From Candidatus Bathyarchaeota archaeon (GTDB taxonomy: Archaea > Thermoproteota > Bathyarchaeia > Bathyarchaeales > Bathycorpusculaceae), in assembly GCA_963833575.1 (NCBI GenBank), contig CAWHXY010000004.1, forward strand, positions 1,122,197 through 1,186,196: a stretch of 64,000 nt of DNA, in the 5' to 3' direction. The position numbers and the translations under genes are program-made. The notes beneath the pieces are model-generated. The model had not been told where the DNA came from. It ran no database searches and worked only from the letters and a program-made list of their open reading frames with translations. Of the stretch, positions 1 through 64,000 are shown piece after piece. The stretch's first letter is position 1. The number at the start of each line of letters is the position of its first letter.

Positions 1-1
1 T

Positions 2-193
2 TCCGATACTGTCGTTTCAGCGATATTGTATGCTCTTGGCTTCATCGGTCTGCTTATAATTTATCAAAGTTCAAAGAGCGCCTATAAACCCAGGCAAGCT
101 TACATGATGCTAGTCATAGGGGTAGCGCTCCTCTTCTTATCGTACATATTCCTGGAAGGCGTAATCAATTTCAAATCAACATATCGAGGTTAG
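2..193 (+). CDS. Partial (3' end) two-TM membrane protein resembling the C-terminus of oligosaccharyltransferase subunits OST3/OST6/OSTC(DC2)
   Basis: Manual translation of frame 2: SDTVVSAILYALGFIGLLIIYQSSKSAYKPRQAYMMLVIGVALLFLSYIFLEGVINFKSTYRG*; two TM helices with a short basic loop; truncated by the window edge. Confidence 0.5.
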   Translation, partial: SDTVVSAILYALGFIGLLIIYQSSKSAYKPRQAYMMLVIGVALLFLSYIFLEGVINFKSTYRG

Positions 194-362
194 ACCGCGG
201 TCTAATCTCTTAAAAATCCCTATTGGCATCCATTTGACAAGCGGTTTTTTGATTCGTTAGTATTTCTTACAATCACCCAACTTGGCTTACATAATTTGTT
301 TTTCACGTACTCGAGCGACGTGTTGCCTTTCAGGCTTTAAATCTGCTTTTTTAAAGTTTTGG

Positions 363-881
363 TTACCAAGGGTTTCTTTTTAACTTCATTTTGTATGCCA
401 AGTAATTCGTGAATAGATGAATTGGTGGCGTTATCAGCAAAACTGTGACTGCCAACTCCCAGCTTATAATTGCCAAGGGAATCGAAAACACAATTGCCCC
501 AACCACAAAATCTACTTGATCGACAATCGGTAGCAATCCTCCAGGCGCAATACCCACTCTTCTCTTAATGAAAGCACCGGTTAAATCTCCCAAAAGTGCA
601 CCCAAAGGAATTAGCACACTAAACAATACTGGGTAATTTTGAAACCCAAAAACTAAGCCTTCGACTAACCCAACGCCTATACCAACAGCCCAACCGAAAA
701 AAAAGCCCCTAAACGTTTTGTTATTGCCAAAAATACGTTTTCCATCATAAAAACTCCTTCCGAAATCCATTTTGGATCCACCTCCGGCAAGTACTGGGGT
801 AGCGTTTGCGCAGTAGGCTGGAAATATGAATTTCAGTGCTGCAAAGATTAACAGTATTATGTCCATGAGGTTAACCATCAT
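363..881 (-). CDS. carS: CDP-archaeol synthase (DUF46)
   Basis: PAYCANATPV, DFGRSFYDGKRIFGNNKTFRG, GDLTGAFIKRR, PIVDQVDF and C-terminal KLKRNPW motifs. Confidence 0.93.
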   Translation of the reverse strand: MMVNLMDIILLIFAALKFIFPAYCANATPVLAGGGSKMDFGRSFYDGKRIFGNNKTFRGFFFGWAVGIGVGLVEGLVFGFQNYPVLFSVLIPLGALLGDLTGAFIKRRVGIAPGGLLPIVDQVDFVVGAIVFSIPLAIISWELAVTVLLITPPIHLFTNYLAYKMKLKRNPW

Positions 882-1579
882 TCGTGGAATTCAGCATCAG
901 ATATTCCTGTTTCGCCTATTTGTACATAACAGGTAGTTTCCTTCGGGTTTTTACGTGTTTGCTCAAGAACTACTTTAAGATTTTGAGGGTAAGTGGTAGG
1001 TTTCATCGAAATTATTGTATCAGCCCAGAATTTTAATACTCTAGTTGCAACTGGGGCAACAGAACTACTATTTTCGCTGTCAAAAACTGCTCGGACTTGG
1101 CTTGTTATTATAACTGGGATTTTACAGATTTTTGTTGTTTGCGCTAAAATAGCTAGTTGCCGATTTAACTCGCGATTAACGCTAAACGTTTTTCCAGCTG
1201 TCTCAGCGACTCTGGCTCCATACAACGATGTGAAAGTGTCAATTATGATTAAGCCAAAGTTTTTAGCTGTATATTCTTGAATACGATCTATAATTGCCGT
1301 TTGTTCTTTGAAATCTTTTGGTTTGATCAAGATAATTTGCTCAGCAACTTGGTCGAATTTGTCTCCTGAAAGTTGTGAGAGTCTTTTACTTGAAAAAGTA
1401 TTGTCACAATCGACAAAAAGGGTTTTATAGTTTTGTAATCCGCAATTGAGGGCGCATTGGATGGATAGCGTTGTTTTTCCAGTTTCGGGTTCACCATAAA
1501 TTAAGCTAATGCTTTCTGGTGAAATGCCTCCGCCGATATTGCTATCAATGCCTCTGCAGCCTGTGCTGATTTTAATCAA
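878..1579 (-). CDS. radB: DNA repair protein RadB (RecA-family ATPase)
   Basis: ISTGCRGID start, Walker A GEPETGKT, Walker B LIIIDT; lacks the RadA N-terminal domain. Confidence 0.85.
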   Translation of the reverse strand: MIKISTGCRGIDSNIGGGISPESISLIYGEPETGKTTLSIQCALNCGLQNYKTLFVDCDNTFSSKRLSQLSGDKFDQVAEQIILIKPKDFKEQTAIIDRIQEYTAKNFGLIIIDTFTSLYGARVAETAGKTFSVNRELNRQLAILAQTTKICKIPVIITSQVRAVFDSENSSSVAPVATRVLKFWADTIISMKPTTYPQNLKVVLEQTRKNPKETTCYVQIGETGISDAEFHE

Positions 1580-1657
1580 GGTTTCTCACGTCAACATTAT
1601 AAACTTGAACCTAGTAATGTTTTTGCACTTAAACGTATACTAGTAAGGTTTGATTTA

Positions 1658-2311
1658 GTGGAAGAAAAAGTTGCAGTCGCAACGGTAGAGGGAAAAGCTT
1701 ACTTTCTAATTGTTAATAAGCTGAGAGAACGAAGTATCCCATTTTTAAGTTTGGTTCCAGGCGATCATGTGGCTGCTGAAGTTAAAGTTGTTGTCACAAC
1801 TGAGACGGAGAAGCATTTAATCATACATTCCAGGAAAATAACCTTCCCCGGTGAGCATGGGTTGGATACTTTAATTGACGAAGTTGAGAAAATACTTCAA
1901 GGAAAAGAAGCATATGCAAAAATAATCGTCGGCATTGACCCAGGGGAAGCAATTGGGTTGGTAGCAATCGCTGACGGAAAAGTCATCGAAGAAAATAACT
2001 GTTTCAACAAAAAAGAGGTAATTGACACAGTAAGCAAGATAGTAAGAAACGTTAATTTTTCTGTGACAACTGTTTTGGTCAAAATTGGGAACGGTGTTCC
2101 AGTTCACAAAGATTTACTTGAAGCACTAGATGAAGCATTACCGCCAAAAATTGAACTAGAAGTTGTAAATGAAGCAGGAACAAATATTCCATTAAAAGAG
2201 AATAAACGTAGTCGAGGAATCAGACATATTTCTTCAGCGAAAAGGATCGCTGGAAGAACGGGGTATATTTTTTCAAGGAGAAAGAGAATTGCAACAAACA
2301 GTCGAATCTAA
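1658..2311 (+). CDS. RNase H-fold (YqgF/RuvC-like) predicted nuclease
   Basis: IIVGIDPGEAIGLVAI, VKIGNG and VVNEAGT motifs; overlaps the start of the downstream kinase gene. Confidence 0.6.
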   Translation: MEEKVAVATVEGKAYFLIVNKLRERSIPFLSLVPGDHVAAEVKVVVTTETEKHLIIHSRKITFPGEHGLDTLIDEVEKILQGKEAYAKIIVGIDPGEAIGLVAIADGKVIEENNCFNKKEVIDTVSKIVRNVNFSVTTVLVKIGNGVPVHKDLLEALDEALPPKIELEVVNEAGTNIPLKENKRSRGIRHISSAKRIAGRTGYIFSRRKRIATNSRI

Positions 2312-3380
2312 TAACACATTGCTGGTTGATGGTCCGGCATCAGTCCAAGTTGTTTTTGGGAAAGTTGAAGTGTTCGGTTTTCAAATAAAGATAGAGTCAA
2401 GAATTGTTGTTCGTGAAGCTAAGCGTCTGCCATTCTTTGTACGTGAAAAAGCAGTTTTTGACATTTCATTAGGAGTTAACGCAAGTATAGACAAAGTTGC
2501 AGGCAGAAGTACAATCCCGCAATCTTGGAACAAACCTATTGAAACAATTCTAAGCGCCCAAAAAAAACCATTAGTTATTTTAATTTTGGGTAAAGCTGAT
2601 TCGGGGAAAAGCAGTTATTGCACTTACTTAGTAAATAAGTTGGTTAACGAAAAATGTAGAGTTGCTGTTTTAGATGGCGATTTAGGTCAATCAGATATTG
2701 GTCCTTCGGGTACCGTTGGTTACGCCATAACTTCCAAACCTGTATCGGATTTGTATAATTTGAAGTTGGAGAATGCTTCTTTTGTAGGCGTTACGTCGCC
2801 GATATTGGCAATGAAAAGCGTGATTGAAGCGTTAACTGCAATGAAGGCTCAGATTTTAGAACAAGCGATTGATTTTGTAGTTGTCAACACCGATGGTTGG
2901 GTCGCAGGTGATGTTGCGGTGAGATATAAGATCGAATTAATTAACGAAATGAAGGCCGATCTCATAGTCGGTGTCCCGCTAGAAAATGAACTTGAGCCAT
3001 TAATCGCTAATATAGAAGGAACTCCAATAATTCTAGTTGAGCCATCCTCTTCACTCAACCCAAGAAATCCAGAAAAACGTAAAACCCTAAGGGACATGAC
3101 CTACACAAGATATCTCAAAGACGCCAAACTGCAATGTTACCCTCTGAGTCAGTTAGTAATTGAACCAAGAGCTTCGCTTCCAAAGAACCAAGAACCAGAA
3201 AAAGGACTGCTTGTCGGGCTATACGCTTTAAAGAACGAATTTTTAGGCATTGGTGTGTTACGTGAGATTAACCAAGTGCGAAAAGTCCTAAAAGTTCAGA
3301 CTGCAGTTTCAGCTAAACCGCAGAGGATCGTTTTTGGAAAAGTTTTTTTGAACATGAAGTTGCATGAAATTCAAGATTGA
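2289..3380 (+). CDS. Clp1/Grc3/Nol9-family polynucleotide 5'-kinase
   Basis: GKADSGKSS P-loop, DGDLGQSDIGP, VNTDGW and R-x3-R lid; N-terminal LLVDGPASV domain. Confidence 0.88.
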   Translation: MQQTVESNNTLLVDGPASVQVVFGKVEVFGFQIKIESRIVVREAKRLPFFVREKAVFDISLGVNASIDKVAGRSTIPQSWNKPIETILSAQKKPLVILILGKADSGKSSYCTYLVNKLVNEKCRVAVLDGDLGQSDIGPSGTVGYAITSKPVSDLYNLKLENASFVGVTSPILAMKSVIEALTAMKAQILEQAIDFVVVNTDGWVAGDVAVRYKIELINEMKADLIVGVPLENELEPLIANIEGTPIILVEPSSSLNPRNPEKRKTLRDMTYTRYLKDAKLQCYPLSQLVIEPRASLPKNQEPEKGLLVGLYALKNEFLGIGVLREINQVRKVLKVQTAVSAKPQRIVFGKVFLNMKLHEIQD

Positions 3381-5305
3381 TTTCTGAAGAAATTCTTGAT
3401 TTCATTGCCTAAGGCATTTCTTTCGTTCGGCAACGTTTTCATCCCATTGGTTATCCATGGAGGTAGGAAGCTTCGACAATAGCTTGTCGAGAAACGATAG
3501 TCCAAGAAAATTATGGCACCTCGATCATCAAGAGTCCTTATAGGTCTCCCTGCTGCCTGTGAAGCTTTTTTCATAGCTGGCAGCATATAACCATATTCTC
3601 TTCCAAGCCCGGGAAAACATTTATCGTAATAATCAATCTGAGCTTTCACCCTTGGTGTCGGCTCCGCATAAGGTACGCCTAACACTATTACAGAATTCAT
3701 TTGGTTGCCTGGAAAATCCACGCCTTCCGAGGTTCTTCCCCCTTGAACACCGAGAAAAACAGCGCCGCCTCGACCACCAAACGCCTTGAAGTCGGAGACC
3801 ATTTTCTCATTCGCTTTCGAAGTCATGCCTCTCCGTTCATGAAATAGGGGTTTTTGTAAAGAATTCTCTAAACCTTCTGAGAGAAGCGCGTTCAATACTT
3901 CGAATGAAGCAGTGAAAATTCCAGTGTTGGTTGGGGTATTCTCTGAAACCTCGTTTATCCGTTGAATCATCGTTTGGTACATTGCCGGGGTTCTTTTTTC
4001 CATCGCGGTGGTAACTCCTAAACAAACAGCTGAGAACACATGTTCTTTTGGAAATGGCGAGGATACAATACATTTTACGGTGTTTTGTGGAAGTTTTGTG
4101 ATTCGTGCGTAGGCTTCCAGAGGCTGGAGGGTGCCAGACATTATAACGTTGGAGTAGGTTGATGCGAATACGGGCTCTGTGATTTTCGAGGGATCCAATG
4201 CTACTATCTGGAGTTTTGTCGTCTTATTTTTTTCTTTGTTTAGATATCGGCTTGCAACGTTTATGAATGAGTTGTCGCCTAATGTGTCGACCCATTTGAG
4301 TAGAAAATCTCCCATCGCGTGGATATAGGACCTTGGATTCTTTCCTTCTGCTAGCAAACTTTTCTTAATGGCGCCGCCTGCTTCATGTAGACTTTCAAAA
4401 AACTCCCGGGGATTAGAGATGTTACCGTGCTTTTGAATGATTTCAATAATTCGATCCGGAGAAATTATCTCTTCCCTATAAACGTGGTCAGTTAATTTTT
4501 CAACTTCAGTTCTAAAAAATTGTGCAAAAGCTTCAATGTCCTTGTTGCCGAACCTGTTAGCTTCTAATTCTGCCTGTTTCATTACAAAAAGCGATAAGGT
4601 GCTGCCTGAGATGTCAACAGCTGTTTCGGGTAAGTTATGCGCCTCGTCAACGATTAAAATTACTTTTTGAAGTTCTGTCTCTATGTTTTTTAGAAAAGCA
4701 TTTCGAATTACGGGGTCAAAAACGTAAAGGTAGCTTAAGGCTACTACTCTAGCGTCAGATAGAGCGGATTTTACGAGTTCATATGGACAAATTTCTTTTT
4801 TTCTGCAGATTGATAGGATTTCGGATGCCATATACGGTCGAACTGCAACTTGTTGTTGAAGTTGAATATACTCGTATGTTCGTTCATCAACATGAGTGTA
4901 GTAAGGGCATCTGCTTTTTGCCTTCAGTAATTCGCAAACTTCCATTAACGATTTTGAGTCAAAAGCGCCTCTAGCAGCAAAAACGTTAAGGCACATTTCA
5001 TTGCGTCCGCGAATTGAAACTCCTGTAACCGGTTGCTGTCTGTGAATGGCTTTTAATTCTTCTATTACTCGGTCATGTTGCCTATGGGTTCGGGCCACGT
5101 AGAGTATCTTCAAATTTTTCTCCATAGCTACCGGTAAACAAGCAGAGAGAGCCGAGATAGTTTTTCCTAAACCGTTGCTTCCTTCGATGAGGACTGAACG
5201 TCTCTCACGAACAGCGTTATAAACTGTTGAGATAAATTCGTCTTGATGTGGACGTACGTTTGAATAGGGGAAATACTTTGTAACTGCTGATGGTAACTTA
5301 CTCAT
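3371..5305 (-). CDS. xpd: XPD/Rad3 Fe-S DNA helicase
   Basis: FPY..RPHQ Q motif, GLGKT, Fe-S cysteines, DEAH, SGTL, EGVDF and QAAGRPIR. Confidence 0.92.
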   Translation of the reverse strand: MSKLPSAVTKYFPYSNVRPHQDEFISTVYNAVRERRSVLIEGSNGLGKTISALSACLPVAMEKNLKILYVARTHRQHDRVIEELKAIHRQQPVTGVSIRGRNEMCLNVFAARGAFDSKSLMEVCELLKAKSRCPYYTHVDERTYEYIQLQQQVAVRPYMASEILSICRKKEICPYELVKSALSDARVVALSYLYVFDPVIRNAFLKNIETELQKVILIVDEAHNLPETAVDISGSTLSLFVMKQAELEANRFGNKDIEAFAQFFRTEVEKLTDHVYREEIISPDRIIEIIQKHGNISNPREFFESLHEAGGAIKKSLLAEGKNPRSYIHAMGDFLLKWVDTLGDNSFINVASRYLNKEKNKTTKLQIVALDPSKITEPVFASTYSNVIMSGTLQPLEAYARITKLPQNTVKCIVSSPFPKEHVFSAVCLGVTTAMEKRTPAMYQTMIQRINEVSENTPTNTGIFTASFEVLNALLSEGLENSLQKPLFHERRGMTSKANEKMVSDFKAFGGRGGAVFLGVQGGRTSEGVDFPGNQMNSVIVLGVPYAEPTPRVKAQIDYYDKCFPGLGREYGYMLPAMKKASQAAGRPIRTLDDRGAIIFLDYRFSTSYCRSFLPPWITNGMKTLPNERNALGNEIKNFFRNQS

Positions 5306-5972
5306 AATTTTCCCCTGAACTCCTTGATGGACAATAAATATTCACTGGGCACTCATGACATTTTGGATGTCTGGCTTTGCAGTATTTTCTGCCGTGTGCA
5401 ATTAATAGCAAATGGACTTTTAAGTAATCTTTCTGGTCAAATAATGATTGAAGCCTAAAGCGAACAATATCATAATCGCCGTTTGTGGATACCCAACCGA
5501 GCCGTTTCGATATCCGATTCACATGTGTATCAACTGGAATAGTGGGTTGGTCCGCTGAGAAAAGCAACACAACATCTGCTGTTTTTGGGCCAATTCCAGG
5601 CAATTTAGTCAGAGTCTTTCTTGCATCATTCAAAGGCAAAGACAAAATTGTTTCCAGGGAACCGCCAAATTTTTCCAGAATAATTTTTGATATATTCTTT
5701 ATTGTTTTGGCTTTGTTTTTATATAGTCCACCAACATGAAGGCAATCCTCAATCTTGCTTGTTTCCGCTTCTGATAATGTTGGAGGTGTTATCTCGAACT
5801 TGTCCGAGAGGTTTTTGAAGGCTCGCTCAGTGTTGTTGTCATTGGTGTTTTGTGAAATAATTGTAATGATTAAGGTTTCAAATGGGTCGTTTTTTGGTTT
5901 TACCAACTTAGGCAAGGCCAGACTTTTACATAATATTTGCAAGATTTCTAAAGCGTTAATCTGGACCGACAC
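5298..5972 (-). CDS. nth: Endonuclease III (HhH-GPD glycosylase)
   Basis: LPGIGPKTA HhH, PVDTHVNR and C-terminal C-x6-C-x2-C-x5-C Fe-S motif. Confidence 0.93.
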   Translation of the reverse strand: MSVQINALEILQILCKSLALPKLVKPKNDPFETLIITIISQNTNDNNTERAFKNLSDKFEITPPTLSEAETSKIEDCLHVGGLYKNKAKTIKNISKIILEKFGGSLETILSLPLNDARKTLTKLPGIGPKTADVVLLFSADQPTIPVDTHVNRISKRLGWVSTNGDYDIVRFRLQSLFDQKDYLKVHLLLIAHGRKYCKARHPKCHECPVNIYCPSRSSGENYE

Positions 5973-6199
5973 TTTTCGCCTTCACCGTATGGAAAATATT
6001 TGCCACAGTATTGATGTGCCAAGTTATAAATATCATATATGTGCAAAAACGCAGATTTGTTATGCACAAAGTGACATTGAATAAATCGTAATCCTTGAAA
6101 CGTTTTAGAAATGAAGTATTAAATCAAGAGGAAAGGTTTTTAGTGTAGTTATTATATGAGACTGTGAAAAGTGTATAGTGGAAAATTGAGGTTAACATT

Positions 6200-6928
6200 A
6201 TGTCAGTGTTTGCAGCCCCAGGAGCTTATGACCGTGCAATAACCGTTTTCTCACCTGATGGAAGGCTTTTCCAAGTTGAATACGCTATGGAATTAGTGAA
6301 TCGTGGAGCCACCATTTTAGGTATCCAATCTCCAGAAGGTTTAGTGCTTGGTTCAGAAGAAAATATTGAAGTCCTTGAAGAAGCAGGTTACTCGTGGAAA
6401 ATCTTCAGGGTAGATGACCATATTGGTGCAGCCATAGTTGGTTTAAGTTCAGACGCCCGAATACTCATTGATCAAGCAAGAATATACGCTCAAAGTAACA
6501 AACTAACTTACGATGAACCCATAGATGTAGAAGTAGTAACTAAACGTATCTGCGACATCCAGCAAATGTATACACAGCATGCAGGTGTTAGACCCTTCGG
6601 TGTTTCAATAATTTTCGGGGGCGTAGACAAAACTGGAACAAGAGTTTTCGGTACACATCCCAGCGGAACATATAGAGGATACAAAGCCACAGCATTAGGT
6701 GCAGGAAGAGAAACGGTTCTGTCAATCCTGAAGGAAGAATACAACGAAGACCTAACTTTAAACAAAAGCATCAAACTCGCAGTAAAATGCCTTGTGAAAG
6801 CCTTGGAAGCAAGACAGTTGCCGCCAAGAATAAAAATCGCAGTCATACCTGTAGCAACCAAGAAACTAGAAATGTTAAGCGATGAAACCGTAGAAGGCTA
6901 CATCAAAGAGCTGGGTTCAAGCAAGTGA
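6200..6928 (+). CDS. psmA: Proteasome alpha subunit
   Basis: [20 protein letters not shown] signature. Confidence 0.97.
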
Positions 6929-6935
6929 AAATTCG

Positions 6936-7625
6936 ATGAGTGAAAAGTTCACCGTCGCACGCTTAACTAAAGAAAATGAACATTTCGAAATTCTGGTAAA
7001 ACCCCAAAAAGCATTAGACTATCGAAACGGCAAAATCGCGGGGATTTCGGAAGTTTTGGCTGCTGAAATAATCTTTTCAGACGCAAACAAAGGTACTAAA
7101 GTTTCCGAAGAGGCAATGCATAAAGCCTTCGGAACAACGGACTCACTAAAAATTGCGGACTCAATCCTGAAAAAAGGAACACTCCAACTTACCACTGAGC
7201 AAAGACGCAAAATGGTTGAAGACAAAAGAAGACAAATAATTGATTTTATTTCAAGGCAAGCCGTTGACCCGAAAACAAATCTGCCACATCCTCCACTTCG
7301 CATAGAGAATGCGATGGAGCAAATTCGGTACCCTATTGATCCCTATAAGCCAGTGGAAGAACAAGCAAAAGACATAGTGAAACTGTTGCGGCCAATTTTG
7401 CCCTTAAAGATAGAGCAAGTGACAGTCGCGGTGAAGATCCCTGCTCAATACTCAGCAAGAGCTTACGGAACAGTTAAAACTTTGGGCACTATTAAACGTG
7501 AGGAATGGCGTGGAGACGGTTCATGGTATGGCGAAATAGAGTTGCCTGCTGGATCATACGCCTCGTTGCTAAACAAACTTGGCGACGCAACTAAAGGAAA
7601 TGGAGAAGCAAAAATAATCTCTTAA
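6936..7625 (+). CDS. sdo1: Ribosome maturation protein SBDS/Sdo1
   Basis: [17 protein letters not shown] and [16 protein letters not shown] motifs; canonical position after psmA. Confidence 0.95.
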
Positions 7626-7638
7626 AAAATAAAATTGG

Positions 7639-8361
7639 ATGGTGAAATTAATGCCGATATTCTTTGAAAAAAAACAGCTTGTGACACCGGGAGAAATGCT
7701 CGCTGAAGGCGACTATTTACCGGGTGAAAATACGTATATGCAAGAAGGCAAAATCTACGCCCAACGAATTGGACTTGTAGATGCCGATAATAAAAAAGTA
7801 AATGTTGTTGCACTTCGGGCTTTTTATGTGCCTAAAATGGGTGACATTATAATTGGAACCGTTTTGGAAGTAGGATTTAACGGTTGGACTGTTGATATTA
7901 AATCACCCTATACAGCGCTCCTACGTGCATCAGATGTGTTAAGCAGACCCTTTAAGCCTCAGAATGACGAGTTATCAGCAGTTCTTAACGCTGGTGATTT
8001 GATTGTTGCAAAAATCGCTTCATACGATAGAGCACATGATCCACAGCTTACTGTTGGAGAGCCTGGGTTAGGAAAAATAACTCGTGGACAAATTCTTCAT
8101 GTGACACCCACAAAGATTCCTCGTGTAATCGGTAGAAAAGGTTCAATGATTTCAATGATAAAGCAGGAAACAGGTTGTCAAATCATTTTGGGACTTAACG
8201 GTGTTGTTTTGGTCACGGGAAAAACGCTTGAGGAAGAGGAACTTGCCATAACTGCGATCAAAAAAATTGAAGATGAATCCCATACAAGTGGCCTTACAGA
8301 TCGCATAACACAGTTGCTTAAAGAAAAGAAAGTTAAAGTGGAGGAAAATAAGAATGAATGA
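7639..8361 (+). CDS. rrp4: Exosome RNA-binding cap subunit Rrp4 (start possibly ATG 7651)
   Basis: S1 plus KH domains ([12 protein letters not shown]); operon context. Confidence 0.95.
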
Positions 8362-9091
8362 AAAAACTGAAAAATTAATCGATAAGAAAGGCATCAGATT
8401 AGATGGCAGAAAAGCCGATGAACTTCGACCTTTGAAGCTTCAGGTTGGCGTTTTGTCAAACGCTGATGGTTCAGCCTATATTGAACATGGAAAAAACAAG
8501 ATTTTGGCCGCAGCATTCGGTCCAAGAGAAATGCACCCGAAACATTTGTCTCAACCAGACAAAATGGTTCTGCGTTGCCGCTATCATATGGCTCCATTTT
8601 CAGTGCAAGAACGTAAATCACCTGCTCCTTCAAGAAGGGAAGTCGAACTTTCAAAAGTAATAAAGGAATGTTTAGAACCGGCATTGTTCTTGGAACTTTA
8701 TCCACGCACTGGCGTTGATGTCTATATTGAAGTATTGCAAGCTGACGGTGGAACACGATGCGCGAGCATAACCGCTGCTGCGCTTGCAATTGCCGATGCT
8801 GGGGTTCCAATGCGTGACTTAGTGGTGGGTTGTGCTGCAGGAAAAATTGACGATACCGTTGTCTTAGATTTGTATGATGCTGAAGACAAACTTGGTGCGG
8901 CAGATGTTCCGGTAGCCTATATGCCCAGTTTGAATGCAGTTACATTGCTTCAGATGGATGGTATACTTACGACTGACGAATTTGAGAAGGCAATGAATAT
9001 GGCCATTGATGGATGTAAAAAAATCTATGAAATGCAGAAGGAAGCGTTAAAAACGAAATATATGGTTGTTAAGGAGGAAGGTGAAGAGTAA
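8354..9091 (+). CDS. rrp41: Exosome exonuclease Rrp41
   Basis: [24 protein letters not shown] and QADGGTRCA RNase PH motifs. Confidence 0.97.
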
Positions 9092-9882
9092 TGTCATCAC
9101 TTGTTACTCGGGTTAAACTAAAGCAGATTGAACAGTTAATCGAGAAAGGAAAACGCTTAGACGATAGAGGCTTACATGATTACAGACCGCTCAAAATTGA
9201 GCAAGGCTTAATTGAACGCGCTGAAGGTTCAGCTAGAGCTTTCCTTGGCAAAACCGAGGTTCTTTGTGGAGTAAAAGTTGAAACCGGAGAACCTTTCCCA
9301 GACACACCTAATGATGGAGTAATGACTGTTAACGCAGAGCTTGTTCCATTAGCTTCGCCGAATTTTGAGCCCGGACCACCAGGCGAAGACTCGGTTGAAT
9401 TAGCAAGAGTTGTTGACAGGGGAATACGTGAATCACATGCTATTGACACTGAAAAACTGTGCATTGAACCAGGCAAGAAAGTCTTTGTTGTCTTTGTCGA
9501 TGTCTACGTATTAAATCATGATGGAAACTTGATTGATTGCTCTGCTTTAGCTGCCATGTCTGCTTTGATGAACACCAAAATGCCTAACTACGAGTTTAAG
9601 GATGGGGAACTGAAGATGAAGCAAGGATACGTTCCATTACCGATGAAAAGTCACCCCGTAACAGTTACCATGGGCAAAATCAGCAATAATCTAATTGTTG
9701 ATCCTTGGATTGAAGAAGAGCAAGTAATGGACTCACGAATATCAATGGCAATCAATGACGACAATAACATATGCGCTATACAGAAAGGCGGCTCAGGCTA
9801 TTTTACACCGCAACAGATTTTAGAAGCATCAAAGATTGCTCAAGAGAAATCTGCGGAAATACGCAAAAAACTTAATTGGTGA
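9091..9882 (+). CDS. rrp42: Exosome subunit Rrp42
   Basis: PFPDTP, FEPGPP and ELARVVDRGIRES motifs. Confidence 0.97.
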   Translation: MSSLVTRVKLKQIEQLIEKGKRLDDRGLHDYRPLKIEQGLIERAEGSARAFLGKTEVLCGVKVETGEPFPDTPNDGVMTVNAELVPLASPNFEPGPPGEDSVELARVVDRGIRESHAIDTEKLCIEPGKKVFVVFVDVYVLNHDGNLIDCSALAAMSALMNTKMPNYEFKDGELKMKQGYVPLPMKSHPVTVTMGKISNNLIVDPWIEEEQVMDSRISMAINDDNNICAIQKGGSGYFTPQQILEASKIAQEKSAEIRKKLNW

Positions 9883-10223
9883 AAAAAGTGCCCAAAACAA
9901 AGAAAGTAGGTCCAACTCGAGGTTTAGGACCACGCTACGGTTCAACAGTTAGAAAACGCTACATTAAAGTAATCACTGAACTCAAAAAACCCCACAAATG
10001 CCCAAACTGTGGCTTCGTACGGGTAAAACGTGAAAGCGTCGGCATCTGGAAATGCAGTAAATGCAGTTTCACTTTTGCTGGCGGAGCATATACTCCAGTA
10101 ACTAAATTAGGAGTTGTTGCTAAGCGTGCAGCTAAAGGGTTGCCAGTAGAGGAAGCTACTAAAGAAGCGGCGAAAGCTGAATCTGAATCAGTTGAAGCGG
10201 TAACTGAAGAAGAAACCGACTAA
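9876..10223 (+). CDS. rpl37ae: 50S ribosomal protein L37Ae (eL43) with acidic C-terminal extension
   Basis: KKVGPTRGLGPRYG, CPNC..GIWKCSKC..FAGGAY. Confidence 0.95.
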   Translation: MVKKVPKTKKVGPTRGLGPRYGSTVRKRYIKVITELKKPHKCPNCGFVRVKRESVGIWKCSKCSFTFAGGAYTPVTKLGVVAKRAAKGLPVEEATKEAAKAESESVEAVTEEETD

Positions 10224-10380
10224 ACTTTCTTTTCTTTAATTTATTTTTTGTTTGAGTATTTTTTTTGCAAAGTAGAACTATTTTGAGTTTTTGTTAGAGA
10301 ACAGCAACAGTTGAATTGCGCGATTTTCTGAACAGTTTGGATTAGATTGCTTTTTTGAATCAAAGCTTAAATCATCTGCA

Positions 10381-10450
10381 AATAGGGACATTATTAGACA
10401 ATTTTAGACAAAATTAGACAATATTAGACATTATTAGACAAAATTAGACA
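10381..10450. repeat. Tandem array with 10-bp period, consensus WWWTTAGACA; six good copies plus one degenerate
   Basis: aatagggaca ttattagaca attttagaca aaattagaca atattagaca ttattagaca aaattagaca. Confidence 0.9.
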
Positions 10451-10767
10451 ATAGATAACTTTAAAACCTAAAAATGCTCTCCAAGAGAACAACACTCATT
10501 CTTCGATTTTCTTTTTTTGAGGTTCGAAGGTCAATAGAGCGTAGAACCAGTTTAAAATCATACCATTCAGTCAATTGTTCAGCCGAACGGCTGTAACCCA
10601 ATATAATGCTGCTTCTCTCTGTTCTTGCGGCACCTGCGGGTACCGTTAAATAATCATCAGAAATGGCAGATTAGCGACGGAGGTAAATGTTCCCACGGAT
10701 TTTTCCCGAGCCTTCACAAGTCAGCAATCTTAAACTGTTATTATGTTCTATACTACTCTGTTACCAA

Positions 10768-11244
10768 ATGACACAATTATTGGAATGGAGCAAAACTAGA
10801 GTTCCGCAACGTCATGAATCTGGTTGTGTTCAAACAGGTTATGAGTGGCTTATTCGTTATTTGAAGATTCAAGGGGTAAATCTTGGGACCTTTCAGGAGG
10901 ATTTTGACCTTGGGTAAAATAATAGTTTTGACTCTGTTTCAGCGAAGATTAGACGTGTATATCCTGCAATTAATATCAAAGTAAAAAGTTTCACCAAGGG
11001 AATAGACAAAGTGAACAGGATTAAATTCCTTTTAGAAGAACAAAAACCTTGCCTGATTTCATTAGCTCTGGGTAACGGTCAGGGTTGGCATATAATGCCT
11101 GTTGTACGGGTCGATGAGACTATGCAACTAATACATCATGCGGATGCTGAAGGAAACTACACTTGGGTTTTTCCTGTTGCAGAAATAGTTTGGAGACATG
11201 ATTACTTGCAAGGTGGGCATGATATATCGTGGATTGAACCATGA
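10768..11244 (+). pseudogene. C39/papain-like cysteine peptidase gene interrupted by one in-frame TAA (10915-10917)
   Basis: ORFs 10687..10917 and 11011..11244 share a frame with open sequence between them; PQRHESGC (Gln/Cys) and GWHIMPVV (His) motifs. Confidence 0.6.
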
Positions 11245-11367
11245 AATAAATTATGAATATTGGATATTTCCAGTTAGTTAATTCCATCAAATAAAATATC
11301 TAATATTAAAATGGAAAATCATCATCTCATAGTTTCATCAGATTTATTATTCGCTGTCTTCATTTTT

Positions 11368-11925
11368 TTATCGTTGTACTCTCATCATTGGAAATTTGTA
11401 CTTCTTTTTCTTGCCAATCATGTAACCAATGAAACCGCCAACTAACCAGCAAATGATGAGGCTGGTTAAGGAAAATAAATCAAAAGTTGTGTTTGATATT
11501 TCCCATCTAAATCCACTTGTATTTGAAACGGACATCATTATGGCCCAGAAAACAAAACCAAGTATTGCTGCTCCAACTGTTACGTAAATTGCTTTGCCTA
11601 AGGAAAGGTTACTTTGCTCAACCTTCTGTGTGTAGTTATCTGATTCAAGTTCTGGGAAGGCAATCATTTCATCTAAAACATAGTGACCCTTTTCTGTAAG
11701 TTTATACTGCAAGTCTGCTTGTTTAGATACTACATGCTCTCCGTCAATTGTTAGTTTTTCAAGAGTATTTAGTTGATTACTCAGTTCTTGTGTGTCCTCA
11801 ATCTTCAAATTGTTTCTTAAATCATCAAAGCTTAAGCTGTCAAATTCACCAAGTTTCAGAAGTATTTTTTGGCTCAAAGCATCCTTCAGGATTTCATGCA
11901 ATTGAGCAAACCTTTCATCACTCAT
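11368..11925 (-). CDS. Membrane-anchored winged-helix protein (N-terminal wHTH, two C-terminal TM helices)
   Basis: ILLKLGEFDSLSFDDL...YKLTEKG wHTH pattern followed by two hydrophobic segments and a KKKK stop-transfer run. Confidence 0.7.
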   Translation of the reverse strand: MSDERFAQLHEILKDALSQKILLKLGEFDSLSFDDLRNNLKIEDTQELSNQLNTLEKLTIDGEHVVSKQADLQYKLTEKGHYVLDEMIAFPELESDNYTQKVEQSNLSLGKAIYVTVGAAILGFVFWAIMMSVSNTSGFRWEISNTTFDLFSLTSLIICWLVGGFIGYMIGKKKKYKFPMMRVQR

Positions 11926-12060
11926 AACACTGAGTTTTTACCTAAGTACAATTTTAGCTTATCTCAAAAGAATTCAGCTTTGGAGCAAAAGCTGGAAAGT
12001 CTTTATTGGCTGTATTTACTTATTCCACGGCACTTGTTTCCATAGACTAGCTTAAGAAGT

Positions 12061-12513
12061 TTAGAGAGTGGGTGGTTTTTTCTTGAGAGATTCACGCATT
12101 TCTCGTATAGTTTCTTTATTATTTTCGGTTTTTAGATTTTCTTTCGCGTTTTCTTCGTTTACTTCTTTGTTGTGTCTGTCAACTCGATCATTGACTGTTT
12201 CTACCAACTGCATAACTAATTTGATGTCTTCTTGGAGTTTTTTTGGATTAGTAATAATTGAAATTGTGTCCTCTTTCAAACTGTCTGGATAGTTGACTTC
12301 AAATTTCGGGAAAGAATCCTGCGAGTTTTTGAGTATAGCTAATGGTTTACCTATTTTTTTCAATTCCGCTTGAAAAAGTTCTTGCCAATCCTCTTGCGGA
12401 ACGCTATCTAAAGGCAATTCAACAAAAAATTTGTCATCTTTTGTGGATAATTTTCTTATGTTTAACGATTCAGGGTCAATTGCTTTTAGATTTGCCTTCT
12501 GAATCAGGTCCAC
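12061..12513 (-). CDS. Hypothetical protein with C-terminal coiled coil
   Basis: 150-aa ORF with natural composition; no recognised motif. Confidence 0.65.
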   Translation of the reverse strand: MDLIQKANLKAIDPESLNIRKLSTKDDKFFVELPLDSVPQEDWQELFQAELKKIGKPLAILKNSQDSFPKFEVNYPDSLKEDTISIITNPKKLQEDIKLVMQLVETVNDRVDRHNKEVNEENAKENLKTENNKETIREMRESLKKKPPTL

Positions 12514-12635
12514 GATTGTTCGCCCTCAAGCATATGAGTTTGAATCCCCCTTTAAATTTTTGTGCAAACACAGCATTTGCGTTAGGACACATTAATTAGA
12601 CGTAATGGCAAAGTGTTATTTGAGGTAAAAATGAA

Positions 12636-12839
12636 ATGCCAATAGTTCAAGTTTCTGTTTGGGAAGGAATGACTCTTGAGAACAAGAGGAAAACAGTTGA
12701 GGGAATAACTAAGGTTTTTGTAGATTTAGGGGTTCCTAAGGAAGCAGTTGAGATTGTGATTTATGAAGCGCCAAAGAGTAATTGGGCAACTGGTGGACAA
12801 TTGCATTCAGAAAGACATGCAAGTACGCCATCGCTATAA
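12636..12839 (+). CDS. 4-oxalocrotonate tautomerase family protein
   Basis: Catalytic N-terminal Pro (MPIVQV), NWATGG, SD gaggt. Confidence 0.9.
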   Translation: MPIVQVSVWEGMTLENKRKTVEGITKVFVDLGVPKEAVEIVIYEAPKSNWATGGQLHSERHASTPSL

Positions 12840-12866
12840 ACTCGGTGGTTAAGAAGAAAACAAAAA

Positions 12867-12995
12867 CTAAGATGGTTCAGGTTTCCTGCATGGACAGTAC
12901 ACGGAGTGGTTTGATTGTTTATGTTTGTAAACCGTATCCTTGTCATCAACCGCGCTGACAACCAAGATTAGGTGCCCGCAATGTCTGCATCTCAT
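12867..12995 (-). CDS. Putative zinc-binding microprotein (42 aa), not in the ORF track
   Basis: Manual translation MRCRHCGHLILVVSAVDDKDTVYKHKQSNHSVYCPCRKPEPS*; CxxC..H..CxC pattern. Confidence 0.45.
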   Translation of the reverse strand: MRCRHCGHLILVVSAVDDKDTVYKHKQSNHSVYCPCRKPEPS

Positions 12996-13587
12996 GGATA
13001 ATTTTCTCGTTAGAATTTGTTATAAGTCTGCTGGAAAAACATCAGAAGATACTCGTTTTGAACCCCATGAACAAGCTTATTCTGAAGAGTCTTGGTTCTT
13101 TGTTAGGCTAAAGCGCGCAGGAGACAGATCTTCAAAGAAAGGGGTGACTATACATACGCGAACTCATTTCTCGCGATGAAAAAAGCGTTAAGCTTAAGTA
13201 TTAACAAAAATAAAGTCACTAAAACACCTGATTTAGGAAGTTAGCTTATGCGTTTGGCGTGGATTTTGCTGATTTTGTCGATTATTCTCAATTGATTTTC
13301 ATTGCTTTACTGATTTAGGATTTGAATTGGTTGCAGGCTGCGTCACCGTTCGTCAACACTCGTCACATTCGGCCAAAAAGCATCATCTTCAACATTTGGC
13401 TGTTTGTTCGTCCTTGAAAAAATTACTGACACGCAATTTAATAACAAACGAGGATCATTTAAGCTCTAAGACTTCATTTAGTCGAGTGACACGACACATT
13501 GATGTAAAAAAAGGTATTATCCTTGTTGCTGGGCAATCTAAAGATAAATTTTGTTTATTACTTTGAACTTCTTGTTTAAACTTAGGT

Positions 13588-13860
13588 GTGTTTATGACGT
13601 TTAGGGCAAAGGCTGTCGTAAGCTTAAGATTCTCGTCAGAAAAACAGCTAACAACGCTTCTTAATGCTTTGAAGCCTGAGACCAAGGCGTTATCTACCAG
13701 GCGAGCTAACGTAAAATTAGACATAGATGGCCTATTTCTCTTGCTGACGATTGATGCCGAGGACACGGTTGCTTTACGCTCAACGCTAAATGCTTACTTG
13801 AGGTGGATAAACTCAACAATTAACGTAATAGCGATTGTTGAACAGGCGACCTTAAAGTGA
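13588..13860 (+). CDS. pcc1: KEOPS complex subunit Pcc1
   Basis: ALKPE and IDAEDTVALRSTLNAYLRWI motifs. Confidence 0.9.
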   Translation: MFMTFRAKAVVSLRFSSEKQLTTLLNALKPETKALSTRRANVKLDIDGLFLLLTIDAEDTVALRSTLNAYLRWINSTINVIAIVEQATLK

Positions 13861-13938
13861 AATGCTTAATCCTCAGATTGCAAAGAAAATCAGTTCTCTC
13901 GTAAATTTGAGAAGGCGTTTTTTTTTGACTGGTAACTT

Positions 13939-14196
13939 TTATTTGTATTTTACTTTAAGCATCATGATTACGAGTGCTTGGATGAAAGCTAGCGAATTCG
14001 CAAGAATAATCACGACGTCGTTTCGGTAGACTCCATAAACAAACCATAACAGAACGCCACCGCAATAAAGCATGAACATTCCAATGCTGATATCTTTGGT
14101 TGATTTTGTTTTCCAAACTTTAATTAACTGTGGAAGAAGTGCGACTGTGGTGAAGGAAGCGGCAATTAAGCCAATGATTGTTGTGGTATCCATCAT
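13939..14196 (-). CDS. SemiSWEET/PQ-loop transporter
   Basis: LLPQLIKVWKTKSTKDIS, LWFVYG and ILAN motifs; three TM helices. Confidence 0.9.
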   Translation of the reverse strand: MMDTTTIIGLIAASFTTVALLPQLIKVWKTKSTKDISIGMFMLYCGGVLLWFVYGVYRNDVVIILANSLAFIQALVIMMLKVKYK

Positions 14197-14384
14197 GCTC
14201 TTGTCTCTAACGTGTAGGCGATTGGTATTTACATTTCGCTTATCAAAAGGGAACTATCATGGGGAAACAAAATAATCTGAATTGCTGTTTGACGGTTGAT
14301 GTTGGCATCTCGTCAAAAAGGTTTAAATAAATACTGACTTATTCCCTATATGCTTTAACATAAAAAAACGGATGAAAACTTAGC

Positions 14385-14876
14385 ATGTCACAGGAATATC
14401 GTTACATTCTGCGTATTATGGGCACCGATGTTCAAGGTACCCTTAAGACTTCTTACGCAGTCGCACAAATAAAAGGTGTAAGCATGAGCCTCTCAAACGC
14501 AATTTTGAAAAAGGCAGGAGTGAACCCTGACCTCCGAGTAGGCTTCATAACAGAATCAGATATTTCAAAAATAGAAGACGTTATCCAGGAACCAGCGAAA
14601 TATAACCTACCGGTCTGGATGTTTAATAGGCGAAAAGACACGGAAACTGGAAAAGACTTACATCTTTTGAGTGCTGACCTTGCTTTAAGAACAAAACAGG
14701 ATATTGATGAAGCTAAAAACATCAGGTCGTGGCGTGGATACCGCCATGCATACAGCCTGAAAGTCCGTGGGCAACATACAAAAACCACTGGAAGAGCAGG
14801 CAAAGCTTTAGGAGTAAAGAAGAAGACTCTCATGCAGAAGCCTGGTGGAGCACCCGCAGCTGAAGGAGGCAAATAA
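14385..14876 (+). CDS. rps13: 30S ribosomal protein S13
   Basis: [12 protein letters not shown] and [20 protein letters not shown]. Confidence 0.97.
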
Positions 14877-14878
14877 TC

Positions 14879-15469
14879 GTGGGCGATCCAAAGAAGCAGC
14901 GTAAAAAGTTTGATACGCCACGATTCCGATGGCGTAAAGATATTCTCCAAGAAGAACTCAAGCTTCTAGGGCAATACGGCTTAAGGAATAAGCATGAGCT
15001 TTGGCGGCTAAAAACTACTCTATCAAAAACCAGAGGTATCGCTCGTTCTCTTATCAGTAAAACTCCTGAAGAAAGAGCAAAAATGGAAAATGAGCAAGTG
15101 GTCAAGCTCAAAAAACTTGGAATATTGCAAGAAACAGCCGTACTGGACAATGTTTTAGACTTAACCATAGAAGATATTTTAGAACGTCGACTTCAGACGA
15201 TTGTTTTCCGCAAAGGTTTAGCACGAACAGTCTTCCAGTCACGTCAATTAATTACACATGGGCACGTAACAATTAATGGTCGACGAGTAACAATTCCCGG
15301 CTACTTAGTACTTAAAGCTGATGAACCAAATGTTGTCTATTCCCCAGAGAGCGCAGTTGCAAACCAAGCCCACCCGCTGAGGGCTGGGTTGTCAGTGGTG
15401 GCTAAACAGCCAGAAATTAGGCAGCCTACCAGAGGCCGAAGAGGCGGACGAGGAGGCGGAAGATTCTGA
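14879..15469 (+). CDS. rps4: 30S ribosomal protein S4 with RGG tail
   Basis: [23 protein letters not shown] and RQLITHGH. Confidence 0.97.
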
Positions 15470-15873
15470 GCGCCAGCAATAGTAAACGTAATGAGAAATG
15501 GGCTATCGTTCACATCTTTAGCTCTTACAACAACACCTTGATCCACGTGACTGACATTTCAGGCGCAGAAACAATCGCCCGCACAAGCGGCGGTATGTTC
15601 GTCAAAGCAGACAGGATGGAATCTTCACCATACGCTGCTATGCGTGCAGCCACAGGTGCGGCTGAAGTAGCCCGAGATAAAGGAATAACCGCTATTCACA
15701 TCAAAGTTCGAGCGCCAGGCGGTTCAGGACCAAGAACTCCAGGACCAGGTGCACAAGCAGCCATACGTGCTTTAGCGAGATTCGGTTTCAGAATTGAACG
15801 CATTGAAGAGGTTACACCGATTCCCCACGACGGCACAAGAAGGCCTGGGGGCAGAAGAGGAAGAAGAGTCTAA
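15466..15873 (+). CDS. rps11: 30S ribosomal protein S11, apparent CTG start at 15466
   Basis: Conserved [15 protein letters not shown] lies in frame upstream of the track's TTG (15538); CTGA overlaps the rps4 stop; ends [14 protein letters not shown]. Confidence 0.95.
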
Positions 15874-15964
15874 TCTCAATTTCCCTTCTTTATTAACAGA
15901 AAAATTGAAATAATGCACCAATATCTCTATTGAAACGCAAGGTAATTATAGTAACCTTATTGGA

Positions 15965-16792
15965 GTGTCTCAGCAAGTGAAAATTGAAATCATTGAAAAA
16001 AACGATAACAACCTCCGGTTGATCGTTCGTGAAGCAGATGTTCCGTTAATGAATGCTCTGCGTCGAATAGCACTCGCTGAGGTTCCATGCATGGCAATTG
16101 AAGAAGTTGTCATGATTGAAAACTCTTCGATTTTACAGGATGAAATAATCGCTCACAGATTAGGATTAACCCCGCTAAGAACTGATCTTGATGCTTACAG
16201 TACCCCCGAAGAATGCAAATGCCAAAGCGAATTTGGCTGTCCTTCATGTCGGGTTACACTTACACTAGATGCTGAAGCTAAAGATGGAACAAGAACAGTT
16301 TATTCAGGAGAAATCGTTTCCGATAACCCAGAAATTATTCCAGTTTCAGATAGAATTCCAATAATAAAATTAGCGAAAAACCAAAAACTAAAGCTTGAAG
16401 CTTACGCACGGCTTGGCAGAGGCAAAACACACGCAAAATGGCAACCTGTTTCAATGTGTGCCTACAAATATTTCCCAAAAATAAGTACTCCAACTGAGAA
16501 ATGTGAAGAATGCACAAAATGCGCTGACATCTGCCCCAAAAAAGTTTATTCAGTTAATGATGCAAAGATTGCTGTCAGAGACATTTTAGCATGTAATCTT
16601 TGCATGGACTGTGTTGAAGCTTGCCCCAAGAAACCATCTCCATTAACGGTTGAATGGGAAAAGAACGCTTTCATAATGAATATTGAGTCAACAGGTGCGC
16701 TTCCGCCAGAACGTATACTAAAAGAAGCAACCAAACAATTAGGTAAAGAACTAAATGAACTTGAAGAATTATTAAAGGCTGAACCACAATGA
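15965..16792 (+). CDS. rpoD: RNA polymerase subunit D (Rpo3) with ferredoxin-like Fe-S domain
   Basis: NALRR, DEIIAHRLGL, HAKWQP and two CxxCxxCxxxCP motifs. Confidence 0.96.
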   Translation: MSQQVKIEIIEKNDNNLRLIVREADVPLMNALRRIALAEVPCMAIEEVVMIENSSILQDEIIAHRLGLTPLRTDLDAYSTPEECKCQSEFGCPSCRVTLTLDAEAKDGTRTVYSGEIVSDNPEIIPVSDRIPIIKLAKNQKLKLEAYARLGRGKTHAKWQPVSMCAYKYFPKISTPTEKCEECTKCADICPKKVYSVNDAKIAVRDILACNLCMDCVEACPKKPSPLTVEWEKNAFIMNIESTGALPPERILKEATKQLGKELNELEELLKAEPQ

Positions 16793-17151
16793 AGGAAACT
16801 AATAGTACAAACCCAGAATTGATCACGCTTATCCGTCTTCTAAAGAAAGAAAGTAGAGAAAAACAAGCAGGCATCTGGCTAGACATAGCTGAATACCTTT
16901 CTAAAACACGTAGTCAACGCATCTCTGTTAACTTGAGCACTGTAAACAGGAATACAAAGCGAAGTGATGTGGTTGTGGTTCCAGGCAAACTTCTGGGGTC
17001 AGGCAGTATAGACCATGCAGTAACAGTAGCGGCATTTGGTGCTTCCCAGAAAGCGAAAGATAAGCTTTTTGTTGCAAAAGCAAAATACCTTTCAATTCCT
17101 GAGCTCATGGAGAAGAATCCTAAGGGCGCAAACGTAAGAATTATTCGGTGA
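16789..17151 (+). CDS. rpl18e: 50S ribosomal protein L18e
   Basis: TNPEL, VNLS and VVVPGKLLGSG. Confidence 0.96.
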   Translation: MKETNSTNPELITLIRLLKKESREKQAGIWLDIAEYLSKTRSQRISVNLSTVNRNTKRSDVVVVPGKLLGSGSIDHAVTVAAFGASQKAKDKLFVAKAKYLSIPELMEKNPKGANVRIIR

Positions 17152-17597
17152 AAAAAATGCAAACAATAAAACCCACAGTAGTAAATGCTGAAGGATTAAT
17201 AGTTGGTCGAATGTGCAGCAAAGTTGCCAAACGATTACTAAATGGCGAAGAAGTCATTATTCTTAATGCTGAAAAAGCAGTGTTTTCAGGTAAAAAGAAA
17301 AGCAAAATCTTAGAAGCTCATATATTCCTTGAAGTTGGCGCTCCAGAACGAGGTCCATTCCATTATCGAAGACCTGACCGTTTTCTACGAAAAACCGTAA
17401 GAGGTATGGTTCCGTTCAAGCAGCCTAAAGGCAAAAACGCTTACAAAAGGCTAAAAGTATTCATGGGTGTACCTCTTGAGCTTAAAAATCAACAAATGAT
17501 TACATTCGAAGAAGCTTCATCTGCCAATCTGAAGGGTCCACATTTTACCCTTGGAGAATTAGCAAAAGAAATCGGATGGAGAAACAGGATGGAATAA
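17148..17597 (+). CDS. rpl13: 50S ribosomal protein L13
   Basis: GRMCSKVAKRLL and RPDRFLRKTVRGM. Confidence 0.96.
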   Translation: MKKMQTIKPTVVNAEGLIVGRMCSKVAKRLLNGEEVIILNAEKAVFSGKKKSKILEAHIFLEVGAPERGPFHYRRPDRFLRKTVRGMVPFKQPKGKNAYKRLKVFMGVPLELKNQQMITFEEASSANLKGPHFTLGELAKEIGWRNRME

Positions 17598-17599
17598 TT

Positions 17600-18010
17600 A
17601 TGCCCGCAAAGAAAGTCTTAGTTGTTAGTGGAAAAAGAAAAACCGCAGTTGCCCGAGCCGTAGTTAGACAAGGCGTTGGTAAAGTGCGAATAAATATGAC
17701 TCCAGTTGAAATTTACGAACCAGACATTGCACGCGCAAAAATAATGGAGCCGCTACTGCAGGCAGGCGGAGAAGTCTGGCAACAATTGGACATGGATGTT
17801 CAAACCAGCGGCGGAGGCTACATGGGTCAAGCAGAAGCAGCTCGTATGGCAGTTGCAAACGCACTTCTAAAATGGACAAAGAGCACTCATCTGCGAACAG
17901 TCTTCAGTGAATATGATAGAACCATGATTGCAGGGGACAGCCGAGCTAAAGAAACCAAAAAGTTCGGTGGAGCCGGCGCGCGATCAAAAGAACAGAAAAG
18001 CTATAGGTAA
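17600..18010 (+). CDS. rps9: 30S ribosomal protein S9
   Basis: SGKRKTAVARA, GGGYMGQAEA and C-terminal QKSYR; start placed at ATG 17600. Confidence 0.96.
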   Translation: MPAKKVLVVSGKRKTAVARAVVRQGVGKVRINMTPVEIYEPDIARAKIMEPLLQAGGEVWQQLDMDVQTSGGGYMGQAEAARMAVANALLKWTKSTHLRTVFSEYDRTMIAGDSRAKETKKFGGAGARSKEQKSYR

Positions 18011-18024
18011 GGTGAAAAAACAGA

Positions 18025-18255
18025 ATGATAATTCCCGTAAGATGCTTCACCTGCGGCAAACTGGTTGGAGACCAATGGGAAGAATTCACCCGCCGAATCA
18101 AAACAGGCGAAAATGCAAGTGACATCTTAGATAGCCTTGGCTTGAAACGGTACTGTTGCAGACGCATGCTACTCTCAAATGTCGAAATTATCGACGAGGT
18201 TCTGCGCTTCTACGAAGAAGCAGAGAAAAGAAAAGAAGCACGCAACTTCTATTAA
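18025..18255 (+). CDS. rpoN: RNA polymerase subunit N (Rpo10)
   Basis: [12 protein letters not shown]...RYCCRRM. Confidence 0.97.
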
Positions 18256-18380
18256 TTTTCTTTCATTTTTTCAAATAAATAATTGTTTTTGTTTCATGTC
18301 ATTTTTTTAAAATACTGGGCATGATAATTCTTCCTACAAAGCATTAAAGCGAAATACACGCAACAGAACATAGATACCCA

Positions 18381-18977
18381 ATGAGCCCTAAATGGTTTTC
18401 AAACAAACCGTCAGGTCCACCTAACGCAAAAATTGAGTTAACTGCGCAAAAACCCCAATACTGTTTAGGAGAACAAGTAAGCGGTACAGTAAAAATTTCT
18501 TCAGACGAAGAATTCGAAGTTAACCAAGCTGTTGTTTGCTTGACTTGCAATGAAAATATCAAAAAGACACGGATTTCGGGAACTCAATATGGCACTTTTC
18601 AAAGCGAATATTGGGACGGTGGCGTCATATATACTGCCTCTTGCAAATTATTTGGCGCTGCACATATGCCCATAGGGTTTATCGCGACCTATCCTTATGC
18701 ATTGACTATTTCTGATGCGGCTTTGGAAACGCTCTACAGCGTTGACCATTATGTCAAGTGGTTGTTGAATGCAACTCTGGTAGCGAATGGTCGCCCAAGC
18801 ATTCAAACAACAACATATGAAATACAGGTTAGACGACCGCAAATAAGCCAAACTTCACCCGCTATTGTTAAGGAGATAGAGCGAGAAATTGTATTGATAC
18901 CCTGCTCTTACTGCAGTGTACTGATGCCTCAAACAGCAATCTTTTGTCCAAATTGTGGAGCTCGTAGAAAAACGTAA
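18381..18977 (+). CDS. Arrestin-N/Spo0M-like beta-sandwich protein with C-terminal zinc ribbon
   Basis: IEL..PQYCLGEQVSGTVKI pattern, YPYALTI, VKWLLNATL..GRP; CSYC..FCPNCG. Confidence 0.6.
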   Translation: MSPKWFSNKPSGPPNAKIELTAQKPQYCLGEQVSGTVKISSDEEFEVNQAVVCLTCNENIKKTRISGTQYGTFQSEYWDGGVIYTASCKLFGAAHMPIGFIATYPYALTISDAALETLYSVDHYVKWLLNATLVANGRPSIQTTTYEIQVRRPQISQTSPAIVKEIEREIVLIPCSYCSVLMPQTAIFCPNCGARRKT

Positions 18978-19191
18978 AGAGTGATTTGATGGTTAAGTTT
19001 TCTTTGAATTGATCAATTAAAGTGCTAAAGTATTTCTAGAACATGTTTAGGCGCTGTACTGGATTCTTTTGAAACATCAGGTTGACCGAGGAGATAGATT
19101 GTATTATGGGAAGAAAGAGCTGCGTAAAAAGCAAGCGTTAAGGACAAAGGCGAAGGTCAAAAACAAAAGTTTAGAAACTGGAAAAAAGAAC

Positions 19192-19995
19192 CTATTGTGA
19201 GTATAGTTTCTCGTATGGTCTTTTTGAGATTGGCAGTATTTTCTTGAATTTTCCCGCCATGATTTCTTCGGGGGCAACGCCGAAGTGGTTGCAGTATTCG
19301 TTAACTAAGCTCTCAATCTTTTTTAAGTCGCGTTTCCCAACATCCATTATTTTTGCTCCATTTACTGGTTCAAGTATTTCTCCGCGTTCATAGATGACAC
19401 CGCCATGCATTCCTGTGCCGACAAATTTTGCGTTGCATTTTTCTCCTTGCTTTAGGTTTAAGCCTAAGATGACCATTACTCCGCCTGCCATGTACTCTGC
19501 CAAGAAGTCGCCTGCCGAATGTCCGATGACGATTTGTGGGATTTTGTGTTGGTACTCTTTCATGTGAATGCCAACACGGTAGCCAACGTAGTCGCGAATG
19601 AAGATTTTTCCCCCTCGCATAGAGTTGCCTGTAACGTCTCCAGCGTGTCCATGTATAATTATCTGTCCTTCGTTCATTGTATTGCCCGATCCATCCTGCC
19701 CATTGCCGTGCACCACAATTTTTGGTCCGTTCATGAAAGCACCAAGGTCATTTCCCGGGGTTCCATAGATGTCAATTTGGATATTTTTGTCAAGGTCAGT
19801 GCCAATGTATCGTTGCCCACAGACGTTTCTTATCTCAATTCTTTCAATGCCGTTGGCACAGATTGCTTGTCGCAGTAAACAATTGAGGTCTCTGTAGTAG
19901 AGTCCTTCAGCATCAACTTTTAAGACATTGTTTTCTTTTGTAATTTTTGGAAGATATTTGTGGTCAATTTCTAACTTCGGTTTTTGTTCAAGCAT
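19192..19995 (-). CDS. gltB3: Glutamate synthase GXGXG (domain 3) subunit
   Basis: Repeated GxxxG beta-helix, GDFLAEYMAGG and GTGMHGG. Confidence 0.9.
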   Translation of the reverse strand: MLEQKPKLEIDHKYLPKITKENNVLKVDAEGLYYRDLNCLLRQAICANGIERIEIRNVCGQRYIGTDLDKNIQIDIYGTPGNDLGAFMNGPKIVVHGNGQDGSGNTMNEGQIIIHGHAGDVTGNSMRGGKIFIRDYVGYRVGIHMKEYQHKIPQIVIGHSAGDFLAEYMAGGVMVILGLNLKQGEKCNAKFVGTGMHGGVIYERGEILEPVNGAKIMDVGKRDLKKIESLVNEYCNHFGVAPEEIMAGKFKKILPISKRPYEKLYSQ

Positions 19996-19999
19996 CGTT

Positions 20000-21511
20000 T
20001 TACTCTCCCGCCAATTTTACGCCCAAGATTTTAGATTCAGCCCGGCTTAACCCAACTCCTCTAAGCGCCAGTCGGTTGCCTCGTAAGCTTTCAATAGCGT
20101 TTATACCCATGCCGCCCATCATGTCTTTAATTTCTAAGCTCCAGCTGTTAAGCATGTTAACGAGGCGTTTTGAAGCAATGTCGGGGTTTATGCGTTTGCT
20201 AATCCATGGATCGCTTGTAGCAATACCCCAAGGGCATTTGCCTGTATAGCAACGCTGGCAAACTGTACAGCCCATAGCTATCAGAGCTGCCGTTCCAATG
20301 TACACAGCGTCAGCTCCCAGTGCTACAGCCTTAAACACGTCAGCGCTACTTCTGATACCGCCTGCTATCACGACGGAAGCTTGGTTGCGTATGCCCTCCT
20401 CTCGTAAGCGTTGATCAACTTGCCCAAGAGCTAACTCGATGGGTATGCCTACGTTATCTCTAATTACTTTGGGTGCTGCACCAGTCGCGCCTCTGACACC
20501 GTCAAGAGCAATTATGTCTGCCCCAGCCCTAACCATACCGCTGGCTATTGCCGCTGAATTGTGAACTGCTGCGATTTTCACTGAAATTGGTTTAGTATAG
20601 TTTGTAGCTTCTTTTAACGCGTAAATTAATTGACGTAAGTCTTCGATTGAGTAAATATCATGCTGTGGGTAAGGCGAAAGCGCATCGGTGCCTTCAGGAA
20701 TCATGCGTGTCTTGGCTACGTGCTCAGTTACTTTTTCACCTGGCAAGTGGCCGCCTATTCCTGGTTTTGCACCTTGGCCAATTTTGATTTCTACAGCTGC
20801 CCCAGCGTTTAGGTATTTCGGATGCACGCCAAATCGTCCTGATGCAACTTGAACGATAGCATGTTCGCCATATTTGTAGAGGCTTTGGTCTAAGCCGCCT
20901 TCGCCAGTGTTAAAGTAAGTGCCGCATTCAGTAGCTGCGCGAGCTAGGGATTCGTGAACGTTTAGGCTGATTGCACCATAAGACATGGCTGAGAACATTA
21001 CAGGGATATCAAGGCAGAGTTGTGGTGTAAGCTGGGTTCTTAATGATAGTTCACCGTTTTCCATCTGCATTTCCAGTTTGTCTGGTTTTGTACCAAGATA
21101 AGTTCGAATTTCCATTGGTTCACGTAGCGGATCTATGGATGGGTTGGTTACTTGACTCGCGTTTAGGAGTAGTCTGTCCCAGTAAGTGTAGTCTGGTTTG
21201 TCACAACCCATTCCCGTTAAGATTACTCCGCCGCTTTCTGCTTGTTTTTTCACATCGCGGATTGCGTCAAATGTCCAATTGGCGTTTTCTCTATTGACAT
21301 TGGGGTTCTTTCTTATTGTAATTGCGTGGGTTGGGCAGAATGTTACGCAGCGTTGACAGTTAACGCAGTTCTCGTCTTTACTGAAAACTGTGTCTGTGTC
21401 GGCGTCGTAGTAATGGGTTTCGTATGTGCACTGGTTAATGCATACTTTGCACCGTATGCAACGTTTCTCGTCGCGTTCAACTAGGTACTCGGGGATTACG
21501 TAAGTTTTCAT
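20000..21511 (-). CDS. gltB2: Glutamate synthase FMN-binding subunit with N-terminal ferredoxin domain
   Basis: AMSYGA, NTGEGG, QVASGRFGV, EIKIGQGAKPGIGGHLPGEKV, HDIYSIEDL and 3Fe-4S cysteines. Confidence 0.95.
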   Translation of the reverse strand: MKTYVIPEYLVERDEKRCIRCKVCINQCTYETHYYDADTDTVFSKDENCVNCQRCVTFCPTHAITIRKNPNVNRENANWTFDAIRDVKKQAESGGVILTGMGCDKPDYTYWDRLLLNASQVTNPSIDPLREPMEIRTYLGTKPDKLEMQMENGELSLRTQLTPQLCLDIPVMFSAMSYGAISLNVHESLARAATECGTYFNTGEGGLDQSLYKYGEHAIVQVASGRFGVHPKYLNAGAAVEIKIGQGAKPGIGGHLPGEKVTEHVAKTRMIPEGTDALSPYPQHDIYSIEDLRQLIYALKEATNYTKPISVKIAAVHNSAAIASGMVRAGADIIALDGVRGATGAAPKVIRDNVGIPIELALGQVDQRLREEGIRNQASVVIAGGIRSSADVFKAVALGADAVYIGTAALIAMGCTVCQRCYTGKCPWGIATSDPWISKRINPDIASKRLVNMLNSWSLEIKDMMGGMGINAIESLRGNRLALRGVGLSRAESKILGVKLAGE

Positions 21512-22665
21512 TGTGTTTTTCCTCCGGCTAAAACCTCAAGGGTTTTAGGGTTCATGTTTTTTAGTCTTGCAACAACTGGTTCTCCGCCTCTGGGTGCCCA
21601 GAAATGGTCAAGGTGAGGTGAAACAAGGCGCATAGCTGATTCTTCAGATGATAGATACATGTAGTCGCCGTTTGTGCCAGCAACCATTGGTCGCAGTTTG
21701 ATTCTGTCGGTTAGTCCTATCATTTCGCCGTGGTGAGCAATAATTATGCTAAAAGGTCCATTCATCAGTAAGCTGCCGTAAGTTTGACGAAGCGTTCTTA
21801 GCAACTGCGCTTTTTTGGGTTCCATTTGGTCTATTTCCTCCCAGAGTGGCGCAGATAGGATTTGGGCAACTATCTCAATTGGTAGGTTTTCTCTTCGCAT
21901 TAGTAAGTCAACTGTATATGCTAGCACTTCAGTGTCTGTTTGCATGGTGCATTTGTAACCATACATTTCTAAGTAACGGCGATTTATGCCGTAAGATGAA
22001 AGTTCACCGTTGTGCACTACTGTCCAGTCTAATATGTTGAATGGATGTGCTCCTCCCCACCAGCCTGGAGTATTTGTCGGGAATCTGCTGTGGCATGACC
22101 ACAAGTATCCTTGGTAATCTTCTAGACAGAAGAAATCTGCAACGTCTTCTGGAAAGCCAACGCCTTTGAATACACCCATATTTTTGCCGCTTGAGAAAAC
22201 AAATGCTTTTCCCGTTTCAGTGTTAATGCGCATGATAGTTTCTATCACGTAATCTTCTTCGGTTTGATTTTCGGGTCGAAGTTTTTTGGGTTGAACAAAA
22301 TATCGCCAAACTAATGGCGGATTGTGAACGTTGGCTGGTCTTGTTTGCATTTCTTCTTCGTAAATTGTGTCAAATTTTGAAGCGAGTATACGATCAGTTT
22401 TTTCTTTCGAATCTTTGCTTAGGTACATTATGTGGAAAGCGTAGTGATCTTTGAATTCTGGGTATATGCCGTAAACTGCAAAGCCGCCACCTAGACCGTT
22501 GCCGCGATCGTGCATGTTCGTAATCGCTTTGACTGGATCCTTTGAGCTAAAGCGTTTGCCTTCCGTATTCATCATGCCGAAAAGAGCGCAGCCTGAGAAA
22601 TCCTTGTCATCTCCAAATGGATTGATTATTTTTCTGTCTTGTTGGTTCATTTTATTGCACCACAC
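21508..22665 (-). CDS. gltB1: Glutamate synthase class II glutamine amidotransferase subunit
   Basis: SG|CALFG Ntn cysteine, HSRFPTNT, HPF and VHNGE. Confidence 0.92.
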   Translation of the reverse strand: MWCNKMNQQDRKIINPFGDDKDFSGCALFGMMNTEGKRFSSKDPVKAITNMHDRGNGLGGGFAVYGIYPEFKDHYAFHIMYLSKDSKEKTDRILASKFDTIYEEEMQTRPANVHNPPLVWRYFVQPKKLRPENQTEEDYVIETIMRINTETGKAFVFSSGKNMGVFKGVGFPEDVADFFCLEDYQGYLWSCHSRFPTNTPGWWGGAHPFNILDWTVVHNGELSSYGINRRYLEMYGYKCTMQTDTEVLAYTVDLLMRRENLPIEIVAQILSAPLWEEIDQMEPKKAQLLRTLRQTYGSLLMNGPFSIIIAHHGEMIGLTDRIKLRPMVAGTNGDYMYLSSEESAMRLVSPHLDHFWAPRGGEPVVARLKNMNPKTLEVLAGGKTQ

Positions 22666-23932
22666 TCATTTTTCTCTGAAGCCCGACCGGCAAATTTGCC
22701 CAGCTGAAGTCGTCTGAGAGGATTTCTTGCTTGAATTTTTTTACGTTTATTGCATTTTTCATTAGGTAGAATAATATGCCTGCGCGTTCAATGCTGTTGA
22801 CAAGCGTTATGCCCACGATAACGTTGTTTCTGAGAACCAGTTTTTTGTAGATGTTATGTTCAAAGTCTTGGTTAATGAGCACTTCCAACGTTGGGTCTTC
22901 TTTTGGGTTAGCTAAACCTATTGAGACGAGGGGTATGCCAAAGTATTTGAGGCTGCTCATGTTTGTGCCGCCGCCGTAGGTGGTTGTTTTGCCTGCCATA
23001 TTGTAGCCTGCAACTTGTCCTTCCAAAACTGCTAAGGGCCAAAGGGGCAAGGTGCGGTTTTGGTTAATTATAAAGTCATAAGCCTCAGCAACATCACCAC
23101 TGGCGTAAACGTCAGGTACGCTTGTCTGCATTAGATTGTCAACCACTATTCCCCTGTTAATTTTTACAGCACTTCCAGCAACCAAATCTGTGCGCGGAAT
23201 AACCCCGATAGCCATGATAACAAGGTCACACGCGACTTGTGCTCCTTTAGTTAATAGCACTCCGCCGACGACACCGTCGTTGTCTGGTTTGCCCAAGATT
23301 TTCTGGACAGATTGGCCTGTAACAACATTGACGCCTGCTTTCTTGACAACAGCTTCTACAATATCTGAACCTTTAGCATCTAAGAGCAAGCTGAGAATTT
23401 TATCTTGCAACTCAACCATTGTAACTTTCAAGCCACGTTTAACGAGTGCCTCTGTTACGCTTATACCGATAAGTCCCCCTCCTATCACTACTGCAGCCTT
23501 GGCGTTTATCGCGTCAATTTTAGCGATAATCCGCTGGGCATCCCCAATAGTGGTAAATGTGAATACGCCATCCTTGTCTGAGCCCTCGGTCTTTGGAACG
23601 AAGGGTTTGCCGCCTGTTGCAAGTAATAGCTTTTCGTATGAGACTTTTTCGCCGCTTTCAAGCTGGACCGTTTTTTCAGTAAGGTTTAGAGCTATGGCTT
23701 TTTTGCCCATTAAGGTTTCTACGTTGTTTTCTTTCCAGAATTCCTCGGTTCGGCAGTTGATTTTTTTCATGTCTGCTTTGCCGCTGACAAAGTCGCTAAT
23801 CATGGGGCGGCTGTAATGTGAGCATGTTTCATCTGTGATTACTGTTATGGTTCCAGTTGGGTCTACTTCTCTTATTGCTTCAACTGCGCCTAAGCCTGCT
23901 GCTGAAGCTCCCACAATTACGTACTTTGACAT
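22652..23932 (-). CDS. FAD-dependent NAD(P)H oxidoreductase (NirB/rubredoxin reductase-like), probable electron input to glutamate synthase
   Basis: GASAAG, LATGG, GGGLIG and YASGDVAE; within the glt operon. Confidence 0.88.
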   Translation of the reverse strand: MSKYVIVGASAAGLGAVEAIREVDPTGTITVITDETCSHYSRPMISDFVSGKADMKKINCRTEEFWKENNVETLMGKKAIALNLTEKTVQLESGEKVSYEKLLLATGGKPFVPKTEGSDKDGVFTFTTIGDAQRIIAKIDAINAKAAVVIGGGLIGISVTEALVKRGLKVTMVELQDKILSLLLDAKGSDIVEAVVKKAGVNVVTGQSVQKILGKPDNDGVVGGVLLTKGAQVACDLVIMAIGVIPRTDLVAGSAVKINRGIVVDNLMQTSVPDVYASGDVAEAYDFIINQNRTLPLWPLAVLEGQVAGYNMAGKTTTYGGGTNMSSLKYFGIPLVSIGLANPKEDPTLEVLINQDFEHNIYKKLVLRNNVIVGITLVNSIERAGILFYLMKNAINVKKFKQEILSDDFSWANLPVGLQRKMSVVQ

Positions 23933-23933
23933 T

Positions 23934-24380
23934 TTACGGTTTCACCTCTTTGAATACTAATGCTTGATTTGGGCAATTGGCAACGCATGCTGGCTCGTCG
24001 AAGCCTTGGCATAAATCGCATTTAGTGACTACGTGTCCTTCTATGTCCATTTTTATGGCGCCATAGGGACAAATCATTATACAGGTCCAGCAGCCCATGC
24101 ATTTGTCTTTGTTGTGGGTTACTTGTCCTGTTTTTTCGTCTTTTTGCATTGCTCCTGATAAACAAGCGGTTACGCATGGGGCGTAGTCGCAGTGGCGGCA
24201 TTGGATTGCGAAAGACACGGGTTTGTTTCTCTCTACTGTTACTCTGCTTATTGGTTTGGGTCGTTCGCTATTGTAGGCTTTGACTATGTCTTTTGATTTT
24301 GAATGTTGGACTGTACAGTATACTTCGCATAGTCCGCAGCCTATGCATACTTCTTGTTTTGCGATTATTCTTTTCACCAT
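23934..24380 (-). CDS. 4Fe-4S dicluster (DmsB/CooF-like) protein
   Basis: Four Cys clusters (CIGCGLCEVYC, CRHC..APC, CMGCWTCIMICP, KCDLC..PAC); start moved to ATG 24380 with SD gagg. Confidence 0.9.
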   Translation of the reverse strand: MVKRIIAKQEVCIGCGLCEVYCTVQHSKSKDIVKAYNSERPKPISRVTVERNKPVSFAIQCRHCDYAPCVTACLSGAMQKDEKTGQVTHNKDKCMGCWTCIMICPYGAIKMDIEGHVVTKCDLCQGFDEPACVANCPNQALVFKEVKP

Positions 24381-24613
24381 AATTATGCCTCTTTGAATTT
24401 TGTGTTTAGCGTGGACAAGTGAGTATGTGAATATGTAGTTCCACGTTGTTTGTGCAAAAAGCACCGTTGGTTGTAGTTGATCGGTTACAAGTTGTAGCGA
24501 TTATTTTGCAGGTGTTGAATGCCATTTTTATCACTTTTTGGTTAGAGTTAGCGCATTTAATGCATGTATTCTATATAACTTTGTTGTTAATCATTTATAT
24601 GCCACTTCATGAA

Positions 24614-24637
24614 ATATGTTTAATATACGAAACATAT
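24614..24637. promoter_or_regulatory. Inverted repeat ATATGTTT-N8-AAACATAT, candidate operator between divergent promoters
   Basis: Perfect 8-bp arms just downstream of the TATA-like tttatat (24594-24600); a divergent TATA lies near 24571-24579. Confidence 0.55.
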
Positions 24638-25755
24638 ATCTGGTGAGTGACTTGGCAGAAAAAGATCTAGGTTATAGACGAGTCCAATGCACTGGACGAG
24701 GCTCATACATAATCTCATTGCCCAAAGAGTGGGTCCAAGACCTAGAACTAAAACGAGGCAGCGAAATAGCATTCAACATCCAACCAGACTCCACATTAAC
24801 ACTAGTTCCACGGAAGATTCAGGAAAAAGAAGGAAGAGGCAACGCAGCTAAACCTAAAGAATACTACATTAGCATTGACCCAAAAGAAAAAATACAATCT
24901 ACTTTACGCATGACCCGCGCCTTATACGCAATAGGTGCCGACATAATTAGAGTCCACTTCAAAAACTCCCAAGATGCAGCAAAATACAAAAACGAAATAA
25001 AAAACTTAGCCAGAGACAATTTCTTAGGTTCAGAAATAATCGATGAAACACCAGACGAAATCACACTGCAAATCCTAATCAAACACTCAGAATTCCCAAT
25101 CGAAAAAGCAGTTAGACGAATGGCTATCGTGGCACTCGCAGCAAACAGAGATGCCATCGCCGCTCTAAAAGATAGAAGCACCTCTTTGTTTGACAGCGTT
25201 ATCAACTCTCACAACGATGTAAACCGTCTAGGACTCTACATTGTTCGCCAACTGAAGTATGGAATAGAGCGAAACCTATACCGTGAACTTGGTTTTCGAA
25301 CGCCCAAAGAATTCCTGCTTTATCGCATAGCCGTAAACGATGTTGAAAGCATAGCCCAAAATGCTCTGAACATAATTAACAACCTTGGTTCCTTGCAAAA
25401 ACTAATCAACGATGAAACTCTTTTCATAAAAGACCCTATAGATGAAGAAATATACAATCAACTTGTCAATTACAGCACACAAGCACACCAACTCTACGAT
25501 GACTCAATAAAAGCGCTCTTTAAAAGAGAATACAAAGATGCAGAAAAACTAATCTCTAAACGTGAATCATTAAAACCGCTGGAAAACGAGCTAATTATGC
25601 TGATGTCAAGCAAAAAAATGGATCCAAACATAGCCTCTGTCCTGCGCTTGATTTTTGATAGTTCAAGACGCATTATGGATTACAGTGGAAACATGGCTGA
25701 GTTAACACTCAACCGAACCGTAGAAGAACTATGCTCAACACTAGCGTACAAATAG
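24616..25755 (+). CDS. AbrB-domain plus PhoU-repeat transcriptional regulator (true start probably about 24643-24652)
   Basis: RRVQCTGRGSYIISLPKEWV AbrB motif followed by two PhoU-like helical repeats. Confidence 0.88.
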   Translation: MFNIRNIYLVSDLAEKDLGYRRVQCTGRGSYIISLPKEWVQDLELKRGSEIAFNIQPDSTLTLVPRKIQEKEGRGNAAKPKEYYISIDPKEKIQSTLRMTRALYAIGADIIRVHFKNSQDAAKYKNEIKNLARDNFLGSEIIDETPDEITLQILIKHSEFPIEKAVRRMAIVALAANRDAIAALKDRSTSLFDSVINSHNDVNRLGLYIVRQLKYGIERNLYRELGFRTPKEFLLYRIAVNDVESIAQNALNIINNLGSLQKLINDETLFIKDPIDEEIYNQLVNYSTQAHQLYDDSIKALFKREYKDAEKLISKRESLKPLENELIMLMSSKKMDPNIASVLRLIFDSSRRIMDYSGNMAELTLNRTVEELCSTLAYK

Positions 25756-25786
25756 TTGCGCAATCTCCTTTTTCATAGTAAAATGG

Positions 25787-25895
25787 TGGTGCTCCGGCCG
25801 GGATTTGGACCCGGGTCCGCGACTCGAGAGGCCGCTATACATAGTCCCTTAGTAAGAAGTCTTAGTAAGGTTTGACCGGACTATACTACCGGAGC
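25787..25895 (-). tRNA. tRNA-Glu(CTC) with a 31-nt non-canonical intron in the D-arm (about 25841-25871); CCA encoded
   Basis: GCTCCGG/CCGGAGC acceptor stem, GCGGC-CTCTCGA-GTCGC anticodon arm, T-arm CCGGG-TCCAAAT-CCCGG; intron GGACT pairs with exon AGTCC. Confidence 0.9.
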
Positions 25896-26032
25896 ATTAG
25901 CAAAAAGGTGTGGTCTAACAAATAAATATCTTTTTATGGGTTCAGTAATTCTGCAAGAAATTAAGTTTCAAAGAAATACCTGAAGATACCAATCAAGACA
26001 GCGTTCTAAAAGAAGCAATTCTTGCTTGAATT

Positions 26033-26386
26033 TTAGGTTTCTTCATCAACATTTAAGAACTGTTTTATCTTTGCCATAATTTCCTGCAAACACTTCTGCG
26101 TGAGAGGGGGGTCATAAGGGATTCGGAGCACATCCCAACCTTGCAACTCCAAAAGCTCATCAATTTCACTGTCACGCGCTAATTGTTTATCTTTGCGATG
26201 AACGGGATTACCATCAAGATAAACAATTTTTCTTTTTTCAACCCAGCAAAAGTCAGGAACGGTAGATTTCAAAATAATAGGTTTTTGTGTAATCATACCG
26301 TTCGTTAATCCAACAATGCTTAGTGTTTGGAAAACAGCCATTTCTGCTTGGCTGACTCTAGGATGCATGTTTGCTTTGTAACTCAA
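26033..26386 (-). CDS. Vsr/DUF559-like PD-(D/E)xK endonuclease
   Basis: SQAE, PDF, IVYLDGNPVH and D..L..QGWDVLRI motifs. Confidence 0.75.
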   Translation of the reverse strand: MSYKANMHPRVSQAEMAVFQTLSIVGLTNGMITQKPIILKSTVPDFCWVEKRKIVYLDGNPVHRKDKQLARDSEIDELLELQGWDVLRIPYDPPLTQKCLQEIMAKIKQFLNVDEET

Positions 26387-26876
26387 CTTGCATTCACTAC
26401 CTTTGCGAGCACCTACTCAAGCGACTATGAAACGAGTCGACTCATACTGATCCTCGGAAAAGATCGTTCACGTGCGGCACGTTTAAAGAAAATAGTGGAT
26501 GAGCCAATTGTAGCTTTAAAGATTAAACTTTGAGACATTCTTTTTGTTCTTCCTGCTTATAGACAAAACAGGAATACATTTCTAACCCTATTTAAAGCGT
26601 TGGAGAAACGACATCATCGACCAGGGGAGGGTATAGTAAAAGTGAAAAAGCATAAACCCTTTAGGCATAGGTGCTTGTTTGATTTCTTTTTTTGTCTAAG
26701 AATTTTGGTTGCTAAGTAATAATAAAGGTCATTGTAAATATTTGGACAGCAATATCTCCTATATACATGGTGGCCATGTTAAAGGGAAAAAAAACAGATA
26801 CAAACATAACGCTAAGACTTCTTAAGCGCCTCTAAAGGCCAATAATAAATTCTATACTGAAAAGCGATGTATTAAG

Positions 26877-27034
26877 TGCAAGAAATAACTAGAAGGAGGC
26901 TTGGCGGATCGCTCATGTTAATCCAAGTCGCGAACCAAAATGAGACCTGATTTCTCAGGCTGTGGCGATTCGCGTCCCGTTTAACGGCTGACCAGCCAAG
27001 CATGGGTGTACCTCTTGGATGGCTATTTCTCGCA
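26877..27034 (-). ncRNA. Orphan structured RNA of about 155 nt with a cloverleaf-like core
   Basis: 13-bp terminal stem with G-U pairs on the minus strand, inner 7-bp GCUUGGC/GCCAAGC stem, GAAA tetraloop hairpin, TATA TTTATA at 27061-27056. Confidence 0.65.
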
Positions 27035-27163
27035 AATTAACAACTCGTTACCAAGTATAAATGGAATTGTGGTTGTATTGAGTCAACAACAAGCATGCAA
27101 GCTTTAGTTTGGATTTAAAGTCAAAAGTGTTAAATGATTAGGAAGGAGCGCTTACTTCCAGGA

Positions 27164-27379
27164 TTATGCGGATATTACTTCTTCTTGTTCTTCCAAAACT
27201 AAGGGCATAATTCTTATTTGATCATTTTCAGGTAGCTTATACTTAGTTTTGCTCGTCCTCTTTTCTTCCCCAATGCAGGACATACAGAATCCCATCAAGA
27301 AAATGCACATTAACAATGGAAGAAGCATAATCGTTAAGCCTTTGCTTCTTTTACGAGTTTGAGCTATCAAACTTTGCAC
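27164..27379 (-). CDS. Small single-TM membrane protein
   Basis: Hydrophobic segment preceded by basic residues; SD-like gagga upstream. Confidence 0.5.
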   Translation of the reverse strand: MQSLIAQTRKRSKGLTIMLLPLLMCIFLMGFCMSCIGEEKRTSKTKYKLPENDQIRIMPLVLEEQEEVISA

Positions 27380-27508
27380 CTGGTTCCTCTTTCTGTTGAT
27401 AGCGTTAAAAGCTTTGATTATTGAAAATATAGATTCAAAATCACTATTCGATGTGACAAGAAGTAAATAAGAAAAGAAACAGGTAAGACTCTTTGACTGG
27501 TCTGGATT

Positions 27509-29926
27509 TTAACTTTCAGTTTTTTTCTGGGGCTCAGAGGTAGCATATTGGTTGAGTTTGTTTGCCATGTCTTTGAGTTGCTTGTCAACAAGATAGTTTA
27601 CTGTGCCTTCCTCAAAAGTTCCGTCTGATTTTCTTGAGCCGGCTTTTGTTCCTGTAAGAAATTCTATCCCTTCGTCAATTGTTCTAACTGCGTAAATATT
27701 GAATTTTCCTGTTTTTGCAGCTTCTACGACTTCTTCTTTCAGCATTAGGTTTTGCACGTTACTTTCAGGTATCATTACTCCTTGTTGTCCAGTAAGCCCT
27801 TTTAGCTTGCAGACTTCAAAGAATCCTTCGATTTTTTCATTTACTCCGCCTATCGCTTGCACTTCTCCCTTCTGGTTAACTGAGCCGGTAACAGCTATAT
27901 TCTGCCTAATCGGAAGTTCAGAAAGCGCGGATAAGATCGAGTATAATTCAGTACTTGAGGCGCTGTCACCTTCCACACCTTCGTAATTCTGTTCAAAAAC
28001 TATTCTGGCGGAAAGACTCAGTGGCTTATCTCTCGCGTATTTATCGTTTAAAAACCCGCCAAGAATCAAAACCCCTTTCGTATGCATGGGTCCACCCATC
28101 TTTGCTTCTCTTTCAATATCGATAACGCCTCCTCTTCCCAACCCTATGCTTGCTGTTACGCGTGAAGGGTTGCCAAAGGCAAAATCGCCAAGACCCATAA
28201 CAGATAAGCCGTTCACTTGCCCGATGCTTTGGTCTACCGTGTCAATTAAGAAGAAGCCGCGTTTTATCATTTCCTGGATTTTTTCTTGGATGAGTTTTGA
28301 TCGATAAACTTTTTCTTCTATGGCCTTTTTAATATGCTCTCCGCTTATAAACTCAGCATTATCTTTTACTGCATAAAAGTTAGCTTCGCGAATTATATCT
28401 GCAATGTGTGAGAATTGAATCGATAGTTTGTATTGGTCGTCCGCAACTCTTGAACTGTATTCAACTAGTTTCGCTATTCCTGTACCGTCAAGGTGTTTAA
28501 GATTTTCTTTTTCGCAGATTGAGCAAACCCAAGCGGCATACTGATTCACTTTATCTTCGGTTCTATCCATTACCGTGTCAAATTCTGCTTTTATCTTGAA
28601 AAGCTCTCTGAAATCAGTGTCTAATTGGAACATCATTTGATAAATGTAGGGATCTCCAATGAGGATTATTTTGGTTGACAAAGGAATTGGTTGAGGTTTA
28701 AGGGTTTTAACGCTCAGAAAACCGTAGCGTTCTTCTGGTTCCTCGATAACTATGTTTTCGTCTCTGAGATCTCGTTTCAAACCGTCGTATGAGAACGGGT
28801 TTCTTAACAGCTCTTCAACTGGAATAATCAAGTATCCGCCATTGGCTTTATGTAAAGCGCCAGCTCGAATCATGGAGAAATCAGTGGTTAAAGCGCCAAA
28901 TTGGGCTTCTTTTTCTGTTCTCCCAAGCAGATTATGGTAAGTGGGATTGCCCTCCACAATTACAGGTGCGCCTTTTGTTTCAGAGTTATCAATAATGACA
29001 TTAACCTCATATTTCTTGTAGGGATCTTCTTTCATCCAAGGCATGGCGAATGGAAACTGTTCTTGAGATTCGCCTCCCCCTCTTTTCACGAATTGACTCA
29101 AATTATCCAAAATATCGTTCTCAATAGCCTTTAGGTAAGCTGTTACCTCAGGAGTGCCTCGGTGCTTTTCGTTCATGCTTTCTTCTTGGTTGCCGATAGC
29201 GTAAAGAGCAACTTCTTTGTTTAGGTTCTTTAACGCTTCGTGGATTTTTCGCTCCATATCTATGAGTTGTCGCATTGTATTTCGGAATTCTGTTTCCAAC
29301 CCTTCTCTTTTTTCTTGAAGTTTATCTTTAGTTTTTTGAGGCAATGCTAACATTTCTTCTTCGCTGAGCGGTTTGCTGTCTAACACAGGAATAAGAAGCA
29401 GTCCGATAGGCGTAGTTTGGATTACGAAACCTTCCCTTTGGGCCTTGATGCTTAATTCGTCAATCAACTGTTTTCTCTGTGTCTCCAATACTCGAAGTGT
29501 AGATTCTCTTTTGGCAGCATAATCTTCGCTTTCAAAAGCCTTAGGCAAAGCGTTCTTTATATTTTCAATAAAATTCTTCATGTCCTCGCGAAATTCTTTT
29601 CCTTTTCCAGGTGGGAACTGAATAGCTTTTGGTTCGTACTGATTAGCGAAATTGTTGACGTAGCACCAGTCAGGTGGAACTGGCTGGATTTTAGCTTGTG
29701 CTTCTACAAAGTTTTTCACCGCGGTTTTTCGTCCTGTTCCAGGGTAACCTGCTACATACACATTAAATCCGTGGTTCTTAATGCCAAGACCGAATTTTAA
29801 CGCTCGAACTGCTCTTTCTTGGCCTATAATTTCACTCACGGGAACCAGGTCATGTGTTGATTCACATTGCATGAAAGTAGGATCACATACTCTTCTGAGT
29901 TTTTCTACTGGTAAAGCGTTAACCAT
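27509..29926 (-). CDS. Lon-like protease, LonC/S16 type with long coiled-coil insertion
   Basis: IIGQERA, degenerate Walker A GYPGTGRKT, GALHKANGGYL, catalytic EGDSAS and GGVNEKIEGF. Confidence 0.9.
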   Translation of the reverse strand: MVNALPVEKLRRVCDPTFMQCESTHDLVPVSEIIGQERAVRALKFGLGIKNHGFNVYVAGYPGTGRKTAVKNFVEAQAKIQPVPPDWCYVNNFANQYEPKAIQFPPGKGKEFREDMKNFIENIKNALPKAFESEDYAAKRESTLRVLETQRKQLIDELSIKAQREGFVIQTTPIGLLLIPVLDSKPLSEEEMLALPQKTKDKLQEKREGLETEFRNTMRQLIDMERKIHEALKNLNKEVALYAIGNQEESMNEKHRGTPEVTAYLKAIENDILDNLSQFVKRGGGESQEQFPFAMPWMKEDPYKKYEVNVIIDNSETKGAPVIVEGNPTYHNLLGRTEKEAQFGALTTDFSMIRAGALHKANGGYLIIPVEELLRNPFSYDGLKRDLRDENIVIEEPEERYGFLSVKTLKPQPIPLSTKIILIGDPYIYQMMFQLDTDFRELFKIKAEFDTVMDRTEDKVNQYAAWVCSICEKENLKHLDGTGIAKLVEYSSRVADDQYKLSIQFSHIADIIREANFYAVKDNAEFISGEHIKKAIEEKVYRSKLIQEKIQEMIKRGFFLIDTVDQSIGQVNGLSVMGLGDFAFGNPSRVTASIGLGRGGVIDIEREAKMGGPMHTKGVLILGGFLNDKYARDKPLSLSARIVFEQNYEGVEGDSASSTELYSILSALSELPIRQNIAVTGSVNQKGEVQAIGGVNEKIEGFFEVCKLKGLTGQQGVMIPESNVQNLMLKEEVVEAAKTGKFNIYAVRTIDEGIEFLTGTKAGSRKSDGTFEEGTVNYLVDKQLKDMANKLNQYATSEPQKKTES

Positions 29927-30022
29927 ATCAAAATCACTTCTTTTAAGATCTCTAAAACTAATATTATTCTTTAATTTGCTATGTAATTAAGTTTCTGTTA
30001 CCAAGCGGTATCTAGTCAGGTG

Positions 30023-30571
30023 TTAAGAATTAGTCTGGCAAAAAAGGTTGATTAGTTCTTGATTTCTTACTTCGGGATGAAATAAAACCCCATAAATCGG
30101 ATTTTGTCTATGCTTTACTATTTGTGTGCATTTTGCGGATGTCGCCCAAACCTCAAAATCCCCAGAAAACTCGATACAGTAACTGTGAAGTGAATATGCT
30201 TTGAAGTTACCCGACACAAATGGGTTTTCTTTTAATGTAGTTATCTGTGTCATACCTATTTCCAAGCACTTAACTAAGGGCATCCCATAAACCACGCCTA
30301 TGGTTTCCATGCCTGCGCATACTCCCAGCACCGGCTTATTTGTCTCTTTAAGCCATTGAAATTTTTCTGGCTGGCATAAGGATGCAGTATCTTTAAGCGT
30401 AGTACCCGAAAGGATTACTCTGTCACACTGGTTTAGGTCTTCTTTGGTTACTTCAAAATAATGCTTTATTGTGTAGTTGTCCAGTCTTTCGGCAACTGCC
30501 GCTATAGGTAGAACAAACTCATAAAAGCCTAGTGAATCTTTTTTCCAATTCATGTCCACAATTAAAATCAT
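30023..30571 (-). CDS. Class I glutamine amidotransferase
   Basis: PVLGVCAG and FHPE triad motifs; coupled to the dph6 gene. Confidence 0.85.
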   Translation of the reverse strand: MILIVDMNWKKDSLGFYEFVLPIAAVAERLDNYTIKHYFEVTKEDLNQCDRVILSGTTLKDTASLCQPEKFQWLKETNKPVLGVCAGMETIGVVYGMPLVKCLEIGMTQITTLKENPFVSGNFKAYSLHSYCIEFSGDFEVWATSAKCTQIVKHRQNPIYGVLFHPEVRNQELINLFCQTNS

Positions 30572-31248
30572 TTTGGAACCAGCCGAGCGTGCTTAATTTC
30601 GAATATTCCACTATTTCCTTTTGATTCAACGCTATAATCAAGGACTTCGATTTCGTTTTTGAATAAAGGCGCGTCTAAAACGCTTGTTTCTATTTCGCCA
30701 CCCTCTCCTGAAGGGCTTATGCCATATTCCTGCTGCAGATCAACTAGTCTTTCTATTAGTTTTGTGTCGATTTGTTTTCCAAGCCATTTTTCATCAAGAG
30801 GATAAGCAAAAATCCCTGAAATAATCACTCTGAACTGTTTTTCAATAAGTTCCTCCAAAAGAGCTTTCTGATCATGCTTCCAGAGAGGGTTAAAACACCA
30901 AAGCCCGAGTTTATGGCATATACGCTGGACTCTTTCGGCTTGGTAAACTGATTCAATTGCACCGGTTATCACACCTTCTATCTCGTAGTCTTTGGCTGCT
31001 TGAGCTATTGCATCTTCCAAATCTGAAAGTTCTTTTTCCTTCTCGCCTTGAGTTTTTTTTGTTATTTGGGGTAATCCTAAGGCTTCTGCTTGAAGTTTGG
31101 TGATGTCAATGTTTGGTGTATGGAACATATAGCTCTCTCTGTTTTGAGAAACAAGCGTGATGAGGCAAACTACTTCTTCCTTCTTTGCAGCATAATGAAG
31201 GGCAAGCGTCGAATCTTTGCCACCTGAGAATAGAACTCCAAGTCGCAT
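30568..31248 (-). CDS. dph6: Diphthine-ammonia ligase (Dph6/DUF71)
   Basis: SGGKDS, SYMFHTPN, GAIESVYQ and GEGGEIET. Confidence 0.9.
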   Translation of the reverse strand: MRLGVLFSGGKDSTLALHYAAKKEEVVCLITLVSQNRESYMFHTPNIDITKLQAEALGLPQITKKTQGEKEKELSDLEDAIAQAAKDYEIEGVITGAIESVYQAERVQRICHKLGLWCFNPLWKHDQKALLEELIEKQFRVIISGIFAYPLDEKWLGKQIDTKLIERLVDLQQEYGISPSGEGGEIETSVLDAPLFKNEIEVLDYSVESKGNSGIFEIKHARLVPK

Positions 31249-31300
31249 AGCTACCTTAAAAAGAAAACTGGTTTATATGCCTGTTTAAAACAGACATTTC

Positions 31301-32545
31301 TTAAACTTTGACGTCGCATACGTTTGGGATGGCTTTAAGCTTCTGAATTATTTCCACGCTGACTTTTCTGTGAAGCACATATACTGAAATTGCATAGCCG
31401 CTGTTTCCAATTTGTCTCGAATAGTTCGCTCTTATGTTTATGTCGTTGTCAGCTAAAACTTTGTCAATGTTTGCAAAAACTCCAGGCACATCCCGATGAT
31501 GAATGAATAATGTATGCACAGGTTTTTCTTCCAGCTCAATGTTTTCTCCAGCATTAACGGCATTGGTAAAGTCTCCACCTAAAAGGTAATTTGAAACTAC
31601 ACGGGCAATCTCAGTCGATGTTTCTCTTTGTGCTTCAGTAGTTGATGCGCCTAGATGACTGCTTAAAACAATGTTATCTGGTTCTTTTAGTTTGCTTTTG
31701 AATTCAGCTCCTTCAGCTTTAGGTTCATCGACATAAACATCTATAGCTGCACCAGCGATTTTGCCTTTTTTTAATGCTTTGTATAATGCTTGCTCGTCAA
31801 TGTTGCTACCTCTAGAAGTATTAATCAGATAAGCTGTTTTCTTCATTAACTGGATTTCTTTTTCGCTGATAACTACATCTTTTCCGCCTGTATGGAGGCT
31901 AATATAATCGGCTTTTGAAATGACTTCTTCTTTCGACATGAATTTAATGCCTGATTCAAGATATGGCTTGATGTCGTAACCAATTACTTCCATATCAAAA
32001 CCGCGGTGTGCAATTTCGGCTAGTCGTTGACCGATTCTACCGCATCCTAAAATACCTAAAGTTTTGTAGGAGAGTTCGGTGCCTTTTAATTTCTCTTTTT
32101 TCCATATCGCATTTTTGATTGAAAAATGAGCTTGAGGAGTATTTCTGGAAATGGCAAGCATTAATCCAATGGTTAACTCTGCCACTGCATTGGTGCTGCC
32201 ATAAGGAGCCGATTTCACAACTATGCCGTTTTCTGAGGCGGCAACAACATCTATATTGTCATAACCTACTCCTGCTCTTCCGATGATTTTGAGTTTGCCT
32301 TTTGCGCCTGCTTCAATAATTTCTTTTGTGACTTTGGTGGCGCTGCGCACAATTAATGCGTCAAATCCACCGATGTCATTGACTAGCTTGTTTTGGTCTC
32401 TTTTCTGCATGTCTGTCTCTATGCCGGCGTCTTGGAAGAGTTTTAATCCTTCTTTTTCTAAACCATCGTTTAGTAGTACCTTCACTTTAGCCAACTCCTT
32501 TAAGTGGTTATCAAGCTTTAGATTTAAAGTTGATTGGCAAAACAA
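31301..32545 (-). CDS. serA: D-3-phosphoglycerate dehydrogenase with C-terminal ACT domain (start probably about 32494)
   Basis: VRSATKV, RAGVGYDNID, GCGRIG, NTSRG, HLGAST; ACT motif HRDVPGVF. Confidence 0.85.
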   Translation of the reverse strand: MFCQSTLNLKLDNHLKELAKVKVLLNDGLEKEGLKLFQDAGIETDMQKRDQNKLVNDIGGFDALIVRSATKVTKEIIEAGAKGKLKIIGRAGVGYDNIDVVAASENGIVVKSAPYGSTNAVAELTIGLMLAISRNTPQAHFSIKNAIWKKEKLKGTELSYKTLGILGCGRIGQRLAEIAHRGFDMEVIGYDIKPYLESGIKFMSKEEVISKADYISLHTGGKDVVISEKEIQLMKKTAYLINTSRGSNIDEQALYKALKKGKIAGAAIDVYVDEPKAEGAEFKSKLKEPDNIVLSSHLGASTTEAQRETSTEIARVVSNYLLGGDFTNAVNAGENIELEEKPVHTLFIHHRDVPGVFANIDKVLADNDINIRANYSRQIGNSGYAISVYVLHRKVSVEIIQKLKAIPNVCDVKV

Positions 32546-32580
32546 TATTAAAACTTATAGAAAACCTTGCGCCCTTAGTT

Positions 32581-32865
32581 CTAAGGTTTGCTTTTCAAAA
32601 GGCGAACCTGCTCTTTACTTAATTTTGTGGATACTACATCAAAGATAGATACTACATGACAGTAAGGGCATTTTAGTCGCCTATTTCGCCCACGATATAA
32701 GGAAATAAAGCTAGCTCCTGGAACCCAGTGATAGTTGAATTTTTTCTTGCATCTTGGGCACGTCAGTCTTGAAATAGTGTGTGGACCATATCTTGGAAGC
32801 AACATGAAAACCGCTATGAAAACTATTGCTGTTACAATTATGTAGAGTAATAGAAGGTCTGCCAA
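32581..32865 (-). CDS. Membrane-anchored zinc-ribbon protein
   Basis: N-terminal TM helix, CPRC...CPYC. Confidence 0.65.
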   Translation of the reverse strand: MADLLLLYIIVTAIVFIAVFMLLPRYGPHTISRLTCPRCKKKFNYHWVPGASFISLYRGRNRRLKCPYCHVVSIFDVVSTKLSKEQVRLLKSKP

Positions 32866-32977
32866 TGGCTTCAGCTTTGAGAAAGAATTTTACTTATTAG
32901 CATTTAAGCTTAATCTTTAGTTTAGAAGGTTTTTGCCCAAGTTTTATGGATTTTTTGAAAAGTGGGAAAGGGCTTGT

Positions 32978-34315
32978 TTACGCCTTTTTGATGTAATTCA
33001 GAGCTTCTTCCACGTTTTGGAAGCCATACTTTACTCCGCTAAACTCTTTTCTCAAAAGCAACACGTCTTGTTTTACCTCTGCAGGTTTACGTTTGCTTTT
33101 TATCACGTCAAGCATGAGGTCGCACAAGTGTTTAATGTCGCCTTCCCCAAAACCCCGTCTGGTTACATCTTGGAAGCCGATTCTCAGTCCTGAAGGATCA
33201 TCTTTACTGCTTTGATCATCGTACGGTAACAGGTTCTTGTTAAGAATAATGTTTGCTTCTTCGAGGTCTTGAGCAATCTTTTTGCCGCCACCGAAACTGC
33301 GAATATCAACTGCTATCTGGTGAGATTTAGTAAAGCCTTTTTTCTCAGCGAGAACTTTGACCCCGTTTTCGCACAAGTATTGTCCAGCTGTCTGAGCATT
33401 TCTAATTATTTGCTTAGATAACTGAGATCCAAAAACTTTCATCTCTAACGCGGCTATGCCAAGTGCAGGTAACCTGCCTAAATGTGTACTTGAAGCGCTT
33501 AGTGGGAAAATGGCGAACTGAATCTTTTTTACTGCTTTTTCTAGGGATGGATTGGTTGGGCTGCCCATTATGACTCCGCCTTGTGGTCCTGGGAAAGTTT
33601 TGTGGGTTGAAGAGGTAATGAAGTCTGCGCCTTCTCGTAAGGGATCTTGGAATTCTCCGCCTGCAATTAGGCCAAGAACATGTGATGCGTCGTAAGCTAC
33701 GTATGCTCCTACTTCTTCGCAGACAGCTCGAAGCTCTTTAATTGGATGTGGAAATAAAAAGAGGCTACCGCCAAAAGTGACTATGCCTGGTTTTGCAGCG
33801 CGTATGACATAGGCTGACTTGTCCGGGTCAATATTGAATTCGTCTATGTTGTAAACGTGATTTATATTTTCTAAACCTAACACGTTGCCTGCTAAGCCAG
33901 TATAATCGTGAGAAATGTGTGCACCGCAACTTAATGGGGTTACGACCATTTTGTTGTTTTTTGACGCTAAGGATAAGCCTTTAAATGTGGCTAGGTTTGC
34001 GTGGGTACCTGAAACTAGTCGGACATCTGCCCAATCAGATTTAAAGAGGCTTTTCATTATGTCCGTTGAGAAATCCTCAATTTGGGACATGTATTTTTGG
34101 CCTTGATAATACCGTTTTTTAACATGCCCATGTATGTCGTTTTCACCTTCTGCATATCTGCAGTCAAGGTCATGTGAAAAGTCGAGCATCTGGTTAACTG
34201 CTGGGGACTTGAGTCCTTCACTTGCAATCATATTTATGCATTCTTTGTCGCGATATTGTTCATGCTTTCGAGATGCTTCAATTAAATTCAGGAATAGGTC
34301 GGAGAATTTTTCCAT
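32978..34315 (-). CDS. glyA: Serine hydroxymethyltransferase
   Basis: NMIASE, RYAEG, RYYQG, STHKTFPGPQGG PLP lysine and SGLRIG. Confidence 0.96.
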   Translation of the reverse strand: MEKFSDLFLNLIEASRKHEQYRDKECINMIASEGLKSPAVNQMLDFSHDLDCRYAEGENDIHGHVKKRYYQGQKYMSQIEDFSTDIMKSLFKSDWADVRLVSGTHANLATFKGLSLASKNNKMVVTPLSCGAHISHDYTGLAGNVLGLENINHVYNIDEFNIDPDKSAYVIRAAKPGIVTFGGSLFLFPHPIKELRAVCEEVGAYVAYDASHVLGLIAGGEFQDPLREGADFITSSTHKTFPGPQGGVIMGSPTNPSLEKAVKKIQFAIFPLSASSTHLGRLPALGIAALEMKVFGSQLSKQIIRNAQTAGQYLCENGVKVLAEKKGFTKSHQIAVDIRSFGGGKKIAQDLEEANIILNKNLLPYDDQSSKDDPSGLRIGFQDVTRRGFGEGDIKHLCDLMLDVIKSKRKPAEVKQDVLLLRKEFSGVKYGFQNVEEALNYIKKA

Positions 34316-34441
34316 TTTTTCTGCTTCCCACGCTTAAATCATCAACGAAATTAGGCTTAGCAGTATTTAGCCGTTACTAAAAGCAAGTTGAAGTTCGTGG
34401 ATTGATTATGATGCATTAAAAGAAAAAATTTTGCTGTAATT

Positions 34442-34867
34442 TTACAACACATACATTGCTAAGTAGAATATTTCTCCGGAGAGGAAAGCAAACCACCAGA
34501 TAACGAACAAAATTGTTGCAAGTTTTCCATGCCACTTGTTGACGATTTTTCGTTTTAGTAGTAAAAGACCTAAAGCGAGAACAACAATTTCAAGTGTCAT
34601 AACAATAATTGCGGTTGCTATGTGAACCGCGAAATAAACGTTTAAAGTAGCCGTCAAATGTAAGCTTGCGTCATCAATTGCGCCGCCTAACGACCGATAC
34701 AACATGTAGCCGATAGAAACCGTTAAATCCCATATAATTGCAACGGCGCCCGAGACTGGATGAAAACGTTTTTTTCCTCTACCAGTTAAAAAGGCATGGC
34801 AAAACAGAAATGCTACCGGAATTAAGGCTACGGCAACTATTGTGCTTGCAAGTGGAGCAACAGTCAT
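34442..34867 (-). CDS. Four-TM protein with conserved-looking histidines (DUF420/cytochrome b-like)
   Basis: Four hydrophobic helices with His in RFHP, AVHI and KWHG. Confidence 0.55.
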   Translation of the reverse strand: MTVAPLASTIVAVALIPVAFLFCHAFLTGRGKKRFHPVSGAVAIIWDLTVSIGYMLYRSLGGAIDDASLHLTATLNVYFAVHIATAIIVMTLEIVVLALGLLLLKRKIVNKWHGKLATILFVIWWFAFLSGEIFYLAMYVL

Positions 34868-34915
34868 GATTACTTACCAGTTTTTAGAAGCTTATATTGT
34901 CCTTGCTAATTAATG

Positions 34916-35725
34916 CTATGTTGGCTGCTCTTTCTTTGCGGTTGATAGTTGGGTTATTTTTGCTATTGGGACTGCACCTGAAAGGATACTGGTGTTGAGG
35001 AAAGTTATTTCTTTTCCAGAATCTAGTTGGACCATAGTGTGGTAAGGTGTTAATTCTTTAACGGTACCTTGCTCATTCATGTATGAAGTGATTACTCGAT
35101 CGCCTACAATATAGTGTAATCTGCTTTCGGGTTGTCCTTCATATTTACGAACGGCAGTTATGATTACTCCGCCTGAAGCTATTGCACTATTCGGAATAGT
35201 AACGTTGCCTACATCTGTCTGTATTCTCATGACCAGAGCAGTCATTTCTATAACTCTTCCAGGGATGTTGTTGAATATGACATCGTCACCAACTCTAAAC
35301 TGGTAATTAGTAAAAACCAAGAAACCTGATAAGATGCTTCCAACAAACGTCGATATAACTAGACCGACCGTAATTGAGATAATTCCGGCTCCAGTTAAAA
35401 GTTCTGAAGCAGATACCTGCAGCGTATTGAGAATACCAAACGTCATGAATAATGCTGCAACAGCGATCATGATGTACTGTGCTATTGTTGAGGCTTGGTT
35501 CCCAATTCGCTCTGAAATAAGTGGCTTAAAACGACGTATGATTATTAATGCCGCAAACCAAAAACCTACAATGATGATTATGCGTATGGCTTGATCAATA
35601 AGTGTTGGTAAGCTTATAGATGTAGCAACAAACTGGTGAAAAAAATAGAGCGTGCTTATGGTTAGGATTAAGGTTATTATTAAGTAGAAGACGAGTCTTT
35701 GCAGGGAGCGAATTGCGTGAGCCAT
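34916..35725 (-). CDS. mscS: MscS-family mechanosensitive channel
   Basis: TM helices, GAGIISITVGL, ILSG, FRVGD and IPNS; duplicated beta domain. Confidence 0.8.
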   Translation of the reverse strand: MAHAIRSLQRLVFYLIITLILTISTLYFFHQFVATSISLPTLIDQAIRIIIIVGFWFAALIIIRRFKPLISERIGNQASTIAQYIMIAVAALFMTFGILNTLQVSASELLTGAGIISITVGLVISTFVGSILSGFLVFTNYQFRVGDDVIFNNIPGRVIEMTALVMRIQTDVGNVTIPNSAIASGGVIITAVRKYEGQPESRLHYIVGDRVITSYMNEQGTVKELTPYHTMVQLDSGKEITFLNTSILSGAVPIAKITQLSTAKKEQPT

Positions 35726-35812
35726 ATTAATCCTTCTTAGTCATAGTTTGCAAGCTTATTTCTATAGTTTTCCCAAAAAAATATTACGAAGGAAAGATGA
35801 TTTAATCTTGTT

Positions 35813-35926
35813 ATGTCTGCTCCTAATTGTCCTTGCCCAAAAAAGGATTGTCCGCGTAAAAGCAACTGTGAAGAATGCGTAAAACATCACAAAGAAAAGA
35901 ATGAATGGCCATTTTGCGCAAGATAA
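35813..35926 (+). CDS. Cys-rich microprotein (37 aa), not in the ORF track
   Basis: MSAPNCPCPKKDCPRKSNCEECVKHHKEKNEWPFCAR*; CxC-x4-C-x5-CxxC..HH..P.C pattern. Confidence 0.65.
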   Translation: MSAPNCPCPKKDCPRKSNCEECVKHHKEKNEWPFCAR

Positions 35927-36058
35927 GCCTTGCTGTTTCGTTTCGAGATAGGTTACTCTATATGACACTGTATTACAGAATTCGATATATTAACAAGTTT
36001 GAAACTCTGCTTAAATTAAGAAATTGATGTATGGTTTCTGAAGATTGAGGCTGTAAAA

Positions 36059-36181
36059 GTGAATACCCCTGAAATAGATGATTGTTGCGACTTAGGCCTA
36101 AAAGATTCATGCATAACCTGCGAGTTCACTCATGTCTGTAATGGCAAATGGAGTCATTCAAAACTCAAGACGCCAGCATAG
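36059..36181 (+). CDS. Putative Cys-rich microprotein (40 aa)
   Basis: GTG start after gaggctg; MNTPEIDDCCDLGLKDSCITCEFTHVCNGKWSHSKLKTPA*. Confidence 0.4.
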   Translation: MNTPEIDDCCDLGLKDSCITCEFTHVCNGKWSHSKLKTPA

Positions 36182-36282
36182 AATATGAGTTCCATAGCGT
36201 GATCTAATCGCTAAATTTTAGTTCTAAGACCGCAAAATTGAAAAAGCACATTGTCACATAGACAGAGAAATAGCATAGGGCA

Positions 36283-36522
36283 GTGGTTGAATTGAAACTC
36301 AACAAAGTCGATGAAAAAGTCTTTCAAACATTAAAGTCTGAAAATAAAGAGTTAACTCTTCAAGAATTAGCTGACAAAACAGGCGAGCCCTGCAAAAAAG
36401 TATTCAAATCATTAAAGAAGTTCTTTGAACATGAGATTATCGAGACAAAAGCACGTAAATACTCATTGACGGGCAAAGATCCCACGGCAGCTAAAGAAGA
36501 ACCAGAAACCCCACCTGAATAA
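36283..36522 (+). CDS. Small winged-helix DNA-binding protein
   Basis: LTLQELADKTGEPCKKVFKSLKK HTH followed by a wing ending YSLT. Confidence 0.75.
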   Translation: MVELKLNKVDEKVFQTLKSENKELTLQELADKTGEPCKKVFKSLKKFFEHEIIETKARKYSLTGKDPTAAKEEPETPPE

Positions 36523-36541
36523 CTAAAATTAGAATTTTTTG

Positions 36542-36618
36542 TGGAGCCTCGAGCGGGCCTTGCTCCCGCGGCCTGCTGCTTACAAGGCAGCCGCTCTACT
36601 GGGCTGAGCTATCGAGGC
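36542..36618 (-). tRNA. tRNA-Thr(TGT) with atypical D- and T-loops; CCA encoded
   Basis: GCCTCGA/TCGAGGC acceptor stem, GCTC/GAGC D-stem, GCTGC-CTTGTAA-GCAGC anticodon arm, T-arm GCGGG-AGCAAGG-CCCGC. Confidence 0.88.
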
Positions 36619-37052
36619 ACCCAACAAAGTTGCCCAGATTACACCAACACATAAAACCTTACCCAAATAAAAGTTACTACTAAAAGAGCGCTTAAATTTC
36701 AGTCCATTTTTAAATCTCGTGAAAAAACTCTATTTCTTAAAACTATACGGTTGCTAACTTTGTTTTTTCATTCGACTGATCTCATTTATTAAAATATTAT
36801 TTCTCTGGTTAGTTAGAAAGTATCATTTAAGACATGAAGAGAAGTTTATGTCCTGTTTTTGCCGCCAAATTTAAATGATTTAAGCTTGTTTTAGATTTAC
36901 TTCCCCATATCCATCGACAGTTAACCCATGACGAGTGGAGAATTGAACTTGGTGAATCTAAAACTTCAAAAAGCACTCAGGATGCCACAAATCATTTTTC
37001 AATAAACCTCTTTAGGTCTCAACATAATGCTTATATCAGTGAAAGGCGCTTC

Positions 37053-37259
37053 TAATGCAATTCAGCAATATGGGTTATACCATTAAACTGATGCAACTCC
37101 CCATCAACATCGATGTGGAGTGAAGGGTGAAATGACTTCGCCAAGTCACGGCGGAGATCACAATGACACCATGCATAGGTCAAACAAACAACGACGCAAC
37201 ACAATAAATTAACGAGAAATGTGTGTTTCATCAAACGCCAAACAAACACCACCTATGGC
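37053..37259 (+). other. 23S pre-rRNA 5' leader and processing stem (pairs with about 40280-40377)
   Basis: gagaaatgtgtg..aaacacca pairs with tggtgttt..cacatgtttctc; atgcataggtcaaacaa pairs with ttgtttggcctatgcgt; TATA-like cttatat near 37030. Confidence 0.7.
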
Positions 37260-40278
<3,019 letters not shown>

Positions 40279-40490
40279 CCTCTAGATGGTGTTTGAGCGA
40301 TATTTGGTGCGCACATGTTTCTCAATATGTGTTGATAAGTTCTTGTTTGGCCTATGCGTGGCGAACATATTGCATTTTGGTTTCTTCATTTTTGGTTAAT
40401 CGATTCTCTGTAAGTTGAATTTTTGATCATGCGTTTCGCTTTTTTGATGTTAGATAAATTCAAATTGTCATTTTGCTAATGGCTTCTTGA

Positions 40491-41573
40491 TTGTCGATGA
40501 GTGAGAAGAGGAAGCGTTTCATTTTCCATTTAGATATGGATCATTTCTATACAGCAGTTGAAGAGCGGGAACGACCAGAAATCCATGGCAAAGCAGTAAT
40601 CGTAGGTTCTGACCCTAAAGGAGGCAAAGGCAGAGGCGTAGTTAGCACAAGCAACTACGTCGCGAGAAAATCGGGTGTCCGGTCAGCTATGCCTATTTCC
40701 CATGCTTGGCGGCTGTGTCCAGAAGCAGTTTATTTGCCGCCGAATTTTCCTCTATACATCAAGGTTTCAGAAGGAATCATGGAAATCGCACGTAGGTACG
40801 CGGATAAGTTTGAGCAGTGGGGAATTGATGAGGCTTTTTTGGATGTTACTTGCAAAGTGAAAGATTATTTTGAGGCTGAAAAATTAGCGAGACAGATTAA
40901 ATCGGAGATAAAAGAGAAAGAAGGTCTTACTGCCTCTATCGGTGTTGGGCCTAACAAGCTTGTAGCTAAGGTTGCCAGCGATTTTCAAAAACCAGACGGC
41001 TTAACAGTTGTTCGAGAGGAGGAGGTTGAGCTATTTTTGGCGCCTTTGCCTGTGCGTAAGCTATTATGGGTTGGACGTAAAACCGAGACTAAACTAAAAG
41101 AGTTAGGAGTAAGCACCATCGGAGATTTAGCAAAGTATGATGCTTCAGCTTTGACTTCAATGTTTGGAGTGATGGGTTGGCAGATGCATTTGATGGCAAA
41201 CGGCATTGACAGCGACGAGGTTGAAGAGCGTGTTGGCGTTAAGAGTGTAAGCCACGAAACAACTTTTGAGGAGGATACAGCAGATTCAACTATTATTTTT
41301 CAAGCATTAGAGGCGCTTTGCATCTCTGTTCAAAAAGAAGCCGAAAATCAGAATTTGCTCTTCAAAACAGTTACTCTGAAAATTCGTTTTGAACATTTTG
41401 AGACCCATACCAAAAGCATAACTCTACCTTTCTTAACTAACCGTCTTTATGACCTACAAAAAACCGCAAGAGGCCTACTTTCTCCCTATTTGCACAAAGA
41501 CCGGAAAGTCAGGCTTATAGGCATTAGGGTTTCAAGTTTGGTTTCGATGGAAAAGCAGAAAACGCTGCTCTAA
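40491..41573 (+). CDS. dinB: Y-family DNA polymerase IV (DinB/Dpo4)
   Basis: HLDMDHFY, SNYVAR, GIDEAFLD and NKLVAKVASDFQKPDG. Confidence 0.95.
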   Translation: MSMSEKRKRFIFHLDMDHFYTAVEERERPEIHGKAVIVGSDPKGGKGRGVVSTSNYVARKSGVRSAMPISHAWRLCPEAVYLPPNFPLYIKVSEGIMEIARRYADKFEQWGIDEAFLDVTCKVKDYFEAEKLARQIKSEIKEKEGLTASIGVGPNKLVAKVASDFQKPDGLTVVREEEVELFLAPLPVRKLLWVGRKTETKLKELGVSTIGDLAKYDASALTSMFGVMGWQMHLMANGIDSDEVEERVGVKSVSHETTFEEDTADSTIIFQALEALCISVQKEAENQNLLFKTVTLKIRFEHFETHTKSITLPFLTNRLYDLQKTARGLLSPYLHKDRKVRLIGIRVSSLVSMEKQKTLL

Positions 41574-42121
41574 GGCTCCTCAACTTTTTGTGGAACCAGA
41601 GGTTTGCCAAAAGTTTCTTCGCTAGCCACTTCACTAAGTGTTTTTCTTGAACGTATCAGATGTAACATTTTGCTTGACAAATCCACTTTTTCACGTGCAT
41701 AGCCAACTGCAAGCATTACTAGAACTTCAAAGTTGTGAGGAATCTTTAGCACCTCTTGAACATCTTTCTCGTTAAAGCTTCCCACGCAGCAGGTTCCTAA
41801 TCCTTCGCTTAGAGCTGTTAAAATCATGTTTTCTAGGGCTAATGCAACGTCGATGGCGTGCCAGTCAGGAGAACCTTTTTTGTCACCACAAGCAACAATG
41901 ACCAGAGGCGATTGCGTAAGAAACTTTGCGTACAATCCCTTAGACAACGCTTTCCTTTTTTCTTTATCAGTTACCGCAATAAAATGCCAAGGTTCAGAGT
42001 TTTTTGCTGAAGGTGCAAGTTGTCCAGCCTCCAAAATCTTCTCCAGCTTTTCTCTTTGAACAGGCTTATCTTGATAAGCACGGATGGATCTTCTTTCTTA
42101 TGTAGCCTCAAAAACATCCAT
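41570..42121 (-). pseudogene. Nitroreductase-family gene with an in-frame TAA at codon 8 (42098-42100)
   Basis: MDVFEAT*ERRSIRAYQDKPV...APSAKNSEPW; the FMN-binding RRSIR motif lies upstream of the track's ORF start. Confidence 0.8.
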
Positions 42122-42312
42122 AAGGGTTCGCATCCTAAAATAAGAGTGGATTTTACGGTATACTAGCTTATCATGGAGCAGTTTTTCTTGTTAAGTGTTT
42201 TTTCGTTTTGATTTGTCTCTTGTCCTTCTCCCAACCGACCCACCGCGTTTGCTAGAGAATCCAAATATGATAAACGAAACAAATGTCGATTGGTGGTCGA
42301 ATCACTTTTTTT

Positions 42313-42969
42313 TTACGTTTCATACTCTGAAGGATCTGTTATACCTGCTTCTTTGAAGGCTTTTTTGCGGTTTACACAGGATTCGCATTTGCCGCAGTGC
42401 TTCTGAGCGTCACGATAGCAAGACCAAGTGAACTCTAAGGGTACGCCTAGTTCAGTTCCTTTTTTGATTACTTCTGATTTTCGTTTGCCGCCAAACGGCG
42501 CTTGGATATTGATGTGCTCGCCCGTGCCCAACTGCGCCGCCTTTTCGAATGCCTCGTAGAATTCACGTCGGCAGTCAGGGTAGAAGGGTTCGTCTGAACC
42601 ATGTGCACCATAAAAGATTTTGTTAGCGCCAACCGAAACTGCGTAAGAAACCGCAACTGAGAGAAAAATCGCATTTCTGAAAGGAACTATTATGGGTTGG
42701 CTGAACTCAGAGGTTAGAGGAATGTTGTTGTTGCAGAGTGAGGTTACTTCACCAAAGACTTCTTTTAAGGCTGAGAGGTTAACGATTTTCGTTTTGCCTC
42801 CGAGGCTTTCTGCGATTTTTTCTGCCGATTTGGTTTCTTTTACGGCGATTTGCCCGTAATTGAAGGTTATTGGATAGAGGTCATAGCCCTCTTTTTTTGC
42901 CCAGTACGCCACTACGGCTGAGTCTGGCCCTCCGCTGAGAACCACTACACATTTTAGTTTTTGTGTCAT
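42313..42969 (-). CDS. queC: 7-cyano-7-deazaguanine (preQ0) synthase
   Basis: SGGPDS, FNYGQ, VPFRNAIFL, YPDCR and TWSCY..CGKCESC. Confidence 0.95.
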   Translation of the reverse strand: MTQKLKCVVVLSGGPDSAVVAYWAKKEGYDLYPITFNYGQIAVKETKSAEKIAESLGGKTKIVNLSALKEVFGEVTSLCNNNIPLTSEFSQPIIVPFRNAIFLSVAVSYAVSVGANKIFYGAHGSDEPFYPDCRREFYEAFEKAAQLGTGEHINIQAPFGGKRKSEVIKKGTELGVPLEFTWSCYRDAQKHCGKCESCVNRKKAFKEAGITDPSEYET

Positions 42970-43010
42970 TTTTCCTTACCTTTCATAATTTCAAATTCCT
43001 AACTTTTCGC

Positions 43011-43508
43011 TTAATTTGGAAACCATTTTTGGAATACAGAGTTCCTTTTCAGTAATTTGAATAATGGCCATCCGATTAGTACAGTTGCAACTAGGTTTCC
43101 TATGATGACGTAGGTTATGCTAAACGGCAGAGGTATGTTGAACGGGGCGGATAGCATCCAGCCGACTGTTATGCCTAAAACAACCGAGTACGCAGCACAG
43201 CTTCCAATAACGGTATAGTCCTTTTTTGTCCGTTTGTACAGAAAGTAGACTACAAAAGACATGGCAAATGATGGTATCGTGTTAATTAGGTCGATTGGAC
43301 CAAGTGGTGAGTATAAATTACCGACGAATACTCCAAGTGTGTGCCCCAAAACTCCAGGTAAACCCAATAATGGAATGACAGCAACCATCGAGTCAGCGAT
43401 TCGGACTTGAACAGGCCCAAAAGAGATGCCTCCGAGAACAATAACAAGCGCTGCGTAGAGTGCAGCGTACATGGCGATTAAGGCTAAATCTTTAGTTTTT
43501 ATTTTCAA
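43011..43508 (-). CDS. queT: QueT-family (COG4708) deazapurine transporter
   Basis: IAMYAALY, ISFGPVQVRIAD and GNLYSPLGPID; adjacent to queC. Confidence 0.85.
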   Translation of the reverse strand: MKIKTKDLALIAMYAALYAALVIVLGGISFGPVQVRIADSMVAVIPLLGLPGVLGHTLGVFVGNLYSPLGPIDLINTIPSFAMSFVVYFLYKRTKKDYTVIGSCAAYSVVLGITVGWMLSAPFNIPLPFSITYVIIGNLVATVLIGWPLFKLLKRNSVFQKWFPN

Positions 43509-43518
43509 GTGAAATTTG

Positions 43519-43588
43519 CCTCCCTATCCCGGGTTTTATTTATCGTTGGCGGAACGGGTAGGAGACTTCACTCACCCGCCAATTGCCC
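43519..43588 (-). promoter_or_regulatory. Candidate preQ0/preQ1 riboswitch in the queT-queC leader
   Basis: P1 UUGGCGG/CCGCCAA, A-rich linker AAAUAAAAC, loop CUCCUACCCG complementary to CGGGAUAGGGAG (covers the SD), plus a mutually exclusive inner hairpin. Confidence 0.6.
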
Positions 43589-43753
43589 TTTGAAACTTGA
43601 TAGTTGCCTAAAAAGCTTTAGTTAACATGGCGGTGGTTTTTCATAATGAGCTGCGTAGGGGCGAAATATTAATAAAGTCCTTGGAAAGATTACATGATGA
43701 TACTCCTAATGGATATTGCATTCCTCAAAACGAGTTTTAGGGAGCACAAAACT

Positions 43754-44398
43754 ATGTCACAAAATAATTCAGCTAGTCAACTAGTCCTTAAAGGAACCAC
43801 AACGATTGGCGTCGTCTGCAAAGATGGCGTAATATTAGCTTCAGATACGCGAGTAACTATGGGTTACTATGTTGCACATAAAGCTGGCAAAAAAGTCTAC
43901 AAAATCGATGACCATATAGGTATGACTATCGCTGGAACCGTTGCCGATGCACAAAGAGTAGTTGATATTCTAACAGCCAACGCGCACCTCTATAAAATAA
44001 ACATGAATCGGCCGATGCCAATTAGCTCAGCGGCAAGGCTTGTTGCTAACTTACTGTTTTCTGCACGCTACATACCTTTGGCGACACAGGTTCTAGTTGG
44101 CGGTGTAGATGATACGGGTCCACACGTGTACAATTTGGATCCGTACGGTAGCTTGACTGAGGAAAAGTCAGTTTCAACTGGTTCTGGTTCACCGATCGCT
44201 TATGGTATTCTTGAGGACAAATATCGTGAAGGCTTAACTATTGCTGAAGTGTTGCCAACGATTGCTAAAGCAGTTAATGCAGCAATGAAAAGAGACGTCG
44301 CAAGCGGCAACAGTTATAATATCATTGTAATCGACGATAATGGTTACCGCGAATTATCTGATGAAGAGAAATCGAAACTTCTCAAGGTAGGAAGCTAA
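43754..44398 (+). CDS. psmB: Proteasome beta subunit
   Basis: Propeptide followed by KG|TTTIG and GSGS; start placed at ATG 43754. Confidence 0.96.
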   Translation: MSQNNSASQLVLKGTTTIGVVCKDGVILASDTRVTMGYYVAHKAGKKVYKIDDHIGMTIAGTVADAQRVVDILTANAHLYKINMNRPMPISSAARLVANLLFSARYIPLATQVLVGGVDDTGPHVYNLDPYGSLTEEKSVSTGSGSPIAYGILEDKYREGLTIAEVLPTIAKAVNAAMKRDVASGNSYNIIVIDDNGYRELSDEEKSKLLKVGS

Positions 44399-44403
44399 AT
44401 ACT

Positions 44404-46344
44404 GTGGCTCGAAGCAATCCTGCTCGAAATCAAGATAAAGAAAAAGATAAAATAGAAATTAGCCAATTTATTTTAGAGAAAGTTCCGCGAGAGGCAGAAG
44501 TTACGAGAATTGAATATGAAGGGCCCATGCTTGCGGTTTACACTAAGAAACCCGAGATTTTGGTTGAACAAAGTGGCATCGTCGCGGAGATAGTCGGTGT
44601 AATTCGTAAGAGAATAGTAATACGTCCGGACCCCTCAGTTAGAATACCTGAAGTAGAAGCTGAAAAAATCGCTCGGGAACTGATTCCAGCTGAAGCTGAA
44701 ATTACAGACATTAATTTTGACCCAAGTCTGGGCGAAATAATTATTGAAACAAAAAAGCCTGGCTTGGTTATTGGAAGAAACGGCGCTGTTTTGCAGGAAA
44801 TTATAAAGAATACTAAGTGGCGTCCCCATGTTTTGCGCAGCCCGCCAATAAAGTCAAAGATTGTTACTCACATGCGTCATTACTTGCATTCTGAAAGTAA
44901 AGAACGAGAAAGAATCCTTCGCACCGTTGGTGAACGGATCTTTAGACCTAAAAGTTACGAGGTCGGAGACATTCGTATGACCGTTCTCGGTGGAGCACAA
45001 GAAGTGGGTCGTTCAGCATTTCTAGTTAAAACGAGGGAAAGCAGTGTTTTGCTTGATTGTGGTATTAATCCTGGTTCAAACCGTCCATTTGAATCATTTC
45101 CGAGGTTCGATTGTCCAGAATTCCAGATTGATTCATTAGATGCAGTTGTTATCAGTCATGCTCATCTTGACCACTGCGGTTTAGTGCCATTTCTCTACAA
45201 GTATGGTTATGATGGTCCAGTTTACTGTTCTGCGCCCACCTCAAATTTAATGACTATGTTGCAGTTAGATTATCTAGATGTTGCAGGCAAGCAAGGTGTT
45301 ACGCCTTATTATGACCAAAAAGACGTGCGAGAATGCGTTTTGCACACTATCCCGCTTAGATACGGTGTAGTTACTGATATTGCACCTGATATTCGTTTAA
45401 CTCTGCATAATTCAGGTCACATTTTGGGCGGTGCAATGGTTCACCTGCACATAGGCGAAGGTTTACACAATATTGTTTACACAGGCGACTATAAATTCGC
45501 CAGAACGATGCTGTTAGAAGCTGCCGCCACAGAATTCCCACGCATTGAAACGGTTATTACTGAGAGCACTTACAGCGGCGCGGACGATGTTATGCCTTCG
45601 CGACTTGAAGCTGAAGAAGCTATGACACGTGTGATCAACAAAACATTGGAACGAAAAGGTAAAGTCCTAATTCCAGTGCCCGCCGTCGGCAGAGCCCAAG
45701 AAATAATGCTTATCATCGATGGTTACATGAAACGTGGTTTAATGAAGGAAGCACCAGTTTTCATTGAAGGCATGATTAGCGAAGCCACAGCTATCCACAC
45801 AGCTTACCCCGAATATTTGGGTAGAGAAGTACGCCACAGCATCTTGCATGAAGGAATTAATCCATTTCAAAGTGACTACTTCACTATTGTCGAGCATCCA
45901 AGTGTTAGACAAAGCATTATTGAAGGAGAACCGTGTATCGTGTTAGCTACTTCAGGCATGCTTGAAGGCGGACCAGTAATCGAATATTTCAAAAATTGGG
46001 CTAACGACGAAAGGAACACAATAATTTTTGTCAGCTACCAAATTGAAGGTACGATGGGGCGAAGAGTGCAAAAAGGCGTTGGCGAAGTAACAATGATGGA
46101 TAATGAAGGCAAGATAGCCGCGCTACAGGTTAAGATGCAAAATGAATCAATTGAAGGATTTTCAGGTCACTCAGATAGGCGGCAACTGGTTAATTACTTA
46201 ACTCATCTGACGCCAAAGCCTGAACGCATATTTGTTGTGCACGGTGAAAAACAGAAGACTATGAGTTTCGCCAATTTTATGGATACGAAAATGGGCATAA
46301 ACACCGTTGTCCCAGCAATTCTCGAAACTTTTAGGCTACTTTAG
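44404..46344 (+). CDS. fttA: KH-domain beta-CASP ribonuclease aCPSF1/FttA
   Basis: Two KH domains, SHAHLDH, GHILG, YTGD, GFSGHSD and VHGE; conserved adjacency to psmB. Confidence 0.95.
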   Translation: MARSNPARNQDKEKDKIEISQFILEKVPREAEVTRIEYEGPMLAVYTKKPEILVEQSGIVAEIVGVIRKRIVIRPDPSVRIPEVEAEKIARELIPAEAEITDINFDPSLGEIIIETKKPGLVIGRNGAVLQEIIKNTKWRPHVLRSPPIKSKIVTHMRHYLHSESKERERILRTVGERIFRPKSYEVGDIRMTVLGGAQEVGRSAFLVKTRESSVLLDCGINPGSNRPFESFPRFDCPEFQIDSLDAVVISHAHLDHCGLVPFLYKYGYDGPVYCSAPTSNLMTMLQLDYLDVAGKQGVTPYYDQKDVRECVLHTIPLRYGVVTDIAPDIRLTLHNSGHILGGAMVHLHIGEGLHNIVYTGDYKFARTMLLEAAATEFPRIETVITESTYSGADDVMPSRLEAEEAMTRVINKTLERKGKVLIPVPAVGRAQEIMLIIDGYMKRGLMKEAPVFIEGMISEATAIHTAYPEYLGREVRHSILHEGINPFQSDYFTIVEHPSVRQSIIEGEPCIVLATSGMLEGGPVIEYFKNWANDERNTIIFVSYQIEGTMGRRVQKGVGEVTMMDNEGKIAALQVKMQNESIEGFSGHSDRRQLVNYLTHLTPKPERIFVVHGEKQKTMSFANFMDTKMGINTVVPAILETFRLL

Positions 46345-46861
46345 GTAACGCTTCATTAGAAATAGGCGCTGGCGACTTTTCACGCCAAATTCTTATAGTT
46401 TTCGGGCAGATAACAACTCGTTCCTCGCCTAACCGCGCAATGTCCCCGCCTATAGATTCGGTAAATTGATAGAGTTCGTTAACCGCGTTTTTAACATCTT
46501 CAATACTCTTCGTGGCAAGAGGTGTAACTCTAAGAATTATGATGTTGCCATTTTTGACTTCGTTCTCTATGTTTTCAATGTCTGTAATCTCTTTGAGTGG
46601 CATGGCTTTTAGATAGGTTTTACTCGGGGCTTCAACTACAGCTTCTGGTTTTTGTTCGGGAGGCGATACAATGGTTTCAGGTTTTTCCTCTATTGTAGGC
46701 AGAGGGTTTTCTGGAACTGGTTCCTGAACCGCAACAACTGGCTCTTGTTTTGTTTCTTCCTGAGTTGGAGCGAGAGTTTCTTGTTTTGTTTCTTCCTGAG
46801 TAGGCGCAGATGGTGTATTCTGCTCTGGTTGTTTCTTTTTGCGGAATAGATTGAACGGCAT
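46331..46861 (-). CDS. sepF: SepF-family protein with a disordered P/E/Q-rich N-terminus
   Basis: MPFNLF amphipathic start, GNIIIL and IGGDIARLGEERVVICP; start placed at ATG 46861. Confidence 0.8.
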   Translation of the reverse strand: MPFNLFRKKKQPEQNTPSAPTQEETKQETLAPTQEETKQEPVVAVQEPVPENPLPTIEEKPETIVSPPEQKPEAVVEAPSKTYLKAMPLKEITDIENIENEVKNGNIIILRVTPLATKSIEDVKNAVNELYQFTESIGGDIARLGEERVVICPKTIRIWREKSPAPISNEALPKVA

Positions 46862-47064
46862 TTTCTCTCTCAACCCCTTAATATCTATGCTTCGACAGTT
46901 AAGCGTTTCTTTATTTTCAACTCTCGACACTACCATATTTTAGGTTATTTAGCACCTAAATATTTTGCTGTACCAAACGGTAGTAAGCTTTGGCAATTTA
47001 CCATTTTTGAGGAACAAAAATTCTAGCAAAAGAAAACGGGAGTTTTTGAATTTAGCTTTCTTGA

Positions 47065-47439
47065 TTATGCAAACAGAATTATCAGATTATTCATTACTAC
47101 TATAGTGAGAAAGATTACAAGACCAACCGAAGATATTTTCAATAATCTGGAAGAGTAAACGAACGACTTTGTGCTTTTGTTTTGGGTTTTCATTAAGGCT
47201 TTGTTTGCCACAACAAAGGACAGAGCGACTATCATTGTTGCTGCAAGCTTGACCACTAAGAAGGCTCCAATGTTTGTGCTAACAATTCCCGCTAAGAAGG
47301 GGTTTAACTCAACAGCACCAGAATATAGAACTCCAATAACAGTAGTTATGCAGTCTATAGAACCCATTATTATTAGAAGTAAACTTGGAATTACCTCTGC
47401 TTTTAACATTAATCGCCTTCTCCTTTTCCTCGAAAACAA
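47065..47439 (-). CDS. Small membrane protein (DUF5658-like)
   Basis: D..TT..G..GAVELNP motif, TM helices and C-terminal NN. Confidence 0.65.
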   Translation of the reverse strand: MFSRKRRRRLMLKAEVIPSLLLIIMGSIDCITTVIGVLYSGAVELNPFLAGIVSTNIGAFLVVKLAATMIVALSFVVANKALMKTQNKSTKSFVYSSRLLKISSVGLVIFLTIVVMNNLIILFA

Positions 47440-47607
47440 TTGTTCGCTAGATGTTTATGAATCAGCTTTCGTTTTTTGATATATTCCCGATTACACAAAT
47501 AGCGTCAAATTTTAACTGTTAACTAATTATAGCAGCAAAAATAATCGTTGAATTGCGCACAAGCCTTATATTTTCAATGTTAAACCTTCTTGCTGAAGGG
47601 TTTACGT

Positions 47608-48684
47608 ATGCACAAAAAACTAATGATTCCTGGCCCAACAGAAGTCAGCCAAGAAATACTCAACGAGCAAACTCATTTGCTCATCGGTCATAGAGACAAA
47701 GAATTTTCAAACCTTTACGCTGGAATAACAGATAAACTCAGTAAATACTTTGAGTTGACCGAAAATGTAAAGCCTACCGTAACGACGTCTTCAGGTACTC
47801 TTTGGTTTGACATCGTAGGCAGAAGTATAATAAAACAAAAAGCTTTAGCCTGTATAAATGGTGCTTTTGCTCAACGTTGTGCTGAAACCCTGCGTGCATG
47901 CGGCAAAACTACTGATTTCTTAGAAGTTGAATGGGGCAAAGCAGTTAAGCCAGAAATGATAGCTGAAAAACTTGACAGCGGCGAATATGATACTTTAACT
48001 GTATGCCACAACGAATCTTCTACAGGGGTAAGAAACCCAATTAAAGAAATCGGTCAAATGGTAAGCAAGAAGTACCCGAAAGTAATTTACGCAATTGATG
48101 CAGTTTCTTCAATGGCAGGCGACAAAACCTTGCCTAGTGAAATAGGTTGCGACATTATTTTCGCTTCAAGCCAAAAATGCTTTGCTCTTCCGCCTGGATT
48201 AACCGTGGCATTAGTTAACGACCGAGCGATAGAGAGAGCCAAACAAGTTCCCAATAGAGGCACCTATACCGACTTGGTTGAAATTTTCGAATTTGAAAAG
48301 AAACATCAAACACCCTTTACCCCGTGCATACCGTTATTATACGCTTTGAACAAACGCATGGACCTTTTGCTCGCTGAAACATATGACCATGTTTATCAAC
48401 GCCATTTGGAAATGGCAAAATACACTCAGCAATGGGCAAGAAAACACTTTCAAATGTTCCCCGAATCAGGCTATGAATCCATAACGGTTAGTTGCATAAA
48501 AAACACTTTAGACAAAAATTTTAAGGAGCTTAACCAAAAGCTCGGCGAAAAAGGCTATATGATATCTAATGGTTACGGCAAACTGGCCGACAAAACCTTC
48601 CGAATTGGTCATATGGGCGAATGGAACCTGTCAGGAGTCAAAGAAGTTATAAGCTTAATTGATTCTTTTTGGGGATTAGCGTGA
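47608..48684 (+). CDS. Class V PLP aminotransferase (serine-pyruvate/phosphoserine type)
   Basis: MIPGPT, HNESSTG, DAVSS, SSQKCFALPPG and FRIGHMG. Confidence 0.9.
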   Translation: MHKKLMIPGPTEVSQEILNEQTHLLIGHRDKEFSNLYAGITDKLSKYFELTENVKPTVTTSSGTLWFDIVGRSIIKQKALACINGAFAQRCAETLRACGKTTDFLEVEWGKAVKPEMIAEKLDSGEYDTLTVCHNESSTGVRNPIKEIGQMVSKKYPKVIYAIDAVSSMAGDKTLPSEIGCDIIFASSQKCFALPPGLTVALVNDRAIERAKQVPNRGTYTDLVEIFEFEKKHQTPFTPCIPLLYALNKRMDLLLAETYDHVYQRHLEMAKYTQQWARKHFQMFPESGYESITVSCIKNTLDKNFKELNQKLGEKGYMISNGYGKLADKTFRIGHMGEWNLSGVKEVISLIDSFWGLA

Positions 48685-49589
48685 CCTTTAAAATTCTAAT
48701 AAGTGACAAGATATTCGAAGATGGCATAAGGCTACTTGAAGAAAAGGGATACCAGGTAACTCAAGGATGGGATATACCGAAAAACGAGCTTCCAAAAATT
48801 ATCTGTGATTACGACGTTTTAATTGTCAGATCTGCCACCAAAGTTAAAGGTGAACTGTTAGATAAAGCGAAGAAACTCAAAGTAATCGGGCGTGCAGGAG
48901 AAGGCTTAGACAACGTTGATTTTAAAAGAGTTAACTCCATGGGAATCATTTTGGTTAATACCCCTCATGTCTCTTACATGAGCGTTGCAGAACTAACAAT
49001 AGGTTACCTAATTGCGCTTGCAAGAAGCATTGTGCAAGGAACCGAAAGCTTGCGTGAAGGCAAATGGGAAAAAGAAAAATTAATGGGAACAGAAGTAAAC
49101 GGTAAAACCCTCGGCGTTATCGGTTGTGGCTATATTGGAAAAACAGTTGAACGCTTAGCAATAGCATTGGGTATGCATGTCCTTCCAGTTGAAGAATGCG
49201 TCTATGACCGTTTTGTACCGCTTGCCGAAATGCTGCCGCGAGCAGACTTCATCACAATTCATGTCCCCTTAACGCCTCACACTAGACACATGATTTCAAC
49301 AAAAGAATTCAGCTTAATGAAAGACGGGGTGATGTTGATTGACTGCTCCCGCGGCGGAGTTGTTGACCAAGAGGCATTATACCACGCTTTAATTTCGGGA
49401 AAAGTTAAAGGCGCTGCAATTGACGTTTTCGAAGAAGAACCGCCCAAAAACGCTAAATTATTAACACTAAACAACGTTATTGCGACACCACATATGGGTG
49501 CTCAAACATATGAAGCCCAGCTAAAAGCAAGTATACAAGTAGCTAAAACTGTTATTGAAGCGTTGGAAAAAATAGCAAAAACATCTTGA
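48681..49589 (+). CDS. serA: D-3-phosphoglycerate dehydrogenase-like 2-hydroxyacid dehydrogenase without ACT domain
   Basis: VRSATKV, GCGYIG, HVPL, SRGG and TPHMGAQT; GTGA overlap with the upstream stop. Confidence 0.8.
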   Translation: MTFKILISDKIFEDGIRLLEEKGYQVTQGWDIPKNELPKIICDYDVLIVRSATKVKGELLDKAKKLKVIGRAGEGLDNVDFKRVNSMGIILVNTPHVSYMSVAELTIGYLIALARSIVQGTESLREGKWEKEKLMGTEVNGKTLGVIGCGYIGKTVERLAIALGMHVLPVEECVYDRFVPLAEMLPRADFITIHVPLTPHTRHMISTKEFSLMKDGVMLIDCSRGGVVDQEALYHALISGKVKGAAIDVFEEEPPKNAKLLTLNNVIATPHMGAQTYEAQLKASIQVAKTVIEALEKIAKTS

Positions 49590-49599
49590 GCTGAAACAC

Positions 49600-50877
49600 T
49601 TGGTTGACATTAGACCCTTCAAAGCCATACAGTACACGCAAAAAGCTGGCAATCTAGAGAACCTAATAAGTCAACCATATGACAAAATAGATTCTGAAAT
49701 GCAGAAAGAATACTATCAGAAATCACCCTACAATTACTGCAGACTAATTCTACCCATTGAAGATAACAAGTATCAAATAGCACAGCAGCGGGTTGAGCAA
49801 TGGCTAAAAGAAGGCATTTTAGCGAAAGAAAAAGACCCTGTAATTTTTGTATCTCGCCAAGAATTCATTCTGAATGGAAAAAAATATGAGCGCACCGGAT
49901 TGATTTCTGCCCTACGTCTCTATGACTACAGTGAAAACATGGTATTTCCACATGAATTCACGTACAAATCACCAAAAATAGACAGATTAAATATGTTACG
50001 CGCGGTCCAGAAAGATCTTGAACCAGTTTTTCTGATTTATTCGGACACTGAAAAGAAAACAATCAATTTCATAGAAGAAGCAACTAAGGCAAAACCCATT
50101 ATCCAAGTTACTGATCCATTACAAGTCAAACATACTATTTGGAAGGTTACCGATAAACAGAAAATAAATCTGTTACAAACTGAACTTAACGGTAAAACCA
50201 TGGTTATTACTGATGGGCATCACAGATATGAGAGTGCATTAATCTACAGAGACGAAATGCGAAACAAAGTAGATTGGACAGAGGATTCAGCATTCAATTT
50301 TCATATGTGCTATATGGTGCCAGTTCAAGAAGAAGGCCTTGTTGTTTTGCCCACGCACAGGCTTCTAAAGAAATTCAAGTTAACTAACGAAATTCTAGAA
50401 GGGTTAAAACGATTTTTCGATGTTACAGAAATCCAGCCGACAATCGAAGCTTTAGACCAATTTTTGAAGAGCCATTTTAATGAGCATGCTTTCAGTGTCT
50501 ACAGCATCGGGAAAGCTTATGGTTTATCTTTGAAGCATAATAAAGATGTGTATAATTTTGTTAACGCCAACGTTTCTAAGGAAACTAAAATTTTCGACGT
50601 TGTAATACTTCGAGATATAGTTTTCAAACATATTTTGAAAACGGGTGAACTGAACATGGAAGAGAACATACTATACGCCCGTTGGACAAAGGAAGCGGTG
50701 GAGAAAGTCAACCTCAGCGAAGCAAGCGTTGCATTTCTAGTTAACCCGATAAACGCCCAAACAGTTGTGGAGATCGCTCAGCAGCATGAATTATTGCCTG
50801 AAAAAAGCACTGATTTTTATCCCAAAATGGCTTCAGGTCTAATGATTATGGCCATTTCACCAAGCGAGAAACTCTAG
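49600..50877 (+). CDS. DUF1015 family protein
   Basis: IRPFKA, PYDKI, PHE.T, ITDGHHRY and PEKSTDFYPK. Confidence 0.88.
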   Translation: MVDIRPFKAIQYTQKAGNLENLISQPYDKIDSEMQKEYYQKSPYNYCRLILPIEDNKYQIAQQRVEQWLKEGILAKEKDPVIFVSRQEFILNGKKYERTGLISALRLYDYSENMVFPHEFTYKSPKIDRLNMLRAVQKDLEPVFLIYSDTEKKTINFIEEATKAKPIIQVTDPLQVKHTIWKVTDKQKINLLQTELNGKTMVITDGHHRYESALIYRDEMRNKVDWTEDSAFNFHMCYMVPVQEEGLVVLPTHRLLKKFKLTNEILEGLKRFFDVTEIQPTIEALDQFLKSHFNEHAFSVYSIGKAYGLSLKHNKDVYNFVNANVSKETKIFDVVILRDIVFKHILKTGELNMEENILYARWTKEAVEKVNLSEASVAFLVNPINAQTVVEIAQQHELLPEKSTDFYPKMASGLMIMAISPSEKL

Positions 50878-50959
50878 CCAATTTTTCCTCAAGGAAAATA
50901 TTATAAGCGCTAAATTATAAAAAAGAAAGCCAACACAAAAAGAGCGGAGATAGAATAAA

Positions 50960-51721
50960 ATGGGCGAAATGGAAAAAACAATAAACATTATTCCAGAACC
51001 ACCGGCGGCAGTGGCTGAGACAATTTCTCCAATTAAGAAATACATAGCTGAACTAATTGGAACAATGGTGTTAGTGCTGATGGGCTGCGGAAGCGCAGTT
51101 ATTGCAGGTCAAATCCTTGGAGTACAATATGCTTACGTGGGTATCGCTCTTGCTTTCGGTCTTGCCGTGCTAACGATGGTATATGCGATAGGCGGAATTT
51201 CTGGATGTCACATAAATCCCGCAATTTCAATATCGATGTTTGTAGCTGGAAAATTAACAGCAAAAGATACAATATTCTACGTTGTCTTCCAATCTATTGG
51301 CGCCATAATAGGAGCAGGAATACTTTACTCGATAGCTCTTGGTAACCCACTTTACAGATTAGCTAATGGGCTTGGACAAAATGGATATGGAACTGCTTCT
51401 ATAGGTGGCTACTCTTTGACTGCCGTATTGATAGCTGAAATCGTTCTCACCTTCATATTCGTTCTTGTAGTTCACGGTTCAACTAGTGAAAGAGCACCTA
51501 AAGGATTCGCTGGAATATCAATCGGTTTAAGTTTAGTGCTTATTCACCTTGTGGCAATACCTATAGATGGAACATCAGTAAACCCTGCAAGAAGTCTTGG
51601 ACCTGCGCTCTTTGCCGGTAGCATAGCACCCTACACAGCATTAAGTCAGCTTTGGGTCTTTTGGGTAGCACCAATAATTGGTGGAATCATCGCTGCCATC
51701 GTCTGGAGAATCTTTAAGTAA
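50960..51721 (+). CDS. aqpZ: Aquaporin (MIP family)
   Basis: SGCHINPA and SVNPARS motifs. Confidence 0.9.
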   Translation: MGEMEKTINIIPEPPAAVAETISPIKKYIAELIGTMVLVLMGCGSAVIAGQILGVQYAYVGIALAFGLAVLTMVYAIGGISGCHINPAISISMFVAGKLTAKDTIFYVVFQSIGAIIGAGILYSIALGNPLYRLANGLGQNGYGTASIGGYSLTAVLIAEIVLTFIFVLVVHGSTSERAPKGFAGISIGLSLVLIHLVAIPIDGTSVNPARSLGPALFAGSIAPYTALSQLWVFWVAPIIGGIIAAIVWRIFK

Positions 51722-51773
51722 ACCAAAAAAATATACAAATTTTTCTTTTTTTTATTTTAAAATAAATATCTAA

Positions 51774-51920
51774 TTATTTAATGAATTTAGTGGCATGTCT
51801 CTTGAATCTTTTCTTGCATACAAGACTGCAGAAATGATAGGTTTCACCCTCGTAGGTGATTTTGAATTTAGCAGTATCCTCGTTAAGAACCATTCCGCAA
51901 ACCGGATCTCTAAACGACAT
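51774..51920 (-). CDS. YHS/TRASH-domain metal-binding microprotein (48 aa), not in the ORF track
   Basis: MSFRDPVCGMVLNEDTAKFKITYEGETYHFCSLVCKKRFKRHATKFIK*. Confidence 0.85.
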   Translation of the reverse strand: MSFRDPVCGMVLNEDTAKFKITYEGETYHFCSLVCKKRFKRHATKFIK

Positions 51921-52194
51921 TCTTTGTTTTATAGCCTCACTGCAATTATTCTACTTTCTGCCTTTTATGGTTAATGGTAGCAAAAAGTAAAAAAACGATT
52001 TTTGATTGTCGAAAAATATCTTAAAGCTATAAATTTTTCTCCAGAAACAACAGGAACTACTTTTGAAAAATTTTTTCTTACAGATGTATCAATAATAACG
52101 TTTTAGAGAAAATATTGAATCTGTTAGTCAGAAGTTAAAGAAAAATACGCTCATTTCCACTGAACAAAAGTCTAAGTGATGGGTTTAGATTGTA

Positions 52195-52470
52195 TTAATC
52201 ATCTTCTGAGTCTTCTTTGGCCAATTCAACTGAAATTGAATCGTCATGACTGACAGCGTTTTTCCGTGTTTCTTTTTTACCTGGCGGTTCCTGCTCTCTT
52301 CCCTCCATGAAACCTTCTTCAGCAGCAGTAATTTCGTCATCCTCCAACATTGTTTCTCTTTCTTCAGTGTCATATACATCGTCTGTTTCCTCTGCTTTTT
52401 CTTGTTTAGTTAATGGGGGGCCTTCGTAAAAGTAAGGTTGAGGTTTTTTTCTTGATTTTGTTTTGCTCAT
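52195..52470 (-). CDS. Small acidic hypothetical protein
   Basis: DVYDTEERETMLEDDEITAAEEGFMEG segment; basic N-terminus. Confidence 0.7.
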   Translation of the reverse strand: MSKTKSRKKPQPYFYEGPPLTKQEKAEETDDVYDTEERETMLEDDEITAAEEGFMEGREQEPPGKKETRKNAVSHDDSISVELAKEDSEDD

Positions 52471-52834
52471 TTAATTTCCCTGATTTCAAACATTCAAGCA
52501 CTATGTCTTGAACAAGTATATTTCTGACGCCTTTTATGAATATGTGACTGCCCTCATACAGCAACAATTGAAATTCAATTGAGATTGGTTTTTTCTTTTA
52601 AATTACAACAATTTTTTAAATCTATTGTATGGAATGTCTGATTTTTCACACATGTTGCCTTCTTTTGTTGAAAACCAGCTTTTTAGATGTATTGAATTGC
52701 CTGAAATCTTGCTAAAGCTTTTTATACGCCAAAACCACATCGTTCGGATTGTCACAATAACTCATGTATCACACCAAAGCTCCTGAAGCTTTTAGAGAAA
52801 TCATGAACATTCTGTGGCAGGAGAAAAATAGTAT

Positions 52835-53986
52835 ATGCAAATTCAAACATTTCAGGATTTACCATTAACTGGAGAAATCCTAAGAAGTATAAAAGAACTC
52901 GGGTTTGATAGTCTTTTTCCAATTCAAGCCCAAGCAATAATGCCCCTGCTTGAAGGCAAAGATGTAATTGGTCAAGCCCAAACAGGAACAGGAAAAACAG
53001 CTGCTTTCGGTATTCCAATGGTTCAACGGTTAGACCGTGAAATCCGCGGTGTTCAAGGCTTAATTTTAGTGCCAACTCGCGAGCTAGCTGTTCAAGTAGC
53101 CGAAAACATGGCGTGTTTTGCGAAATATGCCCGGGCCAAAGTCTTGGCTGTTTATGGTGGAGAATCCATAAATAAGCAAATCCACGCTTTATCAAACGGT
53201 GTACAAATTGTTGTTGGTACACCCGGCAGATTAATTGACCTTATGGAAAGGCGGGTATTAAATCTCGGATCTGTCAAAATGGTGGTTCTCGATGAAGCAG
53301 ACCGAATGTTAGATATGGGCTTTGTCGAAGACATCGAATTCATCTTATCAAAAACACCACGTGAAAGACAAACAAGTCTTTTTTCAGCAACAATTGAGCA
53401 GTCTGTCATGAGAGTCTGCAACAAATACATGAGAAACCCGCAGAAAATCTTGGTTAGCAAAGACGAAATCGCATTAACACAAATGAAGCAATACTACACA
53501 GTAGTTAATCAAGGTGGCAAGTTTGACACTCTATGCGATATCATTCGCAGTGAAGGAGTCAACAAAGCAATCGTCTTCTGCAGAACCCGTAGAGAAACAA
53601 GTAAACTTTCAGACCAACTGTACAGGAAAGGATATCGAGTACAGGCATTACACGCTGGCTTTACCCAAGCGCAAAGAGACCGAGCAATTAACGACTTCCG
53701 TTCAGACAGACTTAGCCTACTTATTGCAACAGACGTTGCTGCAAGAGGCTTAGACATCGAAGGCATAACACACATAATTAACTATGATGTACCAATGGAT
53801 GCACCAGTATATTTCCACCGAATAGGACGAACCGCTCGTAAAGGAGAAGAAGGAACCGCAATAACATTAGTCAGCTACGGCGAAATGTCAGACTTCAACA
53901 ACATCAAAGCCTTGACAAAAACAAAGATTGAAGAAATTAGGTCAACAATAGTCACCGACGATTCACCAATCAAGAGCTTCTTTTAA
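52835..53986 (+). CDS. DEAD-box RNA helicase
   Basis: Q motif, AQTGTGKT, PTRELA, DEAD, SAT, ARGLD and HRIGRTAR. Confidence 0.96.
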   Translation: MQIQTFQDLPLTGEILRSIKELGFDSLFPIQAQAIMPLLEGKDVIGQAQTGTGKTAAFGIPMVQRLDREIRGVQGLILVPTRELAVQVAENMACFAKYARAKVLAVYGGESINKQIHALSNGVQIVVGTPGRLIDLMERRVLNLGSVKMVVLDEADRMLDMGFVEDIEFILSKTPRERQTSLFSATIEQSVMRVCNKYMRNPQKILVSKDEIALTQMKQYYTVVNQGGKFDTLCDIIRSEGVNKAIVFCRTRRETSKLSDQLYRKGYRVQALHAGFTQAQRDRAINDFRSDRLSLLIATDVAARGLDIEGITHIINYDVPMDAPVYFHRIGRTARKGEEGTAITLVSYGEMSDFNNIKALTKTKIEEIRSTIVTDDSPIKSFF

Positions 53987-54246
53987 GAAAATAAATAGAA
54001 GCTTCTTTTTCTTTTTTGAAAAGAATACAAATAAACAAAAACTCTTGCTTATTTTTAGATAGTTCAATTTTTGACGATGCGCTTTATTTTGTCTTGTATA
54101 CGACAACTTGTTAAGATAAAAAATAAATAAAAATGTGTAGCAGAAAGTATCTAAACTCACTTATCTGAATCACTCTAAAACTTCTTTAAAGGTAATAGTT
54201 ATCAGAACATCTTTATTAGCCAGTCCAACATAACTCACTAACCTGA

Positions 54247-54528
54247 ATGGTGATATTTTTGACCCAAACACTACATGGAAGAATAACAAATTACAGAACA
54301 GGTCCAAAATCGCAAACGTCCAAAGAATGCTTAGTCGAATTTGAAACAGTTAACTCGATAGCCACAGCATGCAAACTTGTGGGCCAAAAGGTATCCTGGA
54401 AAAATGGCAAAGGCAAGATGCTTGGAAAAATCAGGGGACCACACGGCAAAAACGGCATGGTTCGAGTAAGATTTCCACACGGAGTTCCAGGCCAAGCGCT
54501 CGGAACGATTGTCGAATTAATCGGTTAA
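54247..54528 (+). CDS. rpl35ae: 50S ribosomal protein L35Ae (eL33)
   Basis: NYRTGPKSQ and GKIRGPHGKNGMVRVRF..PGQALG. Confidence 0.92.
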   Translation: MVIFLTQTLHGRITNYRTGPKSQTSKECLVEFETVNSIATACKLVGQKVSWKNGKGKMLGKIRGPHGKNGMVRVRFPHGVPGQALGTIVELIG

Positions 54529-54609
54529 TTTCTTTTAAAATAGTTTAAAAAAATCTCTTAAATGTTGAAAACGAATTTTTCAGGTTACGGTTGAGAAAGA
54601 CTTTGGCGT

Positions 54610-54780
54610 TCATAGTTCGCCGAAATCTTTAGTTTCGTAAACGTAATCTTCCAACCGAATTTTGCCATCTTTAATTTGTACCGTGTAGTCTGCTTCACAA
54701 ATTGGACAAGCCACTATATCGTCCTGTTTAACGTCATCTTTTTTGAAAGTATTTCCACATTCTGAACATTTTAAGATAAT
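54610..54780 (-). CDS. LysW-like zinc-ribbon protein (56 aa) with apparent ATT start; not in the ORF track
   Basis: IILKCSECG...DIVACPICEADY...YETKDFGEL*; SD-like GGGGCTGA 4 nt before ATT; in-frame TAA upstream and no ATG/GTG/TTG before the first CxxC. Confidence 0.65.
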   Translation of the reverse strand: MILKCSECGNTFKKDDVKQDDIVACPICEADYTVQIKDGKIRLEDYVYETKDFGEL

Positions 54781-54796
54781 GTTTTCAGCCCCTTCT

Positions 54797-55102
54797 CTAC
54801 ATTTTTAAGTAATTGTGTGCTCTGAGCCAATCTGACTGGTTCTTACGGTAACGCCAAAAGATGTCTCCCCTAGTTTCCGTTTGAAAATCCCATGGCGACA
54901 CTAAAACGACGTCTCCTTCTCTGATCCACACACGCCTTTTTAGTTTGCCCCTGACTCTGCATAATCGTTCTTTACCATCTTGACATTTAACCGTAATTCT
55001 TTCAGCGCCGAGCATCTTAATAGCCACACCTAATACGTCATTTGAAGACGGTAAAACCATGCTATCGAGGTTGCCCTCATTTGTAATTTTTCTTTTACCC
55101 AT
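54797..55102 (-). CDS. eif1a: Translation initiation factor aIF1A
   Basis: CQDGKERLCRVRGKLKRRVWIREGDVVLVSPWDFQ; start placed at ATG 55102. Confidence 0.95.
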   Translation of the reverse strand: MGKRKITNEGNLDSMVLPSSNDVLGVAIKMLGAERITVKCQDGKERLCRVRGKLKRRVWIREGDVVLVSPWDFQTETRGDIFWRYRKNQSDWLRAHNYLKM

Positions 55103-55481
55103 TTTTTCAACTTCCAATTTGGCTTTCGCCAAAATTTATAATCAGAATAGTTCGAGAAAAAGTGAAAGCGACTATTTGATCTAACTCTTCCCCTAAGAAT
55201 CCCAATAATTGAAATAAGAAGGAGGTGCCAACTATATTAATATACTAATTCAGAAAGCCTTTTTTCTCCATGGTTTTCCATAATTGTTCTATTTCTGAGG
55301 CGATAATTCAGAAAAAATCAAAAACTTCTTTTGTTTAGGTAAAAAAGTCTCTTTTCTCATCTATGTGTTTATAAGGGCGCAAGCTCCATCGGATAGTTGT
55401 TGAAGAGTCTCTTTTATCCTTTGGGACTAACCTATCTGCATAACGGATTCTTTTCAAAAATCAATATAGAGGTAAATAAAT

Positions 55482-55619
55482 TTGTGTATGTTAAGAGCAG
55501 GATTAGTAAAAAACTGTCGAAGATGCAAATCATCCGTTCGACTAAATTGCGTTTATAGAAAGAAAGTAAGGCAAAAATCTTTTTCCGATAATAAGAAAAA
55601 GGGCGAAAAGTCTCCTTAG
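55482..55619 (+). CDS. Putative basic Cys-containing microprotein (45 aa)
   Basis: SD gaggt then TTG; MCMLRAGLVKNCRRCKSSVRLNCVYRKK... Confidence 0.35.
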   Translation: MCMLRAGLVKNCRRCKSSVRLNCVYRKKVRQKSFSDNKKKGEKSP

Positions 55620-55657
55620 TTTTTTTCCGTAAAAAATAAGTTAATAGAGGTGAAAAT

Positions 55658-55849
55658 ATGTCTCAACGAACTCTTCATGAAGCAAAATGTTCAGTCTGTA
55701 ATCAAGTAGCAGTTGTGCCTTTCAAGCCCACTCCAGGTAAACCAGTTTACTGCAAAACATGCTTTTCCAAACGATTAACCGGTCAAACCACTACGACAGA
55801 TGCGAACCACAATTTTGAACCCAAACAGGCTTGGGCAAGGAGAAGATAA
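55658..55849 (+). CDS. CxxC-x17-CxxC zinc-ribbon protein
   Basis: CSVC..VPFKPTPGKPVYCKTCF; SD gaggtga. Confidence 0.88.
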   Translation: MSQRTLHEAKCSVCNQVAVVPFKPTPGKPVYCKTCFSKRLTGQTTTTDANHNFEPKQAWARRR

Positions 55850-55879
55850 TTCAAACATCTATTCCCATTATCCTAACAG

Positions 55880-56140
55880 TTGGTTGAATGTGAAACATTG
55901 AAGTTAATTAAAGGCTGGAAAAAAATAAGCAACGAAGGCGGCTATGTGAACGAAACCACAGGGCAAACTTTGATCATTTCAAAGAAAGAATTCAGCCAAA
56001 GCTACCATGTGCTCCTATTTGTTGGAGAGCAAACTAGTAAAGAGGAAAGTAAAACGATTTCGCCTGATTTTCGTACTGAGGCAAAAGCTGAAGTTTTCGC
56101 TATTAACTGGATGGGGAAACATCCAGACGGAATGATTTAA
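55880..56140 (+). CDS. Hypothetical protein
   Basis: 86-aa ORF ending WMGKHPDG. Confidence 0.6.
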   Translation: MVECETLKLIKGWKKISNEGGYVNETTGQTLIISKKEFSQSYHVLLFVGEQTSKEESKTISPDFRTEAKAEVFAINWMGKHPDGMI

Positions 56141-56356
56141 TCACTTATAATTTTTAACTTAAAGCTTTGAACCTAATTTTGTGAAATCTGAGTTATCGGC
56201 TTTGTGATTACTCTTTTGCCCAGTTATCCATCAACAAAGCGGTTTACGTTCATTAAGTTTTTCAAAGATTGATGCTTGATTTATATGCGACTTGTTATCC
56301 ATTATACTTAGTTGTAATTAATAATTTTTTACAACTGGCAAGAAAGGAGAAATTCA

Positions 56357-56494
56357 ATGTATAATAATTACAAAAATGTATTTGGCGAAAACTATAAGTG
56401 CAGATTATGTTCAGCACATTTCAAAAATCCTGAAGAACTTAGAATCCATAGAATGGTTAACCACAAAGGTCATATGCTTACTATCAAACGCTAA
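56357..56494 (+). CDS. Single C2H2 zinc-finger microprotein (45 aa), not in the ORF track
   Basis: SD aggag; YKCRLCSAHFKNPEELRIHRMVNH fits the classical Y-x-C-x2-C-x3-F-x5-L-x2-H-x4-H pattern. Confidence 0.8.
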   Translation: MYNNYKNVFGENYKCRLCSAHFKNPEELRIHRMVNHKGHMLTIKR

Positions 56495-56803
56495 AACAGA
56501 GAACTATTTCTATTGGTATCAATTCTAATTTTTACAGTTTAAGAAAATAGGCAATCATTTTTGGTCACCTGTAATTCGTTTGAATCAAAGAGCAGCGATA
56601 GGTTTGAGGCCTTCATCGAACCCTCAAGAAGGGCTTGAATGTTACCTATTGGTTCTTTCAAATTAACGTTGGACTTACTCTTGCAAATATGAAAAATTGA
56701 AGGCAAATGTTTAGTCAAGAAAGTTTGACTAAGTGTAGGTCAAGAAATCTTGACGAAAACGCTTTTACATTAAAAAAATCAGAAGGTCCACTGGAGATAA
56801 ACA

Positions 56804-57790
56804 ATGGCCAATGTTCTTCTGTTAACGAGAAAAACTGAAAACAATCACGACTTGTCTGAAAAAATAAAATCGTTTGACGCAGAATGCAAAAAATGCACTC
56901 CAATAACGCCCTTGGAATGTATTAGTCGATGCCAAGTTTACAAATTAAAAAATGAGCTCAGAACACTGCGCCAAATGATGGGCACTCCAAACTATGTTAA
57001 AGATCTCTTTAACGTCTTAAAAAATGGGACAAGACTCCAAATTCTTCAGTCAATCGCTGACGGTAGATATTCTGTAAGCGGCCTTCAACAAGAACTTAAG
57101 AAAACTGGTCATAGACACAGTCAAGATAACATCAACAAAGAATACCTGCGTCCTCTAATGGCAGTGGGGTTAGCAACTGAAGCCCAAGAGGAGTATTATG
57201 CTACAACTTTCGGCGGACGTTTAACTGACGAACTTCGGTGTTTCCCGGAATTCGCCGAAAAGCTGCCGGCTCAGTCAGAATGCCATGAAGAAACTCTTTT
57301 AGAATTCTTGCTTTCGGGACCCAAAACTTCTGAAGAAATTGAATTAGTCATCTCGCCAAAGATCGCTTCACGAATCCTCAAACGCCTTCGCTCAACCCGT
57401 CTAATAGAAACTCCAAAAGCGAGGGATTACGTGTTTTTCTTTAGGTCAAAAAGAGATGCGAACAAAGAAACCCTTACAATCACTGAACAAAAAATTTGCG
57501 ATGTAGTTGATTGTGAAGGAATTTCCGCTGGAAATCTTGCCGAGAAAACAGGGCTTTCCTTGAGAAGAACCTACAAGTACCTGAAGCGCTTGAGAGGCAG
57601 AAAACTGGTGTTCATAAGAAGAACACCGAAAACCTACAACTTAACTTGCAAAGGAAAAAAGTTAGCCTCAGTATTGATAGAACTCCAGCAAATAGTTGAA
57701 GACACATGGAATTCTTCTAAACAAGTCACTCAGAACACCCCCGCTATATTAAATGTGCAAGGTTTGTCAGACCAACCATTTATCCGCTAG
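56804..57790 (+). CDS. Multi-winged-helix protein with an N-terminal four-Cys cluster
   Basis: CKKC..ECISRC, ArsR-like RLQILQSI..VSGLQQEL and further HTHs (LAEKTGLSLRRTYKYLKRL...YNLTCKG). Confidence 0.7.
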   Translation: MANVLLLTRKTENNHDLSEKIKSFDAECKKCTPITPLECISRCQVYKLKNELRTLRQMMGTPNYVKDLFNVLKNGTRLQILQSIADGRYSVSGLQQELKKTGHRHSQDNINKEYLRPLMAVGLATEAQEEYYATTFGGRLTDELRCFPEFAEKLPAQSECHEETLLEFLLSGPKTSEEIELVISPKIASRILKRLRSTRLIETPKARDYVFFFRSKRDANKETLTITEQKICDVVDCEGISAGNLAEKTGLSLRRTYKYLKRLRGRKLVFIRRTPKTYNLTCKGKKLASVLIELQQIVEDTWNSSKQVTQNTPAILNVQGLSDQPFIR

Positions 57791-57890
57791 GACTGTTGGA
57801 TTCGTAAAATTGAGGGTCACTCAAAAGACGGTACATTTGCCCCTTTTGGAGGCTGTACCTTTCAGTGTAATGCTCTTTTTTCTTATTTTT

Positions 57891-57965
57891 TATGTTATGT
57901 TATGTTATGTTATGTTATGTTATGTTATGTTATGTTATGTTATGTTATGTTATGTTATGTTATGT
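57891..57965. repeat. Perfect pentanucleotide microsatellite (TATGT)15
   Basis: Read directly from the sequence; overlaps the stop of the minus-strand ORF 57955..58359. Confidence 0.95.
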
Positions 57966-58359
57966 ATTCGGAGGATTTATTAGAGCTTGGCGAATTTGGA
58001 TTCTGATTTGTCAATTCCGGTATTGCTTCTTGGTTGTCTGCTTGCATTGCTGTTTTTTGCAGTTGCTCAATAAGTCTCTTATAGAACACGTCAGTAAATT
58101 GATCGACAACTGCTTCATCTTTGAGTTCTGAACCCATAATGTATTTTGCCAGAATGCCGTTAACTTCATTTTTCACTATGGTTATTTGGCAGCTATCTTT
58201 TTTCATTGAACAGAATAGTTTATGTCCAAGTTCTATGAAAAAGTTGACCATCGTAGTATAGTCCACGTCTATTGGAGCTTCGGCGTCATTTAGGAATAAT
58301 CCTCTGGCTAATTGAACTTTTTTATCGTTTTCAGCTGTTATTGTTAAACTTCTACGCAT
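57955..58359 (-). CDS. Hypothetical protein, possible ribbon-helix-helix-like N-terminus
   Basis: Strong SD gaggtga; MRRSLTIT strand followed by helices. Confidence 0.65.
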   Translation of the reverse strand: MRRSLTITAENDKKVQLARGLFLNDAEAPIDVDYTTMVNFFIELGHKLFCSMKKDSCQITIVKNEVNGILAKYIMGSELKDEAVVDQFTDVFYKRLIEQLQKTAMQADNQEAIPELTNQNPNSPSSNKSSEYIT

Positions 58360-58616
58360 TTACTCACCTCTGCTTAAGTGTTGTTGTACCACAGCACGGC
58401 TGCGTCTGACTTATATTCTTTCCCAAAACTTTTCTTACTTTTCCCAACAAAAGACAATGTCTCATTCAAACCGAATCTTAATTTTCATTGACGACAAATC
58501 GAAATAAAACAAAAGTGATCTCCGTCCACCCAAGCCGAGTTAGAGGAAATACAAGAAGAAAAAAGATCAGGCTAAAGGCAGACAAGTTTCAACCCCCATT
58601 TGCCTATCCCGGGCTC

Positions 58617-58838
58617 TCACCATATTATCTGGTTTATTTCAAGTTGTCTGCGTATAACCTGGAATGGTATGTCCCAGCCAGTCAGATGAAAAATTAATTC
58701 TTTAAAGTCTGGTAAATTCATACTCGTTTTTTCTTGCTCTTTGATAGAGTTATAAATTGTGGCTAGTGGATATGCTTCTACATTAGGCAAAGAGTTTCTT
58801 ACTTTCTTCGCTAGACATGCCAATTCTTCAGTTTTCAT
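58617..58838 (-). CDS. Small hypothetical protein
   Basis: SD ggagg before ATG (MKTEELACL...). Confidence 0.5.
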   Translation of the reverse strand: MKTEELACLAKKVRNSLPNVEAYPLATIYNSIKEQEKTSMNLPDFKELIFHLTGWDIPFQVIRRQLEINQIIW

Positions 58839-59317
58839 TGTTTTTTTCCTCCAAATAGCGCCTGCTTTTCTGCACACTTTAGAAGGGCATCTTGATTTAT
58901 TTTATAGTTTTTTGAAAAGTTCAATAACGTTAATTGTCAACTTTGATCAATTTTTGCAAATTCAGCTTAACAAAGTGAATGAAGTCTAGCGAATTTGATA
59001 TTTTGGATGTTAGCATGAATTCTTGCGCTGAAAACTTAAAATCTCGCTGCCGAATCTCTATAATGTTGCCTACCATTTTTAAGCTCTAGGTATTAGAAAG
59101 GTCTCATAAATTTCGGGATTGACCAAGTTTCATACTTCTTTCTGTTACCGCAAGTCTTTATATAAAATAATTCAAAGACATTTTCAGAAAGAAAAAAAGC
59201 TCTTTTGTGGTTAATTTATGAAGAAACTTTCGTTTGCTTTGGCAGAAACCATAAATACTTTAATTAATTCGCAGATGGATTCTTTCAGATTTGCTTTGAA
59301 CTGGATGTTGGCATAGA

Positions 59318-61048
59318 TTGATTAAGAACAAAATATTTTCAAATCTGCTAATCATTATACTTCTGGTTGGGGCGATTGCCGGAATTTCATTCGCTAAGTT
59401 TGGTTTTCCTTTGAACCATGTAGCTCCCCAATTTGCTAATGCTGCAACTTTAGTTCCTGTTCCAGGTGCAATAATGAACGCTTCCGGAGGCACTGTTGGA
59501 AGCGGATCTGCTGTAGCCGACGCTCAGGGCCAATACAATATAACTAGCTTTCTGGGTTCAGGAAATTATATAGTAACAGTTTCTGCACAGGGTTTCATAG
59601 ACCAGCAAGTTAACAATATAGCTGTGGCTGCCGGATCCCAAACCTCAGATGTTAACATAATCATGAACGTTTCAGGCGGGCTTTCAGGAACAGTAACTGA
59701 TGCAGTATCAGGTTTGCCCGTGTCCCAAGCCATCGTCACTGTCCAAAGCTCCGACGGATCAAGTAGTGAAAACGCTATAACAGATACGAACGGAAACTGG
59801 AATATTACTCAAAACCTCCAAACTGGGACTTATAACATAACAACCCAATGCTTTTCTAGTGCGATAGGGTACATATCTTCAACCAAAAATGGCATTTCTG
59901 TAACTGCTGGATCCATGACTAGCAACCAAAACTTTGCTCTCGACAGATCGGGCGTGATCACTGGTATAGTAACGGATTCAGTTTCACGTGGTGTCCTGTC
60001 TGGCGTATCTGTTCAGGCAGTATATTCTAATGGAACTTATGCGGCGTCTGCGATAACGGATTCTTCCGGGCAATTTGTTATAAATTATAACTTGCCTAAT
60101 GGAACCTATAATTTAATGGAATTATTTGCAATTGAGCAGCATTTGACAAAAACGTTGACGGGCATTTTAGTGACAGCTGGTCAAACAACTACCCAGGATA
60201 TTGCACTTGACCGGTCAGGTGTTGTAACTGGCACTGTAACAAACACAGCGGACGGACAGCCCATTTCAGGGGCATCAGTTATTGCTACTTCTTCTAGTGG
60301 AGCCTTCAGCGTTGCCAGCACCGACTCATCTGGGACTTACATTCTAAACACGAATTTAACGACAGGAAGCTATGCTGTCGAGGCTTCATATGGGTCTTCT
60401 TTTGACGTTAATCCAAGCGTAAGTGTTGTCGCAGGACAAGTAACAACCAACATTGACTTCCAGCTAACAGTTACACCATCAGGAACGATAAGTGGAAAAG
60501 TTACGAATTCAACTGGTCCAATATCCAACGCTTATGTAACTGCTGAAGGTGCCGGCAGCCTTAACTCAAATTTTACAGACAGCAATGGCAACTACATAAT
60601 ATCGACTGCCTTAGGCTCAGGAACTTATACTGTTACCGTTACTGCGACAGGTTATGTTTCGCAACAGCAGACTGGCGTTTCGGTAATAGCAAACCAGGTA
60701 AAACCAAACATTAACTTTGTACTAGCGGCTGCACCTTCCGGAAGCATTTCCGGGCAAATCCTCTCCTCACAAACAACACCTTTCCCAACTCCCACACCAA
60801 TTCCCACCCCAACTCCAACACCTACGGCTTCTCCAACGCCCATTTCAAATCCCACACCTATATCCACCATAGCTCCTACAGCGGCACCAACCACAGCTCC
60901 AACTGCAACTCCAACAACAACGCCTACACCAACTTCTTCGATTCCAGAGTTTCCATCATCAAAACTTTTGTCGCTGCTTATCACCTTAGTTATAGCTGCT
61001 TTAGCAATGCTAACACTAAGAAAACGTAGGTTGAAAAAGCTGAGTTAA
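59318..61048 (+). CDS. Secreted surface protein with about five carboxypeptidase-regulatory-like (CnaB-type) repeats, a Pro/Thr linker and a PEF-CTERM sorting signal
   Basis: Signal peptide, repeated G.ITG.VTD..G.P....TD..G.Y..L..G.Y units, PT repeats and IPEFP-TM-RKRR tail. Confidence 0.85.
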   Translation: MIKNKIFSNLLIIILLVGAIAGISFAKFGFPLNHVAPQFANAATLVPVPGAIMNASGGTVGSGSAVADAQGQYNITSFLGSGNYIVTVSAQGFIDQQVNNIAVAAGSQTSDVNIIMNVSGGLSGTVTDAVSGLPVSQAIVTVQSSDGSSSENAITDTNGNWNITQNLQTGTYNITTQCFSSAIGYISSTKNGISVTAGSMTSNQNFALDRSGVITGIVTDSVSRGVLSGVSVQAVYSNGTYAASAITDSSGQFVINYNLPNGTYNLMELFAIEQHLTKTLTGILVTAGQTTTQDIALDRSGVVTGTVTNTADGQPISGASVIATSSSGAFSVASTDSSGTYILNTNLTTGSYAVEASYGSSFDVNPSVSVVAGQVTTNIDFQLTVTPSGTISGKVTNSTGPISNAYVTAEGAGSLNSNFTDSNGNYIISTALGSGTYTVTVTATGYVSQQQTGVSVIANQVKPNINFVLAAAPSGSISGQILSSQTTPFPTPTPIPTPTPTPTASPTPISNPTPISTIAPTAAPTTAPTATPTTTPTPTSSIPEFPSSKLLSLLITLVIAALAMLTLRKRRLKKLS

Positions 61049-61518
61049 TTTCGATTTGATGAAATCACAATCAATTTTTATTGACAAACAGCTTCGCAAC
61101 TAATATGATTGGTTTCTAAAACTGGTTATTTTTCAAAAAAAATATTTGAAAATTTTAAGAGTCTACTTGAAATTTTTTAGGGAAACTTAAATAGGGTTTG
61201 TTGGTTTGAAAATAGTTTGAACTGGATTATTTTATGGCTTTACTTGAAATTAGGGATTTACTTGTCAAGGTTGAAGGCAAGCTTATGCTTGAAAATTTGA
61301 ATTTCAGCCTTAATGGGTAGGCAAGCAATAGTGAGGTTATTGAAAAAGGATAAAATTAAGCTGAAGATCTTGAGCAACAATTGTATTGAAGATTAAACTT
61401 TTAACAGATAAACTGGCGAATTTCTAAGTGGTCTTTACCTAGTATCATTTAGAGTAAAATATAAGAAACTTGGAAGCGTTGTTTCGTAGATGGAAGAGAT
61501 TTAATGAAAACTCTGTTT

Positions 61519-61806
61519 TCATACAATGCATTCTGAAATTTGTGGGTTTTTGGTTAGTTCGTCAAGAGACTTGTTCAACAATATATTGTCTCCAACTTTA
61601 GCGACTAATGAGATAGGCAAACACACAGTTGAGCTTCTAAATCTTTTCTTGAATCCAAGATCCTCAGATGCAGGTTTGGACAACTTCACATGCAAATGGG
61701 TAACTTGCCAACTGCTAGTATCCATGTCTATTCCATTAACCTCGCCAAGATCAAAACCGCCCGCACAAATAACATACATTCCAGAAATTTTATCAAGACT
61801 GACCAA
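61519..61806 (-). CDS. PRC-barrel domain protein
   Basis: GMYVI...G..LGEV.GI..D...WQV and LPISLVAKVGDNILL. Confidence 0.8.
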   Translation of the reverse strand: MVSLDKISGMYVICAGGFDLGEVNGIDMDTSSWQVTHLHVKLSKPASEDLGFKKRFRSSTVCLPISLVAKVGDNILLNKSLDELTKNPQISECIV

Positions 61807-61928
61807 AACAAATCACCTATTTATCACATTAACAAAATCATAAATATAATTCTTTCTGCAATTCATGAACTGAGTTAGGAAAAATTTAGAGCTCTAGTTA
61901 TGTAGCCTTTAGACATTGGAAAGATTTA

Positions 61929-62055
61929 TGGCGGGCGGGGATGGCATTGAGCCCTCGTTTGAACCCTCGGGTCGTAATGGCGTTGAAGACTGCACTCCTA
62001 GCTTTTGGGTGAAGGAGGCGAAACCGAGAAGCCATCTTGGAGCGTGCGCTCGCCC
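61929..62055. ncRNA. GC-rich structured RNA-like element; on the minus strand a degenerate tRNA(Sec)-like sequence ending GCCA
   Basis: Terminal stem GGGCGGG/CTCGCCC, nested GATGGC/GCCATC and CTCCT/AGGAG stems; minus strand contains CT-TCA-AC and G-CCA. Confidence 0.45.
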
Positions 62056-62296
62056 AAATATCGAGCGCAGCAGATATAACATCTACCTTAAAAAACTACC
62101 TCTTTGGTTAGTTACCCTCTGCTCGCCGTATCTATGATTGACGATGTGGAAAAGAAAAAGAGCGTGCGGATTCTTTCTTGCAGGTTTAACTATTTTTCGC
62201 TACTGAGTCGTGCTTGCACCCGCGCGCATGCACCTTTAGGTTTTTTGAGCAGCTTTGCCATCTGCAGTGACTTGGGTAGGCGAGAACGGTCCAGTA

Positions 62297-62425
62297 TTAA
62301 TTTTTTCTCTTGTTCCATCTGCGGTTACCAGGTGGTCCTATAAGAAAATAACCTATTAACATAAGAGCAATGGTTACAATGATAATTATCACAGCTGTTA
62401 CTTCAGTCGTTACTCTCACCTCCAT
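62297..62425 (-). CDS. Putative single-TM microprotein (42 aa)
   Basis: MEVRVTTEVTAVIIIIVTIALMLIGYFLIGPPGNRRWNKRKN*. Confidence 0.4.
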   Translation of the reverse strand: MEVRVTTEVTAVIIIIVTIALMLIGYFLIGPPGNRRWNKRKN

Positions 62426-62450
62426 TTTTAGTGTCTAAGTCTAAATACTT

Positions 62451-62643
62451 CCACTTAGCGCAGCGTAATTTTTTTCGGTGTTTATTACTTCAACCTGGAA
62501 CTTTTTGGCAATGACGAAAAGTGTGATTCATTAACGACTTTTTCGCCATCCACTTCTATGGCGGCGTATTTTAGAAGAGGGGTCACATTAACAATAATGG
62601 TATGTTTTTCAGTCTCTCCTATTTCAAACTTGGCTTTTGTCAT
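62451..62643 (-). pseudogene. Small beta-rich protein gene, probably frameshifted in an A-run near 62502-62506
   Basis: SD ggagg; MTKAKFEIGETEKHTIIV...; an internal-repeat-like continuation (KFQVEVINTEK) appears in a shifted frame. Confidence 0.4.
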
Positions 62644-62671
62644 TTTTTTGAACCTCCATCCTCTAACTTCG

Positions 62672-63415
62672 CTACTTCCACTTTGTTAGTATTTCCTCCC
62701 TTCGGAAAGTTGCTGTGCTAACATAGAACAGCGCTACATCAACTGCTAAAAGTATACTTGAGATTATAAGCAGGCTGTTTACGTCAAGAGTTATTATGCT
62801 TGTCTCACTGGCAAGGTATATGCCCAAGAGTGGAAAGAGGATAAAAATTCCAAAACTGCTAGCGCTGCGCGCATCATTAACTCGCGATGAAACAACGACG
62901 CTGAACAAAACGCTCATTACAATGGCGACCGGCATCAGAACCAGGAGCAAAGTGGCGATGTTCCAGTTTGGAAAATAATAGTAGCCAAGCGTGTGGTAAG
63001 TAACTCCATCAATGCCTACCATGAAGACTGCTGCAGCAGCATACATTGCTACTAAAGTTGGAATAATTGCGGAAATGGCTTTTCCAAGCAATATTTCTCC
63101 ATCAGTAAGGGGTGTGGCTAGAAGCGGTTCTAGACTTTTCTCCACTTTCTCCCCCACTATACTGTAGGAGGCAATCCCTAAGGGAACGTATGCTGCGCCT
63201 ATAACTAAAAAGAAGGAAAAGGAGTTAAGCAAATTTGGAAGCACACCTGGCGCTGCGAGTCCGTGGCTCCCCCTTACTGCTAAATACTCCAGTATCACCG
63301 GAAACAGAATCGAGATAACTACTGGGAAAATAATAATTGAGTACCAGACGTTTTTTACTCGTCTAAATATTTTGAAGTCCCTTGCTGCTACAATCCAGGC
63401 CTTTGAGAGTCTCAT
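62672..63415 (-). CDS. ABC-2 type exporter permease
   Basis: SIVGEKVEKSLEPLLATPL..EILLGK; six TM helices. Confidence 0.9.
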   Translation of the reverse strand: MRLSKAWIVAARDFKIFRRVKNVWYSIIIFPVVISILFPVILEYLAVRGSHGLAAPGVLPNLLNSFSFFLVIGAAYVPLGIASYSIVGEKVEKSLEPLLATPLTDGEILLGKAISAIIPTLVAMYAAAAVFMVGIDGVTYHTLGYYYFPNWNIATLLLVLMPVAIVMSVLFSVVVSSRVNDARSASSFGIFILFPLLGIYLASETSIITLDVNSLLIISSILLAVDVALFYVSTATFRREEILTKWK

Positions 63416-63417
63416 GT

Positions 63418-64000
63418 TTATTTCCTCACAAGTTTTAGATAGGTATCTTCTAAAGTTGAGCCCACTACATTGATTGATTTGACATGACCGCCCGCCAGCA
63501 CTATAGCTTCTATAACAGGTGAATTTTCGTTGTCTGGGTTTTCCACGTCAAATGTTATCGTGTCGCCGTCGATGGACAGGTTTTTGAGCGGCAGTTTTTT
63601 CAATGCCGCCAAAACGGCATCGTTCACTTTCTGTTCCAATCCTATAACTGTCTTCTTGCCGCTGACGGACCTTTCAAGTTCCTGCGGTGTGCCTATTGCC
63701 CCAAGGCTCGCATTCATTATTGCTACCCTGTCGCAGATTCTCTGGGCCTCGTCGAGGTTGTGGGTGTTCAGGAAGATTGTCTTTTTCTCTTTTTTTAGTT
63801 GAAGGATGAAATCTCGGACTGTTTTTGCAGCCTCAGGATCTAAATTTGCAGTAGGCTCGTCCATGAAAAGTACTTGTGGGTCATGGATGAGGGCGCGGGC
63901 TATGGCGAGTTTTTGTTTCATGCCCTTGGAAAAGGTCGCTGCCAAAACGTTTCTCTTGTCCCAAAGCCCCAGCATTTCAAGAAAACGCTTATTGTTCTCT
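63418..64000 (-). CDS. ABC transporter ATP-binding protein (5' truncated by the window)
   Basis: FSKGMKQK signature, Walker B LFMDEPT and H-loop NTHN. Confidence 0.92.
   Translation of the reverse strand, partial: ENNKRFLEMLGLWDKRNVLAATFSKGMKQKLAIARALIHDPQVLFMDEPTANLDPEAAKTVRDFILQLKKEKKTIFLNTHNLDEAQRICDRVAIMNASLGAIGTPQELERSVSGKKTVIGLEQKVNDAVLAALKKLPLKNLSIDGDTITFDVENPDNENSPVIEAIVLAGGHVKSINVVGSTLEDTYLKLVRK

Follow-up and report, generated by a model that had tools for sequence, protein, structure and literature searches.

The locus

An intergenic island on the minus strand of the window (the whole stretch of DNA analysed here, 64,000 nucleotides) raises the question of what it encodes and which fold its product takes. 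Peat, soil and sediment contain Bathyarchaeia in abundance, most of them uncultured, and a full-text literature search turned up no report of a structured or small RNA that is peculiar to these archaea; the supplementary tables of RNA-discovery papers might list such a motif. A sequence-only reading of this stretch had proposed an independently transcribed structured RNA, drawn as a tRNA-like four-way junction within a 13-bp closing stem. In our judgement the element is very probably a genuine structured noncoding RNA, with the fold of a rod.

The setting had been read correctly. The element is indeed a GC-rich island, with a GC content of 0.50–0.53 at 26900–27049 against 0.31–0.38 in both flanks; the intergenic region given as about 780 bp is a gap of 777 bp between orf71 (stop at 27164) and a DUF559 gene (start at 26386); and TTTATA is read at 27061–27056. 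The neighbours of the element also include a Lon-like protease and a PhoU-domain protein, and its own genome holds one full copy of it. The two genes bounding the gap are as follows.

27164–27379, orf71, a small ORF, the upstream neighbour of the element
26033–26386, the DUF559 gene, downstream of the element and on the same strand

Rod and cloverleaf models compared

The fold energy of the 171-nt stretch is −60.3 kcal/mol, whereas shuffled versions average −40.5 kcal/mol (z = −5.1; none of 200 shuffles was as stable), and the minimum-energy fold of this sequence is one long hairpin with no four-way junction. The single-sequence minimum-energy fold is likewise a long hairpin in 27 of the 28 orthologues. 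The parts of the rod, together with the flank helices that might extend it, are listed below.

26990–27001, minus strand, 5′ strand of P1, 12 bp with 26899–26910; the sequence-conserved basal helix of the rod
26899–26910, minus strand, 3′ strand of P1; covariation is seen on alignments A1 and A3 and in the rod-specific test
26981–26988, minus strand, 5′ strands of P1b (GC) and P2 (GUUAA), after a bulged A
26911–26921, minus strand, 3′ strands of P2 (UUAAC) and P1b (GC), with a 4-nt purine-rich bulge between them
26967–26979, minus strand, 5′ strand of P3, 13 bp with 26924–26936; 10 of the 13 pairs are doubly changed on A3 (helices 5 and 6)
26924–26936, minus strand, 3′ strand of P3, after a conserved U-run (UUUUG)
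26946–26959, minus strand, P4, the apical hairpin CCUGA-GAAA-UCAGG; other species have a longer stem and a 7–8-nt loop
27009–27025, minus strand, 5′ halves of two possible flank helices (UAGCC and AGAGGUA), which could pair with 26886–26897

Pairs were counted on A1, a plain MAFFT alignment of 28 sequences onto which the rod was written as the structure, and on A3, a model-fitted alignment of 37 sequences; slid partners and 500 shuffles served as controls. On A1, 89.8% of the rod cells are paired, against 25–49% with slid partners, and double changes are found in 18 of the 49 pairs, against 6–10 when slid; none of the 500 shuffles reaches the rod on any measure. On A3, which leans towards the model to which it was fitted, 31 of the 49 pairs are doubly changed, against 9–14 when slid.

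The decisive comparison was confined to the helices in which the rod and the cloverleaf differ. Across the 28 orthologues, the rod-specific helices are 88.8% paired and 10 of their 18 pairs are doubly changed, values that 0 of 500 shuffles reach, whereas the D-like and T-like arms specific to the cloverleaf are 78.4% paired with double changes in two of ten pairs, a level of pairing that 226 of the 500 shuffles attain. Every helix of the sequence-only reading can be drawn in this one sequence, but the D-like and T-like arms do not covary, and the four-way junction gives way to the rod. The homologues with compensatory changes that the same reading had proposed looking for do exist, namely these 28 orthologues with their doubly changed rod-specific pairs. 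A tRNA-like drawing made from one sequence can mislead; in this case the homologues decide for another fold.

The individual helices can be followed on A3. Helix 3 of that alignment (P1 together with P1b) is 98.3% paired, with double changes in 9 of 14 pairs; P1b has 2 bp and P2 has 5 bp, and P2 is 95.1% paired with all five pairs doubly changed (for example, GUUAA/UUAAC becomes GUGG/CCAU). An internal loop separates P3 (13 bp) from P4, whose third base pair (A3 columns 99/133) is U–A in 17 rows, C–G in ten and U–G in nine. The GAAA loop, which had been taken for that of a GNRA hairpin, is not kept: elsewhere there is CAAU, or a loop of 7–8 nt on a longer stem. The pseudoknot drawn between AUGAG and CUCAU fared no better, being 71.9% paired, a value reached by 53 of 500 shuffles, with 64% when slid by +2. 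Another pseudoknot, considered by eye between the 5′ arm (CCAU or CCCAU) and the purine bulge before P1b, was rejected because the bulge varies without matching changes; in the C type of the family described below, this pairing fits some loci and not others.

The closing stem, UGCGAGAAAUAGC/GUUAUUUCUUGCA (27034–27022 with 26889–26877), is present in this genome, where it forms 13 pairs at −16.3 kcal/mol, but it does not define the element: among the 34 of 41 loci examined (seven were left out), it is uninterrupted in this genome alone, the one locus whose duplex is as stable as −10 kcal/mol; the median energy over the loci is −4.65 kcal/mol. The flank pairings UAGCC/GGUUA and AGAGGUA/UACUUUU are pairable in 89.0% of cases, against 30–53% when slid; none of their pairs covaries because the 5′ side is invariant, and these possible helices are compatible with the alignment.

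Promoter, transcript and strand

The features that delimit the predicted transcript are as follows.

27056–27070, minus strand, promoter, a BRE-like stretch and TATA box (ACAATTCCATTTATA), with CATTTATA in 38 of 41 distinct orthologous loci
26860–27033, minus strand, predicted A-type rod RNA transcript of ~174 nt, its start taken from the TATA spacing and the onset of invariance and its end from the T-run
27002–27033, minus strand, near-invariant 5′ arm containing AAAUAGCCAUCCAAGAGGUACACCC, whose 25 nt are the same in 38 of the 41 distinct loci
26877–26897, minus strand, C/U-rich 3′ tail (CUCCUUCUAGUUA...), which includes the 3′ sides of the possible flank helices as well as the part of the closing stem that is peculiar to this genome
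26859–26864, minus strand, T-run CTTTTC, a likely terminator; the signal is weak in this genome and many relatives have T6
26841–26856, minus strand, second promoter-like box (TATAGAATTTATTATT), which in most relatives immediately follows the RNA and is the promoter of DUF559

The end of CATTTATA lies 22–24 nt ahead of the G of GCGAG in 38 of the 41 distinct loci, and the remaining three have an A/T-rich variant where it would stand. This fixed spacing places the transcript start near 27033. The 25-nt segment of the 5′ arm shows single substitutions in the three loci where it is not identical, whereas the neighbouring protein genes are 62–92% identical; a motif related to the arm, AGCCAUC...UACACC, is found in copies from two other genera. 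When ~100 nt downstream of the rod were scanned, a run of T5 or longer was present in 26 of the 41 loci and absent from 15. The second TATA-like box (..TATAGAATTTATTAAGG..) is kept in most loci, after the T-run and before DUF559.

A 26-codon TTG frame and a 48-codon ATG frame were considered as genes and rejected, with lost starts, stops and indels in relatives. The ATG of the 48-codon frame is kept in 19 of the 41 loci and lost in 22, and indels of 4–8 nt break the frame; the element is therefore noncoding.

The pairing is also strand-specific. In the rod helices G–U pairs outnumber A–C mismatches by 135 to 24 on A1 and by 167 to 33 on A3. The consensus fold energy of the A type is −22.0 kcal/mol forward and −10.1 kcal/mol reverse, with corresponding values of −28.9 versus −12.3 kcal/mol for the C type and −28.1 versus −20.9 kcal/mol for the D type, and the covariance model scores 150.8 bits on the forward strand of the element's own genome against 22.6 bits on the reverse. 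The pairing is therefore that of an RNA, or of one specific strand, and not that of a DNA palindrome.

Searches against known RNA families

A search of Rfam, which the sequence-only reading had suggested as a check, matched the element to no known family. At gathering scores the whole window gave LSU rRNA (37256–40280) and one tRNA, and nothing on the element; at E values of up to 10 there was no match on the element's own strand, and the sole overlap was PYLIS_2 on the opposite strand at a chance-level 12.8 bits. Seven homologous loci searched at E values of up to 1 were also without a match. ARAGORN found only tRNA-Thr at 36542–36618 in the window and nothing on the element.

Several specific identities were considered and set aside. 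5S RNA, RNase P RNA and SRP RNA each lie on other contigs of the genome, at 73.3, 184.1 and 151.6 bits, respectively, all above their cut-offs, which agrees with the earlier statement that the element lacks signatures of these three. It had also been noted that there is no anticodon loop or CCA; neither is present, nor is a T-loop, and inspection of A1 against the tRNA consensus showed neither a 7-nt anticodon loop nor the conserved T-loop and D-loop residues. A Y RNA or YrlA assignment finds no Rfam match. The TROVE (Ro60) domain PF05731 gave no match in the element's own genome (94% complete), while the control was positive in two genomes known to carry it; the element is not a Y RNA because there is no TROVE gene. 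For an H/ACA sRNA, P1 is followed by C-CUC or C-CUA and there is no ACA box, and no tandem G–A motif occurs in the alignments. 6S RNA is likewise without an Rfam match, and the internal loops here are small and asymmetric with no large central bubble. A retron noncoding RNA was rejected in view of the absence of an adjacent reverse transcriptase and the restriction of the closing stem to one of 34 loci.

Conservation in the genus and the DUF559 gene

A DNA search of 60 relatives recovered the element (E ≤ 5.4e-15) from 27 of the 36 that belong to the same genus and, at E < 0.01, from none of 24 genomes of 11 other families of the order; a covariance-model search added one further genome of the same genus (G022) that the DNA search had missed. 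DUF559 follows the RNA on the same strand in all 28 loci, mostly within ~70 nt of the end of the blastn match. Upstream, the Lon-like protease lies within 1.5 kb in 21 of the 28 loci and orf71 is found in 17. In this genome and its two closest relatives the RNA and DUF559 stand further apart, by an additional 370–470 nt (~470 nt here).

The link to the DUF559 nuclease that had been raised as a possibility holds as synteny within the genus, but it is absent at the divergent copies, and DUF559 appears to have its own promoter. Neither the copies of other genera nor the additional copies adjoin DUF559. Conversely, in four members of the genus that are 93–97% complete and possess DUF559, the covariance model finds no copy of the RNA anywhere in the genome, and in one such RNA-less genome (locus L146) DUF559 is preceded by a box resembling the second promoter. 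As far as these comparisons go, the link is one of gene order within one genus, with no evidence for a functional tie.

A wider family of rod RNAs

The first covariance model, built from the orthologues, gave weaker full-length matches in two of six genomes of a second genus and a second copy in one genome (G013); in 115 genomes of 11 other families it gave a single match, to the flank only, which is doubtful. A second model extended the family to a third genus and found three copies each in G013 and in another genome, G079. In the element's own genome it found two weak copies (C7:263093–263232 and C7:288800–288891) beside the one strong copy. Altogether the second model matches three of the 40 genera of the family, one genome having been searched per genus.

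All types have in common the core UUGGCRRRUC/GRUYYGCCAA. In full, the shared base of the rod reads UUGGCRRRUC, a bulged A, 2–3 nt and GUUAAC, returning through GUUAAC, 5–6 nt and GRUYYGCCAA. A scan for the core pattern across one genome each of 185,579 species returned 55 stretches, of which 44 belong to peat, bog, palsa and soil records whose titles name Bathyarchaeota or Bathyarchaeia. The model also matches 46 of the 55; eight of the nine that it does not match are bacterial records, which is about the chance number estimated by hand for the pattern. The same pattern had no match in viral contigs.

The 5′ flank, the apical region and the neighbours differ from type to type, and within a type they are conserved across species. 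The types other than A have long unpaired C/U-rich apical loops with CCUC or CUCC on a stable stem, where the A type has an apical hairpin and, in addition, its C/U-rich 3′ tail. The B, C and D types show 0–1 covarying pairs, the sequences within each type being too similar to show covariation. No neighbour is shared among the types; those seen are a ParB_N protein (adjoining the D type), a TFIIS-like zinc ribbon, TrmB, a histidine kinase, a MobA-like transferase and an ice-binding-like protein. Judged by sequence comparison, the RNA is the A-type member of an undescribed family that in these searches is restricted to Bathyarchaeia and has several paralogues per genome. All types keep the basal module (P1 and P2) in sequence and differ in their 5′ arms and apical loops.

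Matches in RNA libraries

Six RNA-library runs from six studies (wetland and peat) contain a small share of the words of the 1.2-kb stretch around the element. Contigs of 84–213 nt from four runs, each from a different study, cover 26870–27043; outside this interval there are only four short imperfect pieces (25–49 nt) at 26373–26407, 26625–26649, 26716–26754 and 27054–27102. One run gave contigs with 0 and 1 differences over 26911–26977 and 26948–27032, respectively, and in two contigs of that run there is a sequencing adaptor, at 26911 in one case and at 27012 in the other. A single contig spans both the 5′ arm and the rod, and one contig extends 67 nt upstream of 27043, through the TATA region.

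The contigs give neither transcript ends nor strand, and DNA carry-over is possible; we take them to indicate that the RNA is present, which falls short of proving a discrete transcript. RNA-library contigs are nearly absent from the flanking genes, and this bareness carries no weight because most of the contigs come from relatives with diverged flanks. The proposal of an independently transcribed structured RNA is supported by the conserved promoter, the covariation, the lack of an Rfam or tRNA match and the RNA-library contigs.

Proposed function and alternative explanations

In our view the minus strand (26860–27033) encodes a noncoding RNA, predicted at ~174 nt, under its own archaeal TATA promoter. 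The gene is real, conserved and strand-specific, and its RNA folds into a long, irregular rod composed of P1, the bulged A, P1b, P2, P3, the internal loop and the apical hairpin, preceded by a near-invariant single-stranded 5′ arm of ~32 nt and followed by the C/U-rich tail. As a stable RNA it may act in trans, the common basal module serving as a handle for one shared protein and the type-specific single-stranded parts giving specificity: in the A type this would be the invariant 5′ arm, and in the others the long C/U-rich loops, which resemble anti-Shine–Dalgarno sequences. That the sequence of a helix is kept across paralogues suggests a reader of that sequence, and the 25-nt segment, unchanged in 38 of 41 loci, suggests a specific partner; the unpaired segments, which vary by type, suggest that one scaffold carries different specificities. 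This proposal, in which RNAs acting in trans present the same handle to a protein and differ by type in their arm, is tentative, and we would place it slightly short of an even chance. The broader notion that the rod RNAs form a new class of archaeal RNP RNA, with one dedicated putative protein on P1–P2 and a different working end in each paralogue, making a regulatory system with no described archaeal counterpart, is more speculative and in our view rather unlikely. A guide role for stable RNAs was considered and rejected: duplexes of the 5′ arm with 16S, 23S and 5S rRNA, RNase P RNA and SRP RNA have energies inside the range of 30 shuffles each and are no better than shuffles.

Two of the alternatives concern what kind of sequence this is. 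The main ordinary rival, which we consider improbable, is that the rod is a relic or exapted miniature inverted-repeat element, a mobile palindrome that reached several loci and was later retained or is now decaying, and whose RNA is incidental. The types do share exactly the hairpin bounded by conserved inverted ends, while their flanks differ by locus, and genomes have multiple copies (a strong one and two weak ones here, three each in G013 and G079); the rod-less L146 has sequences resembling the 5′ arm and the tail joined directly, which could be an empty site. Against this stand the strand-specific pairing (135 G–U pairs versus 24 A–C mismatches, with the A and C types folding much better forward) and the fact that each type, with conserved flanks of its own, occupies a syntenic position in different species. 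In the A type there are compensatory changes and not decay, next to a flanking 25 nt identical in 38 of 41 loci; the copy number is low, no target-site duplication is visible by eye at the borders of P1, no transposase is found among the neighbours and viral contigs hold no match. That the RNA is a tRNA mimic, a four-way junction within the closing stem recognized by tRNA-processing or tRNA-binding proteins, is very improbable. The 7-bp acceptor-like stem, the D-like arm, a 7-bp arm and the T-like arm can all be drawn in this sequence, the cloverleaf-specific cells are pairable at 78.4% across the 28 orthologues and the continuous 12 bp of P1 equal the length of a stacked acceptor and T stem. 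However, the cloverleaf arms are doubly changed in 2 of 10 pairs (pairing reached by 226 of 500 shuffles) against 10 of 18 for the rod (0 of 500), 27 of 28 minimum-energy folds are rods, the position equated with U8 is paired within the 12-bp P1 in most species, ARAGORN and the Rfam tRNA model (RF00005) are silent on the element, and it has no anticodon loop, T-loop or CCA.

The others concern what the RNA would do. A cis-acting leader or riboswitch of DUF559, working through termination at the T-run, would explain why this gene lies downstream on the same strand in 28 of 28 loci with a T-run between, yet a conserved TATA-like box stands between the T-run and DUF559, with a similar box in the RNA-less L146, and ~470 nt of extra sequence intervene in this genome. 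Copies in other genera and the other types lie away from DUF559, several of them not upstream of any co-directional gene, and the neighbours of the types are unrelated and sometimes convergent; we regard a leader as decidedly unlikely. Antisense action in trans on the mRNA of rpl13 (ribosomal protein L13) was suggested by a perfect 17-nt complement of the 5′ arm inside this gene, at 17462–17478 on the plus strand, 9.5 kb away, with an E value of 0.004. The site lies deep in the coding region, however, and differs at 1–6 of its 17 positions in 29 other members of the genus while the arm is invariant, so that this explanation is largely refuted and hardly tenable. Equally hard to sustain is the idea that the RNA serves as template or scaffold for a reverse-transcriptase system, retron-like or other, or for a recombinase or nuclease system: the layout of this locus, with inverted repeats at the ends, an unpaired 5′ part and a long hairpin, resembles that of a retron noncoding RNA, and two types have nuclease-fold neighbours (DUF559 for A and the ParB_N protein for D), but no reverse transcriptase, recombinase or TnpB/IscB-like gene is found among the neighbours, which vary by type, and the closing repeats are not conserved.

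If the RNP-class reading were true, the rod RNAs would give the uncultured Bathyarchaeia of peat and soil a regulatory system of small RNAs. The invariant 25-nt segment and the helix conserved across paralogues offer an entry point to an archaeal RNA-binding protein or regulatory circuit, and the rod family could enter Rfam, with better annotation of Bathyarchaeia genomes. Several points weigh against the trans-acting proposal: a helix sequence conserved across paralogues is also what is expected of the terminal inverted repeats of mobile elements, the RNA is absent from four members of the genus, and the T-run is weak in this genome.

Relation to known RNA systems

The promoter, covariation, strand specificity, paralogues and presence in metatranscriptomes make a well-supported case for a new RNA family of a familiar general kind. 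Y RNAs and YrlA are RNAs of ~100–180 nt that occur as paralogues and have a sequence-conserved basal helix with a bulge, which is the handle for one protein, and variable distal parts. The rod family resembles them in being small and multi-paralogue, with a conserved, bulged basal helix and variable distal parts; it differs in having no Rfam match, no TROVE/Ro60 and no tRNA-like module, and its 5′ and 3′ ends do not lie in the conserved helix. The likeness to tRNA consists of a 7-bp stem that can be drawn as an acceptor and a continuous basal helix of 12 bp, but cloverleaf covariation, a match to the tRNA model or in ARAGORN, and conserved loops are all lacking.

H/ACA sRNAs are defined by an ACA box directly 3′ of the basal stem and a K-turn or K-loop in the upper stem. 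The rod RNAs, like the archaeal H/ACA sRNAs, are hairpins with internal loops and have several paralogues per genome; in contrast, they have CCU or CUA after the basal stem and no K-turn or K-loop was seen, and their basal internal loops are conserved where guide pockets are variable. A likeness to MITE or REP-like palindromes lies in the unit of 90–110 nt with conserved inverted ends at several loci; the rod differs in its strand-specific G–U pairing, its synteny with compensatory changes, its invariant flanks and its RNA-library contigs.

6S RNA is a bacterial, rod-like RNA of ~180 nt with internal loops; its partner is the sigma-70 holoenzyme, and some bacteria have paralogues. The loops of the archaeal rod are small and asymmetric, as opposed to the large central bubble of 6S RNA, and there is no Rfam match. 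Bacterial sRNAs of the RsaE/RoxS type have C-rich loops that pair with Shine–Dalgarno regions. The rod RNAs are archaeal and have no sequence or structural homology to them; the likeness lies in the C/U loops of the non-A types, with CCUC or CUCC on a stable stem, and in the C/U-rich 3′ tail of the A type. The 3′ end of the host 16S rRNA reads ..CACCUCCU...

Flanking sequence and its variation in relatives

Extra sequence of ~370–470 nt parts the rod RNA from the downstream DUF559 gene only in G000, the genome that holds the window (26387–26858, minus strand), and its two closest relatives (loci L002 and L003). It begins directly after a promoter-like box and contains a stretch of ~55 nt (about 26785–26840) with T8 at its end, which could be another small transcript. 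A C/U-rich element ending in CACTTTTACTATACCCTCCCCTGG lies upstream of DUF559 (window 26621–26646, minus strand). In some relatives (L017, L021, L022 and L028) the 3' tail of the rod RNA consists of similar sequence, and the element is also found 5' of DUF559 in genus members that have no rod RNA (L147–L149).

In G024, a genus member without the rod, the region 5' of DUF559 (L146:1848–2280) has a different layout: a sequence resembling the 5' arm, ending in ACAGAGGTAACCC, directly abuts a tail-like sequence that starts with TTTTTTTAGCC. This arm-to-tail junction could be either an empty site or the product of a precise loss of the hairpin. In one relative (L018:1516–1760, plus strand) the 3' tail of the RNA occurs in tandem units of ~34 nt containing CACTTTTAGTTACCTCTTTACTTTGTTGCCTCTT. 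L124, from a record titled Limnocylindrales bacterium, carries a complete A-type rod RNA at 208–359 (plus strand; 131 bits). Its contig was assigned to a bacterial bin, probably by mis-binning of a Bathyarchaeia sequence.

On the other side of the rod RNA, GCTTGTTGTTG (window 27084–27094, minus strand) lies ~55 nt 5' of the inferred transcript start, and almost every orthologous locus keeps it. Candidate explanations are a regulator site and the transcript end of the upstream gene orf71.

Paralogues and tandem copies

Besides the window copy, G000 has two weak paralogues, both with the shared core:

C7:263093–263232 (L086:1501–1640), plus strand, weak rod RNA paralogue 1, 22.7 bits
C7:288800–288891 (L087:1501–1592), plus strand, weak rod RNA paralogue 2, 22.6 bits

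In paralogue 2 the apical loop is long and C/U-rich, and the copy is divergent from a ParB_N-domain gene, an arrangement also seen in L106 and L114. Two tandem copies, ~180 nt apart, are found in L109 (G079 C135; 6223–6380 and 6563–6665, plus strand), convergent with a conserved 125-aa ORF that has no Pfam family; the same ORF adjoins the copy in L098.

Complementarity to rpl13 and rRNA gene arrangement

Within rpl13 (window 17148–17597), 17 nt (17462–17478, plus strand) are perfectly complementary to the invariant arm of the rod RNA. This is probably a chance match, because the site is changed at 1–6 positions in 29 other genus genomes.

The rRNA genes of G000 are unlinked:

Window 37256–40280, plus strand, 23S gene
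C4:51208–52702, minus strand, 16S gene
C6:191214–191333, minus strand, 5S gene

The 23S gene in the window shares its contig with the 16S gene, at a distance of ~1.1 Mb; the 5S gene lies on a different one.

What the first reader, a model, noticed from the sequence alone, without database searches (positions are those of the whole stretch)
43519..43588. Candidate archaeal preQ0/preQ1 riboswitch controlling queT-queC
Seen: the minus-strand leader reads GGGCAA-UUGGCGG-GUGAGUGAAGU-CUCCUACCCG-UU-CCGCCAA-CGAU-AAAUAAAAC-CCGGGAUAGGGAGG-10 nt-UUG(queT). A TATA-like TTTTTAGG (about 43607-43614) would place the transcription start just before it. Fold A: a 7-bp P1 forms, its loop segment CUCCUACCCG pairs (about 9-11 bp) with CGGGAUAGGGAG and buries the Shine-Dalgarno, and an A-rich linker crosses P1, giving an H-type pseudoknot. 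Fold B: CGGGU-GAG pairs with CUC-CU-ACCCG, hides the anti-SD and frees the SD; it is incompatible with a full P1. Established: bacterial preQ1-I riboswitches are stem plus A-rich-tail pseudoknots, preQ1-II/III riboswitches occur upstream of queT (COG4708), and archaea use preQ0 to make archaeosine. Inference: a translational OFF switch sensing preQ0 or a related deazaguanine. By eye it does not match the primary consensus of the preQ1 classes, and I know of no described archaeal example.
Basis: partly seen in the sequence, partly recalled or inferred. Interest (0 to 1): 0.88.

Follow-up and report, generated by a model that had tools for sequence, protein, structure and literature searches.

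The report
Archaeal queT-leader pseudoknot riboswitch candidate
A conserved RNA pseudoknot of about 70 bases sits in front of the queT, queC and queE genes of many archaea; it most likely shuts off their translation when the tRNA-modification precursor preQ0 is plentiful, and I found no published description of it.

Summary
The minus-strand leader at 43519-43588 carries a 7-bp stem (P1) whose loop pairs with the Shine-Dalgarno region, giving an H-type pseudoknot. It lies between a TATA-like box and queT-queC.

It is not a chance fold. A covariance model built from 25 same-genus leaders hits 114 of 151 genomes of the order, 89 of 151 of the class and 27 of 151 of the phylum. It also hits 27 of 151 genomes of the phylum of a Promethearchaeota-titled genome, usually once per genome.

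On an unfitted MAFFT alignment of 150 distinct copies, 12 of 18 pairs change on both sides (217 cells against 74.6 in shuffles).

The gene directly behind it is QueT in 138 of 152 unique copies and 18 of 18 Asgard copies. Elsewhere it is QueC (1), QueE-like (2) or an unnamed membrane protein (6).

Rfam 15 gives no preQ1-I/II/III or other meaningful match, and nine library searches found no description.

Best reading, confidence 0.6: a new, archaea-borne class of translational OFF riboswitch for preQ0 or a close 7-deazaguanine. Ligand binding, the transcription start and the ligand-free fold remain untested.

The parts
43607..43619 (-). BRE/TATA-like promoter element (AAAG-C-TTTTTAGG). The TATA hexamer TTTTTA is at 43614-43609.
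   Evidence: One search gives the sequence; across 168 leaders A+T reaches 0.86-0.90 at -33..-30 from the G of the GCGG anchor, with an A-rich stretch at -41..-37. The function of this element is inferred, not shown.
43583..43588 (-). Predicted transcription start zone (GGGCAA; about 26-27 nt after the TATA centre), 1-6 nt before P1.
   Evidence: Inferred from the usual archaeal TATA-to-start spacing (recalled knowledge) and the fixed TATA position. There is no read-level support.
43576..43582 (-). P1 5' strand, UUGGCGG.
   Evidence: the core pairs 8-44 to 12-40 are paired in 144-150 of 149-150 sequences; the innermost pair is G-C in 128 and C-G in 21.
43565..43575 (-). L1, GUGAGUGAAGU. The first two bases (G, U) are invariant or nearly invariant. 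The G-rich segment can alternatively pair with the anti-SD strand.
   Evidence: invariant G13, nearly invariant T14, G17, T18, G19.
43555..43564 (-). Pseudoknot 5' strand (anti-SD), CUCCUACCCG.
   Evidence: 11 pseudoknot pairs, 94.9% of cells paired, 8 pairs with changes on both sides; mean duplex energy -16.3 against -9.9 kcal/mol for shuffled 3' strands.
43553..43554 (-). L2, UU. The second U is invariant in 150 sequences.
   Evidence: T34 nearly invariant, T35 invariant. An Asgard subgroup has a 4-nt L2 (UGCU or AGUU).
43546..43552 (-). P1 3' strand, CCGCCAA.
43532..43545 (-). L3, an A-rich linker (CGAUAAAUAAAACC) that ends in an invariant AAA-N-CC.
   Evidence: invariant A51-A53, C55-C57 in L001 numbering.
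43519..43531 (-). Pseudoknot 3' strand, CGGGAUAGGGAGG, which contains the Shine-Dalgarno GGAGG (43523-43519).
   Evidence: the genome's own 16S rRNA ends in ...GGATCACCTCCT, complementary to GGAGG.
43506..43508 (-). queT start codon UUG, 10 nt after the SD.
   Evidence: orthologues start at the same aligned place with TTG, ATG or GTG.
43011..43508 (-). queT (165 aa), an ECF-type S component of the QueT family.
   Evidence: PF06177, E 2.4e-24; it is the only QueT in the genome.
42313..42969 (-). queC (218 aa), 7-cyano-7-deazaguanine synthase family, 41 nt after queT on the same strand.
   Evidence: PF06508, E 6.9e-63; queC follows queT in 68 of 152 unique motif loci.

Best explanation
The leader is a riboswitch aptamer and expression platform in one: an H-type pseudoknot of about 65-70 nt that makes up almost the whole 5' UTR of queT-queC. 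P1 has 5-7 bp. The 3' part of its loop, the C-rich anti-SD strand, pairs over 9-12 bp with the Shine-Dalgarno region (the pseudoknot helix). An A-rich L3 crosses P1. The invariant unpaired bases lie beside the junction of the two helices in the secondary structure: G-U at the start of L1, UU in L2 and AAA-N-CC at the end of L3. I infer that a 7-deazaguanine binds there. preQ0 is the likeliest ligand, because it is the product of QueE and QueC and the base that archaeal tRNA-guanine transglycosylase inserts. Binding would stabilise the pseudoknot and hide the SD, so translation of the preQ0 importer and synthesis genes falls (an OFF switch). Without ligand, the G-rich L1 can pair with the anti-SD strand and free the SD. 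What is shown: the motif, its conservation, the covariation of P1 and the pseudoknot helix, the SD inside the helix, the fixed promoter distance and the gene association. What is inferred: ligand binding, ligand identity, the pocket, the direction of control and the ligand-free fold.
For: Conservation. Model R1 was built from 25 genus leaders. It hits 114 of 151 genomes of the order (53 of 63 genera), 89 of 151 of the class (51 of 79 genera) and 27 of 151 of the phylum. It also hits 27 of 151 genomes of the phylum of a Promethearchaeota-titled genome. Most genomes have a single hit.

A pattern scan of all species genomes returned 119 or more stretches. Of the 80 listed, 78 were confirmed by R1. 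All 78 are archaeal; the 2 bacterial stretches were not confirmed.

Covariation on the unfitted MAFFT alignment A5 (150 distinct sequences):
- 91.4% of cells are paired, against 83.7 +/- 0.4 in shuffles.
- 12 of 18 pairs change on both sides.
- 217 cells change on both sides, against 74.6 +/- 6.5 in shuffles (0 of 500 shuffles reach it).
- The covariation score is 0.250, against 0.121 in shuffles and 0.056-0.076 with slid partners.
- Examples: the innermost P1 pair is G-C in 128 and C-G in 21; pseudoknot pairs switch C-G/U-A and A-U/G-C.
- The Asgard variant has CUCGC pairing with GCGAG, and L170 has ACAUCUC pairing with GAGAUGU.

Per sequence, P1 is 4-11 bp long (mode 5-7). The pseudoknot duplex averages -16.3 kcal/mol, against -9.9 for shuffled 3' strands, and 159 of 170 are more than 3 kcal/mol better than their shuffles.

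Expression platform. GGAGG lies inside the pseudoknot helix and is complementary to the genome's own 16S 3' end. The start codon follows 10 nt later.

Promoter. An A+T peak lies at -33..-30 from the motif anchor in 168 leaders.

Genes. QueT lies directly downstream in 138 of 152 unique copies; 4 more run off their contig. It also lies downstream in 18 of 18 Asgard copies. The other cases are QueC (L154), a QueE-like radical SAM protein (L122, L115), an unnamed membrane protein of 234-241 aa (6 loci) and a 275-aa protein followed by queC (L138). queC follows queT in 68 of 152.

The genome also has TGT and a PTPS-family (QueD-type) gene. QueT/QrtT are described as transporters of queuosine precursors and as targets of preQ1 riboswitches in bacteria (PMC5372724 and PMC11130926, passages read).
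Against: - No binding, probing or expression data exist.
- The single-sequence fold is not better than shuffles (z -0.99).
- The shuffle controls do not correct for phylogeny, and part of the pseudoknot covariation (pairs 29-77 and 30-76) reflects the loss of one base pair on both strands rather than point changes.
- The SD strand is conserved for its own reason, so only the anti-SD strand and the joint changes carry weight.
- The outer P1 pairs 6-46 and 7-45 are unpaired in 87 and 51 of 149 rows of A5, although the unaligned count shows 5-7 bp in most copies.
- The ligand-free fold is not resolved. Two registers are each 89-93% pairable, but neither covaries above its controls, and pair 12-35 of Fold B is broken in 22 of 150.
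- L2 is UU, so the cytidine that preQ1-I uses to pair with its ligand (recalled from the literature) is missing. The pocket must therefore be built differently.
- The transcription start is not mapped. One contig from an RNA library (X16, record 2) runs from 43173 to 43699, past the predicted start. That could mean an upstream start, read-through or DNA in the library.
- SD use by these uncultured archaea is assumed from the 16S tail.
Confidence: 0.6

Rival explanations
1. A riboswitch of the same architecture whose ligand is not a 7-deazaguanine, for example guanine or another purine, or a cofactor or ion relevant to ECF transport.
For: The structure, conservation and SD sequestration support a riboswitch but do not identify the ligand. 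Six unique copies control an unnamed membrane protein.
Against: Every named gene behind the motif belongs to one pathway: QueT, QueC and QueE-like. QueE and QueC make preQ0. No purine-synthesis or other transporter gene was seen behind any of the 170 copies examined.
Confidence: 0.08
2. A protein- or tRNA-dependent leader. The pseudoknot is bound by a pathway protein, such as archaeosine tRNA-guanine transglycosylase or QueC, or it reads the modification state of tRNA, and that binding hides the SD.
For: The conserved unpaired bases and pseudoknot could equally form a protein-binding site. TGT is present in the genome. PMC4770233 (passages read) notes that a bacterial TGT acts on an mRNA and suggests ArcTGT may act on RNAs other than tRNA.
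Against: The element is small (65-70 nt) and keeps the same core across groups as far apart as Bathyarchaeia-, Methanomethylicota- and Asgard-titled genomes. That fits a small invariant ligand better than a co-evolving protein. No candidate regulator gene travels with it in the loci read.
Confidence: 0.12
3. A ligand-independent structured leader: a constitutive translational attenuator, an RNA thermometer or an mRNA-stability element that happens to be inherited with queT.
For: An SD buried in a helix of about -13 to -16 kcal/mol would dampen translation by itself. The switch partner fold is not established.
Against: Nine unpaired positions are invariant or nearly invariant in 150 sequences, which a mere SD-masking helix does not need. 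The motif is also found in front of QueC and QueE-like genes, not only QueT. Thermometers are not usually tied to one pathway (general knowledge).
Confidence: 0.12
4. A divergent member of a known class (preQ1-I, preQ1-II or preQ1-III) that the Rfam models fail to recognise.
For: It shares with preQ1-I and preQ1-II an H-type pseudoknot, an A-rich strand and an SD inside the second helix (recalled; PMC11602147 passages). Its gene target, queT, is the classic target of preQ1-II and preQ1-III. Rfam models cannot encode pseudoknots.
Against: No preQ1 family appears even at E <= 10 when only 101 nt are searched or 501 nt. There is no P4 hairpin. L2 has no cytidine. L1 is 8-16 nt instead of 2-3. The pseudoknot helix has 9-12 bp with conserved bulges.
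Confidence: 0.06

Closest known systems
preQ1-I riboswitch (Rfam RF00522; bacterial, queCDEF and transporter leaders)
   Same: An H-type pseudoknot in which a hairpin loop pairs with sequence after an A-rich tail. The unpaired conserved bases flank the junction of the two helices. It controls 7-deazaguanine synthesis or transport genes, and the SD is partly or wholly in the second helix (features recalled from the literature; PMC11602147 passage, states that class I folds as a small H-type pseudoknot).
   Different: No model match. P1 has 5-7 bp but L1 has 8-16 nt (class I: 2-3). L2 is UU with no cytidine. The second helix has 9-12 bp with bulges (class I: 3-4). The aptamer is about twice the size. 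It was found only in archaea here.
preQ1-II riboswitch (Rfam RF01054; COG4708/queT leaders of Streptococcaceae and Lactobacillales)
   Same: It sits directly before queT. [quoted passage not shown]
   Different: No model match. There is no embedded P4 hairpin, and the conserved junction bases differ. It occurs in a different domain of life.
preQ1-III riboswitch (Rfam RF02680)
   Same: It also controls queT. The ligand class is presumed to be the same.
   Different: Class III is an HLout pseudoknot of about 100 nt with a distal, dynamic SD/anti-SD helix. The present motif is compact, has the SD in the core, and gives no model match.
SAM-II/SAM-V type riboswitches (classic H-type pseudoknots that hide the SD)
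   Same: A single compact H-type pseudoknot that serves as both aptamer and expression platform, with a long L1 lying along the second helix (recalled).
   Different: They have an unrelated sequence, ligand and gene context. No Rfam match.
Riboswitches known in archaea (TPP, fluoride)
   Same: A cis-acting RNA in an archaeal 5' UTR.
   Different: [quoted passage not shown] This motif was found only in archaea, and in 89 of 151 genomes of one class.

Membership tests
preQ1-I (RF00522) | Scores against the family covariance model | tested here: not met
   cmscan in E-value mode up to E = 10 on 501 nt and on 101 nt: no preQ1 family is listed.
preQ1-I (RF00522) | A cytidine at the 3' end of L2 that pairs with the ligand, and a short (2-3 nt) L1 (features recalled from the literature) | tested here: not met
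   L2 is UU in the window and in nearly all of the 150 sequences. L1 is 8-16 nt.
preQ1-II (RF01054) | Scores against the family covariance model; a P4 hairpin is embedded between the A-rich strand and the SD (recalled; for P4 and for the SDS in P3) | tested here: not met
   No match. L3 is 7-16 nt of unpaired A-rich sequence without a hairpin.
preQ1-III (RF02680) | Scores against the family covariance model; an HLout pseudoknot of about 100 nt with a distal SD helix | tested here: not met
   No match. The motif is 65-70 nt with the SD in its core helix.
Riboswitch (general) | A conserved structured aptamer supported by covariation | tested here: met
   12 of 18 pairs change on both sides; 217 cells against 74.6 +/- 6.5 in shuffles; covariation score 0.250 against 0.121 in shuffles and at most 0.076 when slid.
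Riboswitch (general) | Sits in the 5' UTR of genes of one metabolic pathway, across distant lineages | tested here: met
   QueT lies downstream in 138 of 152 and 18 of 18 copies, QueC in 1 and a QueE-like gene in 2. The promoter signal lies at a fixed distance.
Riboswitch (general) | An expression platform coupled to the aptamer | tested here: met
   The SD GGAGG forms the 3' strand of the pseudoknot and is complementary to the genome's 16S 3' end. This is shown by sequence only.
Riboswitch (general) | Direct, selective binding of a small molecule with a change in structure or expression | not testable with these tools
   Needs in-line probing, ITC or reporter assays.
Riboswitch (general) | A mutually exclusive ligand-free conformation | tested here: inconclusive
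   Two registers pairing L1 with the anti-SD strand are 89.3% and 92.7% pairable, but their covariation is not clearly above the controls. Pair 12-35 fails in 22 of 150.
H-type pseudoknot | Loop of stem 1 pairs with sequence 3' of stem 1; strand order S1-L1-S2-L2-S1'-L3-S2' | tested here: met
   The column order in A5 is P1 at 6-12/40-46 and the pseudoknot helix at 27-37/64-79. Both helices are supported.

The most novel reading that the evidence does not exclude
This is a fourth, structurally distinct class of 7-deazaguanine riboswitch and the first riboswitch class confined to Archaea. It would be tuned to preQ0, the archaeosine precursor, rather than preQ1. It is spread through genomes titled Bathyarchaeia, Methanomethylicota and Asgard archaea, and it controls import (QueT and an undescribed membrane protein) as well as synthesis (QueE, QueC). 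Its pocket, built from G-U, UU and AAA-N-CC at a pseudoknot junction, would be a new way for RNA to recognise a deazapurine. Together with the second, preQ1-I-like leader seen in the same genus, it would show that archaea use riboswitches for this pathway much as bacteria do.
Probability: 0.45. Interest if true: 0.9.

Novelty: new variant of a known kind. Interest (0 to 1): 0.85.

Why it matters
- Riboswitches are regarded as rare in archaea, where essentially only TPP and fluoride classes shared with bacteria are known (PMC5473149). A widespread archaeal motif with strong comparative support would change that picture. It would also give a handle on gene control in uncultured Bathyarchaeia and Asgard archaea.
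- If the ligand is preQ0, this would be the first RNA sensor for the archaeosine branch of 7-deazaguanine metabolism and a fourth solution to the same recognition problem, which is useful for studying RNA-ligand recognition.
- The motif also works as a functional tag. It marks archaeal QueT as a deazapurine importer, and it points to an unannotated membrane protein of 234-241 aa as a candidate new transporter.
- The hypothesis is directly testable. The RNA is about 70 nt, the candidate ligands are few, and one carrier is titled as the complete genome of Candidatus Bathyarchaeum tardum M17C-01 (L117).

Tried and rejected
- Single-sequence folding gave an unremarkable energy (z -0.99). It nests the SD helix and misses P1, so it is not informative for a pseudoknot.
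- Rfam in E-value mode gave only chance-level rows (CRISPR-DR60, lncRNA exons, Fibrobacter-1, a plant-virus pseudoknot) plus an rRNA fragment in L009. It was run on the window leader, on 8 loci and on the L028 leader.
- RNA evidence for the transcription start. The look-up of sequencing runs found only small shares (0.12 or less), all kept as contigs. Laying four metatranscriptome runs showed contigs of relatives (mostly 88-95% alike) over the 5' part of queT and parts of the leader. Contigs cannot show starts or strand. I draw no conclusion on the start, on expression or on habitat.
- The alternative hairpin in two registers is not resolved by covariation.
- hhalign of the unnamed 234-241-aa membrane protein against archaeal QueT gave probability 30%, E 5.5e-4. 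That is too weak to call it a QueT relative.
- The viral contigs pattern scan gave 0 matches.
Absence from other archaeal phyla or from bacteria therefore cannot be claimed. The two bacterial rows (L168, L177) were not confirmed by the model.
- McCown et al. 2014 (PMC4145258) is not held. The consensus features of classes I-III are therefore recalled or taken from passages of PMC11602147.
- Supplementary files were not consulted.
- Rows dropped before counts. L028-L030 have no type-1 motif. 14 duplicate cores were removed. L224 and L234 were left out because they are the same places as L104 and L169. Two weak secondary hits (L167 plus strand, L141 4464-4486) were left out of the unique set.
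Full report
**What is there**

On the minus strand the window reads, from 43619 down to 43506: AAAG-C-TTTTTAGG (43619-43607), 18 nt, then GGGCAA (43588-43583), then the elements below.

| Element | Sequence | Coordinates |
|---|---|---|
| P1 5' strand | UUGGCGG | 43582-43576 |
| L1 | GUGAGUGAAGU | 43575-43565 |
| Anti-SD strand (pseudoknot 5') | CUCCUACCCG | 43564-43555 |
| L2 | UU | 43554-43553 |
| P1 3' strand | CCGCCAA | 43552-43546 |
| L3 | CGAUAAAUAAAACC | 43545-43532 |
| Pseudoknot 3' strand, with the SD | CGGGAUAGGGAGG | 43531-43519 |
| Spacer | 10 nt | 43518-43509 |
| Start codon | UUG | 43508-43506 |

The ORF that follows is a QueT-family protein (PF06177, E 2.4e-24). It is followed 41 nt later by QueC (PF06508, E 6.9e-63). 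The genome holds one QueT, one TGT and one PTPS-family (QueD-type) gene. Its 16S rRNA ends in ...GGATCACCTCCT, so GGAGG at 43523-43519 is a proper Shine-Dalgarno sequence.

**Is it more than chance?**

Not on one sequence: the MFE z-score is -0.99. The comparative evidence is strong.

- I took the QueT gene of 60 relatives (QueT was found in 51 of 61 genomes) and read the upstream regions. All 25 same-genus orthologues carry the same element.
- A covariance model R1 built from these 25 then found the element in:
  - 114 of 151 genomes sampled from the order (53 of 63 genera; 83 of 105 high-quality genomes);
  - 89 of 151 sampled from the class (51 of 79 genera);
  - 27 of 151 sampled from the phylum, including families outside the class (f44 9/15, f56 3/3, f60 2/2).
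- There is nearly always one copy per genome. These samples overlap and the genomes are related, so the figures describe spread, not independent events.
  - 78 of the 80 were confirmed by R1.
  - By their titles they are mostly Bathyarchaeia/Bathyarchaeota MAGs. There are also Methanomethylicota, several Nitrososphaerota-labelled MAGs, one Promethearchaeota and one Hodarchaeota.
  - The two bacterial rows were not confirmed.
- Centring a search on the Promethearchaeota-titled genome's phylum gave 27 of 151 genomes.

**Structure**

I aligned 150 distinct copies with MAFFT, so the alignment (A5) is not fitted to any structure.

- 91.4% of 2652 cells are standard pairs, against 83.7 +/- 0.4 in shuffles.
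- 12 of 18 pairs have changes on both sides.
- 217 cells have changes on both sides, against 74.6 +/- 6.5 in shuffles (0 of 500 shuffles reach it).
- The covariation score is 0.250, against 0.121 in shuffles and 0.056-0.076 when the 3' partners are slid by 1-3 columns.
- The five core P1 pairs are paired in 144-150 of 149-150 rows. The innermost is G-C in 128 and C-G in 21. The fifth is G-C 119, A-U 11, G-U 7, U-A 5, C-G 2.
- The two outer P1 columns are poorly aligned (87 and 51 unpaired rows). Counted on each sequence without alignment, P1 is 4-11 bp, mostly 5-7.
- The pseudoknot helix has 11 pairs, 94.9% paired, and 8 of them change on both sides.
- Part of this signal (pairs 29-77 and 30-76) is the joint loss of one base pair in a subfamily (CCUCC with GGAGG in place of CCUCCC with GGGAGG).
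- Other changes are true point compensations:
  - C-G to U-A and A-U to G-C at single positions;
  - CUCGC with GCGAG in the Asgard subgroup;
  - ACAUCUC with GAGAUGU in L170;
  - CCACC with GGUGG in L026, L109 and L149.
- Duplex energies of the two pseudoknot strands average -16.3 kcal/mol, against -9.9 for shuffled 3' strands. 159 of 170 are more than 3 kcal/mol better than their shuffles.
- The shuffle control ignores phylogeny, so these are not P-values. The slid-partner control, which keeps phylogeny, gives the same answer.

The unpaired positions that never or hardly ever vary are G-U at the start of L1, UU in L2 (the second U is invariant) and AAA-N-CC at the end of L3. They all flank the junction between P1 and the pseudoknot helix in the secondary structure. 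That is where I place the presumed ligand site. This is inference.

**The ligand-free fold**

Across the family Fold B is 92.7% pairable. However, its pair 12-35, which would have to open P1, is broken in 22 of 150 rows. These are, by my reading of the A5 rows, essentially the 21 copies in which column 12 changed together with its P1 partner. A second register (GUGG with CCAC) is 89.3% pairable and shows some two-sided changes (for example L115 and L170), but it is no better than one of its slid controls. So the G-rich L1 can mask the C-rich anti-SD strand in nearly every copy, but the exact alternative helix is not settled.

**Promoter**

In 168 leaders aligned on the motif, A+T rises to 0.86-0.90 at -33..-30 from the G of the GCGG anchor, with an A-rich stretch at -41..-37. 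That is the shape of an archaeal BRE/TATA. With the usual spacing (recalled), the start falls 2-6 nt before P1, so the motif would be essentially the whole 5' UTR. The public RNA data available gave only contigs of relatives and cannot show a start. One such contig runs past the predicted start.

**Genes controlled**

Of the 152 unique copies:

- 138 have a QueT-like frame opening within 120 nt of the motif's 3' end.
- 4 run off their contig.
- 6 (L062, L063, L072, L074, L163, L113) precede a membrane protein of 234-241 aa. The four of these that I scanned have no Pfam hit (L062, L072, L074, L163), and L163 has no NCBIfam hit. L063 and L113 were not scanned and are grouped with the others by sequence.
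- L154 has motif-queC-queT (QueC E 6.1e-63).
- L122 and L115 have the motif directly before a radical-SAM protein. Its five best NCBIfam hits are all QueE models (E 1e-31 to 1e-16, full length, below the equivalog cut-offs). In L122 a frame with a QueC-like N-terminal motif (by eye; not scanned) follows.
- L138 has a 275-aa protein without a family, followed by queC.

All 18 Asgard loci that I fetched and searched have QueT downstream. queC follows queT in 68 of 152; 65 have room but no queC. QueE and QueC make preQ0. QueT/QrtT are described as queuosine-precursor importers and as targets of preQ1 riboswitches in bacteria (PMC5372724 and PMC11130926, passages read). Archaeal TGT inserts preQ0 into tRNA (PMC4770233, passage read). 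The association therefore points to preQ0 or a close relative as the signal.

**Comparison with what is known**

- Rfam 15 (4227 families) gives no preQ1-I, -II or -III match and no other meaningful match, even at E <= 10 on 101 nt.
- The motif works like preQ1-I and preQ1-II in being a compact pseudoknot that hides the SD in front of 7-deazaguanine genes. It fails their membership tests:
  - no model score;
  - no L2 cytidine and a long L1 (against class I);
  - no P4 hairpin (against class II);
  - not an HLout fold with a distal SD helix (against class III). These features are partly recalled and partly from PMC11602147 passages.
- Full-text searches found nothing that describes an archaeal preQ0/preQ1 riboswitch or a queT leader motif in archaea.
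- A 2017 survey states that archaea use very few known riboswitch classes, mainly TPP and fluoride (PMC5473149, passages).

**Verdict**

| Claim | Confidence |
|---|---|
| Real, conserved, cis-acting structured RNA | about 0.95 |
| Metabolite-sensing riboswitch | about 0.75 |
| Senses preQ0 or a close 7-deazaguanine and turns translation off | about 0.6 |

The rivals are another ligand, a protein- or tRNA-dependent leader, a ligand-independent attenuator, or a divergent member of a known class. Each explains less of the evidence. I rate it a new variant of a known kind: a new riboswitch class for a known ligand family, in a domain where such classes are scarce.

Noticed in passing
L028:1401-1506, L029:1401-1506, L030:1987-2092 (minus strand), L237-L239; also L244-L249: A second, different leader lies in front of a QueT paralogue (about 35% identical to the window's QueT). 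Its sequence is GGUAGUUUCCGUAUAUAACCUACCUUAAAAAACC(C)GG, and a TTAATATAG box lies about 30 nt upstream. Its layout resembles preQ1-I: a 5-bp stem, a short L1, a CCG/CGG second helix, an L2 ending in C and an A-rich tail. Rfam gives no preQ1 hit at E <= 10. It is almost invariant, so no covariation is available. A pattern scan of 401 genomes of the class found it in 6, all in the window's genus (6 of 39). Genome G030 has both leader types (L239 and L240). The window's own genome does not have it.
   Followed up: partly
L062:1576-2274, L072:1555-2265, L074:817-1518 (minus strand), L163:3874-4566, L113:5327-6019 (minus strand), L063: A multi-pass membrane protein of 234-241 aa lies directly behind the motif in place of QueT. 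It has conserved GGPGFITLEIVMLP and FHY motifs. The four copies scanned have no Pfam family (L062, L072, L074, L163), and L163 has no NCBIfam family. Profile comparison with archaeal QueT is weak (probability 30%). It is a candidate undescribed deazapurine transporter.
   Followed up: partly
L154:200-949; L122:1504-2276 (minus strand); L115:1802-2571 (minus strand); L138:5056-6627 (minus strand): In a few genomes the motif sits directly before biosynthesis genes instead of queT: queC-queT (L154), a QueE-like radical SAM gene (L122, L115), or an unnamed 275-aa protein followed by queC (L138).
   Followed up: yes
L220-L233 (the motif is at about 1501-1578 of each locus): The Asgard-phylum copies form a subgroup with P1 UGAGCGG/CCGCUCA, a pseudoknot core of CUCGC with GCGAG, and a 4-nt L2 (UGCU or AGUU) instead of UU. 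The motif therefore has at least two subtypes.
   Followed up: partly
window 37256-40280 (+) and 36545-36618 (-): A complete archaeal 23S rRNA gene and a tRNA gene lie about 3-7 kb from the finding. The 16S gene is elsewhere on the same contig (G000:C4:51208-52702), so the rRNA genes are unlinked.
   Followed up: no
window 40491-41573 (+), 41570-42034 (-), 43694-44398 (+), 44404-46344 (+): The neighbours of the queT-queC pair are as follows. A 360-aa ORF looks like a Y-family DNA polymerase by eye (not scanned). Next is a nitroreductase-family ORF (Pfam). Divergently across the promoter region lies a proteasome subunit (Pfam). Then comes a 646-aa ORF with a metallo-beta-lactamase-type HxHxDH motif (by eye, not scanned).
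   Followed up: no
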